Origin: Dicyema japonicum
Lineage: Eukaryota > Animalia > Dicyemida
DNA length: 64,000 bases
Assembly: GCA_011109175.1 (NCBI GenBank)
Contig: RDEW01000009.1
Coordinates: 1,167,652 to 1,231,651 of the forward strand
Direction of reading: 5' to 3'
Made by a program: the position numbers and the translations under genes. The notes beneath the pieces are model-generated. The model saw only the letters and a program-made list of their open reading frames with translations. It was not told where the DNA came from and did not search any database. Below are positions 1 through 64,000 of this stretch, in pieces (position 1 is the first letter of the stretch; every line of letters starts with the position of its first letter).

Positions 1-440
1 AATGTTCATATCCGCATTGGAACTGCAGAAAAAAATTTGTGAAGCTTCACATCCCACAAGGAGAGTGAATGACTTGCCGCACATCGTGAAAGTCGAAACT
101 GGACCATACAATTTTATATTAACTAACTAAACCTTTTCATAAACTGAAATTAAAAAATTTGACGTGTCGTTTACAAACGGCCATAGTGAACCAATGAATG
201 GAATATTATGCGGAATCCTCGGGGGTGATTTCTTTATTAAACAAATATGTCAACATTGGTTTTTCTGGTGATTTTAAAATAGGCAAATATTAAACATCCT
301 AATATAATAGTGATCAAATATAATAAAATTTCTTCACTACCCAGACATTTGATTTTTGTGTTTATTAATTTTTTTATTTTATTATTTAAAATTAATTTTT
401 ATTAAAAAAATTAATTAATTTTTATCAAAATCACCATCAT

Positions 441-515
441 TAAAAAAACTAGCAGTTAACAACTAACGGTTTTCTCAAATCGAGAACGCATTCTCCTGAC
501 GATCTGCAAGGAAAT
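441..515 (-). mobile_element. 3'-end remnant of CRE-like (RLE) non-LTR retrotransposon
   Basis: Minus strand reads ...RQENAFSI*, resembling the CRE C-terminal RGNA-x-S motif, followed by an A/T-rich tail; similar to 44530-44590. Confidence 0.35.
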
Positions 516-1403
516 ATATCAGTTGGTTATTCATGGATGATGAAATTTCAAAATGGAAGACGGGGAAAAAAGATTGAAAACCACTGTTTTAGAAGCATAT
601 TCGGTTCGGCTGTTGTTTATAAGCAGTGTTGGTTCTTAATTAAACTGATGACTTTCAATAGTGAAACAATTGTAGACGACTTAATTAATGAAAAAACTGA
701 AGAGATTAATGTCCATATATGGGAAAATAGTATATTCTCTGATTAGGACGAAACCACGTGGAATAAATTTTTTGACGAAACCACGCGACAACAATTAGAC
801 TATTTATGAAAAACTTAACAAAGTCGGGAAAGATGAGAAGGATAAACTGGAAACGACATTAAGAATACGTTATTTCTCATACCTTTAAGATTCACAATTC
901 TCCTTATGGTTAATATAAGTATTTTTGCTTCTTAGTTCTCTGGGCTGTTGCTTTATAGTCATTAAATCGTATTATGATAGGATAGTATAGAAAACGTCCT
1001 AATATACGCCGATAGCCATACTAGAAAAACAAAGGGAGATATCAGGAAAAGTATTGAATGATTAACACGTAAAAAGCATCGAATGAGTAAAATTGAATAA
1101 CTAAAAAAACCAAATTCGCAAAATCTTATATAATTTGCAAATCTCGAAACGTGTGGCACAAACGAGACCTTAGTTAATATAACGTCCCTTGGTTCTGTGA
1201 AAGTGATAATGATATGAGGGGGTAGAACGTAGTAATCAATAACTTGACAAAGGTTGGAGAGGGAATTAAATCCCCATTAAGAGTTAGATAGATAAAAAGT
1301 TAGTCTTCTATTTTAAGTAAAAATCCTTGACAGAAATTTAGCGACGAATATTTTATTTATTTAATACCAAGAATCACCGACAAAATAAAAAAAGTGGGGG
1401 CCG

Positions 1404-1646
1404 TCAGGTGATCCCTGTCTCCTTAAGCAGTTGCATCATCCTTTCTCGGTGTTCCTCCCGAGAGCCGACAAACTTCCTGTATGGATGAATCACTTTTCGG
1501 AAATTTTGAGGTTTCAGCGGGGCTCCCGTTGTCCTCACGAGTTCCTCAAACGGGTTTGGCTTTAGTGGCAAAGAGAACCTTTGTATGACCCTCGTTGCAA
1601 TCTTTTGGAAGGAGAATTTAAAAATATTAAATAAATAATAAAACAT
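1404..1646 (-). mobile_element. 5'-truncated APE-LINE 3' end
   Basis: Ends ...GSREEHRERMMQLLKETGIT*, the same terminal motif as 9765, 21804, 32865 and 37655. Confidence 0.7.
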
Positions 1647-1683
1647 AAAACATTATTCTTTTTAAATTAATATTGCTTATTTA

Positions 1684-4600
1684 ATGATCCCTGCCGACGT
1701 GGAATTTAAGGTTTATGGCTTTATTTACACTTAGCTTTTCAATTACATCAAAGACATTTCGAATGAAGTCGTTCAAGAATGTGATATTGTCATAAATAAA
1801 GTCAATCATCTCAATCAGCAGACACAAGTACATGAATATTAACGAAAGATGGTTGACGTGCAGTTATGCAACGCTGTTAATCAGCTAGATATTCTCTCAG
1901 ATTATAATTTCATCGAAAACGTAGAGTTCTTGTTATTTCAGAGGGTTGAGGAGATTGAGAACTCCACTGTATCCCAAGCTGGAAATCCACCCGTACACTT
2001 GTTCCTTATGTTCTAGGAAACTACGGAAATCGACGGTTCCGAGCAGACTCGGCTATTCTTGCAGTTCGCAATGCATGCGGTGAACCGGTGCTACGTTAAA
2101 CTTGACCTGAATACTGTCTGTATGAAGGAAGATCTCATGGAGGACTCTGAGGAGGAGATGGATGTCTTCAATGCCTATGGTATTCTGGATGTGTACACGA
2201 ATCGACCTCTTCCGTTTGTAATTGGGACCGATGACTTTGAAAATGACTACTTTATCGGTGTTTCTAACTACAACGACGATTCCACGGAATTGGGATCAAT
2301 TTGTATCATTTATTATTCATTTAGCTGATAAAAATGAGGTTAACTCAACGCGTCAAGATCTCTGGTTGACATGTGGTTTTATGTTAGTCCTATCTCTGGA
2401 TAGTCTGATTGAGGATCTCATCGACGAGTCCAGGACAGGTTTCCGTTTTTAGTCGACGTTTAGAAAACGGAAAGCCTCACAGATTAGCGGAAAAACACGG
2501 TAATTTTGATTTATCACGATAGCCTTCATGAATTCGATATTCAACGACGACATTTCCGATGACCTCTTTGAAGATGATTTCGACAAGGAAGAGATCCTTG
2601 AAAAAGTTTAACTTGGTTCCTGATTTTAGAAAAAACCAGTCAATTATAAGAATATCTTTGACGAATCTGAAAACGACGACATCTTTTCCAAAGAGATGGT
2701 AATTTCTCCGGTCCCCAGAAGGCCCACTGAGATATCTATGGAGTCTGTTGTTTCTATGGAGAAGAAAAAACGGAATTTATTTTCCGAAAGTGATAGTGAT
2801 GATAGCAATATTAAACCTCAGCCCAAAAAAGCCACTAACGACAGGGAAATAAAAATTATAAAACCAATGAATTATTGCAAAGGGATCAGATCCTCGTCTA
2901 CCTCAAAAGTCATCTTTGTCTTTGAAGTCTTCAAAGGGAATCCTTAGGCAGAGGCCTTGGTGTTTAGTGATAAAGAGGACAGTGATGAAGTGTCCCTGCC
3001 AATGAAGCATCATATGTCTTCAAAGTCATCCTTGGCTTCTTCTTCGGATTCGAGACAAAGAAAGATTCAGATGATTAAAAATGACGCTATTTCAACTTTG
3101 GCTACAATAATGCAAGACTCCGTTAAAACTGTGGATTTTAAGGACAACAAGCAGTCTACGGTCGTCGATGATGATCAACTTAAAGAACACAACTTGAATT
3201 CTGTAAATAAGGATCAAATCCAAGAGATAACAAAATCAAAGATCACTTCCAAAACAATTTCTAAGAAGTCGTTGTTTGACAGTTCTGACGACGATGAATT
3301 GTTCACAAAGAACACAAGTAAACCGCTAATTATTGAAAAAATGGTTGCTAAGAAAGCTCCCCAATTTGTTGGTTCCAATGAGGAAGGATCTAAAGAAATT
3401 GTGAAACCTATTATACAGAATGTGATAGCACCTAAGAAATCTCTTTTTGATAGTTCTGATGATGAAGTTCCATTACTAAAACAAGCAAAGCATCCAAGTC
3501 AAATGTGGTTAAATCTGCTACCAAGGAGAATACACTTTTTGAGAGCTCTGAAGATGAATTTTTTACTAAAGCTAGCATTGAAAAACCACCCAACAAGGAA
3601 ATGAAACATAAAATGGAAGAAACTTCTCTCACTAATCGAAATGAAAGTTCTGATGGTAAAATCCTATCTACCGGACAAACTGACAGTTCTGAAATCAAAA
3701 TTTCTTCCTCCAGAAAAACAGACACTCCTGAGTCAAAATTCTCTTCCTCCAGAAAAACAGACAGTTCCTGAGGTCAAAATCTCTTCCTCCAGAAAACAGA
3801 CAGTCCTGAGGTCAAAATCTCTTCCTCCAGAAAAACAGACAGTCCTGAGGTCAAAATCATTTCTTCCAGACAGACACACAGTCCTGAGACCAGAATTTCT
3901 GCATCCAAAGAAACCGAAGCTGCAGAATCAAGAACTAATTATGAAAAACCGGATATTAAGAAAGATACAGAAGAGACTTCCCTAACTAACAGAATCAAAG
4001 TGAATAAACCAGAAAATAAAAAACCAACTGTTAATAGAAAATCCCTTTTTGATAGTTCCGATGATGAATTGATCAATCAAAAAGCCGTCGATAAAAAAAT
4101 GACTTCTAAAATGAATATAAATGTTTCAAAAATCGAGAAACCTTTTGATTCAAAAACAGTGGATAATAAAATGGATAAGCCAACAAATAAAGGTTTAAAA
4201 ATTTCATCAAACAAAGATCACTTGGATACTACTTTATTTGATTCTTCTGATGATGACTTTTTTTCAAAAATCACAAAAAATCGTTCTCAGAAAGAACCAG
4301 TTAAAGTCGCGGTGGTACCTGAAACTACGACTTCTAAACATAATTTAAATACTGTTCGGGTTCCTTCTCCAGCTCTTTCAACTTCTAAGACTTCGGTGGA
4401 ACAAAACAGCTTATCGACTGAGAAACACATGGAACCGAGTAATATTTTATTAACGGATTCTTATAAAACTGGTTCCAGGAATACCAGTCCATTAGTGAAT
4501 GAGATAGATATACATGATACTGAGGATGTCTCCAAACCTAAAATGCACAATTTTTTTAAACAACAGTTTAAATTTACTGATATGACTTCTAATCCATTAT

Positions 4601-6518
4601 TCATGAAGCAGAACGTTCTTAACGAGACACCACATGTAACACAATCAACTGAGCTGTCTAACAGTCAAACCGTGGAACACTTGGGGATTCGATCAACTGG
4701 GTATCCTGATATTCCAGTTCTGTATTATACTGGTGAGAATATGAGTTCAGTGACACCAGAGGAAATTAAAGAAATAGCAAGGCCACAAAGACGATGTGTC
4801 GGACCACGTGGTAGAGCTTTGCCTAGTAATCTACAATCAGTTTATTATTTTTTCATTTTAGTTTTTCGCAACTGAGAATTCTCCCAATGTTCTCAGTAAA
4901 AATGAGGGAAGAGAAGTCATACCTGAATTTAAAAATGAGGATAAAATATCATTCTCTGGACAACTTTCCTATCATTGGAGAGAATATGGTGGAAGAAAGT
5001 GATATTCCTATATCTCATGAATCTGAGATTACAATATCATCAAATATTGAACAATCCTCATCATTAAATAAGGAAGATTATTTATTGACTAAATCACCAA
5101 ATAATGACTTGACTTGTGAACTTATTGAAGCAAGTGATGATTCGCTATTACCTCATAAAATAATAATGTCAGATGATTCACATATTGATGAAATATTCAA
5201 ATAATGACTTAATAATTCCTGTTACATTCAGTGATGACGGAATAATACCTCCTGAAATTCAAAAGACATTCAGTAATGACGGAATAATACCTCCTGAAAT
5301 TCAAAAGACATTCAGTAATGACGGAATAATACCTCCTGAAATTCAAAAGACATTCAGTAATGACGGAATAATACCTCCTGAAATTCAAAAGACATTCAGT
5401 AATGACGGAATAATACCTCCTGAAATTCAAAGACATTCAGTGATGACGGAATAATACCTCCTGAAATTCCAAAGACATTCAGTGATGACGGAATAATACC
5501 TCCTGAAATTCAAAAGACATTCAGTGATGACGGAATAATACCTCCTGAAATTCAAAAGACATTCAGTGATGACTCATTAATACCTACTGAAATTCCAGAG
5601 TCATTAAATACTGACTCATTTGTTTCTCTTAACCTAGAGGCATCTAATGGTGACCCATTAGTACATTTTAAAATGGGAGAGATATACGACAATGATTCTG
5701 TACCCCTAATGACTGAGGAATTTAATAATGAACTACAAATTCCTTCTGTAGTGGATGAATCTGAAGATGACATAGAACCACCACCGTATTTTATTGGTGA
5801 TTACCAAACAACTGAGACAATAAACAATGATTTACATATTACTGATTATGATAATGTGTATGCTCAACAGCCACCACCACTACAAATTGATGACTCTATT
5901 AGAAGTAATTTTGAAGATTCCCAATTGATCATTAGTCCATCAGAAAATGACGATATTGATCCTTTGTCATTCAGGGTCACTCCACCAATGTGTGAAGAAT
6001 CAGATTTTAAGGATACCCACTTAAATGATTTGTCTCTTTATGAAACGACTGAGTTTAAAGATGATGAGTTATCGTACTTTGATCGACCCCCTATGTGCCT
6101 TATTAATGATTCCCAAGATGAGGAGTGTTTCGCTAGTGAGTTTGACTTACTTCCACCCCTAGAAGTAACTGGATCGAGAAATAAAGAGGGTTTGCCATTT
6201 TTGGAAGAACCCTCGTTTTCTACTATCAAGGATTTCAACTTGGTAGAGGACGTGGATTTGACAACTCATGACTTGAATGTACCAAAATCTTTGTTTTTTG
6301 ATGAAACTGAAGTAAATGATATGCCCCCTTTGCCTGATTTAAGTGGTGACAATGTGGAGGACGAAATTTTGTCTGTTAAAGAAGAGATTACGAGGGATGA
6401 TATACTCAATTGCGAGGATTTTGATGAATTTTTTGATTTTGAGGTATCTAATGTCTACAAGAAGGACGAAAATGATATTGATTTCGACGTTTTCTTTGAA
6501 GTCTCAGAAGAATTATAA
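1684..6518 (+). CDS. WASHC2: WASH complex subunit 2 (FAM21), multi-exon with several apparent frameshifts; segment 4887-6518 is a probable but unproven continuation
   Basis: Spliced N-terminus (NAVNQLDILSDYNFIENV; YTNRPLPFVIGTDDF) matches the FAM21 head. Repeated LFDSSDD(D/E) acidic retromer-binding motifs. Capping-protein-interaction-like motif EIARPQRRCVGPRGRALPS at about 4770-4825. Tiny GT-AG introns at 1711-1734 and 1828-1848. Confidence 0.8.
3679..3897 (+). repeat. 39-bp coding tandem repeat (about 5.5 copies; TDSPEVKISSSRK)
   Basis: Unit ACAGACAGTCCTGAGGTCAAAATCTCTTCCTCCAGAAAA read directly from the sequence. Confidence 0.9.
5224..5600 (+). repeat. 42-bp coding tandem repeat (about 9 copies; TFSNDGIIPPEIQK)
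   Basis: Unit ACATTCAGTAATGACGGAATAATACCTCCTGAAATTCAAAAG; one unit lacks a single A. Confidence 0.95.
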
Positions 6519-7379
6519 TTTATTAACATATTTTATTTTTATGGGAATTTGATATTTTTGTTAGTTAACACGACCTCGCTAACAAGTAGGAGGCTTAGGG
6601 ATTTCTTTAAGTCGACTGCTCATGGAGAATATTGTCTCTGTTTGTGGGGAACTCTTTCTTTTGTCAAAACCACTAAATACTTTGATTTGTAGTGGCAATG
6701 AGACTGGGACAAAGCTATCATTAGCATGTTTCTTTGATCGGGTGTTGAGAGACTGAATCTAACTGTAGGCCAAAGTCAGCTCATCGAAAGTCAAAGTAAA
6801 TGTATAAACATAGCCAGAAGATCTGCTTAGTCAATGTAAGCAGGTCTTGCTTTCTTGACTACTGCAAAACGGGCCACCTTTTTTATGTCATTGTCCGCCT
6901 TCGATTTCTGCCCCACACGAGATATACCTGATAGACATTTGGAAACGTGCGTTACTTTCCTGTTAGCCAAGATGTCTTCAATTTGAAGATAATAATTTTT
7001 AATAGGGACACCAAAAGAATTTAGTACTCATTTTCAAATAGAAAAGAAAGCGATGGCTAACAATAACTACCAAAAGCGGACAGTTCCAGAAATCATTAGT
7101 TTTAAAGAGGGTCGCCTACTCGTGAAGAAAACTGAAAACTGCATGATGCAATACAAGTATTATAAACTACTGAAAAGGTTAGAAACTAAAGAGAAGTACG
7201 AAGGGCTCCTGGACTGATTCACGTTCCGTTCTTTAGTTGTCAAGACAACTAGGGCAAAGTCACTTTCTTTTCTAAAGAGACTGTGACGTCTGACTACACT
7301 TAACAAATTCAAAATGCTAAACCAAACACACAACCATCAAAGGCCGAAACTATAAAATTGATAAAGCAAACGAGACAAG

Positions 7380-8511
7380 TCAGTATAATCTATCATTCGA
7401 AAACCCCCCACAGTACATGCAAACCATGAAAGCAATGAGTCCCCCAATGGAACAAATCACAATCAAAGCAATCGAAAATCCCCGTTTAATCTTAGCTTTA
7501 CTATCAATCCCAAGATTTTCTTCCATCACCATCAACATTACCGTTATTATCAACACGTGGAGTATCCATTAAGATGTCGTCACTAAATCGATGATCCTAC
7601 AATCAAACCACCACCAACCTCCTCATCCAAACTAAGAACACGTAACGAGATGAGCTCGTGGTTATCTAAAGTACCACCATCCACTACCAGTCAAATCCCC
7701 GGTGGCAGCGGTAACTCCAAAGTAGAGTCCCCCAGGCAAATGTACCCCAGGGATAGAAAAACACTCTTCATAGCCTACGTGGGAATAATGACTGGACTTG
7801 GGGTTTTTGATGTAAACCTAGCAAATAATTTAAGTAGAATAACCGATAAAACATTCTTGTCGTATATAATAAGGGCTCTTGTGGGTGTCTGATCGTTCCG
7901 GACATTTTTGGAACATCCAGCGAGTGCAGTGGAGATTCCGTCCGTTGAGTGGTCGTACGGTACAGTCATGTTGTCCACGGAAGTCGAAATATATGGATAC
8001 TCCAGCTGACATTAGTCATAGGGATACAGAACTCTCCTGGTGGTTGTTAAAGGTGTCGAAAAATACACCCATGCCGTAGAAGAGATTTTGATTTCCAAGG
8101 GCAGTCCCTGATTTCATGGTGTCACGTGTGTACCAAAATGCCATTCCGTCCCCAAAGAGGCTCTCACTGCTGTATATTTTGAACTCCAACTCCACGGCCC
8201 AGTATTTTCCGTAATATGGCTAAAAGTGATTACTTGATGGTACATTAATGGACCAGATTCCTCCCGTCTGTGACTTCTGGTCGTTTGTGAGAACAATTTT
8301 GTTGTTTAAGATGATGGAACTCCCAACAAGATCCCAAGTGTAGTAAACCCCATGTGCTTTGGTTATTAGAACGCATACAATCGTAAGGATATGATATCGC
8401 AAAGTAGAGATCATCGTCGTCTTGTAGTCTGTCCCATATGTCTGAGATGGAATTAGTCTTTGAATTCAGACAGTTAAAGAATAATGCAAAGAATATCAAT
8501 TTACAAGACAT
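7380..8511 (-). CDS. LMAN2: VIP36/LMAN2-type L-type lectin, type I membrane protein
   Basis: Removing 21-26 nt introns gives a signal peptide, GDGMAFWYT, FYGMGVFFDTF, YDHSTDG...LAGC, LPGGLYFGVTAATGDLTDNHELIS, a TM helix and C-terminal DRLY* (cf. KRFY). Confidence 0.9.
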
Positions 8512-8599
8512 TACAATGAGAATAACCTATTTATTACGATTTTATGAATTTAAATTTAATAATAAATTTGTTAAAATTTTTTAAAATAATTTGTTGGTC

Positions 8600-8765
8600 T
8601 ACAGCCATGCGGTGGGGTCGCTATCAGTTTTGAAAAAGGGCACTCCGATTATGTTCGTCTGCAGAAATTTGAAAAGGCAATTTCGGAAGACGGTGGGATC
8701 GCTGGTGTACCATTAGTGGATAGTCCAAGAGTTACTAGAAGCTGTGATCATTTAATTAGTTGGCT
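8600..8765 (+). mobile_element. APE-LINE 3' end remnant
   Basis: FRKTVGS...ELLEAVII* ending GATCATTTAATTAGTTGG, like the other LINE ends. Confidence 0.5.
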
Positions 8766-9382
8766 TTGACACGAATTTTGGATACTCGGATGCACATAGC
8801 TTCTTGATCCATGAATTTTTTCTGATACACAATGGTTCTACGTTTGAATTAGGTTATGTCAAGGAATGGGGCGTGCAAGTAAGAGACTCAGATGAATATC
8901 TGGTTAAGCTGGTTTCCGGTCAATTCAATATCGTGATATTCAGGAAAGTCATTTTCTCAATGATTAAATAGTGCTTAACCACCATATTAATGAAATTTGA
9001 AATTAACCTCCTTCCTGTATATCAGGGGTTATTAATAATTTGAAAATAAAATATTTGAGTCTTTAATGCTGTTGTTTTATTTGCCTCTATCTTCAGCCTT
9101 ATCAAGTTTGTTTAACTCATGCACATCAATCAGTCTCGGGAATGTTTACTCGTCATTTGATTCTAAATCGTTAACATATGTTAAGTTGGGAAAAGATTCT
9201 CCATTGTCATTAAAAGACATGCTTTTTAAGCTTTCGTGGTAGATTTATACAAAACCTAGGAAAATTTTAGTACTCAAAATCTAAGGAAAATTGGGAATCA
9301 TTATCAGTTAAATTTAAAGGTGATTTTAAGCATCTCCCGTAAAACACTATTTAATAACAGCCTTCAGTAGGCTAGTTGTTTG

Positions 9383-9607
9383 TGGAGGATCGGATCAATG
9401 GTTTCAGGAGGAGATCAAAGGTCCAGGACACATACATAAAGCTGGGAGAATGAAGATTAAAAAGCTGGGAGAAACGTTCCGAAAAAGATTAATAATAAAA
9501 AAAAGGAGGAAGGGTCCAGGTGTGGAGTCCAAGCCTTATGGTAGGACTCAGATGTAATACCCTCCAGAAATCTCTTAACTCTTTTGTCAATAAATCGTTG
9601 TTGTTGT
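9383..9607. mobile_element. 225-bp insertion flanked by a 15-bp target-site duplication
   Basis: TAGGCTAGTTGTTTG at 9368-9382 and 9608-9622; the insert ends in (TTG)n. Confidence 0.65.
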
Positions 9608-9764
9608 TAGGCTAGTTGTTTGCAATTACAAATTTACAGCATAAAAGCAACGTAGTAGTTAAAAAGTTTTTACTGCCATCTTTTAACTGAGAAAAAACTT
9701 AAACAGATGAATTATTATTAATAAGCCAAAAATCACAAGGTAAACTAATTAAAAGAAAAGCCCA

Positions 9765-10080
9765 TCAGGTGATCCCGACTTCTCTCAGTGACAATCTCAT
9801 CTTTTTCCGGTGTTGCTCTCGGGAACCGACACATTTTCGATAACACCGTTCTTCTGGCGGTTTTCTATTTTGGGTGAATATGCCGCCTGACTTCCTCACA
9901 AGGAGCCCCAAATGAGGTTGCCGTATTGGTAGTTGTGTGATTAAAGAGATTGTTTTTGTCATAGTGGATTGAACTGAGTTGTTCCGGCAAGTTTGTTCCC
10001 CAAGCGTTCCCCAATTTATTAACTATAGAGTTAGGGAGTTTTCTAGAGGGTTCCATAACTCAAGTTGCACATCTAGAGTT
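9765..10080 (-). mobile_element. 5'-truncated APE-LINE 3' end
   Basis: ...CVGSREQHRKKMRLSLREVGIT* terminal motif. Confidence 0.7.
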
Positions 10081-10323
10081 AAGGAGCACATCTATAACTT
10101 ATAGTTTGCTCGATGAATTGAGTGTACAACTTGGATAGTCACCGTTTTAAGGATCCTTTAAATTGAGATGATTCACATGATGACATAATTAAATAAATAT
10201 CATTAGTTTTTTGTTAATATTTAAATTAATTTTATTTAAATCACAATTAAATAATGATTTTAGGAAATTCTGTAACTACTTTGTTGTCTTTTAAAACTAA
10301 TAAATCTGAGAATATTTACATAA

Positions 10324-12292
10324 ATGACGAGCTGTGTGAGGTTAACCTATTTCACGGCATTCCTCTCCAAATCTTGTATTTCTATGACTTATAAGTAGAG
10401 ATAACCTTATTGCCAACCTAACAGAGCAATTGATATATATAAGTGCTAATCAAGTATTGATTTGGTTTCATTAAAGCCCAATCACCCCTTAGTCAATGCA
10501 ATTTATGATTTAATCCCCCTGTACCACAAAAGGGCTACTTTTATGAGAGAAACAGGTTCTAAATCACCTAAGTTCAGATCTCACATGCAAATTAAGTCGA
10601 TTCAAAGAGTCCGAGGAAATGAGTTTTTTGCCGATAAATTTTCACCTCCAAAGATTTTCCTACCTGGGGGAGTTGGGAAGTATGATTAAACCTATAAAAA
10701 GGCGGATCTCATGATATATTCACAATGGGTAGTCTTTCAACTCACGGAGCCGACAAACTCCGGCTGACAAAAGTTCTGGAAAGTTTTGACTTAAATTTTA
10801 TTGAATTCGTGATTTTCAATCAGAAAATACATTTCATATACAAAAAATTGATTAATGAGGAGCTTTCACATCTTCCAGATTTGGTCGCCATTGGAATCAC
10901 TCTTAGATGCACGTGTTCATTGATATTTTAGATCATATGGAGCGAAATGATATTTTGATCAAATTTACCAACATTTGTGGGGACCAATCAACGATCTATT
11001 ACACTATTCTTAGTGGAGAGGGGGTACCTCATGATATGTCAAAGTCAGACTTTATCTTCCGTTTTGTGAGTTATCTTGGGTCATCTGTAGTCGTACATTC
11101 ACAAACTTTGCGAGAACATTATCCCATTCGAAGATTCTGGTGAATTTTATGATTTTCTTCTGAAATTTGTTCCCGTCATCCAACGAATCAATTTAGAGAT
11201 TAAAACCAGAGTTTTCATTTAAATAAACAGTTTTTCCCAGATTCAGCATTATATGTTAAACTACACACGTGGGGTATTTTCGTTGTTGAGCCAATCAGTT
11301 TGAATGTGGGTTTATCGTAGATTAGCACATTGGCGACTGTGCTACAACATCATTTGTCACAGAATTATCAAAGGCCTGAACTTCTCCTGCAACTGAAGAA
11401 GGGGACCGTGCTTGTTGGATTTGAATCGTTGCTCACATGCTACGGCAACGAATTCATAAATCTTGATGACACCCATGTTGCCCTCAACATGTCGACATAT
11501 GCCCAATATCGTGCTGTGAAGGATTCGAGTGAACTGCTCAGTTGTCCTCATGTTGAGTTTGTGGGGTTCTGTTTGAATAATTCGATAGATTTTGGAAAGT
11601 TTGCATTCCAGTTTCGACCACGTGCTATGATGTGTTTGGTCGAGTGTGTGGGAGAGAATGGGGATGGCTATATACCCCTCAAACCCACGTGGGTATTATT
11701 CTCGATGGGAATTAATCAGGACCGGATTAAAAGCAAGCTGTAGATTGTGGTCTTCATCTTAGATCCAATGACGGTGTCCTCCAAAGTCAAATAAATGCTG
11801 CTTCTTTGTCAAGACTTGTTTCTTTCACGTCCCTGTTATTTGAAGAGGATTACGGCGATGGTGGTGTTTTCATGGAATCGGTGAATAATTCACTGAAATT
11901 GCTAACCTCTAAATTTGACCGTGACAAATGGGATACATCCCTACTGCAGACTTATTCGCAGGTGTTTATGGTTGTTTATGCAGCTGGTTAACTGTTTGTG
12001 TGGTGCACGTGTCACCTTCTGTAAAAGTGGGAAGGACCGGACTGCAATGTCAGTGACTTTGGAAGGAGCCTGGTTTGCGAAGAAGCTTTGGAACTTGAAT
12101 GATGAATATTTAGACAAATTTTGAATGGCCTGAGAAAGTATTATTTAATGAGAGGTAAGAAATGGGACCAGACTGTCAAATTGTCTTAAAAACCAGGGAA
12201 TTGGAAAATATAGTTTTTCCTTTTTACAGCTAATGTTCTTTCCTGATTTGTACAGACCCCCTGGAGGAACATTTACTCCACATATTTCTTGA
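10324..12292 (+). CDS. INPP4: Inositol polyphosphate-4-phosphatase (type I/II), multi-exon; start codon uncertain
   Basis: Catalytic CX5R motif CKSGKDRT (about 12020-12043) followed by AMSVTLE; C-terminus KYSFSFLQLMFFPDLYRPPGGTF matches the INPP4A/B YRPPEGTY motif; tiny introns. Confidence 0.85.
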
Positions 12293-12339
12293 ATTTGCTG
12301 TTGTATTTAAATAATTCAAAACTCATTTTACTTTAAGTT

Positions 12340-12790
12340 CTCTAAAGGGCCTGCAGAAGTTGAACGCTGTACGCGCGCTTTTCCAGAGGACTCCTTTGAA
12401 TTTGGATCCTTCTGTTGCAACACTCTACCGGCAAAGTATCTACCCGATTGTGGAGTATGCCTCTGTTGCACAAAGATTCGCGTTATCAGAGACTACACTC
12501 GACAGACTCAATTCAATATAAAAAAACTATTCATATGATGGGCCCTCATTCTGGATCAATGGCTAATCCCCTACTCATGGAAACTACCACCCATAGTTGT
12601 GGATCCGGATTTCTTCGGGCCTGTAAGGAGGGTGGAAACCCACTTAGCCTATCCTTTTCCAAAGAAAAGAAAGTGGATTGGTCAAGAGGTTCCCCTCCCC
12701 AATTGGATTCCTCTGCAGAGATGAAAGAAGGCTCTTTCGCACTGTAGTGGGAACAATGGGATACCACAACGTTGAATGGCTCGTTTGATT
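12340..12790 (+). mobile_element. Decayed LINE RT-downstream (thumb) fragment
   Basis: TLYRQSIYPIVEYAS motif typical of LINE ORF2 after the RT core. Confidence 0.5.
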
Positions 12791-12874
12791 ATAGAAACTG
12801 AGATTACCTAACTGGCTGACGTTCTTTCTTTCTTGGTGATCCCGGTGTTCTAAATATATTAATAAAGGGCATAC

Positions 12875-12960
12875 AAATTAACGGAACGATGGACTTCTGG
12901 AAAGGACTCCTTTCCAACAGCTCTGGAATCCTTAAAAATCGAGGGACATGTCCGTTCAAT
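12875..12960 (-). repeat. Dispersed repeat, probable RLE retroelement 3' remnant; second copy at 33305-33500
   Basis: ACGGAACGATGGAC... shared with 33310; both translate to LRIxExLE...xSIVP on the minus strand. Confidence 0.45.
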
Positions 12961-13604
12961 TATGAATATCATTGATCTACAAAATTATATTCGATATTTA
13001 TATTTATCCCAACTAGAACTACGAATCTTTAAGTTCCTAAGTTTCTCCCTGACCAAATCCACTGAAGATTACTATTATGAAATCTCTTCCGTCTATCAAT
13101 GAAGACATTTCCGCGACGGTAGGACGTGTGATGAAAATAGAAGAGGGCGATCCCACTTTTCCATCACAAAAAACATAAAATTTTCCTTTGCTTTGCTAAT
13201 AGGAAGGTAAATTATCGTTTCCTTGGAGAAATGATTAATTCAGAGTTTTCTTCAAGAGAAGACAAGTTTCATCGTAGTTAAAAATATTTTCCTTCCCGTA
13301 TTGGACAATTTTTTCATTAGTGATACAAGGTCATCTTCCATCGCGAAAACATGCATTTTTGTCACCTGTAAGGACTTCAACTCGTGTATTTATTAAAGTT
13401 TTCTAACCACCCATTTGATGCCTTAAAAGTCTCTATGTGCAATGTTTGAACCTAAAGTCAATGTGGAGATTATCACTAAGACTTATTCGAGCTATTGTAT
13501 AATGCTCATTCTGAAATTTTGTGCCAAGAATCTGTGAGAATAGACTTTTCGATATGAAAAGAGCTATTTCAAATTTGTATTGCTATTTTAGGCTCATTTG
13601 GCAT

Positions 13605-13800
13605 AGTGGTTAGGCGTCGGGCAAAGTGACTTAGGTTACGGGTTCGATTCTCGCTGCTGTTCACCTGGTGGAAGGTTCCACGCATCTACGATGCTATAGG
13701 GCTTGACGAGTGACGCCGTCATCAGTGGACTCTCACTGCGGAACTGGATTGTCTAGAAAGGACCCACACACAAGAAATAGAAAATAGAAGTGAATATCAT
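13605..13800 (+). mobile_element. tRNA-headed SINE
   Basis: A-box TGGCATAGTGG and B-box GGTTCGATTC, then a body (GAAGGTTCCAC...GAGTGACGCCGTCATCAGTG...) shared with 32915, 48340-48950, 54295 and 61225. Confidence 0.8.
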
Positions 13801-14231
13801 TCCTCTTCTTTCAGATATTGCTCTTGATTTTGAAAAGTCCATGCTCTCTTGATTAATCATCTTGACATTGGAAAGTTTCCCATGGCTTCTTTGAATAGCA
13901 GTAGACTGAGGATTTATTCCCGGGAACTCCTCTCCCAGTCTTCTTCCAAATATGTTTTTTGAAGTGTCTGCTAGAGCACGTCATTGGTTTAAAGTTTAAA
14001 CCATACTCTCATGCTTGGGCATCATGACGCTTGAAAATTTGCCATAACAATATTGAATATCAGTAAATTGAGGGTTGATTCCCGGGGAACCCTCTTTCCA
14101 GTATGATATTTAAACTGTAAAAATAAATTCAGACTTCCAAATTTCGCATATACTAAGGTTCTTTAGTTTATCATTCACTTACATGTGTAAGAACCAAATA
14201 ATGCATAATCTCCCTAACCAATGGTTATTAG

Positions 14232-15490
14232 TAGGGCGGAAATTGTCATATTTTAATGTGAAATTGTCCTAAAATAGGACATAATTATTTTTTTTAATTT
14301 TGTTAATTTTTTTTTTCATTTCTGTTTAAACTACACGTTATAAATTGATTTTGTTGTGTATTAGAAGTCTTAATTAATGAGGTTTGTATTATTTTCTCAA
14401 TTATTATAAAACCATTAGATCTCAGAGGCAAAAATGGGAAACGAATTTCAAAAGCAATCCAAAAAATTATGCATATTTACAAGAAAACCTAAAGGAGATT
14501 TATTTTGCTAAAAATGCTCTAAAATAGTACAATCATCTTAACAGCACTACATCGATCAACATTTTAATGGAAAAAAAACATCAGACTGAATGTCAAAAAA
14601 GTATAGAGATCTTTCAAATTTTTATATAAATAATTCTATTTAATTTTTTAGAAGAAAATAATTTATTACTAAACAAGAAAATCAAAATAATCCAGCTGAT
14701 AGAATGGAATAGTTGTTTCTCATGATCCAGAGAAATCCTTTGGAACAACCATTCGGTTTCCCGACGCTCATTGCTAACTTTCGAAATCATTGACTCAAGC
14801 AATCTTATAAAGAAACCCTCTTGGGGCCGAAGACTTCACTCGTTTCGACAACAATGGGCTGAACATGTAATCAATGGAGAGGCTGTCGTATTTTTTATTT
14901 TGAAATTCTCAAAAGTCCGAACAGCCTACCCAGCATTCAACGTGGAACCAGCAAGTCTCGACTGGGAAAAGGCCCCATCCCAAATCAAGCATTTCCCTCG
15001 AGAGAAGGGAAAGACAGCTACCCCGTCTGGGTGCTTTCCATCTCCACGATCCAGTCGTTTCAAAAGAGCACTTCACAACCCCGTTGATCGCTATATGCCT
15101 TGGAACCTTTGCCGTGACGTAGGAGAGTGGGTGAAGTCCTTTGCAGTCTACAACAGATCCACAACGGCATGGATGAGACTGGCACAGGTCGATCACAAGA
15201 CGAATAGAAATCCCACTCCGGAGGGCGTCCTGTTCCAGAAAGGAACCAATTGACGATGATGGGAACTCGTTCAGCCAAACACCGATGTGACCCCTCTCTA
15301 CCGACGTACGATATCCTCTGTCCTTTTTGCAACCTCTACGTGTTGACAACAAATAACCTATTTGAATTTCATGTATTGGCACAACGTTCGTCTTCAATGA
15401 AAAATAAAAAAATAATTTAATTTTCCTATTTTTTTTCAAAATGTCCTAATTGTTAAAATGTCCTAAAAATTGTCCTATTATTTTCCCCTA
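14232..15490. mobile_element. Non-autonomous hAT-family DNA transposon (1259 bp)
   Basis: 8-bp TSD GTTATTAG at 14224-14231 and 15491-15498; imperfect TIR TAGGG(C/G)GGAAA; subterminal AGGACA/TGTCCT repeats; possible transposase C-terminal remnant at 14614-14802. Confidence 0.8.
14840..15340 (-). mobile_element. CRE-like RLE retrotransposon fragment nested in the hAT element
   Basis: CRCGSVVDCKGLHPLS...PRHIAINGVV zinc-knuckle/RH motif and GKRPDG. Confidence 0.8.
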
Positions 15491-16119
15491 GTTATTAGTC
15501 ATATTTCGATGAAAAACCACTTTGTTACCATAGTTACCGAATTAATATTTATAATCAACCTTGTTAATGAGTATTCATTTTCACATAATTAGTTGACGTA
15601 ACTAAGAATAATGAGGAATTATATTAACATTCCTTTGATTATTGGTAATCTTAGATGTAATTGCATAACTCGTAGGTCAAATTGAATTGAGAGCCTCTCT
15701 ATGAGGATATTATGTAGGATCCATTATTCAATTTTATGTATTCCCTTCTGTTTATTTACATTTTCGACTAAAATCATTGTGCTTGGATATAAAACCGCAG
15801 AAAGCGATTTAGAACTTGATTAGGCTATTATGAATATAGCAATTTCGATAAACTCTGAATTTCGATAACAAAATATTAACAAAACTCACATCGCATGCTC
15901 AATGCCTGCAGACCATAATAAAGCCCTTTGACTTTGATTGACATTCGTTTTCTTAAACTTGTCACTGTTATAAACTAAGCACATTACACGTCATAAACAG
16001 ATACAACACACTATTCCAATCAACTTTGATACACTAATCTGTTAGCTTATGATTTATAATCACACCAGGATAGGCTAGCACGAGTCGAAATTCTCAATGA
16101 AAATATGCAACCTTAAAAG

Positions 16120-16330
16120 GACAATTCGTTTTTAGCCCGTTCCAGTCGAAACCTCGAAGAACATAGGACCAATTGTTTCCTTATTACGCACCATCGGATC
16201 GTTGATAGTAAAAAGACAACCGAAAAGAGGGATGGCGAAAGCATTTCCGTAAAAAAACGTAAGAGCAAATGTTCTGAATGGCGAAAGTTGCTTACTAATG
16301 TCATTTTGATACAATGACAAGTTTTTGACT
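16120..16330 (+). mobile_element. CRE-like 3' fragment
   Basis: PVPVETSKNIGPIVSLLRTIGSLI; homologous to 47050-47200 and 53990-54110. Confidence 0.55.
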
Positions 16331-16554
16331 TTATAAATATTCATAGTATTCTGGTCTTGTCTCATAATCTACTTAAGGAGAGATTTAATCCCGCATATTT
16401 TCATATATTGAAAATTCAATACTAGGGAGATCAAACAGACCATATAATGTAGACTATAAAGATCAGTCCATCTATTGAACCAGGTTTCATGCCAGTAGTT
16501 ATAATAACCACACAAACAACCAAATAAACCAATGATAATTTAAAAAGCTCAATA

Positions 16555-18017
16555 TTATTGATGAACAGATAGCTTTATAGCTGACTGAGACTTCTTCCGA
16601 TCCTTCTCCTTCTTTAATTTGAACCTACAAATCCCCCAAACCACATACGAAGAGAATGATGGATACTGTTTAATCATTGCAGCCATCTCATTCTCAAAAT
16701 CAGTCTTCAAACCCTCCAATTTTTGTCTTCTATTCGCATTCTCTTTTTGGTAAACTTGAATTTTGACTTCATACTGAAAATATAACCCCCAGTCCAACCG
16801 CATTCTGGCTTCCCTCTAACAGGGCCTTCTTCTGGGAGATCTTTGACCGGAATAACTCGTCCATCTTCTGCTCAGCCTCCCGTATTTTTTCTTCCATGGA
16901 AATTCGCTCATTCTCCAACAAACTGATGGGGTTACTTAATGCTCCCGAGTCCTGTTTATAGCCTATCCTCGAGGTCCTGTACCTCTTATAGGTCACAGAA
17001 TCTGTATAATGGATCAGCTCAGGTAGACCCACACTACAATTCACTCAATCACTACCACAACAGCAAATACCGCAAAGCATGCAGATCAGAGTGCTTTAGA
17101 TTGTCAACTAAATGTTACTTCAAACTACTCACTTTCAACTACCCCCCAATCGTAACTCCTTCCACGAATACTCCGGTCCTCCATCTTGCAAATTTCTTCA
17201 CTAGCCACCACAGCGAAGGGTACCCTTTTCTGAGGATAAAGACTAAACTTACAGCCATGTCCTCAGTCATCAAACTTGCCTTATCACTGGCGTGCATATC
17301 CAGGGAGCGGAAGTCGAAAATCTGAATCGTCTCAGTCAAGAATTGGTCCATAAGGTCGGCTTTGAGTGACCGGATTTCCTCAGAGGTGAAGCAGTCACCC
17401 TTCGTAATCACGGGGACTATTGCCACGTGCTCCATAATCGTCTTCAATGTGCAGAGGTCGATTTGTCGGAGTTTTGAGCGGATCAGATACAGACAACAGT
17501 GGATCCGACAGTCGTCAAGAACACATGGTCGGTTCAGTGCGCTCTCAGCATTGAAATACTCTTCAAATCGGTCGGTTATGCATTTTTCGATGATGGACCA
17601 ACTAAGAATCCATAGAAAAAACAAAAAACCAGTCTGAGTTGTCTATGAGGTTACCGAAGTCACGGACACGGAAAATACGGAGATGGAGTTTCACGTCGTT
17701 CTCAGTAAGGACGACCTCGGTGACGTTAATCTATGGAAATAACATATGAATGGGGGACTGATATTTTCTTAGCGTTTGGAAGATCGTGAGTTTGCTTTTG
17801 CATGATTTTGGCGTTAAAGAGAGAGTTGATTAATGTGGTACAACCAATGCCCGATTCACCTGGAATTATTGTGAGAGATACCGACTACAAGGATGTTGAA
17901 CTGGATACCCTTCTCAGTTATCTTCTTATGTAACTGATTTGGAAGATTTCCGAATCCAATGTAACTTTTTTGACACCCGGTAGGACAGGAATCACCTCCA
18001 TTCTCTTTGTTCTTCAT
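16555..18017 (-). CDS. Septin (SEPT7-like) with degenerate G1/G3 motifs, multi-exon
   Basis: YIGFGNLPNQ, GESGIGCTTLINSLF, RIHCCLY, VPVITKGD, RGRSYDWGVVEIDN and a C-terminal coiled coil; in frame after removing 22-28 nt introns. Confidence 0.92.
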
Positions 18018-18221
18018 AAAAGGTTCGTTTGTATTATCTTCAAATGGTTTTACCCTTTAAAATTATGATGATGTTTTATTTTAACAACAATAATAATACA
18101 CACATAGCAAACAAACAAACGCGGTTACAGAGAATATTTTATTGTTAATTTAAAATGATGTTTTAATTAAAAATTTACTTTATTTAATTAACAAAAAATT
18201 AATATTTTAACAATTTATTTA

Positions 18222-18270
18222 TTAACCCCGGATACATCGAGAAAGAAGTTAAAGTAAACAAATTTAATTT
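18222..18270 (-). mobile_element. 3' end of short non-autonomous element family
   Basis: ATTAACCCCGGATAC...GAGAAAGAAGTTAAAGTAA shared with 22455-22505 and 46298. Confidence 0.55.
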
Positions 18271-18278
18271 AATTAAAA

Positions 18279-18520
18279 CGTGGTCTCATGTGGTCTACCA
18301 TTTATGAAAGTTCTGGAGGCGCTCAGGGTGCACTTAATGCACCGCGGAAAAGGAACATTAACTACCTCCCATCCGAAGAAGGACTCTTCGGAAGACGGCC
18401 TCTATCTTTTCTTAAACCTCATCGGCTGAATGGGTTTCTGATAATTCTCGCTGGTGACATTGAACTTAATACGGGCCCCCACTCTCAATTCTGCAGATAA
18501 ACATCAACGGAATCAAAAGC
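18279..18520 (+). mobile_element. 5' end of an Ingi/Vingi-like LINE with a decayed 2A-like motif
   Basis: Head GTGGTCTCATGTGG (cf. GTGGCGTCATGTG at 30110); hairpins GGTGCA-CTTAA-TGCACC and CCGAAGA-AGGAC-TCTTCGG; LIILAGDIELNTGP with the DIELNTGP core at 18456-18479. Confidence 0.6.
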
Positions 18521-18539
18521 AAAATTCTCAAACTACGGT

Positions 18540-20790
18540 CTTTCATTAATGAACAGATCATTGACCTGATTTTACTTCAAGAAAGCTGACTTCCTCCATC
18601 ATTATTTCTTTTCGTCTATCCGCCTTTTTCAGTATCCATGATTTTGCGCCGTATAGAAAAACCTGGAACACGATAGCATTAACCAGTCTGCATTTGGTCT
18701 TTAAGCAAATATCTTTGCTTTCCCAAATTCTATTCATTCTCTGGAAGGTGTCTCGTCCCATGGCAATTCGCCTCTTGATTTCCAAGCCTCCGTCACCATT
18801 CCGATTAATTAGACATCCCAGAAAGACAACATTATTGCAACTCTCTATTTTGTCATTCCCAATTTTTAGTTCCATTATTCCATTATTAGCAGTAGTCATA
18901 ATTTTGGTCTTCTTGATATTTAGCAATAAACCAAAGACGGCGCTCTCTTCTCTGAATCTAGAATCAACTCCCTGAGGCCATCCTCTGTTTTAGCCAGTAA
19001 GGTTGTATCGTCAGCATAGCGCAAATTATTGATGTTCCTGCTCCCAATTTTAATTCCGTTATTTGATGCAGTATCTAATTTAGTCATTATCATTTTTGCA
19101 TAAATATTGAATATGATGGGAGATAATAAGCATAAATATTGAATAGGATGGAGATTTTCTACTTACGTGGCCAAATACCAGTTTCCCAAATTTTTTGACA
19201 TAGACTGGTGATAGCTGTCACCGGTATAGCCTTCAACAATTCGCTTGAGATGTTGTCAATCCCCCGTGCCTTGTTCCCCGTTAATTGCCGTGTAGCCCAC
19301 ACAGCATTCATCCTCAAGGATTTTATGCCCCTCACCCAACGTTGCTTCATCAACACATATGGGTGGGCACACAGTTTCTGAATATAGCCGTTCCGTATAT
19401 TCTCTCCAACGATTTCGGATATTCTGTTGGCTTAGCAATTCTACACCATCCTTGTCCTTGATTTTGCCCATCATTTTCGTAAAGGGGGTTCGTAATCTTT
19501 TTAGTTGTTAATACGCATTCCTAGTGTGACCTCTCCTAAAGTCATGTTCCATTTTTTGCAGTGTAACCTCCAGTAGTCTTCTTTATTCTTCCTGGCTGCC
19601 TTTTTGAATTCAGAGTTAAGTTTTCTTATCTCGTCTATATTCCCAGAGACTTTAGCAGCTTTACGAGCCTCAGCAATGTTTAGGGTGTTGGTAGAGAGCC
19701 ACTCAGAGCACTTGGCCGGCGTTTTGTATTTGACATGTTTTATTGCAGCGTTCCTGATAACCAACTGCATATCATTCCATAATTCATCAGGCATCCTTCC
19801 GTTCAAATCCAGTAATCCAATATTGTGCTTAACTTCCATTGCGTATTCTGGTGGTATGTTTGAGACATCGAATTTCTTTACTCGGGGGTATTCCAAGTGT
19901 TACTGAATTTCGTCCTAATTTTTGCAACAAGTAGCTGATGATCTGTTCCACAGTCTGCCCCTGGATATGTTTTGACGGCTGTTATAGAGCTTTTCCAGCG
20001 TTTGGCGCACAAAATATAATCAATCTGGTTCCTAGACATTCCATTTGGCGACGTCCAAGTGTATAATCGTCGTTTGTGCTGTTTGAACCATGTGTTAGTT
20101 ATCTGAAATCCATTTTCCTGACAGAATTGGACCAGTCGATCCCCAGCATCATTTCTTTTCCCCAAACCAAAACTTCCCACAATATCCGTATGTGGCATAC
20201 ACCCAACTTTTGAATTGAAATCCCCCATTATGTAGGTTATGTCCTTTTTGGGTATTAGTTTTAGTGCCTCTTGAAATTCATAATAAAATTGGTCAATTTC
20301 GTCATCCTTGGCAATAGATGTTGGGGCATACACTTGCATGACCGTAATATTCAATGGTCGTCCACGGACGTGGATTAGTATTATCCGATCATTAAATATT
20401 CTATGACTTTCAATAGCACGTGCAATTTTCTTTGAAGCAATGAAGGCCACTCCGTTTCTCTTCGCATTAATGTTACCAGAATAATATATGACGAAATCAT
20501 CAGAACGAAAAAAACCATTGTCAATCCAATGAAGTTCGCTTACTCCAAGCAGGTCAATACCAAGCCTTCTCATTTCTCTTTTACGACTTCTAGTTTCCTT
20601 TCGTTTAAGCCTCTTACGTTCCATGTTGCGAAATTGTGAGATTCTGTGTGACGAAGACTCGAGATTTGATGTTTTGCAGTAACGTTGCTTCCAAATAGAT
20701 CGTAGGAGAGTTTGTTCATAAGATTTTCTTGGCATTTAAATACAGGGTAGGTAGCCAGGTCTTTCCCCATCAACAGCTCTTATATTGGAA
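18540..20790 (-). mobile_element. RTE-clade LINE (BovB-like), frameshifted, with the central RT deleted
   Basis: APE domain (QVYAPT, GDFNSKVG, YTWTSPNG...NQIDYIL, DCGTDH); RT N-terminus GNKARGIDNISSELLK; NNLRYADD at about 19010-19030; C-terminal LVNAIVFQVFLYG. Confidence 0.9.
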
Positions 20791-20829
20791 TAAGTTTTAG
20801 AGAATGTATAAACACCACAACAACACGTT

Positions 20830-21470
20830 GCAACAACACGTGATTTCCTTATTACGTCTTTATTTACCTCAGACAAACGACTTGGACAAATGACAGTGGA
20901 CATATTTATCAACCAGACAAAAATTCCTTTCACGAAGAAACTGAAAATCTTGGAGATCACCTTCGACACACACATGTCCCTTTCATCTCACGTCGACGAT
21001 GTCTCTGGAAGCTGCTCAAGAAAGCTAGGGATTATCAAAACTTTTTTTGGTGATATTAAAACCCTTTTCTCAGCTTTGAATTTGTTGTACAAACAATTCA
21101 TTGAGACATCTGTCAGCTATGTCTGTACGTCATGGGGAATCAATCTGTCCTGGACGAACAAACGAAGAATCCGGGACACTCAGGCCTTAACAGCTTATAC
21201 TATTAGTAATCTCGGGAAACTAGAAAAACTAATACCTTCATCACTTGAAGACCTTATCCGATAATTGGATAGGAATTTGCTACCCTGTGCAGGCGGTGCA
21301 ACTCTCAACAATACACATCTACGACGTGTCTTATGAGAAGGGTATACATCACTCTTCTCTAATTTCTATTACCTAAAGCACCCCGCCCGGAGAGATGTTG
21401 GGTGGATCCCAGAAGGTGCACGAGAAGAAGATGAGAAATCTGATTGAGGCCTTCGAGATCAATTAATTTA
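20830..21470 (+). mobile_element. APE-LINE 3' portion (post-RT) with terminus
   Basis: KLKILEITFDTHMSL...; ends EKKMRNLIEAFEIN*. Confidence 0.75.
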
Positions 21471-21803
21471 GTAATTCAATTAACTATTGGTGTTCTTGGA
21501 TTAATACTATGATAATTGGACTGTTTTCTCTATCAGATTCTCTCTTGATATGCGCGGACCAACACTGATTTTTGGAATATTTACCCTGACCGAGAGATTC
21601 TCTCTGGCTTAGATTCCACGTTTGTAGTTACGAAGGGGTATTTCCTATACAAGATGTTGCTAAAAAAGACACACAATGGTACTTAATGTTACTTGTAAGG
21701 CAAAATGGTTTTTCGAAGAACTTCCGAAAGCAATGTTGGGAGTTGGTATTATTTTTTATTTTATTGAACCAAAAAACCACCGTCATAACCAAAATAAACA
21801 AAT

Positions 21804-21957
21804 TCAGGTGATCCCAGCCTCCCTTAGCAGTCTCCGCATCTTTTCTCGGTGTTCCGACTGCGTTCCTGGCGACGGAGTCCGCATACCCGATCCTTCGGAA
21901 GGCACTGTTCCAGTCGCCTCTATCATGTTTTCTAAGTTTCTTGGCAGGATTTCCACT
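21804..21957 (-). mobile_element. APE-LINE 3' end
   Basis: SEHREKMRRLLREAGIT* followed by a T-rich tail. Confidence 0.75.
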
Positions 21958-22445
21958 CGAAGAAACTGAAAATCTTGGGGATCACCTTCGACACACACAT
22001 GTCCGTTTGATCTCACGTCGACGCTGTCTCTGGAAGCTGCTCAAAAAAGCTAGGTATAATCAAATCTTTTTTTGGTGGTATTAAAACCCCTTTCCCAGCT
22101 TTGAAATTGTTGTACAAACAATTCATTGAGACATCTGTGTCAGCTATGTCTGTACGTCATGGGGAATCAATCTGTCCTGGACGAACAAACGAAAAATCCG
22201 GGACACTCAGGCCTTAACAGCTACTACTATTAGTAATTTCGGGAAGGATTTGCTACCCTGTGCAGGCAGTGCAACTCTTAACAGTACACAGCCACGTGGT
22301 TTCTTATAAGAAGTGTATACATCACCCCTCTCCAATTCCTATTCCCGAAACCACCCCGCCCAGAGTTGTGTTAAATCCCAGAAGGCGCACGAATTATGAT
22401 TGAGACCTTCGAGATCACTTAATTAAATTAACTATTGGTGTTCTT
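21958..22445 (+). repeat. Second, diverged direct copy of the LINE 3' segment at about 20933-21500
   Basis: Long near-identical stretches (GAAGAAACTGAAAATCTTGG...GGGAATCAATCTGTCCTGGACGAAC...) with small indels. Confidence 0.85.
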
Positions 22446-22454
22446 GAATCAATT

Positions 22455-22703
22455 ATTATTATTTATTAACCCCGGATACACCGAGAAAGAAGTTAAAGTA
22501 ACCAACTAATTAAGTGCATCCAGTTTCCACTTCTACAGAAACAGAGTCCATCCGGAATCAGCATAAAGGGTAAGACGTCCATTACATGCAGTTGTGGAAA
22601 CCCCTCCAGTGGAGTGGGGAAGAGCAAATGATCCTTTTTCATGCCGGCCTGGCACTGGGCGTCACCTAGACAGGTGGATCACATGACGCCACTCTATTAG
22701 GAA
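22455..22703 (-). mobile_element. Short non-autonomous retroelement (GTGGCGTCATGTG head)
   Basis: Minus strand starts GAGTGGCGTCATGTGATCCACC...GACGCCCAGTGCC and contains GCACTTAATTAGTTGG near its ...TATCCGGGGTTAA end. Confidence 0.7.
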
Positions 22704-22754
22704 GAGAGAGGAGGAACAGACAAGCAAACAGAAAATTTAAACCAATCAATAATA

Positions 22755-23292
22755 ATACAAATGATGACCCAATTCCCATAAATGATGTCCAAGTTATATA
22801 TATTATAATAATAAATAATTTAGGGAAAAAGTATTTTATTCAATTAATCAATTATTAATTCCATTTACCCTTTCCCAAAAACTGTTGTACTTTTTTATCT
22901 TTCTTTTTTCGGCCTACTGTCTTGTAAAGATCACCGAAAGTAGGATCCTCGAGTCCACAGCTTTCGATCTTTTGTATACACCTGTTCAAACTCTTTTTAC
23001 TGATCAAAGTGATCTCAATCAACTCTTCCTTTGTTTTAACTTTGTAAAGTCTTTTAATTTGATTAAATAGACTTTCGTTCATAAAAACCTTGCGACTTTT
23101 CATATCTGTATTAGTTGATACCATAATAGGGGAAATTAAACAAATCTAAAAAATTAAAATTTTAAAATATAGATTTACTTGTGTATTATTTATATATATA
23201 ACTTGGACATCATTTATGGGAATTGGGTCATCATGTATGGGAATTTGGTCAACATTTATGGGAATTGGGTCAACATTTAAGGGATTGAGTGT
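22755..23292 (-). mobile_element. Internally deleted Tc1/mariner-like element with a transposase N-terminal (HTH-like) ORF at 22855-23124
   Basis: About 55-bp inverted repeat (22755-22810 vs 23185-23235); three about 21-bp subrepeats in the right arm; right end ...GATTGAGTG|TA; the ORF ends in a basic GRKKK motif. Confidence 0.55.
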
Positions 23293-23379
23293 AATAATAA
23301 CTAAGTGTGTCCAGTTTCCACTTCTACAGAAAGAATCCATCCGGAATCAACAATAAATAAATAATTTTTAACAATTAGC

Positions 23380-24110
23380 AAGTCTCATCAGGGAGGTTTG
23401 ATTCTAGTTGCTGAAAAGCTCCGAGAGTGTATTGTCTAATTGAACCTTCTGCCCATATGGCATCTCCGAGCTCTGTCTCCTATACTCCAATGTAAGGCTC
23501 TCTAAAAATGGCCGCGTGGCGTCATGTGGTGCTATGTGGCTAATATGTCAAAAATTATTTTCTCTCCCTTTGATAGCGGCATTGGATCCACCTTACTGAG
23601 GAGACACCCAGTGCCTGGCTGACATCAAGAGGATCCACTACTCTTTCCTCGGGGTCAATGTCGTTACCTGGAGACAAGTTATGAAACGCTGGAACGAGTC
23701 AGGATAAAGGAGTTAGTTTAAGTTACCCTTTGGAATAATTTTTTAAGGCTCTCTAAGGTTCGCTTTAAAACAGTGAACTGTAGGTACGTCTTGAGCTAAC
23801 TGTCTTATATAACCATGGTGGTACTTTGTTACAATTGTTTCCCACATCATTACTATTTGAATAACGAGGACCTAGCAACTAACCATCTTCCATATCTCGT
23901 TTTCAAGGATGTCATACTTCCTTTTTTCTCCCCTCCAAGTCTGCAAACCGTCTTGAGACGTAATGCACTTTTATGATAAGCACTTGGTCAGACTCCTTAT
24001 CGTGCCGAGTGGTTAAATGATCAATCGACATGCTCCTTGACTTACAATGGAGACATGTATTTGTTGATCGACCCCCAAAAATATTGCTGTCTTGCACATA
24101 CGTGTACAAT
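23380..24110 (-). mobile_element. RLE non-LTR retrotransposon 3' fragment (CCHC + C-terminus), interrupted by an insertion
   Basis: CLHCKSRSMSIDHLTTR; 3' region homologous to 29690-30005. Confidence 0.7.
23506..23743 (+). mobile_element. Short non-autonomous element with a 13-bp TSD
   Basis: TAAGGCTCTCTAA at 23493-23505 and 23744-23756; the empty site is visible in the homologue at about 29833; copies at 52538 and 59633. Confidence 0.85.
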
Positions 24111-24290
24111 GCCTCCGATAAAGGTGAGTTGTCATTGTATCTAAGTGTGGACTGTGCAATGCTCTTAAGATAAAATTATGGAAGCTTTTTAAGTGATTTT
24201 TAAAAAAATTATAATTTAATCAATGTCTTCACATTTACTAGCCCACCATCAACAAAACCATAATTAGCAGACAAAAAGTATAATAGTGGC

Positions 24291-24375
24291 AGCCGGGTGG
24301 CATAGTGGTTAGGTGTCGGGCTTAAGTGGTTTGCTTTTGCATGATTTTGGCGTTAAAGAGAGAGTTGATTAATGT
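24291..24375 (+). other. Truncated tRNA-SINE head fused to a 47-bp perfect copy of septin coding sequence
   Basis: 24296-24328 matches the SINE heads at 13608 and 34005; 24329-24375 is identical to 17790-17836. Confidence 0.85.
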
Positions 24376-24487
24376 TGTCAGGGCCAGCAGCTCTATTGTT
24401 GTTTAATTTGTCCAGGGATTTTTTGTTTCCACCATCTCAAAATTAATTTTAAATTTTATTAGAGTTGTTAAATTAATCATATTATTA

Positions 24488-26913
24488 TTAATCGATTTGT
24501 TCATTTTTGGCGAGTAAATATTCAGCCTATATTAATGTCTTAAAATACTAGTAATCAATAGGATCATCTGGTCTCAGTTTACAGCAGTTTATGAGTCCCT
24601 CGGTCAGTGTGGGCATCACATGGGTCATCAGATAGTTTCTTAAGGGAATAGATCGTGTTTGGATTAACTCTCTTTCTTCCATTCTCAGGTCGTCCAATTT
24701 TTTGTTCTATTTTCTTAGACAAGTCGTTTTACCCATTCTGCAATCTTTCTGCTTCTTTCTGTGGCTTCCTCCATTTGCTGAGCCTTGAGTTGAGATAGCA
24801 GCTTCTCGTCGTTCTTTTGTTTCTCCATCGCAGCTTCAATTTGCTGTCTCTCAATTTCCCTTTTTGTCGGGCCTGGTCTTAGCGGTTATAGCTTACCGTA
24901 ATTCCTCGGTTTTCCAATCAGGTTTACCACTTTCTGAAAGAGATCATCAGGCGAGCTCATTCCGTGGGTTGAGATGTCTAAATAAAGAGATGTCTAACCA
25001 AAGACGGAGGGGATAATGTCCCAATCCTCAAAAAACGTACTCACGGAATGATCAATTGTATTTACGCTCCTGTAAAGGTTCAGTCTCCTGATAAAGTCTT
25101 CTTCGTTGAAATGTGTCCCGGTCACAACGGATTCTGGAAGATTCATAATTCGGTCCTTCAAAATTTCATCCCCGCCATCCAGTTGGATCACAAACTCAGG
25201 GATCATGACATTTTTTTGAGGATCGTTTGATTCCTCCTCATTTTCTTGATCTATTTCCGTGAATTTGACAAAGAACCTCCAAAAAGAAGTTGAGCCTGCT
25301 CTACAGTTTTGGGGAATCCGTCAATTATGAATCCCTGGTTTACATTTGACGGACTTTTCAGTCGCCGTTTGTAAAGGTTTATTAAGATCTCGTCGCTAAA
25401 TCGATTGCTTTCCTGAAGTGACTCTGAGATCTCTTCCATAAGTTTTGTAACGTCAGATTCTTCTTCTTCCTCTTCTTCTTCTTCTTTTTCGTCGCTTCCC
25501 TTGGATAACAACGTTTTCTGAGACAAATAGACAAAAGGAGTACCATCGACTCAATTTCCTGTTCTATCACTTCATTGACGATGAGGTGGTTTACTTTATA
25601 ATGTGAGGACAACTTCCTCGCCAAAGTAGTCTTCCCAACTCCCGGAGGTCCCAAAATGACAATTTTTAGTGGCTGTAATGTTTCAGCTACTAATTACCAA
25701 GAGCCCGTTTGTTCGACGGTATTCCTCAGCCACGAGATCGATGTGTTCGATTATCCCCGAGGTAGCCTTCCAAGAAAAGTTCATTGACTCTTTGACATAG
25801 TAAGCGTCGATTCTTAGATCCACCGTCAATAAATCGTAGTTCCATTGCTATAAGTAAATTATCAGGGATCACTTTGAGTTCTTCGTCGAGCAATGCTTCT
25901 TCTTTACTGATATATTCAGTTTTTCCTCTCCCAAACTTTTTTCCTATGCACTTTAGGGTGGATTCTAGCGTGGTGAGTGACTCATCCACAGCCACGATGT
26001 ATTTCTGTTTAGGTGGTTTATCGATTATATTTAAAACGACACTAAATTAAACTTCTATCGACTTTGCCAAATCCATCACGTGGATTGTCGCTAAAATATT
26101 TTGCCCGTCTCCCAAAATTGTGAGCGGAATGTTGTTCCAAGCTCTCTTTAAGTTCACTTGACTTTAAGATACCTTGAAGAATAAATGAAACACGTGTTCT
26201 CCACAGCCGTAGGCCAGTCCACTAGCGATAACATAAGTTGAGAATTTTTTAGTCTAAATAATAAAAATTTGCATTTTACATTTTTTCCGAGTTTTAAAAT
26301 TGTTTTTTCTGTGATTAAATGTTTTTTGAAGTTGAAGTGAGCCTGTCTCCGCCGATATTCTTCCTCAGTGAATGAGAGTTCGGGATCTTCCTGTAAAGTC
26401 AGTAGATATGACTACGGGATCCAGTGACTTTGTCCGAGCCCAAGTCATCACCGTGGAAATCAAAATGAAGACTTTGGCCGAATCGACTTTATCCAAGTTG
26501 GCTTCGATGTCTGACATAAAAATAGAATTTAACATTGGGCGACTTCTATGGCCTCGTCGATCGCTTCAGGGGACTCTGAAATGTCGTATACAATAAAGTC
26601 ACAGTCCAGGACATTCTCTAGGAATTCTGACCTTTTTTGTTTCTGGCAATCAAAAAGTGACACGTGCCTTAAAATATTCTGAAATTGATATATTTTTGTT
26701 TAGTTTTTCATCCGAGGTGCAGATTTTATAACACATTTCCTCGTTGTTAGGAACCTCTTCGACTTGGTTTTCTTCATCCTCTTCGATTTGGTTCTCAGAC
26801 TGTCCTGGGACTGATTCTGACAGGAACTGAAATATATTAGCCTTCTCTACCTTTGTAATATTTTTTCCGACATATGATGTTACATCATTTACAAAAATTC
26901 TTGGAGTAGCCAT
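24488..26913 (-). CDS. AK7: Adenylate kinase 7 (ciliary), multi-exon, with C-terminal DPY-30 domain
   Basis: N-terminal [15 protein letters not shown]; [16 protein letters not shown]; [11 protein letters not shown]; [39 protein letters not shown]. Confidence 0.92.
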
Positions 26914-27200
26914 TTTACAGATATTACTTAGAAACTGGGTTTTATTTTCTATTAAAAATTAATTTATTCTTAATTATTAATTTTATAATATTTAATATTG
27001 TTCTTTACAGACTTCATAATGAAATACGTCCCCTGTATACCAATTTATCGAGCCTACTATCAGTTATTTTTGTGCCGCGTTGAGAAGATTAATTGTACTC
27101 AGTCCAAAGCTGTCAAGACCATTTATCGACTCTCAGGGGTTATGACAAATGCAACCCCTTTTGAGGACCAATAATTATAACAAATGTCCATAAACTTCAT

Positions 27201-27395
27201 TTAATTGAATATCACTATGCGGTTAATTGTGTAATCGCAGCATTCCAATGTTTCACTTAATGCAATTTTAACATTATTGTTGAGGGAATGTTTAGCATCA
27301 CAAACTAAAACTCCATCATACTCAATTTTGTTAAAAATTTGTTCAAAATTATTGAAATAATATTTTCTTAAACCAACTTCATCTGCATAAATTAA
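27201..27395 (-). mobile_element. Decayed Tc1/IS630-like DDE transposase fragment
   Basis: YLIYADEVG and DGVLVCDAKHS resemble the first and second catalytic Asp motifs. Confidence 0.35.
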
Positions 27396-27399
27396 ATAA

Positions 27400-28030
27400 T
27401 AATCGCCATTGCGTGACTCACGCTCGCAACAGAGATCAACTGGAGAAGCCACCGAGTCTCACGTGCATCGTGGCTTTCTAGTGAAGCTAAGAGTCTGAGT
27501 TTTTTAGGAAACGAAACGATTTCCCCCTTATTCTCCCTGTTGTCTTAACTAAGATGGGACAGAACGTGAATCGATCGTGCAACGCTTCGTATTTTTTCTT
27601 CTTTTTTTTCATTGTTTTTTCCGCGGCATACAGTGTGTCTATCGCGCTCCCGACAATATTGGATGGGCAAAGGGGACGACGCACGTAGCATCCCATACCA
27701 AAATCTTTCCCTCCTCAAATAGGAAAATATTGATTCCGTCTCCTCTGTTCAGGCCAACAAATTCAAGTATGGAAGGGTATCCAGCAGGCCCAGGGCTCGC
27801 TTAACAATTCCGTTGATCGCCTTATGTCTTGGGTATCGTCTGCACTTCTTTGGCAAGAAAGGGCATGATTTCAATAACAGTCGACGGTACCACCACACCG
27901 ACACTTGTGAGTCTGGCAAATCTTCAGTCCAAGTCTGATGGAGATACAGTATCGTCATCAAGGTGGGTCCCGACTCTACCTACCGGAAAGGCATTGATAA
28001 AAGCGCACTCCATTCGCATCTTCAAGTGAC
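27400..28030 (-). mobile_element. CRE-like RLE retrotransposon 3' fragment
   Basis: RHKAINGIVKRALG; KKKYEALHDRFTFCPILVKTTG; WLLQLISVA terminus. Confidence 0.75.
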
Positions 28031-28079
28031 TAGACAGGCACGTCAATGTTAGTTTGATTGGTTCAGAAGCCTCTCATTT

Positions 28080-28620
28080 ATTTTCGCATATAAACCTGTA
28101 ACGGTCTTGTGCTCGGTGAGTTTTGAGTTGACATATTTTGTAACCAATTTATACAATATATGCCTTTGTCCTCATTGGTAAGGTTCCAATAGAACCTACG
28201 ACGATTTACTTCAAACGAAAAATTATCACTCAACACATACAGATTTCGCTCACTGAGTTCTTCGGAAACCATCTTCTACATTCATCCCTTCCTTCTCTAC
28301 CTTAAACAGTTTCTTGACATTGGATATGCTTTAATTATTGGAGAAGCGGGAATTGGAATCAGCAATAACTTGCCATCCTCCACTAGGGATCCTTCCAAAC
28401 CTGACTTCGGAACATTTAACAGCTTCAGTCACCTACTCGCATTTGTCTGATTGGTCAACACTAGCGATCACAGCCTTAAGAGGAAAGAGATGATTAGACA
28501 CAAGTCGTCATTCAATGTCCTAACAAATCTCACAGGTTTCACGCAGTTCTGGAGTCAGTCGTCCACTTTAAGAGGTGAAGGGCCACCAGAATTTGCTTTT
28601 GCGAAAACTGACATAAAAGG
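28080..28620 (-). mobile_element. Decayed LTR-retrotransposon-type integrase fragment
   Basis: KFWWP...TCEIC zinc-finger-like motif; multiple stops. Confidence 0.35.
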
Positions 28621-28789
28621 TGCCACATGAAATTCAGAAATCTAATAAAAGTAAGTTAATAAAAAGTTGATTATAATCCATCGATTGGGAATTAATATAA
28701 ATCTTATACTATAATTACAATCTGATATATTCATACATATCAGACAATTTAATCTAACCAATTTTATTTATCCGCAAATTAGTCAAAAT

Positions 28790-29577
28790 TTAGTTGGAAT
28801 ACTCATTCAGACTCTCTTTCCACGTCTATAATTAGATGGATAAATACATCAACATTTTCTCTTAGCAACTTTAAAATGAGAATAGAGTCTTCATTAGAGG
28901 TCTCCCCTTTATGGTCTAAAGCCTCCTCGGCAAGTTCTATGGCTTTCATCGGAGTGTTTTTGATTTCAAAGTAAAAGACTGCGAAATTTAGAATAGCTCC
29001 CAGTCTTTGAGGATTTGTATCATCGAGGAATTTGACGGCCAGGTTGTATCCTTCATTGTAGTGTTTAAATGACTGGTTAATGAATTCTAAATTACTCAAA
29101 TCGAGGACCTTGTCTGAGATTGTTATCATCAGTGACTTCAGTCTTATAGCGGAGATAATCAGCAATTGTCTTGTAGAAGTGAACCTTGCTTTCTGCACTA
29201 TCACCCTCTCTCTCAATATAGGGGATAATGAGGGACTGAAATATTAGATAGATTTAATACAATGACGTCATCAGATATTTGATAAACTTTGTTTCTTTCT
29301 TCACAGATCATCTCATTAATAACAGAGAGGATCAAATCATCAATGCCAATGCTGTTTCTCTTTATAGCTGATAACAATCTAAATGAGGACGATGAGCCCA
29401 GATCTTGGATTTGAAGGCAACGGAGATCATATTCTTTTCGTCCTCGTTCAGTTGATAAGAATCTTCAAGTCTCACCAACTCTTTAACAGATTCCACCATT
29501 TTTGTATAATCCTCAATCTGTTCCAAAATGAGGATTTTTATTATAAGGGATTCTTTTACCATATTATCTTCTTTCAT
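28790..29577 (-). CDS. Highly divergent 14-3-3 protein (3 tiny introns, one apparent 1-bp frameshift)
   Basis: EQIEDYTKMVESVK, AESKVHFYKTIADYLRY, TNPQRLGAILNFAVFYFEI, DSILILKLLRENVDTW. Confidence 0.85.
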
Positions 29578-29689
29578 TGTATACTCAGAAATTTGAAGAT
29601 TAATAATTTTATATATTATTTGAAAATTATTATTTTAATTTTATCTTTTATTTAACAAACAATAAAAAAATTAATATATTTAATAATCA

Positions 29690-30005
29690 ACAACCTTCCT
29701 CGCCTGCCTGTTCGCCAGCCTCCTCAGGCAGGTTCGATTCTGGTTAATGAAACAACTCCGAGAGCGCCTTGTCCAATTGAACCCTCTGCCCATATGGCAT
29801 CTCAGGGCTCTGCCTCCTATACTCCAGTATCAGGCTCTCTAGGGTCCGCTTTAACACAGTGGACTGTAAATAGGCCTAGAGCTTCCTATCTACCCCCAAC
29901 TGCTTCAGATAACACTTGTGGTACTTTGTTGCATTTCCTTCCCACGTCATTACTATAGGAATAACGAGGACCTTGCAACCAAGCATCTACCCCATCTCGT
30001 TTGCA
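29690..30005 (-). mobile_element. RLE non-LTR retrotransposon 3' end
   Basis: LANEMG*MLGCKVLVIPIVMTWEGNATKYHKCYLKQLG...LQSTVLKRTLESLILEYRR. Confidence 0.7.
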
Positions 30006-30106
30006 AGAAAGTCATATTTTAATTTATATTTTAAAGTATTTTTAATTTATTTATATTTTATTTTAAATTTGCATATTTTATTTCCAGCGCATGGGAATAA
30101 AAATTT

Positions 30107-32870
30107 AGCGTGGCGTCATGTGACTCACCGGATGCAACAACTCTGGAGCATGCTCCTAAAGCATTTCCAAAAAGAGCCATTAGCTCTCTTCCACCGGGGG
30201 CACATGTCGCCGATCGACGGATTACTGGTCTGGCTACAGCTTCTCGGATTTGCAACCTACAAAACTCAAAGGACCGGATATCCATTATACAACTGAATGT
30301 GAACGGAATAAAAGGCAAAATTATTGAACTTAGAACTCTGATTGTTAAACTTAAAGCTGACATCGTGTTCATCCAAGAATCGAAGCTATCAGCAAAAGAT
30401 ACTACGCCCCTCATTCCCGGATACAACATAATACGTGATTGCACTAAGAAACGTAGAAGAGGACTGCTTACATTAATCAGAAAAGGCTTAAAGTTTGAGG
30501 ACCATACACTCGAAGTGAATAAACTCTTGGGAAGTGATGAAACCACGGAGACAATCGGAGTATCTGTTGGCACAACAAAAGGAAGACTATATTTTATAAA
30601 CATGTATATTCCGTCTCCGGGCTCATGTCCGAAACATTACACTATGCCGGACTTATCAGCACTGGAGATTTGGAACGAAGTCATGATATGCGGCGATTTG
30701 AATGCTGAACACCCTCTCTGACTCTTAAATCAGTTTGCAGATATAAGAGGAAATTTGCTGTTGACACAGTCTGGCAATCTGACTATCATCAATTACCAAT
30801 CAAAAAGCACAAGAACACCTCAAAAGAACTCTGACAATCCAACCTCCCCAGATATCACACTCTGTTCACCACAGCTTTCAACAACGATTAATTGGTCCGT
30901 CATCTACGACACCCGAAGTGATCATAACCCTATTCTGCTAAAAATCAAAAGCGAAATTACCAGTGGAAAAAGAAACCTGCATATACAATCTTGCAAATTG
31001 GCAATTATTCCGATCAGTTACGGACCAACATTTGGCTAATATACAGCTGGAAAACTTTACCTCCCTTGATATAGTGGTGCCTACGTCAACAAAGTCATCC
31101 TGGAAGCAAGACAATGGCTGTTCCTAAAAGATATGTCGTTTACACGAGAGAGGAAGGAAGGCTCTGGTCAAGGAACGAAACCGTTTCAAAAAAGTAGGGA
31201 TCCGTTCCTCCGAAGTAAGGATCCGTATATAAGTGCTGAACGAGGAAATAAAAGCCAATGAATTCAAAATTCAAATAGCTAAATGGAAGATGGTCCTTAC
31301 GTCATTAAATCGTAACCGGTTAAAATCCGAAGTCTGGAAGACTATTCGAAATATCTCGAAGGTGGATGAGAGGACACCCGGAAATGACGAATTCAGCCAA
31401 AAGGACCTAAACGCCCTAAAATAAATCGAAAATCTCTCACAAAAACTACATGAGGACTGACCCACCCAAACCGCCGCTAAGAAAACCTAAAATGGATCAA
31501 TTAACTTATTTCACGGAAAAGGAGGTAATGACATCCTTAAGCCAAACAAAAGTAACACATTCTCATGGTCCAGACGGAAATCCCATAATTCTCATGAAAA
31601 TCCTAGGCAATGAGGAATCGGTACCTGACCAAAATCTACAACTGGTGGATTAATTATAATTCAATCCCAACCATGTAGAAACTTGCAAACATTCGCCCAG
31701 TATTGAAGCCAGGAAAACCGAAAGAAGACCCTGCTTCCTTCAGGCCTATTTCTCTCTTATGCTCCATGTCAAAAATTCTGGAAAAGCTTATCCTCGCAAA
31801 AATCTCTGAAAGGACTCCGATAAACCATTCCAGCATGGTTTCAAAAAGGATCGGTCCACAACGAGCTTCCTCACATCCCTGACAAACTTTATTCGCTCTG
31901 GATTTCTGTGCAAGCCAAGACACCAGAATACTGTGTTATACTCACTCCACAAAGCGTTCGACTTTGTGCCGAGGAAGAACCCAACATGGAAAATTTACCA
32001 ATCAGATATCCCTGAAAACCTCAAACGCTGGCTGATGAACATCCTTAGCGACGAAGAGGTAGAGTGTGCATTGGAAACATTCATTCTGTCTCCCGTTTAT
32101 TCCCAAATGGAGTACCCAGGGCTCGCCTCTATCACCATTACTATTCAACTGTTTACGCTGACATTCCGACGCCGAATGGAGAAGACGACTTGCTTCTGGT
32201 TTATGCAGACGATATCGTCTTAGCCTCACGGGATCAGAACACCCAAACAGCGACGGAAAAAATACAACAGCACATAGATCGACTACTCGAGTGGTTTAAT
32301 GAAAATCGGATGTCAATCAATACCGAAAAATCTGTTACAACTCTCTATACCTCGGACGAAAGATTGTCGAACTGGACAGTAGAAGTTACTGTGGAGGGAA
32401 GAGAATTGCCGTTCAGCAAATTGCAAAAAATATTAGGTCTGACTTTCAATACGCACATGAACTTTTCGAAACACGTCACTAACGTGCTGAACAAATGTGA
32501 GAAGAAAATCAACCTTTTGAAATGCCTAACAAGTCTATGGAAAATAGGACATCACCTATACTTAAAACGCTCTACTCACAGTAAATCGAACCATGCATTT
32601 CATATGCGTTTACTTTATGGGGACCACTGGCCTATTATACGAACATCCAGAAAATCTCCGCAACCCAGAAAAGTGCCTTCAAACAAACGGAGAGATAGTA
32701 CACAGGGAGAACATTGAATCACCGACGCCCATGGAGAAACTAATAAAAAAAACAAAAAGGACACCAATGCCAAAAAGAAAGTGCTCGTCCGCAACGAACT
32801 TGTGTAGGCTCAAGGATCAACACCGAAAAGATGAGAGCCTTGATCCAAATCGTCGGGATCACTTAGTTTA
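30107..32870 (+). mobile_element. Near full-length single-ORF APE+RT LINE (Ingi/Vingi-like), frameshifted
   Basis: IIQLNVNG, IQESKL, CGDLNAEH, PDITL, SDHNP; RT motifs RPISLL, QHGF, KAFD, VPxG, YADD; terminus ...IVGIT*; about 2.76 kb; no RNase H seen. Confidence 0.88.
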
Positions 32871-32914
32871 GTTTTTTTCGGTTTAACAGTGGTCTTTGGA
32901 ATTGATTTAATTTA

Positions 32915-33240
32915 ATGGCGCAGTGTGACGGTTGCCGGCAAGAGGCCTGAAGGTCGCTAGTTCGAATCCTGATATTGCACATTTCGGTTGAAGGTTCCAC
33001 ACATCAATATGATATGGCTTTACGAGTGACCCCGTCATCAGTGAACATTTCTCTGCGGAACCGGATCGTCTATAAAAAACATACACCCAAGAAAAAGAAA
33101 ACAAAGAAGTGAAGAGAATTCCTTGATCCTCCCTCGATTAGCTATAATAACTGTTCTTTGCTTAAAACAAAGTGTGCGTTCTGCCTGAGGGGAGCGATAA
33201 CTGATATGGCTCTTCGGAAAGTGCGAAGTGCATGTTGCAT
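32915..33240 (+). mobile_element. tRNA-headed SINE (second head type) immediately after the LINE 3' end
   Basis: A-box TGGCGCAGTG and B-box AGTTCGAATCC; body shared with 13605. Confidence 0.75.
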
Positions 33241-33994
33241 ATGGGGTTTATTTATTTTTTGGACAAATGTTTTGAAGATCGAAGCTAGCTAAAAAAGAGC
33301 TGCTAAAGTTACGGAACGATGGACCTCAGGAAAGTCACAGTCTCCAATACCTCTTGTATCCTTAATACAAAAGAACCGAGGAACGTGCCGTTGTGACTAC
33401 GAAGATCCAGTTATTCGGCCGATACGTGCTTGTGTGATGTCGAGGGAGGAGCATCGGCCCAGGTCTCTGTTAGAGCGTCCTGGGTTCACACGATTATGTA
33501 GTATGGTGTTACCGTGGTCTTTGGTATCATTATCTTAAAAAATGTTATGATATCATTTGTGGTGATGTTTGAAAAGAGAGAATCATGTCAATCAGCAATC
33601 TCCATATCCTTCGACTAGAATAGACCGATGAGGACCCCATATACCTATGCCGGGACATTAAAATAAACACATGACCTCTGAAAATTGTGCGACTATCAGT
33701 GGAGTCATGAATAAAATTATTGAACAAATGAACTTAATAAAAAAAATGATGTCTTATTTTTAGAGAGTACAAACTCGGAAACATAACACAAAAAGACTAT
33801 ACCACTATCAAGTTGTCAACATGGATTTCGGCCAGCCACTTCACTAATACTCATCTTATTCCCTCACTCAGTTTATTGTGGAAGGATTCAACATAATGAG
33901 ACCGCATCAAATATCACTCTATGTAAACAATGCATTCGACTAGGTATAAAGAAATGCCTTCAAAAAGAATATTGGACAAATGTTTTGTCACATG

Positions 33995-34072
33995 GGTGGC
34001 TTAATGCATAGTGGTTAGGTGTCGGGCTTAAGTGGCTTAGGCTACGGGTTCGAATCTCGCTGCTGTTCACCC
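33995..34072 (+). mobile_element. tRNA-derived SINE head
   Basis: GCATAGTGGTTAGG...GGGTTCGAATCTCGCTGCTGTTCACC, near-identical to the 13608 head. Confidence 0.7.
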
Positions 34073-34729
34073 GACAACTAGAACTCCGTGAAAAATATGG
34101 GACGGTTTTTTTCGTAGTATATATCTGACCTATAAATCACTAATACCTTCGGAATATGAAAAGAATGAATCTTTGACGTTGATTCCTACAGATATTGGAC
34201 CAACCTCAGCCACAACAACCATCAAATCAGTCTCGTTTTGAATCTTTATACTTGTGTATCCGTTCAATTTCAATGTGAATGTTTATAATTGCATTGATCA
34301 GACTATGAGTTTGACACACCTGTCATAAAGTGTCTTCTTTATTTAAAAGTCTGAAATCATAAATCATACGACCATATCAGTAAACTGATATAAATTTTAT
34401 AAAAAACTTAAATAAAAAAATAATGTTTATTTCAAGATAAAATCATCATATATGACAGATAAAAATAATTTCAAGAAAAAACATCTTAAATAAAGTGTGT
34501 TTCCTGCCTATGCGGAGCTATAAATATTATAGCTCTCGTGAAAAGACTGTTATTATATATGACAGGGAAGCGTCTAAAGAATTAATGGTTTTTTAATGAA
34601 AAAAATTATTTTTAAGCAAATTACATTTTTAATTGTTAAAAAATTATTTTGTTTAAAAAAAAGAAAAAAAAAGAAAGCAAATTAAAGAATAAATAATGAT
34701 TAAACTATCAGACAGTTTATCAAAACTTA

Positions 34730-35040
34730 GAAAGATAGGCAAATTAAGGACAATGCATAAATTTTCGCTGCAGTCCGAGGAAAGAAAAAAGCGACAGTAC
34801 ATGTTATGGATGGGAAGGGGAAACTTATCAAAAAAACAGACGAACAGATAGAATTGATTGTTTCACATTTTGAATAACTGCTCTATGCGAAGATCATGAA
34901 ATGGCTCCTTTCAATTAAGAGCCAAGGATGCTGGAAAACAATTATAACATCTAAGGAATTTGAGAGTGCGTGCAGAGAGCTAAAGAATCACAGGAGTGCT
35001 GGACCTGATAGTACCTCCCACGAACTGATGAAATATGGAC
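34730..35040 (+). mobile_element. LINE RT N-terminal fragment (RTE-like)
   Basis: EFESACRELKNHRSAGPDSTSHELMKYG. Confidence 0.55.
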
Positions 35041-35089
35041 TTGTCGTTCGACATTCCTTACCCTTATACGACCTTCAGAAAGGTGACCT

Positions 35090-37655
35090 ATTAATTTCCT
35101 CGTTTTCTCTTTGCTACTTCTTGGTGATGTAGCACGGAATTCGGGTCCCGATTTTATACTGATTATTCTACAATTAAATGTAAATGGAATCCGAAATAAA
35201 GTGTTGGAACTACGCTCCCTCTTATTCCATTTGAAAGTGGATATTGCCCTCATTCAAAAATCGAAGCTCTCTCGAACATCCTCAACCCCTTGTTTTCCTG
35301 GATATTGTGTACTTTGCAAGGACCGAACAAGAAGTCTCGGAGGAGGATTATTGAAAATCTTTATGATGGAATTAAGTTAAAGATCACCCCATTTGTATCT
35401 TCTCTCTGCGAAGGGGATTTTATTATGGAACAGATTTCTATTGAAGTATCTTTTTCTCCGACGACATGTTTTACACTATGTAATGTCTATATCCCGCCTC
35501 AAGGGTTATGTACTACTTCATATATCCCTAACCTATCGAGATTATGTGGACTAAAGGATCTGTTAATATGCGGAGACTTAAATGCCAAACATCCCCTCTG
35601 GCTCTGGTCACAATCAGCCAACAATCGCGGAGAGTACATCCTATCTATACTTGACGATTAACTATTCTAAATAATCCAGATTCCCATTTTAGGACCTCAA
35701 TCCGAATAGGGGACAGCCCAACCTCCCCAGACATGTCATTAAGTAATCCCTCTTTTGCTGATATCTTTGTGGGATGATTGTTATGGTTTTACAAGCGACC
35801 ATAACCCAATTGTATTAGACTCAAAAGATCTGTTTGTTTGCCAAGATGTTCTACCAAGTTCAAGAACTATTCGAAGGCAAACTGATTGGTTTCACCACGT
35901 TTGTAGAAAGTTGTTTATTGAGCCTCGCCGTTGAAGACTTTCCTATTGACAAGTCAGCTCAGATATTAACCTCGATAATCCTGAGAGCAACAGAATGTAT
36001 ATCTCACGGTCGTCTTACAAATCATTCAATCCGAAACTATCTTTGGGCATCCTGGTAGTTATCAAGAAACGGAATGCCTTGAAGAAAAGGGGAATGCAGT
36101 CACATGACTATAAATTGTCCATACGCACTCTCAATTACAGAATTTCCCGACTAATCTGTGCTAACCACATACATAAGTGCAGCCGGTTTGTTGGTCGACT
36201 ATGACACTAAAACTCGTGTGGCACCATTTGAAAGACAGAAAAGTATGGTGACGAGTGGGAGCCATTACCCCTATTTCCTCGGAACCTGCACGGAAACTTG
36301 CAAATAATCTTATGAAATATTATGTGTCGATCAGCAACAAGAATTTCTCTCGTTCTCTGAATGTCAAACTATGTGGTCCACAACAGACGCCATATACTCC
36401 GTTCTTCAGTCCCTATGAGTGAACAAGACCATTAAATTTCTACTCTCCACCCGAACCTGTGGCAAGACAATGTCTGTGCTATTCGCCTCAAGCACCTAGG
36501 ATCTCAAACACATATTGTGTTATCGAGGACTATTCCATCAACTCCCATACATTACCAAATATATGGAATAATTTACTGATTACACCAATTCTCAAGTCTG
36601 GAAAATCAAAGGACAATCCATTTTTTACCACTCTGTCTTCATAACGTGCTCCTTCTCAAAAGTTTTGGTGAAGCTTGTGTTAATGTTAATCTCCCCTTTT
36701 CTATAATTTCCTGATTTTCAGCATGGCTTCAGAGCAGGCCGTTCTATAACGACTCATTTGGGGTCTGTCTCCCAGTTCATCACAGACGTATTCAACATGA
36801 AGACGCACTTACGGACAACTCTGGTGTCCATAGATATACAGAAAGCCTTCGATTCTGTGTCTAAGTCACTCCTAACAAAAAAGATCTTTAATTCAAATTT
36901 ACATCCTTACATCATGCTATGGCTGGAAAATTTATTAACTGACCCACGTGGAATTGTCCGGATTGAAAAAATTACTTCAAAATAAAGTCTACTCCCAAAT
37001 GGAGTCCCATTAACCTATTTCTATACGATTTACCTACCACCAAAGATCAGGAAACTATGTTTTTATCTTACGCGGACGACCTGATTATCACTGCAAAGGA
37101 CAAATCTCCTTCCAGGGCTGTGGCGGTGGTTCAGTCACACCTCAACCAGGCGTGTGACCGGCTATCTATGAATTTGCTGTCTGTGTCTGCATCCAAGTCT
37201 CAGTTCACCCTATTTACTACGGACGTGAGATTTAAGATGGACTTGAGATATTCATCCGGAAACATTCCCATTCCCTATACGCGAATCCCTGGAGTGACAT
37301 TATACTCTCTTATGACGTTCTTCAGTCACATGGAGGAAGTCTTCGAAAATGGAACGTCCTAAAAGCTATCATAAAGAAGATCCCCTTCCAACCTACTGGT
37401 TGTATCAGAAATCTATATCTCCAAGTTATTGTGCTGACGATTGAATATGCCTGTTCTGTTCGGAGATTCGCTCTTCCTTCTTCGAGGGTCGACCCTATGA
37501 ACTCTTAGGCAGAAGATCATGCAGCATATGCAATCAGACACCATATCCATCCCCAGTTTCTTTTAGATGACGTTGAGAAATGGTCAGAGCTTCCTCGCTG
37601 GCGAAGCACTTGAAGAGAATTCGAGAGATGTTGAAGGCTAGGATCACTTAATTAG
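35090..37655 (+). mobile_element. Decayed full-length-like APE+RT LINE with a 2A-like motif before the endonuclease
   Basis: LLLGDVARNSGP (core at 35126-35149), then ILQLNVNG, CGDLNAKH, QHGF, KAFD, YADD; ends ...LKARIT* (GGATCACTTAATTAG). Confidence 0.85.
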
Positions 37656-37689
37656 TGAGTTAATACTTTCTTGGTTGTTTTGGGGTTTT

Positions 37690-38060
37690 AAAATAAATAA
37701 ATGCCCAACGACAATTTGTGGACCAATCGTTGCAAAGAATTATCCGAGTACTGCTATCTTGTACTTCAGTCAGGATTGGAAGAACTACACCCATGCCTTT
37801 CAAAACTACAATCGGTATTCCTCTTGTACGCGGATGATGTGGATTTCATATTCGAGGATACAGAAGCTCTCTCACATCTAATGAAAAATGTACCGGATAA
37901 ATTGATTTAATGGTTCCTAATCGTAAACTGGGACAAAACCGAAATAACCGAAATCAAAAGAATGAACGTTAGAGACATGTTAATTAAGCTTGGATCCCTA
38001 CTGGAGAGACAAAAGACATCAAAAGGAATGCAAAAACTCAAAAAGGGATGGCTGAAGGTA
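37690..38060 (+). mobile_element. LINE RT fragment
   Basis: FLLYADDVDF motif. Confidence 0.5.
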
Positions 38061-40715
38061 CTATGTTAATCTACTGATGCTCATGTTAATAATATCATCC
38101 CAGTTTGTATTGCTACAGCCAGCATTTCTTTTCACATTGATAATGTCCATATATAGTTTTGGATAATTACTAAGGATTACATTATAATAACGAACGAACA
38201 TTTTAAGTTGACAAAATATCAGTTTATAATCCAATTTTCTTAACCTTATAAAAATCACATCAAAGTGAACAGAAACACATTTACATATTAATGATAATAT
38301 CCCATCTTCTCCCTGGCCAACTCCACTAGTGAGGATTATCACTATGACAACTCTTCCTTCAAAGACGAAGTGATCTTTCTGACGGTAGGACTTGTGATGA
38401 AAATGGAAGAAGGTGGACATATTTCTCACCTCTCTTCGAAAGTGGATGTCCATAATGAATTATTGGAGGTTGGACTTGGTTGGCAAACATTCTCCCTTTA
38501 GTTGCTTCCTTGGATTAACCCCTGGATCACTAAAAAACACAGATTTAACGTCAGACAGTTAGGTGATCCTAGTTCCTTCAATCAACTCGGCATCCAAAGT
38601 CTTTGGTTTTCCATTGTCACCACTACCGTACAAAAGAGCCTTCTCTCGTTTCTGCAAGGGAATAAAATTGGAGATTTTTGTACCAATCAATTTTCTTTGC
38701 CTTTTCTTTGATGGTTTGCTGATAAAGTTGCAATAAAGTCATCGACATTTAGGGGTCCTCTGAACAACTGTACGGACAACATCCATCTTCTGGAGTGCTT
38801 TGGTGGAGACTTACTTCGTATGTGAGTTGAAACCTGTAGCTAATTATCTCCTAATGAAATAAGCCACGTAACCGACTCAACCAGTCGGCTAACCATTTTT
38901 ATCCTCGCACTTGTATCGATACCTGAATCGATAAAAAACAATAAATAATCTTTTAGTGAAGAAGAACATTATTTTTGAAAGATTCTAAAAAATATCGACC
39001 GTCTTTAAAAACTGCACATAAACCAAAGTTCCCATAGCTTGAAGATAAGTTGGTAGAATGGATGGAGGTAGTAGAGCCTAGAGATATTTATCGAAAAATC
39101 AATTTTCTAGGTCGTTTTCTGAATGATGCCTTAATATTTACCAAGGCCGCATTTTTGCATTCAATGAAAATTCATTAGAAGATTCAGTAGTGAAAAATAA
39201 GAAGAAAGATATTTTAGTTGGATTATCTGCAACAGAGAGGGGAGTCAGCCAATGTTGAGAATGAACATCAAGTTTCTCTAATTTCTTCAATAAGAAAGTA
39301 CAAGCAAGTATTATCGAATCAAATAAAAAACCGTTAGAAATTAAATTTTATTTTAATAAAACTTAAATATGTTTTTGGTTCATTTAAGGATTTAAAAATT
39401 CTTTGTTCATGTTCCTCAAAATTATTGATTTTATTTTTTTAAATTGGTCACAAAATTCTAAGGAACCAAAAAAGGCCAACTGTACTTGATTCCAGATTTG
39501 GATCATAAACAAAAGAAGATAGCCAGATGATGCAATAACCTTGAGAAATTGATCCAAGAAGCTTTTCATTCCGTTTCATGACGATTTTTTTATTTAAAAA
39601 CTCCTGGGGTGACCGGGAAAAAAAGACAAAGGTCAAGCTTTTATACCCGTCCCTAGGATCAGTTGTCTCATCGTGCGAGTATGGGCGTTCATCATGCTCA
39701 ATGTTGATTCGAAACATCTCGCATGCTTGCAAAGAAAATTAACAGGGGAACAAAATTTATGAGACGGTCGATTTTCTTTAGCATTGGATACAGTAAGACG
39801 AAGTGGAGTTCCTTAACAAACACGGAGAAAATCGCCCCATATCTGTTGATCGAACTTTCCGTAAATAGGGATTCGACGGGTATTTATACTTGGGAGCTCA
39901 TCGCACGGAGGGTCTGTAATTCAGCCGGTTGAGTTTTTCGAGTCCCAACTAAGAAATACCGAACCTGCCTTAGTTGAGAAATGCTTTAGTAAGTCAAAGT
40001 CTTTTAATGGATTCGTCCAAGTGGAAAGTAGTCTTGAGAGCGTATGAGGTTTATTCTTTGGAGTCACTTTGTGAAAGTCTTTTCCGTGTAGGTCTGAGAT
40101 GAATAAGTCCAGGATGACTTCGTGATTGATTGTCGATCTTCCAGGTCAAAGTCCGTATTAATCTTTGAGGACTTTGTCGCTCAAAGGGGATTTTTCACTT
40201 ATTAAAATGATAAGGTATATTCATTCAGGAACAATTTTAGCGTCGTGGGTATCAGATGAAGGTGTCATATTACAGCGAAGGGCAGTTCTTCACAGTGCAT
40301 TAATCGTTAAACTATCAGCAGGATGTAAAATTGCATACGTCCACTAAAGTGTTGGTTGGTGATGTGGAATAATAAATGGCTGATTACGTCAGCTATTATA
40401 CACATCTTGGAGAATAAGGGATGCATATTTAAGTTCATGTCTTCAAATGAACGAATGCCGCAGACTGTTCATTAAATCTGTCATGACTTGTTTGGTAATG
40501 TCAAACGACGGTGGATGACTAATTATATAGCCAATAAAGTTTATTATTAGTTGACTCTGGATAAATTTCACTGGAATGACCTTTTACCTAGAGGTCCCAT
40601 CAACGGTGAGGAGAAACAGAGTTCGATCCGGAGACGAAGGATAGGAAAATGGTGTTAGATATATGGACTGCAACAGATGCGAAATTTATGAGAAAAAATA
40701 GCGCTTGGTTAATAG

Positions 40716-40819
40716 TAGAAAGTAGTGATTATCAAGATCCATTCACGGTGGATCGCTTAAGGTGATGTCTAGAAAGTAGTGATTATCAAGATCCATTCAC
40801 GGTGGATCGCTTAAGGTGA
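40716..40819. repeat. Perfect 50-bp tandem duplication (54-bp period) containing a hairpin
   Basis: TAGAAAGTAGTGATTATCAAGATCCATTCACGGTGGATCGCTTAAGGTGA occurs twice; GATCCA...TGGATC stem. Confidence 0.95.
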
Positions 40820-41310
40820 GTTACTTCCGGAAAACCACAGTCAGAGGCTAAGGGAAAGTGAAACTTACACCAATTGATTGACACAAGAAGTTGAGGCTAA
40901 TTTGATTAAACAGAGAAAATTATGCGTTAATTAAATAAATTTATGATTTTCAATGTTTATTATTTATTATTATAAGCACTTCCAAGAAGTCGAAAAGTTA
41001 GCTTCCCTTTTGACACGTTCATGACAATTTCGTTAATTATCCTCTTCCAATTAGCCCTGTTTCTTGCTTTTTCTCTGCATTTTCAAGTTTCTTTCCGATA
41101 TTTTTCAGTTCTAGTGTAGCTCTTGGATTGTAGTGTAGCTCTTGGCCTTCTACGGAATGGTCCTCGTATTTCATGAAATATGTTTCCATTGCAATATTTG
41201 CATATCTATTTATTACTATTAAAAATGAAAACTAATTTTAATTACATAAATTAATTTTTTAATTTTTAAAAATTTTTTAAATTAATGGATAATCAAAAAG
41301 GCAATTCACA

Positions 41311-41908
41311 ATGACTGAGACAATAAAATGGTATGTCTTTAAGTTATGTTCAGGATTGAAGACTTTTATGGTTACAAACATTGGCCCGTTAAGGTATAGA
41401 AACACCTTAAAGTGCTTAGATCACAATTCCACATAGTGCATACAGGATCGTCGAAAATATGGTCCTCGTCCGTTGTTTGGGGGTCGGCATTTAGTCGGTT
41501 TATAAGATTATTTTTAGTCGATGGATGTATCCTACGGATCTGCACGACTATTCAAGTTTCACATATGATATCATGGACTACCTTCAACCAGTTCATCATG
41601 ACTTCCAAAAAGCCTTAATTGAAGTAGAAATGAATCTTGATTTTATAAATCCAATTCCGACGAATATTGCAGAAACGTCCCCCAATTTTCCTGAAATTAA
41701 CGAAAATTTGGAGGACAAAGTAAAGGTGATTCAACTAGTATTAGCTTTTGTAGACCAAATCGGGCAAACGTGGTCGAAAGAAGGTACCTAACTCTATCAT
41801 CCTTAGAAATCTGTCAAAATTGCGAATCCTGACCCTGAGGTTACGCAGAAGAATGAATCGGACAAAAATGGGAAAAAATATAGAAAGAAACGAAAACAGA
41901 ATTTATAA
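41311..41908 (+). CDS. Small PWWP-domain protein (HDGF/LEDGF-like) with basic C-terminus
   Basis: Five GT-AG introns of 23-28 nt give an open frame: WIEDFYGYKHWPVKI...VLVRCLG...WMYPTDLHDY...FQKALIEVE...KSGKRGRKK...KKYRKKRKQNL*. Confidence 0.7.
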
Positions 41909-41949
41909 GTTATTTTTTAGTTAAAAGAATAAATCTGTTTATTTCTAAG

Positions 41950-43200
41950 AAATACATTTATATAATTTCCACTTAATTTTGGAAGACCATAGGATTAGTT
42001 GGGAGAATAAGGGAGTCGTCAACAAAACCGGAAATTCGGTAGCGGCACGACTCAGAGACCCTCGCAAACTGAGATGGTCTCCCAGTGTCCGTGAATCACC
42101 ATCGTTTTTTTAAATGACAACTGTCTCTTGACAGCTAGACTGGGGACCCCAGACTGACAATGAGCAAGTCGAAACCGGCGGAGATAAGCATTTGGAATTG
42201 TCATTTATGATGAATTTGGCGTCTTCTAGTATCTCGGGTAGTTTTGGGGTATTTGATAAGAGAGTCTATACTGGATTAAGCAAATTCCCCATATAAAATA
42301 TTTAGTCATTAAACATGTTATACTAAGGGAATTGTCTGCACGTTGAGACAACTTTTTAATCGATAGCTGAGTCATCTCTGTTGGAATTTGACGATTTGAA
42401 TCTGAAATTTTAAATATATTAGCTGGTGCGTCGATGGAAGTCGTATCTTTGATGGATCGATATTTTTATTGCATGTCAAGAAAAAACAAAACAGAGCAAC
42501 TGTGGCTTCGGGGGAGATTTCTCGAATGCAACATTGTCCTTTCTATGACGATCTCTTTACTGGGTTGGTTGTCATAAGCTAGTAAGCACGGAAACAAGAG
42601 TACATAGGATTGTTGAATCCCGATGTTGACTGACTATCAACCTTCTAGGTTGAATCTCCTCGTGGTTGACTGTACACTACTTACACTCGACACAGATATG
42701 TGAGATAGTCATATTATTACTAAGCACAATAATCCTCGAATAGTGAGTTCTCCTTTTTCTGTTATAAGACAGGAAAATAATTATATGTAATCTTACACAA
42801 GTAAGGTTCAGAACGATTCAAAAAAACCCAGTTTGCATCATATTTCTTTAGGTCGTCAATCACTCCATAATTGTTGGAAAACCCGAAGGGATACATCGAC
42901 GATAAAGACATTAGAATTATTGCTGTTGGTTCTAGATTACCATTATGAAAAGTCTTCCGCCTAAGAATGAAGTGATGTCCGCGACGGTAGGGCATGTGGT
43001 GAAAATAGAAGAGGGCAGACCTAATTCACCACGACGGAAGCCTGTAATGGAGTATTGAAGAATGGATTTAGTCGGCAAAAGCATACGTTCTCCCTTGAGT
43101 TTTTGCTTTGTGAATGTGCTGGGCTTACTAAAGATTACATGACCGGGATTAATAAATAAAGAATTATCACTATCGTCAACAATAGTCAAATTGTATATGA
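41950..43200 (-). CDS. Probable multi-exon gene of unknown family; paralogous fragments at 13030-13260 and 38300-38800
   Basis: Open segments with tiny-intron-like breaks; conserved motif LKGExLPTKSxLQ...PSSIFxTxPTV shared among the copies. Confidence 0.35.
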
Positions 43201-43580
43201 AAATTAATAAATGACGTCATTTACAAAAATGAGCAGATAACTAAATATATAGGCCTTATATAAGACGAATCCACAAAAGGGTACAAAAAGAAAACTGTTT
43301 TTGGTGAAATGACGTAAGAGGAAAATTAAAGAAAATTATTTCTCAAATGTGCCTAAAGATATTAATTAACGAGAACATTATTCAATCGGTTATAAATGTA
43401 AGATACCAAAATGATTTTGCTCACAGATTTTTTCAGCAGATCTCTACGAAGATATCGAAAGTACTGGTCCAATGCGATGGAGTATGTATTAATCAGTAAA
43501 CACTAGAAATCAATATTATTTGTAAAATCAATTGTTTTTCGGAAATGTTCATCCGTCAGAATTAATAACTTTGAATATTA

Positions 43581-44388
43581 ATGGAATGTACGAAAGTTTA
43601 TCAAATGAATATTAAAATAAGGATGGAGAAATTTGTTAATATTATCGGACGTGATAATTTGGGGGAATATCTGGGGACAGTTGTATTCCTTGTCTTCAAA
43701 CAGGCGGCTATAGCGAGTCGTTTAAAAACTCAAAACTACCTTGCCCAAAATCTGAGCATCGGAATTGGAGTCATGTTGGGGTTTTATATTTCCAATTCTG
43801 TTGGAGGAGGACAAATGAATTCAGCAGTTACTCTTTCACTGTGCATTATTGGGCATGTAAAATGGAAGAAACTACCTTCTTTTGTCTTGGTTCATTTCCT
43901 GGCCAGTTTTACAAGTTGTTTCGTCATTTATGGACTTTGCAATAATGAATTTTACTTGCATCAACCCTGGTATAGCCCTCGTTTGAAAGAAACTATGTCC
44001 ACATTTTGACGACTTTGCCGAGTGAATATATAATTCTTGCGTTTATGGAACAATTCCTTGCAATCAGTTCAATCATGGTTGGAGTGTTAACAATAATTGA
44101 CAAAAAATCTAAACTACAGGAAATAAAATTTCATCCTCTAATGCTCGGGTTGTTGGTAACTGGTGTCCTCTGTACGTTCAACGCTTCAGGATCCACCACA
44201 ATTCATCCAAATTTGGATCTTACGGGGAGAATAACAGCATCTATCATTGGATATGATAATTATATAATTTGGAAATTTCCGTACTGCATTATTTCATTAT
44301 TTTCTCTACCACTGGGGCCATTTTTGGCACATTTGTATACCAGTTATTTGTGGAGATCTGGATGAGTGACGGAGTAGTAGAGAGTTAA
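43581..44388 (+). CDS. Aquaglyceroporin-like MIP channel with non-canonical NPA motifs; no introns seen; two 1-bp frameshifts
   Basis: EYLGT, GGQMNSAVT, KWKKLP, FMEQFLA, TIHPNLDLTGR, GAIFGTFVYQL (corrected frame) align with AQP3/7/9. Confidence 0.85.
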
Positions 44389-44529
44389 CAATTAACCTAA
44401 CAAATTTACTAATTATGTCTCAAAAAGTGAGATTCGATATTATTAGTCCTTGATATAATCTCCTGTTATATTCACTATTTAATCATATATTCATGAAATC
44501 GTTAAAATAACTAAACATATTATTCAATT

Positions 44530-44870
44530 GAGCGTGGATGCTCTTAGAATCGAAAACGCATTCCTCCTAAAATTTGAAAGGAATACGCTCAATATCTAGC
44601 TCTTCTCTCGCTTATCTTTTTTCCTCTAAGCGATAAGCGATCCAATATGGTTCAGCAGGGTCTGTCCCCAATGACTGCTGATGTTTCGCCGGCGACTAGT
44701 TAAAAAATGATCTGCCCATCGAGACTTTCTATTTATTTTTCTTAAAAGTCTCGACCCTTTTTGAGACTGAGCTTGGGTTAGTTGCCGCCAGTGCAAGGTT
44801 GTAAGAGGAGAGGCCACTAAGGAAGATGACGACCCAGGCGAGATATCACCCGCTTTCCCATGCAAAAAGA
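44530..44870 (-). mobile_element. Decayed CRE-like 3' fragment
   Basis: LVAGETSAVIG...RRNAFSI. Confidence 0.5.
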
Positions 44871-45170
44871 GTTATCCATGCAAAAGAGTTATCCTGTAAG
44901 GCGTAAAGACATTTAGCGTCGACTATCCTTCCGCGATCACACAAAGATCCACTCAGAGGTGGACGCAGATCCATATTCCCGTGGAGTAGTCGTCCAATAG
45001 CATACCAAGAGATTAAGCTAGATAAACAAAAAGAAACAAAAATAAATCTAAAATTTAAAGAAAAACGAATAACTTAACACCATAGAGTAAATATTCACTT
45101 TATCGTCATGAAATTCACTCATCACCAGATTGTGCTTATGTAACTTCTATACATCGATTTGCTTTAAAGG

Positions 45171-45662
45171 TAGGCTTATTACCACTTTATTATTCTAGAA
45201 ATCCGGGACATTTATCGATTTCAATAATCAAAATCAGGGACTTTCCGGGACAAAAAAAATTAACAGAAAAACAAGAAAATATCTTTAGTTAAAATTAATT
45301 AAAAAGTCGATTATATCTTTGAATGAATGAACTTTATCTAGAAATTTTTGATTATTTCAAAAAATCAATACATGGCATGTCAATGTTCAATTTACAACTC
45401 AACAATGATTTAAGGATTTCTTATTGAAAATATTCTTTCTACAAGAGCAGTAGAGCCGGGTAAGCAAAAAACATATAATTTTAAAAAGTTAGTAATTTGA
45501 ATACTCCTCTCATTACAATAGTTACAAACATCCAATTTAATTCGCAATTATCCTGATTAGTTTTCCATTCCCACATTACTAAATAATTATCCGGACACGT
45601 AGGGACAAAATCGGGACAAAATCCGGGACAAGGCTCTAAATCCGGGACGAATGGTAAGCCTA
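45171..45662. mobile_element. hAT (Blackjack/Tip100-like) MITE, 492 bp
   Basis: 8-bp TSD TTTAAAGG at 45163-45170 and 45663-45670; TIR TAGGCTTA(TTA)CCA; several subterminal CCGGGACA motifs. Confidence 0.85.
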
Positions 45663-46294
45663 TTTAAAGGTGATCTTAAAGATACCTGGCTTATTACAAC
45701 GTACTTTTGTTTCCGTGCTTATCGTATCTATTCTAATTTCAAAAACTTCACTAGTGATTGTGGAGATAAAATAGTTAGAATTTTCCCTTTACTTAAAAAA
45801 ACATGTTACAATCTTGAGTCAGTCATAGCGCGTACCCATTAAGTAACCAATTGAAGACTCAGTTACGCCGACAGTTGAACCATAATGTGTGTATTTGTTC
45901 AAAGATCTTCACGTGTGAATGTCAGAGTTTTTAATTTTATGGAGATACTTAGGATTTCTCAGTCAACCGTATTCATCCCAAAGGTATTTTGAGAACTAGA
46001 ATTAGTTGTCTCCCAGCGTTAATCAAGTGCGAATAATGGGACACTCAACATTCGTATAAGTTGTGAATAATAGTTTAATAGAAGTTTTTGGGTGATAGAA
46101 AATTGGCGTATTCGTGAAGGAGTAAACCCACGTGTGAAAATTTAAATATCTCAAAAATTGTAATCCAATTCATGTTATTAAAACTAAACTTAACTAGAAT
46201 CGGCAAATCACTTGAATCGGGTATGTTAGGAGAGAATAGTGAAAACTATATAAATATTATTTTTACAGTCAGTCATGGGGGATCAACTTATTTT

Positions 46295-46490
46295 TAATTA
46301 ACCCCGGATAAACCTGAAAGATGTTTTATCCACTTCCCACAGTCATAATGAGAAGCATCCTTTCCAAGCATTATCAGACATCCGTATCCCCTATTATGAG
46401 AACTTTTCCATTGGAATAGGGAACAGAGGGGTCCTATCTGATGCCGTGGCGTTTTCTAAGTCAGGTGGATCCCATAACACCTCTTAAGAA
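46295..46490 (-). mobile_element. Short non-autonomous retroelement copy
   Basis: Head GGTGTTATGGGATCCACC...AACGCC and tail TTTATCCGGGGTTAA, as in 22455-22703. Confidence 0.6.
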
Positions 46491-46999
46491 TTGACAAGGC
46501 AGTAAAAATCAGTTAGGGAATCCAACCTACAGTTAATCATGAGCCGAGCGACAACACTAATAACGACACAGCGAATTTTTGACTTTTTAGACAAAATAAA
46601 AGTAAATAAAATTCGCAAAAAAAATAAGTATCAATCAGTCCCAACCTTTGAACGGTTAAATAACTTTCCATTAACTTGGAGAGATTCAAGCATTTGAATA
46701 TTTTCATTAAAAATCTAAATTTTATTAAGACGCAAAGGACTCGTGATTAAATACTTTTCGCATTTGACGATGTTGAACAGATCCTACCCTCGTCACTCCA
46801 CTGTCGGAGTCGCCAATACAAAAAAATGGCTGTGGATTCCTCAGTTCTGTCGAATCCAAAATGGGCGATTTTTTTCAGACACCCGTCCCTCATTGACTTA
46901 GTGTGTAGGCACAAGCGCAAACACTTCAGGGAAACAGAGGGTTCCCTCGATGAGTACAGGATGAAAATAGCAAAGGTGATAAGGTGAACCAGAATTACC

Positions 47000-47200
47000 T
47001 AATTAGTTCGCTCTCATAGTTGAAAACGCATTATTGTAATGAACTCATAAGTCATCCTCTTCTAGGCTGTCCCTCTTGTTTGTTATCAACGATCCGATGG
47101 TGCGTAAGAATGGAAACGATTTGGATCATATGATCTCCGAGGTTTCAACTGTTCTCTTAAAATGTGAGATTTTCATTCTTTGATGGTCTCTGCTCTCGCT
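47000..47200 (-). mobile_element. CRE-like 3' fragment
   Basis: Homologous to 16120-16330; ends NAFSTMRAN. Confidence 0.55.
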
Positions 47201-47689
47201 GAATCTTGGCTGTTTATTGTTTCTACAAAAATCATTAACTTTCCATAGTCACATACCCGACATTTAGTACAAACAACGAAAATTAACTAAATCGGACGTC
47301 TGTTTAGCAGGGTCGGAGATTTTTCTAAAATTTTCACTTTTTAAATTCATCATTATCTTCCAATCAACTGGTAGTTGATCCCCCATGACTGACTGTCTCA
47401 TTGGAAAGAAAACAGACGACTGACTTTGATTCAGGAAGAGGCATCAAAATGAGTTTGTAATTAATGTATAATTTATTATAAAAAAAGCAAATTTAATATA
47501 TTATTCAATTGCTCACAATCATAAACAGATCTCCAAAGCATCACAATTTGAAAAACTCGAAATATATCTGATTTTAAATTATGCTTAGGCATTATGTGAT
47601 TCACTGAAATATTATATATGTGTAATAAATTTATTCACAAAAACACAGTTAATAATCACTGGCGGCTCTCAGAATTGAGAACATTTTTC

Positions 47690-48340
47690 CCAGCAAGGTT
47701 GGAGAGAGAAAGGCTATCCCCACAGGTGGCCTCTCAGGCGAGGTATCTACTACTTTCTCATGGGAAGAGAATTGTTCCATCAGGCCTTTTGTGGCTGGGG
47801 CCAGTCCAAGAGGCTTTAACTGGACAGGAAATTAGGCCGCTTATAGTCTTCACGCAATAACTCCGTTGATTGAACCGTGTATTGGACTTCTCCGGTAGGA
47901 GAGAGCGTTAAAACCTTTAATGTCTACCATTCTTCCACATCTACAGCGATGGATCACGCAAACATCCACTCCGAGGTGGACGCTAACCACAACTCTTGTG
48001 ACGTCGTCATCCAATAGTGCCCCGAGTGAGGTATGGGTAGGCTCAGATCCATGCACCACTTTCCTTCGTCGATGCAGAAGCTAGATATGGCAGACAATGT
48101 TGGTCAAGTTCAGGTTTTATCTCAATAATTTTTTAGAAAAAGTTTATCAAGGTTCTTCAGGAATTTCACACTTAGACGCGTCCAAACTCCCCCATGTCAC
48201 TGATTCAGCGTCCGATCCGTTAATATAGCGTAGGATCTGGCGCATAAGGATTAACTGAAGATAGGAAAGGAGGACGAGTTCGAGTGGTGACCGCATCCCG
48301 ATTCCTCCATAAAGAAGCGGAAAAAATAATAATGGCATTT
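47690..48340 (-). mobile_element. CRE-like RLE fragment
   Basis: PLLYGGIGMRSP; SLGALLDDD...CRCGRMVDIKGFNALSY. Confidence 0.7.
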
Positions 48341-48600
48341 TATAGTAATGTTTCCACTACTAACCACCACGTGGGCAGGACACACTTTATTTAAGATAAG
48401 AACAGTTATGATAACTGGTTAAGGGGTGCAAAGCATAAGGAATGTTAACTTTTTTTCTCTTAGTTGCATGTGAGTCCCAGTGATCTATCACTAATGAGTT
48501 AGTCACTTGTCAAGCAATATTTAACGTGGATGCCTTGAACTTTCAGCCAGGATCGACAGCAGCGAGATTTGAATCGAGAACATCTGAATTCCACCTCCAC
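48340..48600 (-). mobile_element. tRNA-SINE copy
   Basis: Reverse complement carries TCTCGCTGCTG...GCTTGACAAGTGAC and the shared tail ATAACTGTTCTT...TTAAATAAAGTGTG. Confidence 0.6.
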
Positions 48601-48689
48601 TTATAACACTTGACACTGAAAAATCTACAGTTAAACTGATCATAAAAAAGTTGTAATGAAAAAAAAATTTAACAGTTCATGATAATAAT

Positions 48690-48950
48690 AGACTTTACGC
48701 AGAGCCATGTTACCTATATCTCCACCCAGGCAGACATACACTTTATTTAAATTAAGAACAATTATGATAACTAATCGTAGGAGTACCAAGAAATGCTCTT
48801 TAATTCTTTCTTTTTGTTGGGAGAATCCTTTATAGACGATCCGGTTCCCCAGTAAAATGTTAATAAATGACGGCGTCACTTGTCAAGCCAAAGCATCATA
48901 GATGCTTGGAGTCTTACTGTACAGTAGAGAGATTCGAAATAGGGATCATA
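48690..48950 (-). mobile_element. tRNA-SINE copy
   Basis: Reverse complement GGCTTGACAAGTGACGCCGTCAT...GGAACCGGATCGTCTATAAA matches the 33000-33075 body. Confidence 0.65.
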
Positions 48951-49529
48951 TGGCTAATAATCTAAATAGGGATCATATGGCTAACAGAATTCATCTCCTG
49001 GTAAGTTATTTTTTCTATTACTTTCTAATAACATTCGAAATCATCTCTCAGAACAATTGATTCCCTTGGTTCCACTTAGTAATTTACTTCAACTTCAGAG
49101 CCTTTTAAAATTAGATGATTAGTCTTTCTCGTAACTTAATCTTCATAGTCTTCAATTTTCAGCCCATGACTGTCATATTCTCCAACATTTTTAATCAAAA
49201 ATAGGCTGAATTTATGCTATTTTTAGACTTAGTACTTCGTTACTGTTGCATCTCAAGTCAGGCTAATATGAATTATTGTAACCTTGGTGTATTGGATCTT
49301 ATATCAAAATGAGCACAATATTTAACGTTTTATCTTTTTCTTCTTTGAATTATTGAATGTCAAACTTATTAAGTGAGGTTGTATTAAATTTAACAATCTT
49401 TTTTCCAAGGTTTTCTCTCCATTCACTATTTATCGTGCTTTTCTTGTTATGTTTTCATTAGAGTAGTAACCAGCATAAATCAGAAAACCATATTTACAGT
49501 AAATCATATTTAAAACTGCCATCCATCCA

Positions 49530-49610
49530 AAGTGGACCCCGCCGACATTATTGACGTTGCGTTGCCTCTCACGATTGCAACAGAGATCAACTGGAGTAGC
49601 CACCAGCATA
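49530..49610 (-). mobile_element. CRE-like extreme 3' remnant
   Basis: WWLLQLISVAIVRGNA; nearly identical to 27420-27455. Confidence 0.6.
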
Positions 49611-49849
49611 AATTATATTTCGCACTGCTCCATTGGTGAAGATAATATATAATTCGATATCACCGCTTTTATTTCAAAAAGAACATCTTAAGCATTCTAT
49701 GGGGAATCCCTAGGAAGGCCTTCTTGCTTTTCGTGGTACTGATCGAATTCTCTGGATTTGGACCTTAATATAAACTATTTATAAATTTTATATTTATTTA
49801 ATAATAAAATATAATTAAATTTAAAATTTCTATAAAAATAATTAATTGG

Positions 49850-50164
49850 ATGGGGTGTTGTGGGATAAAATGTACAAGTTGTTGGCTTATTATAAGCATT
49901 TGGGGGACAATCATGCTGGTTTGGCACATATATTAATATCTTTTAGTTATTGATGGGAATATTTTTCAAAATTGAGTCGGTTGCTCTGATAGAAGATCTA
50001 AGCATAGATGAAAAGGAATTTATTCGTCTGGGGACTCCTACATCTCACAACAGTACAAAATAACCTCAATAAACTGCTTCATAGCTTCTTTTATGTACTT
50101 TATCCTCGGAGTAGTTCTTATTTTTCACCTTAAATTTAATCTTCGTAGAAAAACCGCAAATTAA
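49850..50164 (+). CDS. RNASEK: Ribonuclease kappa / V-ATPase subunit f (one tiny intron, one apparent 1-bp frameshift)
   Basis: MGCCGIKC...ISIWGTIML|LLMGIFF...VALIEDL...SINCFIAS matches RNASEK CCGPK...SAWG.IML...LIED...NCFIA. Confidence 0.8.
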
Positions 50165-50361
50165 TTTTATCATTACTAATATTTCATAACTTTATTTAAA
50201 CGTGTCTGTCTTTGTCATTTTAGTAAAATACTCTAATGTCCTCTCCATGACACGTGTGTGACCTAGTACCGATGTGTCGCTTTGCTGGTGTTTGAATCCC
50301 ACACCATTGCCTATTTGATCGAAGGCCTTCGCTTTGCTTTTTACCTTCTTAATTCGTTAGA

Positions 50362-50440
50362 GGCGTCATGGGTTCCACCCATCTCAGAAAACGCCTAGTG
50401 CTGTCCCACCCTCCAAAAAGAGTATATATCTTGCCTACTC
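50362..50440 (+). mobile_element. 5' head remnant of the short non-autonomous family
   Basis: GAGGCGTCATGGGTTCCACC...AACGCCTAGTGC. Confidence 0.4.
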
Positions 50441-50699
50441 CATTGAATGGGAGATGGATTGATGTAACCGCCGGATAGGATGTGTTTAACTTCAACCATA
50501 TGAACTGGATATACTTAAATCAGACTCCAATCGTCAAAGGACACTGAGCATTGCCATAAGAACCATCCATCACTGTATGAAACATTCGTGAGATATCCTC
50601 TGTTTTTTTATACAACATCTCCCGTTTGACAAAAAATGTTTTGCGAATCTCCTGTACATGCCCTGCAAAAATTGACCGATCTATAGATGTGACCGACAT

Positions 50700-50960
50700 T
50701 TGGTGGGTCCAACTCAGTATCCACTGGTCTCATACAAGTCGGTGAGGTCGGGGTAACTTAACTAACCATCTCCGTTCAAGGATGTCTCTGATTTGCGATC
50801 GCATTCTCAATTTCATATACAAATCCTTCCAACCGGTCCAAAGGTTTCGAAGGCAATTGGGACGAAACGGAAGCTATCTCCGAGGGCTAAGTATTCTTCA
50901 ATCTTTTCCATTCAGTTTTGTCGATGATGATATTTTCCTTGATGATGCTTAATACCTTAT
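50700..50960 (-). mobile_element. CRE-like fragment spanning the left edge of duplicate A
   Basis: KIEEYLALGDSFRFVPIAFETFGPVG. Confidence 0.65.
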
Positions 50961-51299
50961 TATAAGCTTATCCATTTTTCCTGCACGCAGAACAGTGAAA
51001 GTGGTAAAGTCTAACAAGTTCAATCCCTTATTGGGGGATAAAAATTGGTTTCTAAAATTTAATTGGGAGTGGTACGAGAAGCCAGATATTCAATGTTGTA
51101 GCTGACAAGGTTTCGGATAGTTTCTCTGTAAAAATCTATCAAAGTGTTATTGTATTCGGTTTTCCACTCAAGTGCAGAGCAGAATGTAAAATCCATGTGA
51201 CTGAAGTAAAAATTGTGTAAACTGTAGTTCTAGGGATCACTTACCTAATTATTTATGAAAATTATCAAATCCATAAAAAAAGAGAATTACAAAGATTTC

Positions 51300-52420
51300 G
51301 AATGAAATAAGTCCCAGTCGGAATGTATGGAATGGCTGGATTAAACAAACTTCATGTAAACTTGACGACCGAGGGACAAATCACTTTTTCTCGTGTCTTG
51401 GGCCGCCTTCTGTTTCTCCCCCGCTGGATCTCTGAGAACGTGCGTCATTGGTTGTTACAATATTGTTAGCCATCTATTTCCCTCACTAAAAAGACCGGAG
51501 GTAAAAAATATGGACTGTCTGGAATGCGACAAAAGTTGGTAAAAAACGAATGAAATTGGTATACAGACAGATGAGTTAATGATTACTGATTCGTTTGACT
51601 AAATGACCTTGCTAATATTGGGAGAGATTCTTTTGTTAATGTCTGTAATCAGCTGGGTAAAGGAATCAAGGATTCTGTCAGGAACAAGAAAGAAAGTTTT
51701 CACTTGGTCTGGTGACGCTCTTAAAAGACGAGGACAGCGACCTGTTAAATCTGAAGTAGCCAGGATCACCTTGGTAAATGGCCGCTCTCCTAGAAAGGTG
51801 GTTTTGGAGCTGGTAACTCTTTCCAGCATATATGTATTTCAGAAATGTGTTGTTCTGATAAAAGGGAAAGGAGATAATTCTCAAATCTCATGATGGTGCC
51901 TTAATCCCTAAAGGAGAAATACCAGAAGTCACCCATCTTTCATTATTCCACATGAAATTCAAAAAGAGTTTATTGATTGAAATACCATTAATGGTTTTCA
52001 AAATGCAGACTTGCCAATAATCAATGGATTGTTGTTTCAGTTCAAATCTTTGTGGAGAAAGGAACAATTATTTGTATGATCCCAAAGAAAGATGTCAAAT
52101 GCAGAAAATTATAGGCCATTAGTCTTGTTTGCACTGCGCGGTACTCTCAGGTAGACTAGGAAAAGTGAAGAGATGGCCAGTATTCTAGTCGTCAAGAAGG
52201 CATGATGGACAAAGTGGAGGACGATTGTCCGATTCTGTTCAGATATCAACGTAAAATCACGTGGGGACCACAATGAAAGCCGCCAAATGAACACAAACGC
52301 TCCGTTGTAGGGAAGCTTCGCTTCCGTTAATATTTGATGGAAAACGTCCCAGAAGCTTGTTAGAACAAAGGATGGTAGTGGCATTAGTAGATATCCAGCC
52401 ATGGATTATTTTCAGGAGTG
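51300..52420 (+). mobile_element. Heavily decayed APE-LINE (also at about 58400-59500)
   Basis: LLILGD-like endonuclease motif; MIPKKD...NYRPISLVCT with frameshifts. Confidence 0.55.
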
Positions 52421-52537
52421 ACTGTGAGGGCTCATTCTTAGGGATTGTTTGGAGAATCTGAACTTTATGACCAATTCTCCTTTTGTTAGTGAAGAAAGAA
52501 TTCCTTGACTCTATTCCTTGTTATGCTTCGATTTGGA

Positions 52538-52790
52538 TAGCCACGTGGCAGCATGTGATGCTATGTGGCTAATGGTTAAAAATTCATGTTCTTCTCTCTG
52601 ATAGCGTCATTGGATCCACCTTACTAAGGAGACGCCCAATGCCTAGCCGTCATCAAGAGGATTCAACTATTCTTCCTACTGAGAGCAGTTTCGTTACCTG
52701 GAAACAAGTTATGGAATCGCTGGAATGCGTCAGGATCAAAGAGTTAGTTTGGATTTACCCTTGGTCGTTGGAATAATTTTATTTATTTAT
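52538..52790 (+). mobile_element. Short non-autonomous element (copy of 23506-23743; duplicated at 59633-59885)
   Basis: 5' hairpin TAGCCAC...GTGGCTA, GGATCCACCTTACT...; (TTTA)n-like tail. Confidence 0.8.
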
Positions 52791-52849
52791 TGTAGTTTAG
52801 TATTGGGGATACGGTTCATCCGTGGTTAAGAAAATGTCTTTTTGGAAGA

Positions 52850-53600
52850 GTCATTTATACGTATTGAAACTCAAATTTCAAAGAAAATTTTGTTAAGATG
52901 GGTTCCAAGGGAACTGTTCCTAGTCCACTTTTTGAATTGTGTGATGAGTAAGTGATCCGTTTTAGATCCAAAAATACTTCATCCGTTGAATAATCTACAC
53001 TTTCTTTCTTTAGAATTAAGTCTATCCCCCCAAATAATTAACTGTAATAGTAAACTCTCTTAGTGTTAGACAATTTCTCGATAATAGTGACTGGATCCCC
53101 ATATGGCGTTCGAATTTTTAATCGAAGAGAACGCTTTATCCCATAATCTTTTTGAAGCTGGATTTTTTGATCATCTGATTCCACAAAGTGGTGGATCCAG
53201 GAATACTTCGATATCTTTGGAACGAGCTATCGCTTAAAAGTAACAAATCCAATTTATCCATCGATTAGTGAGATTTTCAAACTCACAAAATAACATAATT
53301 TTATACAATTTTAGGTCAATCAATCGGAATCTCTCATTTGTTACACCAGCAACAATATAACTCACAGGCATGCAAACTGGCATATATTGCAGTCTCTTAC
53401 CACTTGACGGATTGCACTTTTTAATAAGGCAGAATGTTTTATGACACATTTCCTCCAAAAAATTGTGTCTACAATAATTGGCTTCATATATCTTTTTATC
53501 AATTATCCGCATCTTTCCTGTGTTTGGTGTTGTGATTACAAGCTTGTGATTACTATTGATTGCGTCTGGGCCTCCTGACATAACATCTCCACCATACTAA
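52850..53600 (-). mobile_element. Decayed retroviral-type DDE integrase (Ginger/KRBA2-like); duplicated at about 59940-60690
   Basis: AIRQVVRDCNICQ zinc finger; PVSYIVAGVTNERFRLIDL; IQLQKDYG resembling ILQSDNG. Confidence 0.5.
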
Positions 53601-54702
53601 GTCATCGGTTTTAACGATTAAATACATAAATGAATCAACTAGCTTTGATTCTCGAGTGTATTCTTAAGCAAAACAGATTGTATACTATTTAAATTCTCCC
53701 ACTACCAGTGTGGAGTATAATATGAAACCATGTGAATTCTTAATGTTATTATTTCTTTACATTGCTACTTCAATGGCAAATAGGTTTTCGGGCAGCATTG
53801 AGTGATCGGGCGTTTATTTTCCAATATTTTACTGACAACAAGAACAATGACTGCTACCTCCATTATTTCAAACTAAACAGCCTATTCCTGTCGAAGCAAG
53901 TTGTGCTTGTCCTAATAATAATAAAACATTGAGCCTTGAGGTTTTGCTCCTCATTTGAAGAAAGCGCAGCCTCAAATTAACTTCCTATAAAAAATAGTCA
54001 TCCCTCTTCTTGGCTGTCCCCTCCTTTTTGCTATTGACTATCCGATGGCACGAATAAAGTGATTTGGGTTCTAGAATCTCTGAGGTTTATCTATGGATGG
54101 CTCTTACGAATTTTAAGAGGAAATGCACTCTCAGCTGTCGTCAAAATATAATTGGCAATTGAAGCATAGACGCCAGAATGATACGTTGAGGAGTAGCAAT
54201 GTTTCCATTACTTATTTCAGCCTAGGCAGAACTCACATTTCTCGTTCTTCTCTTTTTTGCTTGAACTCTGAGACAATTCAGTTATGCAATGATGAATCAC
54301 TGATGGCGTCACTCGTCGATCTTAGAATGGAAACCTCGGGGTCACAGAGAAAGAACTCAGGAAATCAAAATGTGGTAGCATTACTTACTTAAAGTATTGA
54401 AAAAGAGTCACCAACTTTCTATCCCGTGAATGGAGTCACATCTTATTCCTCTACCACGGGGAAGTCGAAGAAAATCTTGTACCAGATTACTATAACTAAG
54501 CACTCTCGCTGTGCCATGGTCATGCACTAGATCCAGTAGTCCACCCGGATCCTCTCCCTCACTGGAGCGTATCCAAATCTTTTGGAAGTCCCCTCGGTCG
54601 TCCACAGAATCAGGATTCCCGACGATAGTCAAGGACTGCCAAAAAAGTCTTCCATGGTCATGTTAGTTAGGGTCCCCAGATCAATTGAAATTTAATATAT
54701 TT

Positions 54703-55704
54703 TTTTTTATTTTTTTTTTAAACAAAAATTTATTAACAATAAAATATTATTTATTAACTATGGGGGAGAGCGGCTGCTGACATCACGGAGTAAGCGTTTC
54801 CGCGGATAACTGCGATACCAATTCTTTGCCTCAGCCAGACCGCTTCCCGCACGTCTTTCTTGCGGTGGGCCAATTTTTCCCGATTTCCTTTAGGAAAGAG
54901 GCTGTAATACTTCCAGCCGCACCAGACGTCTCGATTGCTACCGGTACAAAACGGTAGCGGTCTCCAATTTTTCCATATTTTTAATCTTGATTTTTTCGGC
55001 CAGATCGGCTGCCGATCCAGCAGACTGCGCCGAGCTGAGCATCATCGAGTTCGAGAAAGAATCCACAACAGTGCAGTCCCATACGAGCGATTTTCCCTCA
55101 GTGAACGGAAAGATAGTTAACCCATCCGGTCTTTTCCCATCTCCGCGGTCCAATCCCACAGGTTCCAATACTGCCGGGAAGCCTGCCGCTTCAAGAGCTC
55201 GCAAGACAATGTTGTTCATAGCAGCATGGCGGGGTGCTCTGCCCGCACTCCTTTTGCACGAGAGCGGGTGCAGCCCTTTGGCATCGACGATCCCTCCACA
55301 ACGACATTGGTTTCGACGCAAACATCAGCTCCCAGGCGTTGTGCGATTCCAATCCGAATACAGTCATCGTCCAATAGGGTCCCCAGGGAGGAAGACGGGA
55401 GTGCATCCAGCCACGCTCCGCTCCCATGGTTGGCGGCGGACACGAGGCATGCAAGACGATGCTGGTTGGCCTCAGACTTTAGCACGTCGAAGATATTCTT
55501 GGAGTAAATATCATCCCAGTCACGTTGCCTCGAAGGATCGTTCGGCATATCCAAACCAGTTTCACACCATTCGCAACGAGCTTCGTCGAAGACTTTTTCC
55601 CAAGAGAGTCCGGTTGTAATACGTAGGATTTCTTGGACCAAAAGGCTTCCACTTGAGAGCGATGACACATATGCTGGATAGGCGATCTCCAGCGCCGACC
55701 TGAC
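54703..55704 (-). mobile_element. Young 5'-truncated CRE-like RLE retrotransposon with poly(A)-like tail and 13-bp TSD
   Basis: CRCGGIVDAKGLHPLSC, RHAAMN, RGDGKRPDGLT, LVWDCTVVD, FVPVAIETSG, RGNAYSV, stop near 54758; TSD ATTTAATATATTT at 54690-54702 and 55705-55717. Confidence 0.92.
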
Positions 55705-55834
55705 ATTTAATATATTTAAAACTAAAATATGATAATTTTGAATATAAAAATAAAATTAACTAAATATTTATATTTCAATCAACTTAAAAATAATAAAATA
55801 TTTTGCTATAGTAACTCTAAACTCTCAAAGAAAA

Positions 55835-57978
55835 ATGGAGCGATTTACGATTAATGTTGAATCCGATGATAAGTTTCATTAATATTTAACATCAAGAAAT
55901 TATCAGTCAAAAACGATAGAACAGGTCAGTGATGTCTATTCCATAGTGAAAAAATTTATTTATAAGAGAAGATTCAGCGATTCGAGTCTGATTCGGTCTT
56001 ATTAAAGGCAAGCAAATATTTTCTGGAGTTTCCTCAAAGAAGGAGGAAGAAAATTTATATAAATTGATCAGTTACTTCGGCAGCTTCAACAAGTTCTTGT
56101 TATAAAGTAAAACAGGCTATCCCTGAGTCGAGATAAATTTCCTGATATTGATATCAATTTTATCGAATCAGCAATCGAAGCAGGTGCTGATGTGAATGAG
56201 GTTGATGATTATGGGCAAACAATACTTCACGATGTAATCAATTTCACTTTAATCGTTGCTAGGCAGCCTGTAACTGGTCAACCGATGTTGTTATGTTTCT
56301 GCTAAAACATGGAGTCAATGTAAATGCCATGGACACCTTTGGCAGAACTCCTTTGCACGTGGCTGCCACCGCTGACTATCCAGAAATGGTTCATTTTCTC
56401 GTCGGAAATGGGGCTGACATGAACGCCTTGACTGAAAGAGAGATGCAGACTCCTGTCCATTACGCAGCCAAAAACGATTCCACAAAGTCACTGAAAGCTT
56501 TGATAAAATTGGGGGCAAACTACAAAACTGTGAAAGACTATAAGAAGAGGACTCCTCTGTTCCTGGCTGCAGAATTAGGTCCCTTTCCAGTTATTGCTAG
56601 ACCGAAGTGAGACAGCCACTGTCCTAATAGACAACGGAGCTCCGGTAGAGGAACGAGACTACTGCGGACAAACAGCCATCATTTGGATGGCGAAAAAAAA
56701 TGCCCAAAATAGTATTTTTAAAGCCAAACCATTATAGGCTGTGGAAGCTCTCAATACACTCCACACAAAGGACAAACGAAAGCGTAAACAAGAGTATCGT
56801 CTTGATTGCCTCGAAAATGTCAAAGGTATTTCTGACAATTTGGGGTCACATTTAGGATCTTTCATTGACTTCTCTCCACCGTCTCTGTTTATATTAAGTT
56901 GAAAATTTCATAGTTAGCTTAAGGCAATAGCTGACTCCGAAAATTATGATTTCTTTCAGTGTCCGATAGTCAGAAAATTCATCGACATTAAATGGCGGAA
57001 ATTTGGATTGTAAGTTTGGTTTGCCACGTGCGTAGGTTGAATGCCTGGGTGAACTGATAATCACTTTACTCTTCAACGTATTGTGGACTGTTATATTTTT
57101 CCTACTTCCCAGCGGAAATGTCTACAAGTATGTCTACACGAAGGATTACGGAATCACATTTACCTGGGTTTGTTTATTTTTATTATGAAAAGGTATTTGC
57201 CTTGTTTTTCTTGCTGCTGATTTGGATTGTGGAAATTCAGGACTACAGGATTTCCAAGGCTTACAACAGCGTTGTGTTGCCTAAAAATGTTAGAAATGGG
57301 AATCTTGGAGGGAAATAGAAATTCGGAAAGACATGGAGTTTTGTCATCCTCGATACCCGGAAGAACAGACTTATTGGGATATTGAGTTACAGAACACCAA
57401 GGAAGAGAGTCCCTCGTACTTTTCGGACAAAAAGTTTGAGTTGATGCCAAATTCAAGGAATGTGGTGGACTGGGTTGTTTTTATACTATTGCTTGTCTGT
57501 TTTATTATCCACCTAATCGCCCTGGCGAAGGAAGATTCAAATCTTGGGTACAATCTTAAAAGGGTCTACTCATTCGCCCTCATCTTCCTATGGATGAGGT
57601 TCTTGATGTGTGCTAACTTTTTTGAAAGTCTTGGTAATTCTGTTTATTCATTTTAAGGACCCTTCATTGTGATTCTGTCTCACACCATCAATGACATTGT
57701 TCGCTTCCTTTTTATTTACTTTATTTTTTTCATTCCATTCTGTAAAACGGTAATTTGACTCAAAGACTGCTGCTTCTGGGTATTCTATGGAGGTTCTACG
57801 GGCTTTCCGGTCGACAGTCAGAGATTTTCCACAAATGTCACAAAAATTACAGTCCAAGGCTTTGACAGCGTAAGACAGGGAATATTCACACTTTTTCGGA
57901 TCTCCATGGTTGACGACTATGACTACACTGTTTGCCTGAGTTAATAATTCCCAGAATATGTCATCTATCGACAATTGG
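55835..57978 (+). pseudogene. Ankyrin-repeat TRP channel (TRPV-like/TRPVL type), 3'-truncated in the pore region by the duplication junction
   Basis: 4-5 ankyrin repeats (GQTILH, GRTPLHVAA, QTPVHYAA, RTPLFLAA); FIDIKWRKFG; TM segments; pore-helix TLFRISMVDDYDY; S6 and C-terminus absent. Confidence 0.8.
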
Positions 57979-60900
57979 GACGAAACGGAAGCTATCTCCG
58001 AGGCTAAGTATTCTTCAATCTTTTCCATTCAGTTTTGTCGATGATGATATTTTCCTTGATGATGCTTAATACCTTATTAAGCTTATCCATTTTTCCTGCA
58101 CGGTAAAGTCTAACAAGTTCAATCCCTTATTGGGGGATAAAAATTGGTTTCTAAATTTAATTGGCGTGGTACGAGAAGCCAGATATTCAATGTTATAGCT
58201 GACAAGGTTCGGATAGTTTCTCTGTAAAAATCTATCAAAGTGTTATTGTATTCGGTTTTCCACTCAAGTGCAGAGCAGAATGTAAAAATCCATGTGACTG
58301 AAGTAAAAAATTGTGTAGTTCTAGGGATCACTTACCTAATTATTTATGAAAATTATCAAATCCATAAAAAAGAGAATTACAAAGATTTCGATGAAATAAG
58401 TCCCAGTCGGAATGTATGGAATGGCTGGATTAAACAAACTTCATGTAAACTTGACGACCGAGGGACAAATCAATTTTTCTCGTGTCTTAGCCGCCTTCTG
58501 TTTCTCTCCCGCTCAGGATCAACCTTTTGGATATCTGGGAACGTGCGTCATTGGTTGTTACAATATTGTTAGCCATCTATTTCCCTCACTAAAAAGACCG
58601 GAGGTAAAAAATATGGACTGTCTGGAATGCGACAAAAGTTGGTAAAAAAACGAATGAAATTGGTATACAGACAGATGAGTTAATGATTACTGATTCGTTT
58701 GACTAAATGACCTTGCTAATATTGGGAGATTCTTTTGTTAATGTCTGTAATCAGCTGGCTAAAGGAATCAAGGATTCTGTCAGGAACAAGAAAGAAAGTT
58801 TTTACTTGGTCTGGTGACGCTTTTAAAAGACGAGGACAGCGACCTGTTAAATCTGAAGTAGCCAGGATCACCTTGGTAAATGGCCGCTCTCCTAGAAAGG
58901 TGGTTTTGGAGCTGGTAACTCTTTCCAGCATATATGTATTTCAGAAATGTGTTGTTCTGATAAAAGGGAGAGGAGCTAATTCTCAAATCTCATGATGGTG
59001 CCTTAATCCCTAAAGGAAAAATATCAGAAGTCACCCATCTTCCATTATTCCACATGAAATTCAAAAAGAGTTTATTGATTGAAATACCATTAATATTTTT
59101 CAAAAGGCAGACTTGCCAATAATCAATGGATTGTTGTTTCAGTTCAAATCTTTGTGGAGAAAAGAACAATTATTTGTATGATCCCAAAGAAAGATGTCAA
59201 ATGCAGAAAATTATAGGCCATTAGTCTTGTTTGCACTGCGCGGTACTCTCAGTAGACTAGGAAAAGTGAAGAGATGGCCAGTATTCTAGTCGTCAAGAAG
59301 GCATGATGGACAAAGTGGAGGACGATTGTCCGATTCTGTTCAGATATCAACGTAAAATCACGTGGGGACCACAATGAAAGCCGCCAAATGAACACAAACG
59401 CTCCGTTGTAGGAAGCTTCGCTTCCGTTAATATTTGATGGAAAACGTCCCAGAAGCTTGTAGAACAAAGGATGGTAGTGGCATTAGTAGATATCCAGCCA
59501 TTATTTTCAGGAGTGACTGTGAGGGCTCATTCTTAGGGATTGTTTGGAGAATCTGAACTTTATGACCAATTCTCCTTTTGTTAGTCAAGAAAGAATTCCT
59601 TAACTCTATTCCTTGTTATGCTTCGATTTGGATAGCCACGTGGCAGCATGTGATGCTATGTGGCTAATGGTTAAAAATTCATGTTCTTCCCTCTGAGAGC
59701 GTCATTGGATCCACCTTACTAAGGAGACACCCAATGCCTAGCCGTCATCAAGAGGATTCAACTATTCTTCCTACTGAGAGCAGTTTCGTTACCTGGAAAC
59801 AAGTTATGAAATCGCTGGAATGCGTCAGGATCAAAAAGTTAGTTTGGATTTACCCTTGGTCGTTGGAATAACTTTATTTATTTTTTGTAGTTTAGTATTG
59901 GGGATACGGTTCATCCGTGGTTAAGAAAATGTCTTTTTGGAAAAGTCATTTATACGTATTGGAACTCAAATTTCAAAGAAAATTTTGGTAAGATGGATTC
60001 CAAGGGAACTGTTCTTAGTCCACTTTTTGAATTGTGTGATGAGTCAGTGATCCGTTTTAGATCCAAAAATACTTCATCCGTTGAATAATCTACACGTTCT
60101 GTTTTTAGAATTAAGTCTATCCCCCCAAATAATTAACTGTAATAGTAAACTCTCTTAATGTGGACAATTTCTCGATAATAGTGACTGGATCCCCATATGG
60201 CGTTCGAATTTTTAATCGAAGAGAAGGCTTTATCCCATAATCTTTTTAAGCTGGATTTTTTGAACATCTGATTCCACAAAGTGGTGGATCCAGGAATACT
60301 TCGATATATTTGGAACGAGCTATCGCTTAAAAGTAACAAATCCAATTTACCCATCGATTAGTGAGATTTTCAAACTCACAAAATAACATAATTTTATACA
60401 ATTTTAGGTCAATCAATCGGAATCTCTCATTTGTTACACCAGCAACAATATAACTCACAGGCATGCAAACTGGCATATATTGCAGTCTCTTACCACTTGA
60501 CGGATTGCACTTTTAATAATGCAGAATGTTTTATGACACATTTCCTCCAAAAAATTGTGTCTACAATAATTGGCTTCATATATCTTTTTATCAATTATCC
60601 GCATCTCTCCTGTGTTTGGTGTTGTGATTACAAGCTTGTGATTACTATTGATTGCGTCTGGGCCTCCTGACATAACATCTCCACCATACTAAGTCATCGG
60701 TTTAACGATTAAATACATAGATGAATCAACTAGCTTTGATTCTCGAGTGTATTCTTAAGCAAAACAGATTGTATACTATTTAAATTCTCCCACTACCAGT
60801 GTGGAGTATAATATGAAACCATGTGAATTCTTAATGTTATTATTTCTTTACATTGCTACTTCAATGGCAAATAGGTTTTCGGGCAGCATTGAGTGATCGG

Positions 60901-61589
60901 GCGTTTATTTTCCAATATTTTACTGACAACAATAACAATGACTGCTACCTCCATTATTTCAAACTAAACAGCCTATTCATGTCGAAGCAAGTTGTGCTTG
61001 TCCTAATAATAATAAAACATTGAGGCTTGAGGTTTTGCTCCTCATTTGAAGAAAGCGCAGCCTCAAATTAACTTCCTATAAAAAATAGTCATCCCTCTTC
61101 TCGGCTGTCCCCCTCCTTTTTGCTATTGACTATCCGATGGCACAACTATCCGACGCAGAACTCACATTTCTCGTTGTTCTCTTTTTTGCTTGAACTCTGA
61201 GACAATTCGGTTATGCAATGATGAATCACTGATGGCGTCACTCGTCGATCTTAAAATGGGACCAACAGGAATTGAACTCCTGACACTAGTATCCTTCATT
61301 TATTTGAACCTTGGGGTCACAGAGAAAAAAAAATAAAGTATAGTCAAACAGTTAGGTGATCCAGGTACCATAATTCCATCAGGTCTGTGGTCCTCTACTG
61401 TAGCGAATGAATCTCTACGCGGGAGAGGAATACGGTGATGTTTGTATTCTTCATAATGATTTAAGAAATTTAATTTATTTACTCCGAAATCACAAGAATT
61501 ATGTTCTAAATTAAGTTAACCAGGACAGGATCCAGATATAATAAGACTTCCAACCAAATGGGATGCTCAGGAAATCAAAATGTGGTAGA
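57972..61589 (+). repeat. Segmental duplicate B
   Basis: Copy of 50854-54378 with substitutions, small indels and three larger indels. Confidence 0.95.
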
Positions 61590-61599
61590 TTAATACGGG

Positions 61600-64000
61600 A
61601 CGGTGTAGTATAATTTTATAGCTTTGTTCATGCCTGTCGTTAGAAAAGCTACTACAAAGAAGAATACTAAAATCAAAAAAAGTAACTCGGAGAGGTCTTA
61701 AAGGAGAATTATATTGAAAACGATAAGACTACCTCTGAGGGGTTTTAAAGAATAGCTGTATTGAAAATGTTAAGGATCTGTCTCTGAAGCCTCCTTTTGA
61801 ATACTCTGGGAATGCTTTTATACAAATCACTGTTATGTCAAATATGGGAGCCATCAAAATCTCCAACTTACTGTACTCGTTCGACCCGACAGGGTCTATC
61901 AGATTGAGTCACAAAGGCTCCGGCATCTTCCGCCTCGAATTCATGAAGGAGGAGGACAAAAGGAACTTTTGTGAACATGTGAATGCCACTTCACCTTTTG
62001 GTCTTGGAAACCATTGTTTCAGTGAAATCCGAGTGAAACCGTCCGAAATTGTGTTGAAGAACTTGCCATTTTGGGTTGATGATAACGACCTTCATGAATT
62101 TGTCAAGGAAATAGCTTCCTCTACTACAAGCATATGTCGTTTCTACAAGGGAGAAAGACTCCCTCTTGCAAAAGTTCTAGTTGGATCAAGGGCGGAGGCT
62201 ACATCGCTGGTCCGTCTTGGTTTCAACATTGCCACGTGCCGATTACATGTGAATGGTACAGGAGAGGCTCACCTAGGTGTTTCAAGTGCCAACGCTATAG
62301 ACACATATCCTCCTTCTGTAAGGAGAAGACAAAATGTCTCCATTGTGCAGGGGAACACGACCTGACTGCTTGTGGAGAGACTCCTGCGAACACAATGAAT
62401 TGCATAAATTGTGGCTCGTCCTCACATTGTGCCAGATATGGTGGATGCCCAGCCGCCAAGAAATCTGATCAGAGGAAGCAACTAAAAGCGATGGACAGGC
62501 GATAATAGGCGATATTGGGAGAACGTGGACAGCAAAGACAGTTACGTCAAAGTCGGCACCTAAAATTCGTCGAAAACTGAACGATGTCCCACCCAATCTA
62601 TCAGAGAAGATATACACTGAAATATCGGAGATTATGTCACGGCTAAACTATCTGTGCTCGATTGCACATGTGGATTTAATGGAAACGGTGACTTTGGCTT
62701 TGAAGAAGCAAGGTCACCCAAATGTTTGAAGCAAGGACTAAAAATAGTGCTATTGAATGCCCGATCTCTATGGAAAAGGCATAATGAACTAGCACTACTT
62801 GCAAGGGCCTCCAAGATCGACATCTTGGTGGTCAATGAGACGATATTAAAGAAAGCGAAGAGTAATATAATGACTGGATACAATTCTGTGGACGTTTTAT
62901 GGAAGGCTGGAGCAGTTGCTGTTACGAGCAACGTCTATTTTCAACCGGGACTGCCTCCGAATTCGTAATCCAATAGTCGTTTGTGATGTATTGTGTGAAT
63001 TTGTAAACATGGACGTTTGTTGCGACGGAGTATGGATTAGTGTTGGAGGTCTATACTCCAAGAATCTTGAGACTTGTTCTACAGATATCACTGAGTTCTA
63101 CAACAAGAATCCCTATACTATCTTAATTGGGGATCTTAATTCGAAGAACACTAGTTATGGTTGTAGCAAGACAAATCAGGATGGACGACGTTTAGAATTA
63201 TTGTCTGATTCATGTGGCTTTGTGATCCTTACGTCGGATGACCCAAATCATTTTTCTTATCATGGTGGCGACAAACTCGGCGTTTTCCTAGTATCGCCAG
63301 CTCTATCTGTGTATGTGGGAAAGCCAAAAACTCTATGGGATATCGGGAGTGACCATATTCCACAAGAATTAGTTATTACTTTGAGACCAGATGTTATGGA
63401 AGATGTCTTCTTGAAGTTCAACATATCTAACTTGGATTGGGGCCACTATAGGGTCTTCATATCCAATAATTTGTGTGTTCTACCGAGAGAGTTTTCAACC
63501 ATTGAAGGTATCAATGCTGTAAGTAGAGAATTAACAAATCTACTGCAGTCATATCTTCATCTGTATTCACGAAGAGTTTTCTCAAAAAAATCATTATTTT
63601 GTGTCGCCAATTATTATGAGGCTTATTCGGGAGAAGAATCGCCTAAGGGCAAAGCAAAGACGTTGTGCTGACAAAATAGACGGGGAATTCATATCAGCCA
63701 GAATCAGGATGATGAAGGAAGCAATCAGCAATATATGGAAGGAGGAGACTGACCGTATATGGAGGGCTGAGGCTGCAAAAATTGATATGAAGAATCCCTC
63801 TTTTTGGAAATGCTATCAGAAGATAATGTGTCCGAAGTCGGGTGCAGAAAAAATTATACTGGATAAACCAGACGGGGGAGTATGCATAACGGAGGAAACA
63901 CCTTCGATATTCAGGGATCAGCTCCAAAAAATTCAGGGTGTGGATCCGTGGAGTTTGATCCCTGATGACAAAAAGAAGGTGTCTGCCGATATATTTAAAC
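61600..64000 (+). mobile_element. Two-ORF I/Jockey-group LINE (gag-like ORF1 plus APE), runs off the window end
   Basis: Three zinc knuckles (CFKCQRYRHISSFC, CLHCAGEHDLTAC, CINCGSSSH); ORF2 VLLNARSL, VNET, IGDLNSK, GSDH; frameshifts. Confidence 0.88.

What the first reader, a model, noticed from the sequence alone, without database searches (positions are those of the whole stretch)
16555..18017. Septin with abolished GTP-binding motifs but an intact fold: candidate pseudo-GTPase septin
Seen: in the spliced frame the P-loop reads GESGIGCT (codon TGT where the invariant Lys of GxxxxGKS/T should be). G3 reads IFRVRDFGN where septins have IVDTPGFGD, an ungapped alignment with D>R and G>D. The P-x-G-H loop after CCLY is deleted (LYLIRSK--LRQID). 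Flanking septin hallmarks (GFxNLPNQ, TLINSLF, TKGD, RGRxYxWG, coiled coil) and all intron phases are preserved, with no stops. Known: G1 Lys and G3 Asp bind nucleotide/Mg, and nucleotide stabilises the septin G-interface; even the non-hydrolysing SEPT6 group keeps these residues. Inference: this is a selected, nucleotide-independent septin that may cap filaments or build a nucleotide-free interface. The changes are multi-base substitutions, so indel errors cannot explain them.
Basis: partly seen in the sequence, partly recalled or inferred. Interest (0 to 1): 0.78.

Follow-up and report, generated by a model that had tools for sequence, protein, structure and literature searches.

The report
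Animal septin with dismantled GTP pocket
An intact, intron-bearing septin-7-type cytoskeleton gene of a tiny-intron parasite (most likely Dicyema japonicum) has lost nearly every residue that holds the phosphates and magnesium of GTP, so it may be the first animal example of a nucleotide-free septin, a kind so far proposed only for yeast sporulation septins.

Summary
On the minus strand, 18017-16555, eight exons joined by seven 22-28-nt GT-AG introns give a 429-aa septin with no stops.

- **Motifs lost:** G1 reads GESGIGCT (Lys to Cys). G3 DTPG reads RVRD. No switch-I Thr lies at the aligned column. Three residues of trans-loop 1, including its His, are missing.
- **Motifs kept:** G4 (TKGD), RGRxYxWG, and 32 of 40 columns that are at least 90% conserved.
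- **Where the damage lies:** radical changes cluster in the nucleotide pocket (7/15 against 8/84 columns).
- **Sequence support:** DNA contigs confirm every motif codon. Coding variants are 6 synonymous to 2 non-synonymous.
- **Ancestry:** all seven introns sit at ancestral septin positions, one of them seen only in the two septin-7 genes. It is therefore a septin-7-type gene by descent, not a retrocopy.
- **New point:** the trans-loop deletion abuts a lost ancestral intron, which suggests imprecise intron loss.

A selected pseudo-GTPase is likely, but loss of binding, expression and paralogue content are untested. The concept is not new: class I septin pseudoGTPases (S. pombe Spn7) were proposed in 2023. 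I found none reported for animals or for the septin-7 position.

The parts
17882..18017 (-). Exon 1: ATG at 18017, short N-terminus, GFGNLPNQ, basic stretch HKKITEKG, first base of the G46 codon
   Evidence: aligns with septin N-termini
17860..17881 (-). Intron 1, 22 nt GT..AG, phase 1, inside the first P-loop Gly codon
   Evidence: same column and phase in seal SEPT2-group, acanthocephalan and Clonorchis septin genes
17759..17859 (-). Exon 2: degenerate G1 GESGIGCT (Cys52 codon TGT at 17842-17840), TLINSLF, switch-I region (K77 at the catalytic-Thr column, 17767-17765)
   Evidence: Pfam Septin positions 12-41; no read differences
17731..17758 (-). Intron 2, 28 nt, phase 0
   Evidence: position shared only with Trichuris septin-7
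17630..17730 (-). Exon 3: degenerate G3, R100-V-R-D103 (17670-17659) in place of DTPG
17602..17629 (-). Intron 3, 28 nt, phase 2
   Evidence: shared with all five compared septin genes
17253..17601 (-). Exon 4: CCLYLIRS-KLRQID with the 3-residue trans-loop-1 deletion (site 17477-17472), where an ancestral phase-2 intron is missing; intact G4 TKGD (17405-17394); alpha-4 Glu kept
   Evidence: Pfam Septin E=3.4e-26; PDB alignments
17230..17252 (-). Intron 4, 23 nt, phase 0
   Evidence: shared with seal, Trichuris and Clonorchis genes
17133..17229 (-). Exon 5: septin unique element beta-meander RGRSYDWG (17166-17143); Asp instead of Pro at -1 of WG
   Evidence: Pfam Septin E=1.5e-8
17108..17132 (-). 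Intron 5, 25 nt, phase 1
   Evidence: shared only with the two septin-7 genes, Trichuris and Anopheles
17056..17107 (-). Exon 6 (alpha-5/alpha-6 region, DLHALRYLLL)
17034..17055 (-). Intron 6, 22 nt, phase 2
   Evidence: shared with Trichuris, acanthocephalan and Clonorchis genes
16799..17033 (-). Exon 7: end of the G domain and start of the long charged C-terminal extension
   Evidence: aligns with the septin-7 C-terminal extension
16774..16798 (-). Intron 7, 25 nt, phase 0
   Evidence: shared with acanthocephalan and Clonorchis genes, but the alignment here is less certain
16555..16773 (-). Exon 8: rest of the C-terminal extension and basic tail; stop TAA at 16557-16555
16625..16648 (-). Probable eighth micro-intron, 24 nt, GTATGT..TGTAG, in frame (the protein would be 421 aa if it is removed)
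   Evidence: sequence only; not tested with RNA

Best explanation
This is the septin-7-type (Momany group 2b-7) septin gene of a micro-intron animal, most likely Dicyema japonicum. It has evolved into a pseudo-GTPase of the class that binds neither GTP nor GDP in the canonical way.

What the sequence shows:
- The P-loop Lys is Cys.
- All four residues of the G3 DxxG motif are replaced by R-V-R-D.
- No switch-I catalytic Thr lies at the aligned column.
- Trans-loop 1 is shortened by three residues. Its His normally reaches the partner subunit's nucleotide across the G interface.
- The fold, the beta-meander G-interface residues (Arg-Gly-Arg, Tyr, Trp-Gly), the G4 Lys and Asp, the alpha-4 Glu, the N-terminal basic stretch and a long C-terminal extension are all kept.

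What I infer:
- The protein still joins septin hetero-oligomers through its NC interface and C-terminal extension.
- It forms a G interface that needs no nucleotide. The most economical case is a G homodimer at the centre of a hexamer. Neither pocket would then hold a nucleotide, so the partner-contacting His would have nothing to contact.
- The trans-loop deletion most likely arose when an ancestral intron at exactly that spot was removed imprecisely.
For: - Gene model and intact ORF.
- Septin homology: Pfam on exon pieces. PDB septins score about 1e-15 on exon 4. The full spliced protein scores 1e-74 against septin-7 representatives.
- Septin-7 type: the SEPT7-clade HMM scores 323 bits, against 259 for SEPT2, 259 for clade C and 240 for SEPT9/Cdc10. 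Intron 5 is shared only with the two septin-7 genes and intron 2 only with Trichuris septin-7. The C-terminal extension is long, as in septin-7.
- Motif loss is unusual even for divergent septins: of 76 full-length representatives, only P0131 and the probably mis-modelled P0092 lack the P-loop Lys, and nearly all other long-branch rows keep it.
- Selective pattern: 32 of 40 columns that are at least 90% conserved are kept. Radical changes hit 7 of 15 pocket columns against 8 of 84 others, Fisher p=0.0014, though I chose the pocket set post hoc. Three of those 8 'other' changes also flank G3, trans-loop 1 or the WG motif.
- Constraint now: the 8 coding variants in reads are all transitions, 6 synonymous and 2 conservative (I>V, H>R), P=0.02 under neutrality.
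- Not a retrocopy: all 7 introns lie at ancestral positions and phases.
- Origin of the deletion: an ancestral phase-2 intron sits in the Gly codon right after the trans-loop-1 His in four other animal septin genes. It is absent in this gene exactly where the 3 residues are missing.
- Literature: class I septin pseudoGTPases and co-variation of trans-loop 1 and WG -1 residues with partner pocket occupancy (PMC10731463). Position of group 2b-7 in hexamers and octamers, and a listed S. mansoni septin set without a SEPT3/9-type member (PMC8801916).
Against: - No RNA evidence. No listed run was on record as RNA and no spliced contig was laid.
- No orthologue or paralogue was reachable: the word search was blank, and the best hit in 1.84 billion representatives is 34-48% identical on exon 4. 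So there is no dN/dS, and I cannot say whether a canonical septin-7 paralogue exists.
- The ML tree does not resolve the subgroup. The end branch is 3.2-4.4 substitutions per site. The AU test rejects neither a SEPT7 grouping (p=0.63) nor a SEPT2 grouping (p=0.65).
- G4 xKxD and the P-loop glycines are intact, and three new Arg residues sit in the G3 region. Some non-canonical guanine-ligand binding therefore cannot be excluded.
- The genome as a whole evolves fast (PMC6543705), and earlier unchecked notes list several other degenerate active sites. Part of the pattern may be lineage-wide relaxation.
- The polymorphism test rests on 8 partly linked sites from one sample.
Confidence: 0.62

Rival explanations
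1. It is still a nucleotide- or nucleoside-binding septin with a rebuilt pocket. The intact G4 (Lys180, Asp182) recognises guanine. The new arginines (R97, R100, R102) replace the P-loop Lys and Mg2+ in neutralising phosphates. Alternatively it binds an unphosphorylated or monophosphorylated ligand, as docking suggested for Spn7.
For: G4 TKGD, the P-loop glycines and the Thr after Cys52 are kept. G3 gains three Arg. For Spn7, GMP and guanosine docked best (PMC10731463).
Against: Loss of the P-loop Lys together with all of DxxG and the aligned switch-I Thr removes every canonical phosphate and Mg contact. [quoted passage not shown] Deletion of trans-loop 1 fits an interface without nucleotides.
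Confidence: 0.22
2. It is a recently inactivated or unexpressed relic, a young pseudogene whose frame has not yet been hit.
For: No RNA evidence was obtained. The branch is very long. A LINE fragment lies directly upstream.
Against: There is no stop or frameshift in 1290 nt, and all 7 micro-introns keep GT..AG and their phase. The motif changes need many multi-base substitutions plus an in-frame 9-nt deletion, yet 80% of near-invariant columns survive. Polymorphism is 6 synonymous to 2 non-synonymous. Radical changes are focused on the pocket rather than spread evenly.
Confidence: 0.1
3. It is an extra, divergent paralogue that sits beside a canonical septin-7 and acts as a specialised or stage-specific subunit, for example as a filament end or regulator, in the way Spn7 and Spr28 do in yeast sporulation.
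For: Schistosoma has two septin-7 paralogues (PMC8801916). Known class I candidates are specialised, rapidly evolving paralogues (PMC10731463). This rival is a variant of the best explanation rather than an alternative to it.
Against: No second septin lies in the 64-kb window apart from a 47-nt exon fragment. The reported gene set of D. japonicum is strongly reduced, at 5,012 genes (PMC6736024). The rest of the genome could not be searched.
Confidence: 0.3
4. It is an assembly or sequencing artefact at the motif codons.
For: None found. The window differs from all reads at two synonymous sites, 17075 and 17553.
Against: Contigs of three DNA runs match every motif codon, with no indels anywhere in the gene. 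The changes are multi-base substitutions.
Confidence: 0.01

Closest known systems
Animal septin-7 (SEPT7 / Pnut; Momany group 2b-7)
   Same: The best full-length matches are septin-7 proteins. The SEPT7-clade HMM gives the best score. Intron 5 is seen only in the two septin-7 genes and intron 2 only in Trichuris septin-7. The overall layout matches: short N-terminus with GFxNLPNQ and a basic stretch, G domain, beta-meander RGRxYxWG, and a long C-terminal extension.
   Different: Canonical septin-7 keeps GESGLGKST, the switch-I Thr, DTPG and the trans-loop-1 PxGH, and is an active GTPase found GDP-bound. Here all four elements are replaced or deleted. The ML tree does not resolve SEPT7 against SEPT2.
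Class I septin pseudoGTPases: S. pombe Spn7, and tentatively S. cerevisiae Spr28 (Hussain et al. 2023, PMC10731463)
   Same: Non-conservative substitutions in G1 and G3 that are incompatible with canonical GTP or GDP binding. Rapid evolution. An unusual residue at -1 of the WG motif (Asp here; Gln in Spn7, Glu in Spr28). Altered partner-nucleotide contacts.
   Different: Those proteins are fungal group 3 septins. They are sporulation-specific and sit at the ends of octamers, and Spn7 also has G4 substitutions. This gene is animal and septin-7-type, which is a core position. It keeps G4, and it has deleted its own trans-loop 1. Its origin is clearly independent.
Class II septin pseudoGTPases (human SEPT6 group, S. 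mansoni SEPT10, Strongyloides UNC-61a/b)
   Same: No catalytic switch-I Thr at the aligned position.
   Different: Class II members keep G1, G3 and G4 and stay permanently GTP-bound. This protein has also lost the phosphate- and Mg-binding residues.

Membership tests
Septin family (Pfam PF00735, septin-type G domain) by homology | Significant match to the septin profile across the G domain | tested here: met
   Exon pieces cover profile positions 12-41, 48-79, 82-189 and 200-230; exon 4 scores E=3.4e-26 and exon 5 scores 1.5e-8. The spliced protein scores 1e-100 against a septin-7 clade HMM.
Septin family (functional GTPase definition) | G1 GxxxxGK[S/T] | tested here: not met
   G1 reads GESGIGCT, Lys to Cys. 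That column is Lys in 99% of the representatives.
Septin family (functional GTPase definition) | G3 DxxG | tested here: not met
   R-V-R-D stands in place of D-T-P-G in an ungapped alignment.
Septin family (functional GTPase definition) | G4 xKxD | tested here: met
   G4 reads TKGD, with K180 and D182 kept.
Septin family | Septin unique element with the beta-meander RGRxYPWG | tested here: met
   The motif reads RGRSYDWG; only the -1 Pro is changed, to Asp.
Septin-7 subgroup (group 2b-7) | Closest similarity to septin-7 sequences and profile | tested here: met
   The eight named proteins among the top ten full-length hits are septin-7, septin-7-like or (one) an unnamed acanthocephalan protein. 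The SEPT7 HMM scores 64 bits above SEPT2.
Septin-7 subgroup (group 2b-7) | Monophyly with septin-7 in a tree | tested here: inconclusive
   Placement is an unresolved polytomy with an end branch of 3.2-4.4. The AU test rejects neither SEPT7 (p=0.63) nor SEPT2 (p=0.65).
Septin-7 subgroup (group 2b-7) | Subgroup-specific intron positions | tested here: met
   Intron 5 (phase 1) is shared with Trichuris and Anopheles septin-7 and with none of the three non-septin-7 genes compared. Intron 2 is shared with Trichuris septin-7 only. Only two septin-7 gene structures were compared.
Class I septin pseudoGTPase (Hussain et al. 2023) | [quoted passage not shown] | tested here: met
   K52C, no Thr at the switch-I column (K77), D100R, T101V, P102R and G103D. 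Radical changes hit 7 of 15 pocket columns. G4 is not substituted, unlike in Spn7.
Class I septin pseudoGTPase (Hussain et al. 2023) | Inability to bind GTP or GDP | not testable with these tools
   This needs recombinant protein. I could not even build a model, because the spliced protein has no reference that I could hand to the folding tool.
Pseudogene or processed retrocopy | Stops, frameshifts, broken splice sites or lack of introns | tested here: not met
   No stop or frameshift is present. All 7 introns are GT..AG and lie at ancestral positions.

The most novel reading that the evidence does not exclude
This is the only septin-7-type subunit of a metazoan. It forms the central G interface of the septin protofilament with both pockets empty. 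That would show that a core septin interface can be built and maintained without any nucleotide. The loss of the partner-contacting trans-loop-1 His would then be a by-product of the imprecise deletion of an intron during genome-wide intron shrinkage.
Probability: 0.28. Interest if true: 0.72.

Novelty: new variant of a known kind. Interest (0 to 1): 0.56.

Why it matters
Why septins bind nucleotide, and whether the G interface needs it, is an open question. It is hard to test because nucleotide-free septin complexes are not available (bioRxiv 10.1101/2025.01.29.635471).

The only proposed natural nucleotide-free septins are fungal, sporulation-specific end subunits, and they are still untested biochemically (PMC10731463). 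A septin-7-type core subunit of an animal has independently lost G1 Lys, the aligned switch-I Thr, all of G3 and its trans-loop-1 His, while keeping the rest of the interface.

If it is expressed, it would be a natural experiment for three things: recombinant assembly, structure determination of an empty-pocket G interface, and mapping of compensatory contacts. It also gives a concrete example of coding change caused by imprecise intron loss in a genome whose introns have shrunk to 22-28 nt.

Tried and rejected
- **Word search with exon 4**: blank.
- **Exhaustive representative search with exon 4**: 824 septin hits, but none close. The best is 71.6 bits, with no self hit. No orthologue or paralogue means no dN/dS.
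- **Sequencing runs**: five holders, none on record as RNA. Laying four of them confirmed the DNA but gave no spliced contig.
- **ML trees and AU tests**: the subgroup is not resolved because of the very long branch. Residue columns that discriminate SEPT7 from SEPT2 were also uninformative, 3 against 3.
- **Structure prediction and dimer modelling**: not done. The spliced protein exists only in my scratch files and has no reference, and I did not type it in.
- **Single-register heptad test of the C-terminus**: not significant, P=0.43.
- **Alternative P-loop or G3 exon**: rejected. The introns are 22-28 nt, and tblastn of the protein against the window finds only a 47-nt copy of exon 2, which lacks the G1 codons.
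- **Gene-structure look-ups**: four failed because the exact isoform was not on record.
- **Atlas look-up of P0131**, the only other well-modelled septin representative without a P-loop Lys: no taxon obtained.
- **Paper searches** for an animal class I septin pseudoGTPase: nothing found.
- **Earlier-findings look-ups**: by sequence, blank.

Full report
**1. What is there.**
Reading the minus strand of 16480-18100 and splicing by script gives eight exons: 18017-17882, 17859-17759, 17730-17630, 17601-17253, 17229-17133, 17107-17056, 17033-16799 and 16773-16555. They are joined by seven introns of 22, 28, 28, 23, 25, 22 and 25 nt, all GT..AG. The product is 429 aa with no stop.

A 24-nt in-frame GTATGT..TGTAG stretch at 16648-16625 looks like an eighth micro-intron. 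If it is removed, the protein is 421 aa.

Several features fit Dicyema japonicum:
- Introns of this size.
- Window G+C of 0.33-0.43.
- LINE endonuclease and reverse-transcriptase remnants.
- Published values for that genome: 36.7% GC, 49% repeats, LINE-rich (PMC6736024).

Myxobolid myxozoans are the only other animals known with such introns (PMC13644364). The one GC value I saw for them, Henneguya salminicola at 29%, is lower. Earlier follow-up notes on this genome reached the same identification. I treat it as most likely, not proven.

**2.
Each exon piece matches Pfam Septin. Exon 4 scores E=3.4e-26 and exon 5 scores 1.5e-8. Exon 4 matches solved septins (Cdc3, SEPT7, SEPT3, SEPT9) at about 1e-15.

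I aligned the spliced protein with 76 full-length septin representatives. The motifs read as follows:

| Element | This gene | Usual septin |
|---|---|---|
| G1 | GESGIGCT (Cys52, codon TGT) | GESGLGKS |
| G3 | LRIFRVRDFGN, ungapped | LTIVDTPGFGD |
| Switch-I catalytic Thr column | K77 (S79 lies two residues on) | Thr |
| Loop after CCLY | three residues shorter (RS---K) | APSGHG |
| G4 | TKGD, kept | AKAD |
| Beta-meander | RGRSYDWG, kept | RGRxYPWG |

The trans-loop-1 His is therefore gone. GFGNLPNQ and TLINSLF are also kept.

The codons need multi-base changes from any canonical ancestor. DNA contigs of three runs show no difference and no indel at the motif codons. Those runs come from one sample, probably the one that was assembled, so this is not independent support.

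**3. Is it a living gene?**
- There are no stops or frameshifts, and the seven splice-site pairs are intact.
- Of 40 alignment columns conserved in at least 90% of septins, 32 are kept.
- Radical changes (negative BLOSUM62 score, or deletion) hit 7 of 15 nucleotide-pocket columns but only 8 of 84 other conserved columns. The odds ratio is 8.3 and Fisher p is 0.0014. I chose the pocket set from prior knowledge after seeing the finding, so the p-value is illustrative.
- Three of those 8 'other' changes flank G3, trans-loop 1 or the WG motif.
- The read contigs carry eight variants in the coding sequence. All are transitions: six synonymous, two conservative (I>V, H>R). The probability under neutrality is 0.02.
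- Fast evolution alone does not normally remove these motifs. Nearly all other very long-branch septins in the set keep the P-loop Lys. Only P0131 and the probably mis-modelled P0092 lack it.

These points favour a constrained gene whose pocket, specifically, was released from constraint. Expression is not shown.

**4. Which septin?**
Scored locally, the best full-length matches of the spliced protein are septin-7 proteins from Anopheles, Trichuris, Trichinella and teleosts, up to 243 bits. Clade HMMs give SEPT7 323 bits, SEPT2 259, an unnamed clade 259 and SEPT9/Cdc10 240.

ML trees do not resolve it. The end branch is 3.2-4.4 substitutions per site, against a median of 0.5-0.6. The AU test rejects neither grouping.

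I therefore compared gene structures. I mapped exact exon maps for five animal septin genes: seal SEPT2-group, Trichuris septin-7, an acanthocephalan septin, Clonorchis septin-5 and Anopheles septin-7. The results:
- All seven introns of this gene share alignment column and phase with introns of other septin genes.
- Intron 5 is shared only with the two septin-7 genes.
- Intron 2 is shared only with Trichuris septin-7.

So the gene is ancient, is not a retrocopy, and is best read as septin-7-type. I put that at about 0.75.

**5. A new detail: the origin of the trans-loop deletion.**
Four of the five compared genes have a phase-2 intron in the Gly codon directly after the trans-loop-1 His (..PxGH-G|LKPLD). 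This gene lacks that intron, and lacks the three residues immediately before it.

The simplest reading is imprecise intron loss: one deletion removed the intron plus nine exonic bases. An alternative is use of a cryptic upstream donor, later fixed by intron loss. The chance that a lone deletion abuts one of the few lost intron sites is a few percent by my rough estimate.

**6. How it probably works.**
From established septin structural knowledge, cited by family rather than tested here:
- The P-loop Lys binds the beta and gamma phosphates.
- The G3 Asp and Gly bind Mg2+ and the gamma phosphate.
- The switch-I Thr is catalytic.
- The trans-loop-1 His contacts the partner's nucleotide across the G interface (PMC10731463).

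Losing all of these fits 'class I septin pseudoGTPase', a septin that cannot bind GTP or GDP. That class was proposed for S. pombe Spn7 and tentatively for Spr28, and awaits experiment.

Group 2b-7 septins sit inside the protofilament. In hexamers the two copies are adjacent at the centre (PMC8801916). That they meet through a G interface is established knowledge that I did not test here. The septin set listed for Schistosoma mansoni in that review has no SEPT3/9-type member.

A G homodimer of two empty-pocket subunits would explain why the partner-contacting His became dispensable. It would also explain why the -1 residue of WG is Asp, which parallels Gln in Spn7 and Glu in Spr28. The retained G4 Asp, Arg-Gly-Arg and alpha-4 Glu match the interface hydrogen-bond network described for septins (bioRxiv 10.1101/2025.01.29.635471). 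All of this paragraph is inference.

**7. Rivals.**
- Non-canonical ligand binding, through the intact G4 and three new Arg in G3, cannot be excluded (0.22).
- A young pseudogene is unlikely (0.10).
- Artefact is excluded for practical purposes.
- Whether a canonical septin-7 paralogue exists is unknown. If it does, this would be a specialised extra subunit. That is a variant of the main reading, not a contradiction.

**8. Novelty.**
The concept is published for fungi. In the paper searches I found no animal class I candidate and none in the septin-7 position. Hussain et al. discuss only class II cases in animals.

This gene differs from Spn7 in four ways: subgroup, position in the filament, retention of G4, and deletion of its own trans-loop 1. 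I rate it a new variant of a known kind.

Earlier unchecked notes list other degenerate GTPases and enzymes in this genome. Part of the pattern may therefore be lineage-wide.

**9. Limits.**
There is no RNA evidence, no orthologues or paralogues, and no structure model, because the spliced protein could not be passed by reference. One mammalian (seal) locus was used only to map exon boundaries.

Noticed in passing
window 24329-24375 (compare 17790-17836): A perfect 47-nt copy of part of septin exon 2 (codons for TLINSLFNAKIMQKQ, without the G1 codons) lies 6.5 kb away, in the same orientation, next to a tRNA-like SINE head. Read contigs show both junction contexts, and the 47-mer has about 2-3 times the flanking depth. 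The copy is therefore real, recent and low in copy number.
   Followed up: partly
window 16625-16648: A 24-nt in-frame stretch, GTATGT..TGTAG, inside exon 8 looks like an eighth micro-intron. Its retention or removal would not break the frame.
   Followed up: no
window 17472-17477: The 3-residue trans-loop-1 deletion coincides with a lost ancestral phase-2 intron. This looks like imprecise intron loss in a genome whose introns have shrunk to 22-28 nt.
   Followed up: yes
window 17061-17091 (exon 6): Run X5 (2017, a different study, 12 million letters of contigs) holds 43% of the sampled words of the gene. Yet only four 31-nt records were laid, all inside exon 6, two at depth 250-280 and two at 3-9. 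High depth with so small a contig set would fit RNA rather than genomic DNA. A 0.43 share is nearer to what spliced mRNA would give than to the 0.90-0.95 of the DNA runs. This remains unresolved.
   Followed up: partly
window 17075 and 17553: The window differs from the contigs of every run that covers these two synonymous sites. Runs X2 and X3 carry further variants at 17193/17194. At 16991-17024, minor contigs of X3 (and at two of the sites X2) suggest a second haplotype in the sample.
   Followed up: yes
window 18558-20735, 32064-32717, 62916-63671: LINE remnants (APE endonuclease and reverse-transcriptase ORFs). One lies directly upstream of the septin start codon.
   Followed up: partly
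L001:246-1250 (protein P0131): An intronless 334-aa septin on compact Logan contigs also lacks the P-loop Lys (GRRGHGSS) and DxxG (TTYHG), but keeps AKAD and RGRKYPWG. It is another candidate nucleotide-free septin, from an unidentified organism.
   Followed up: partly
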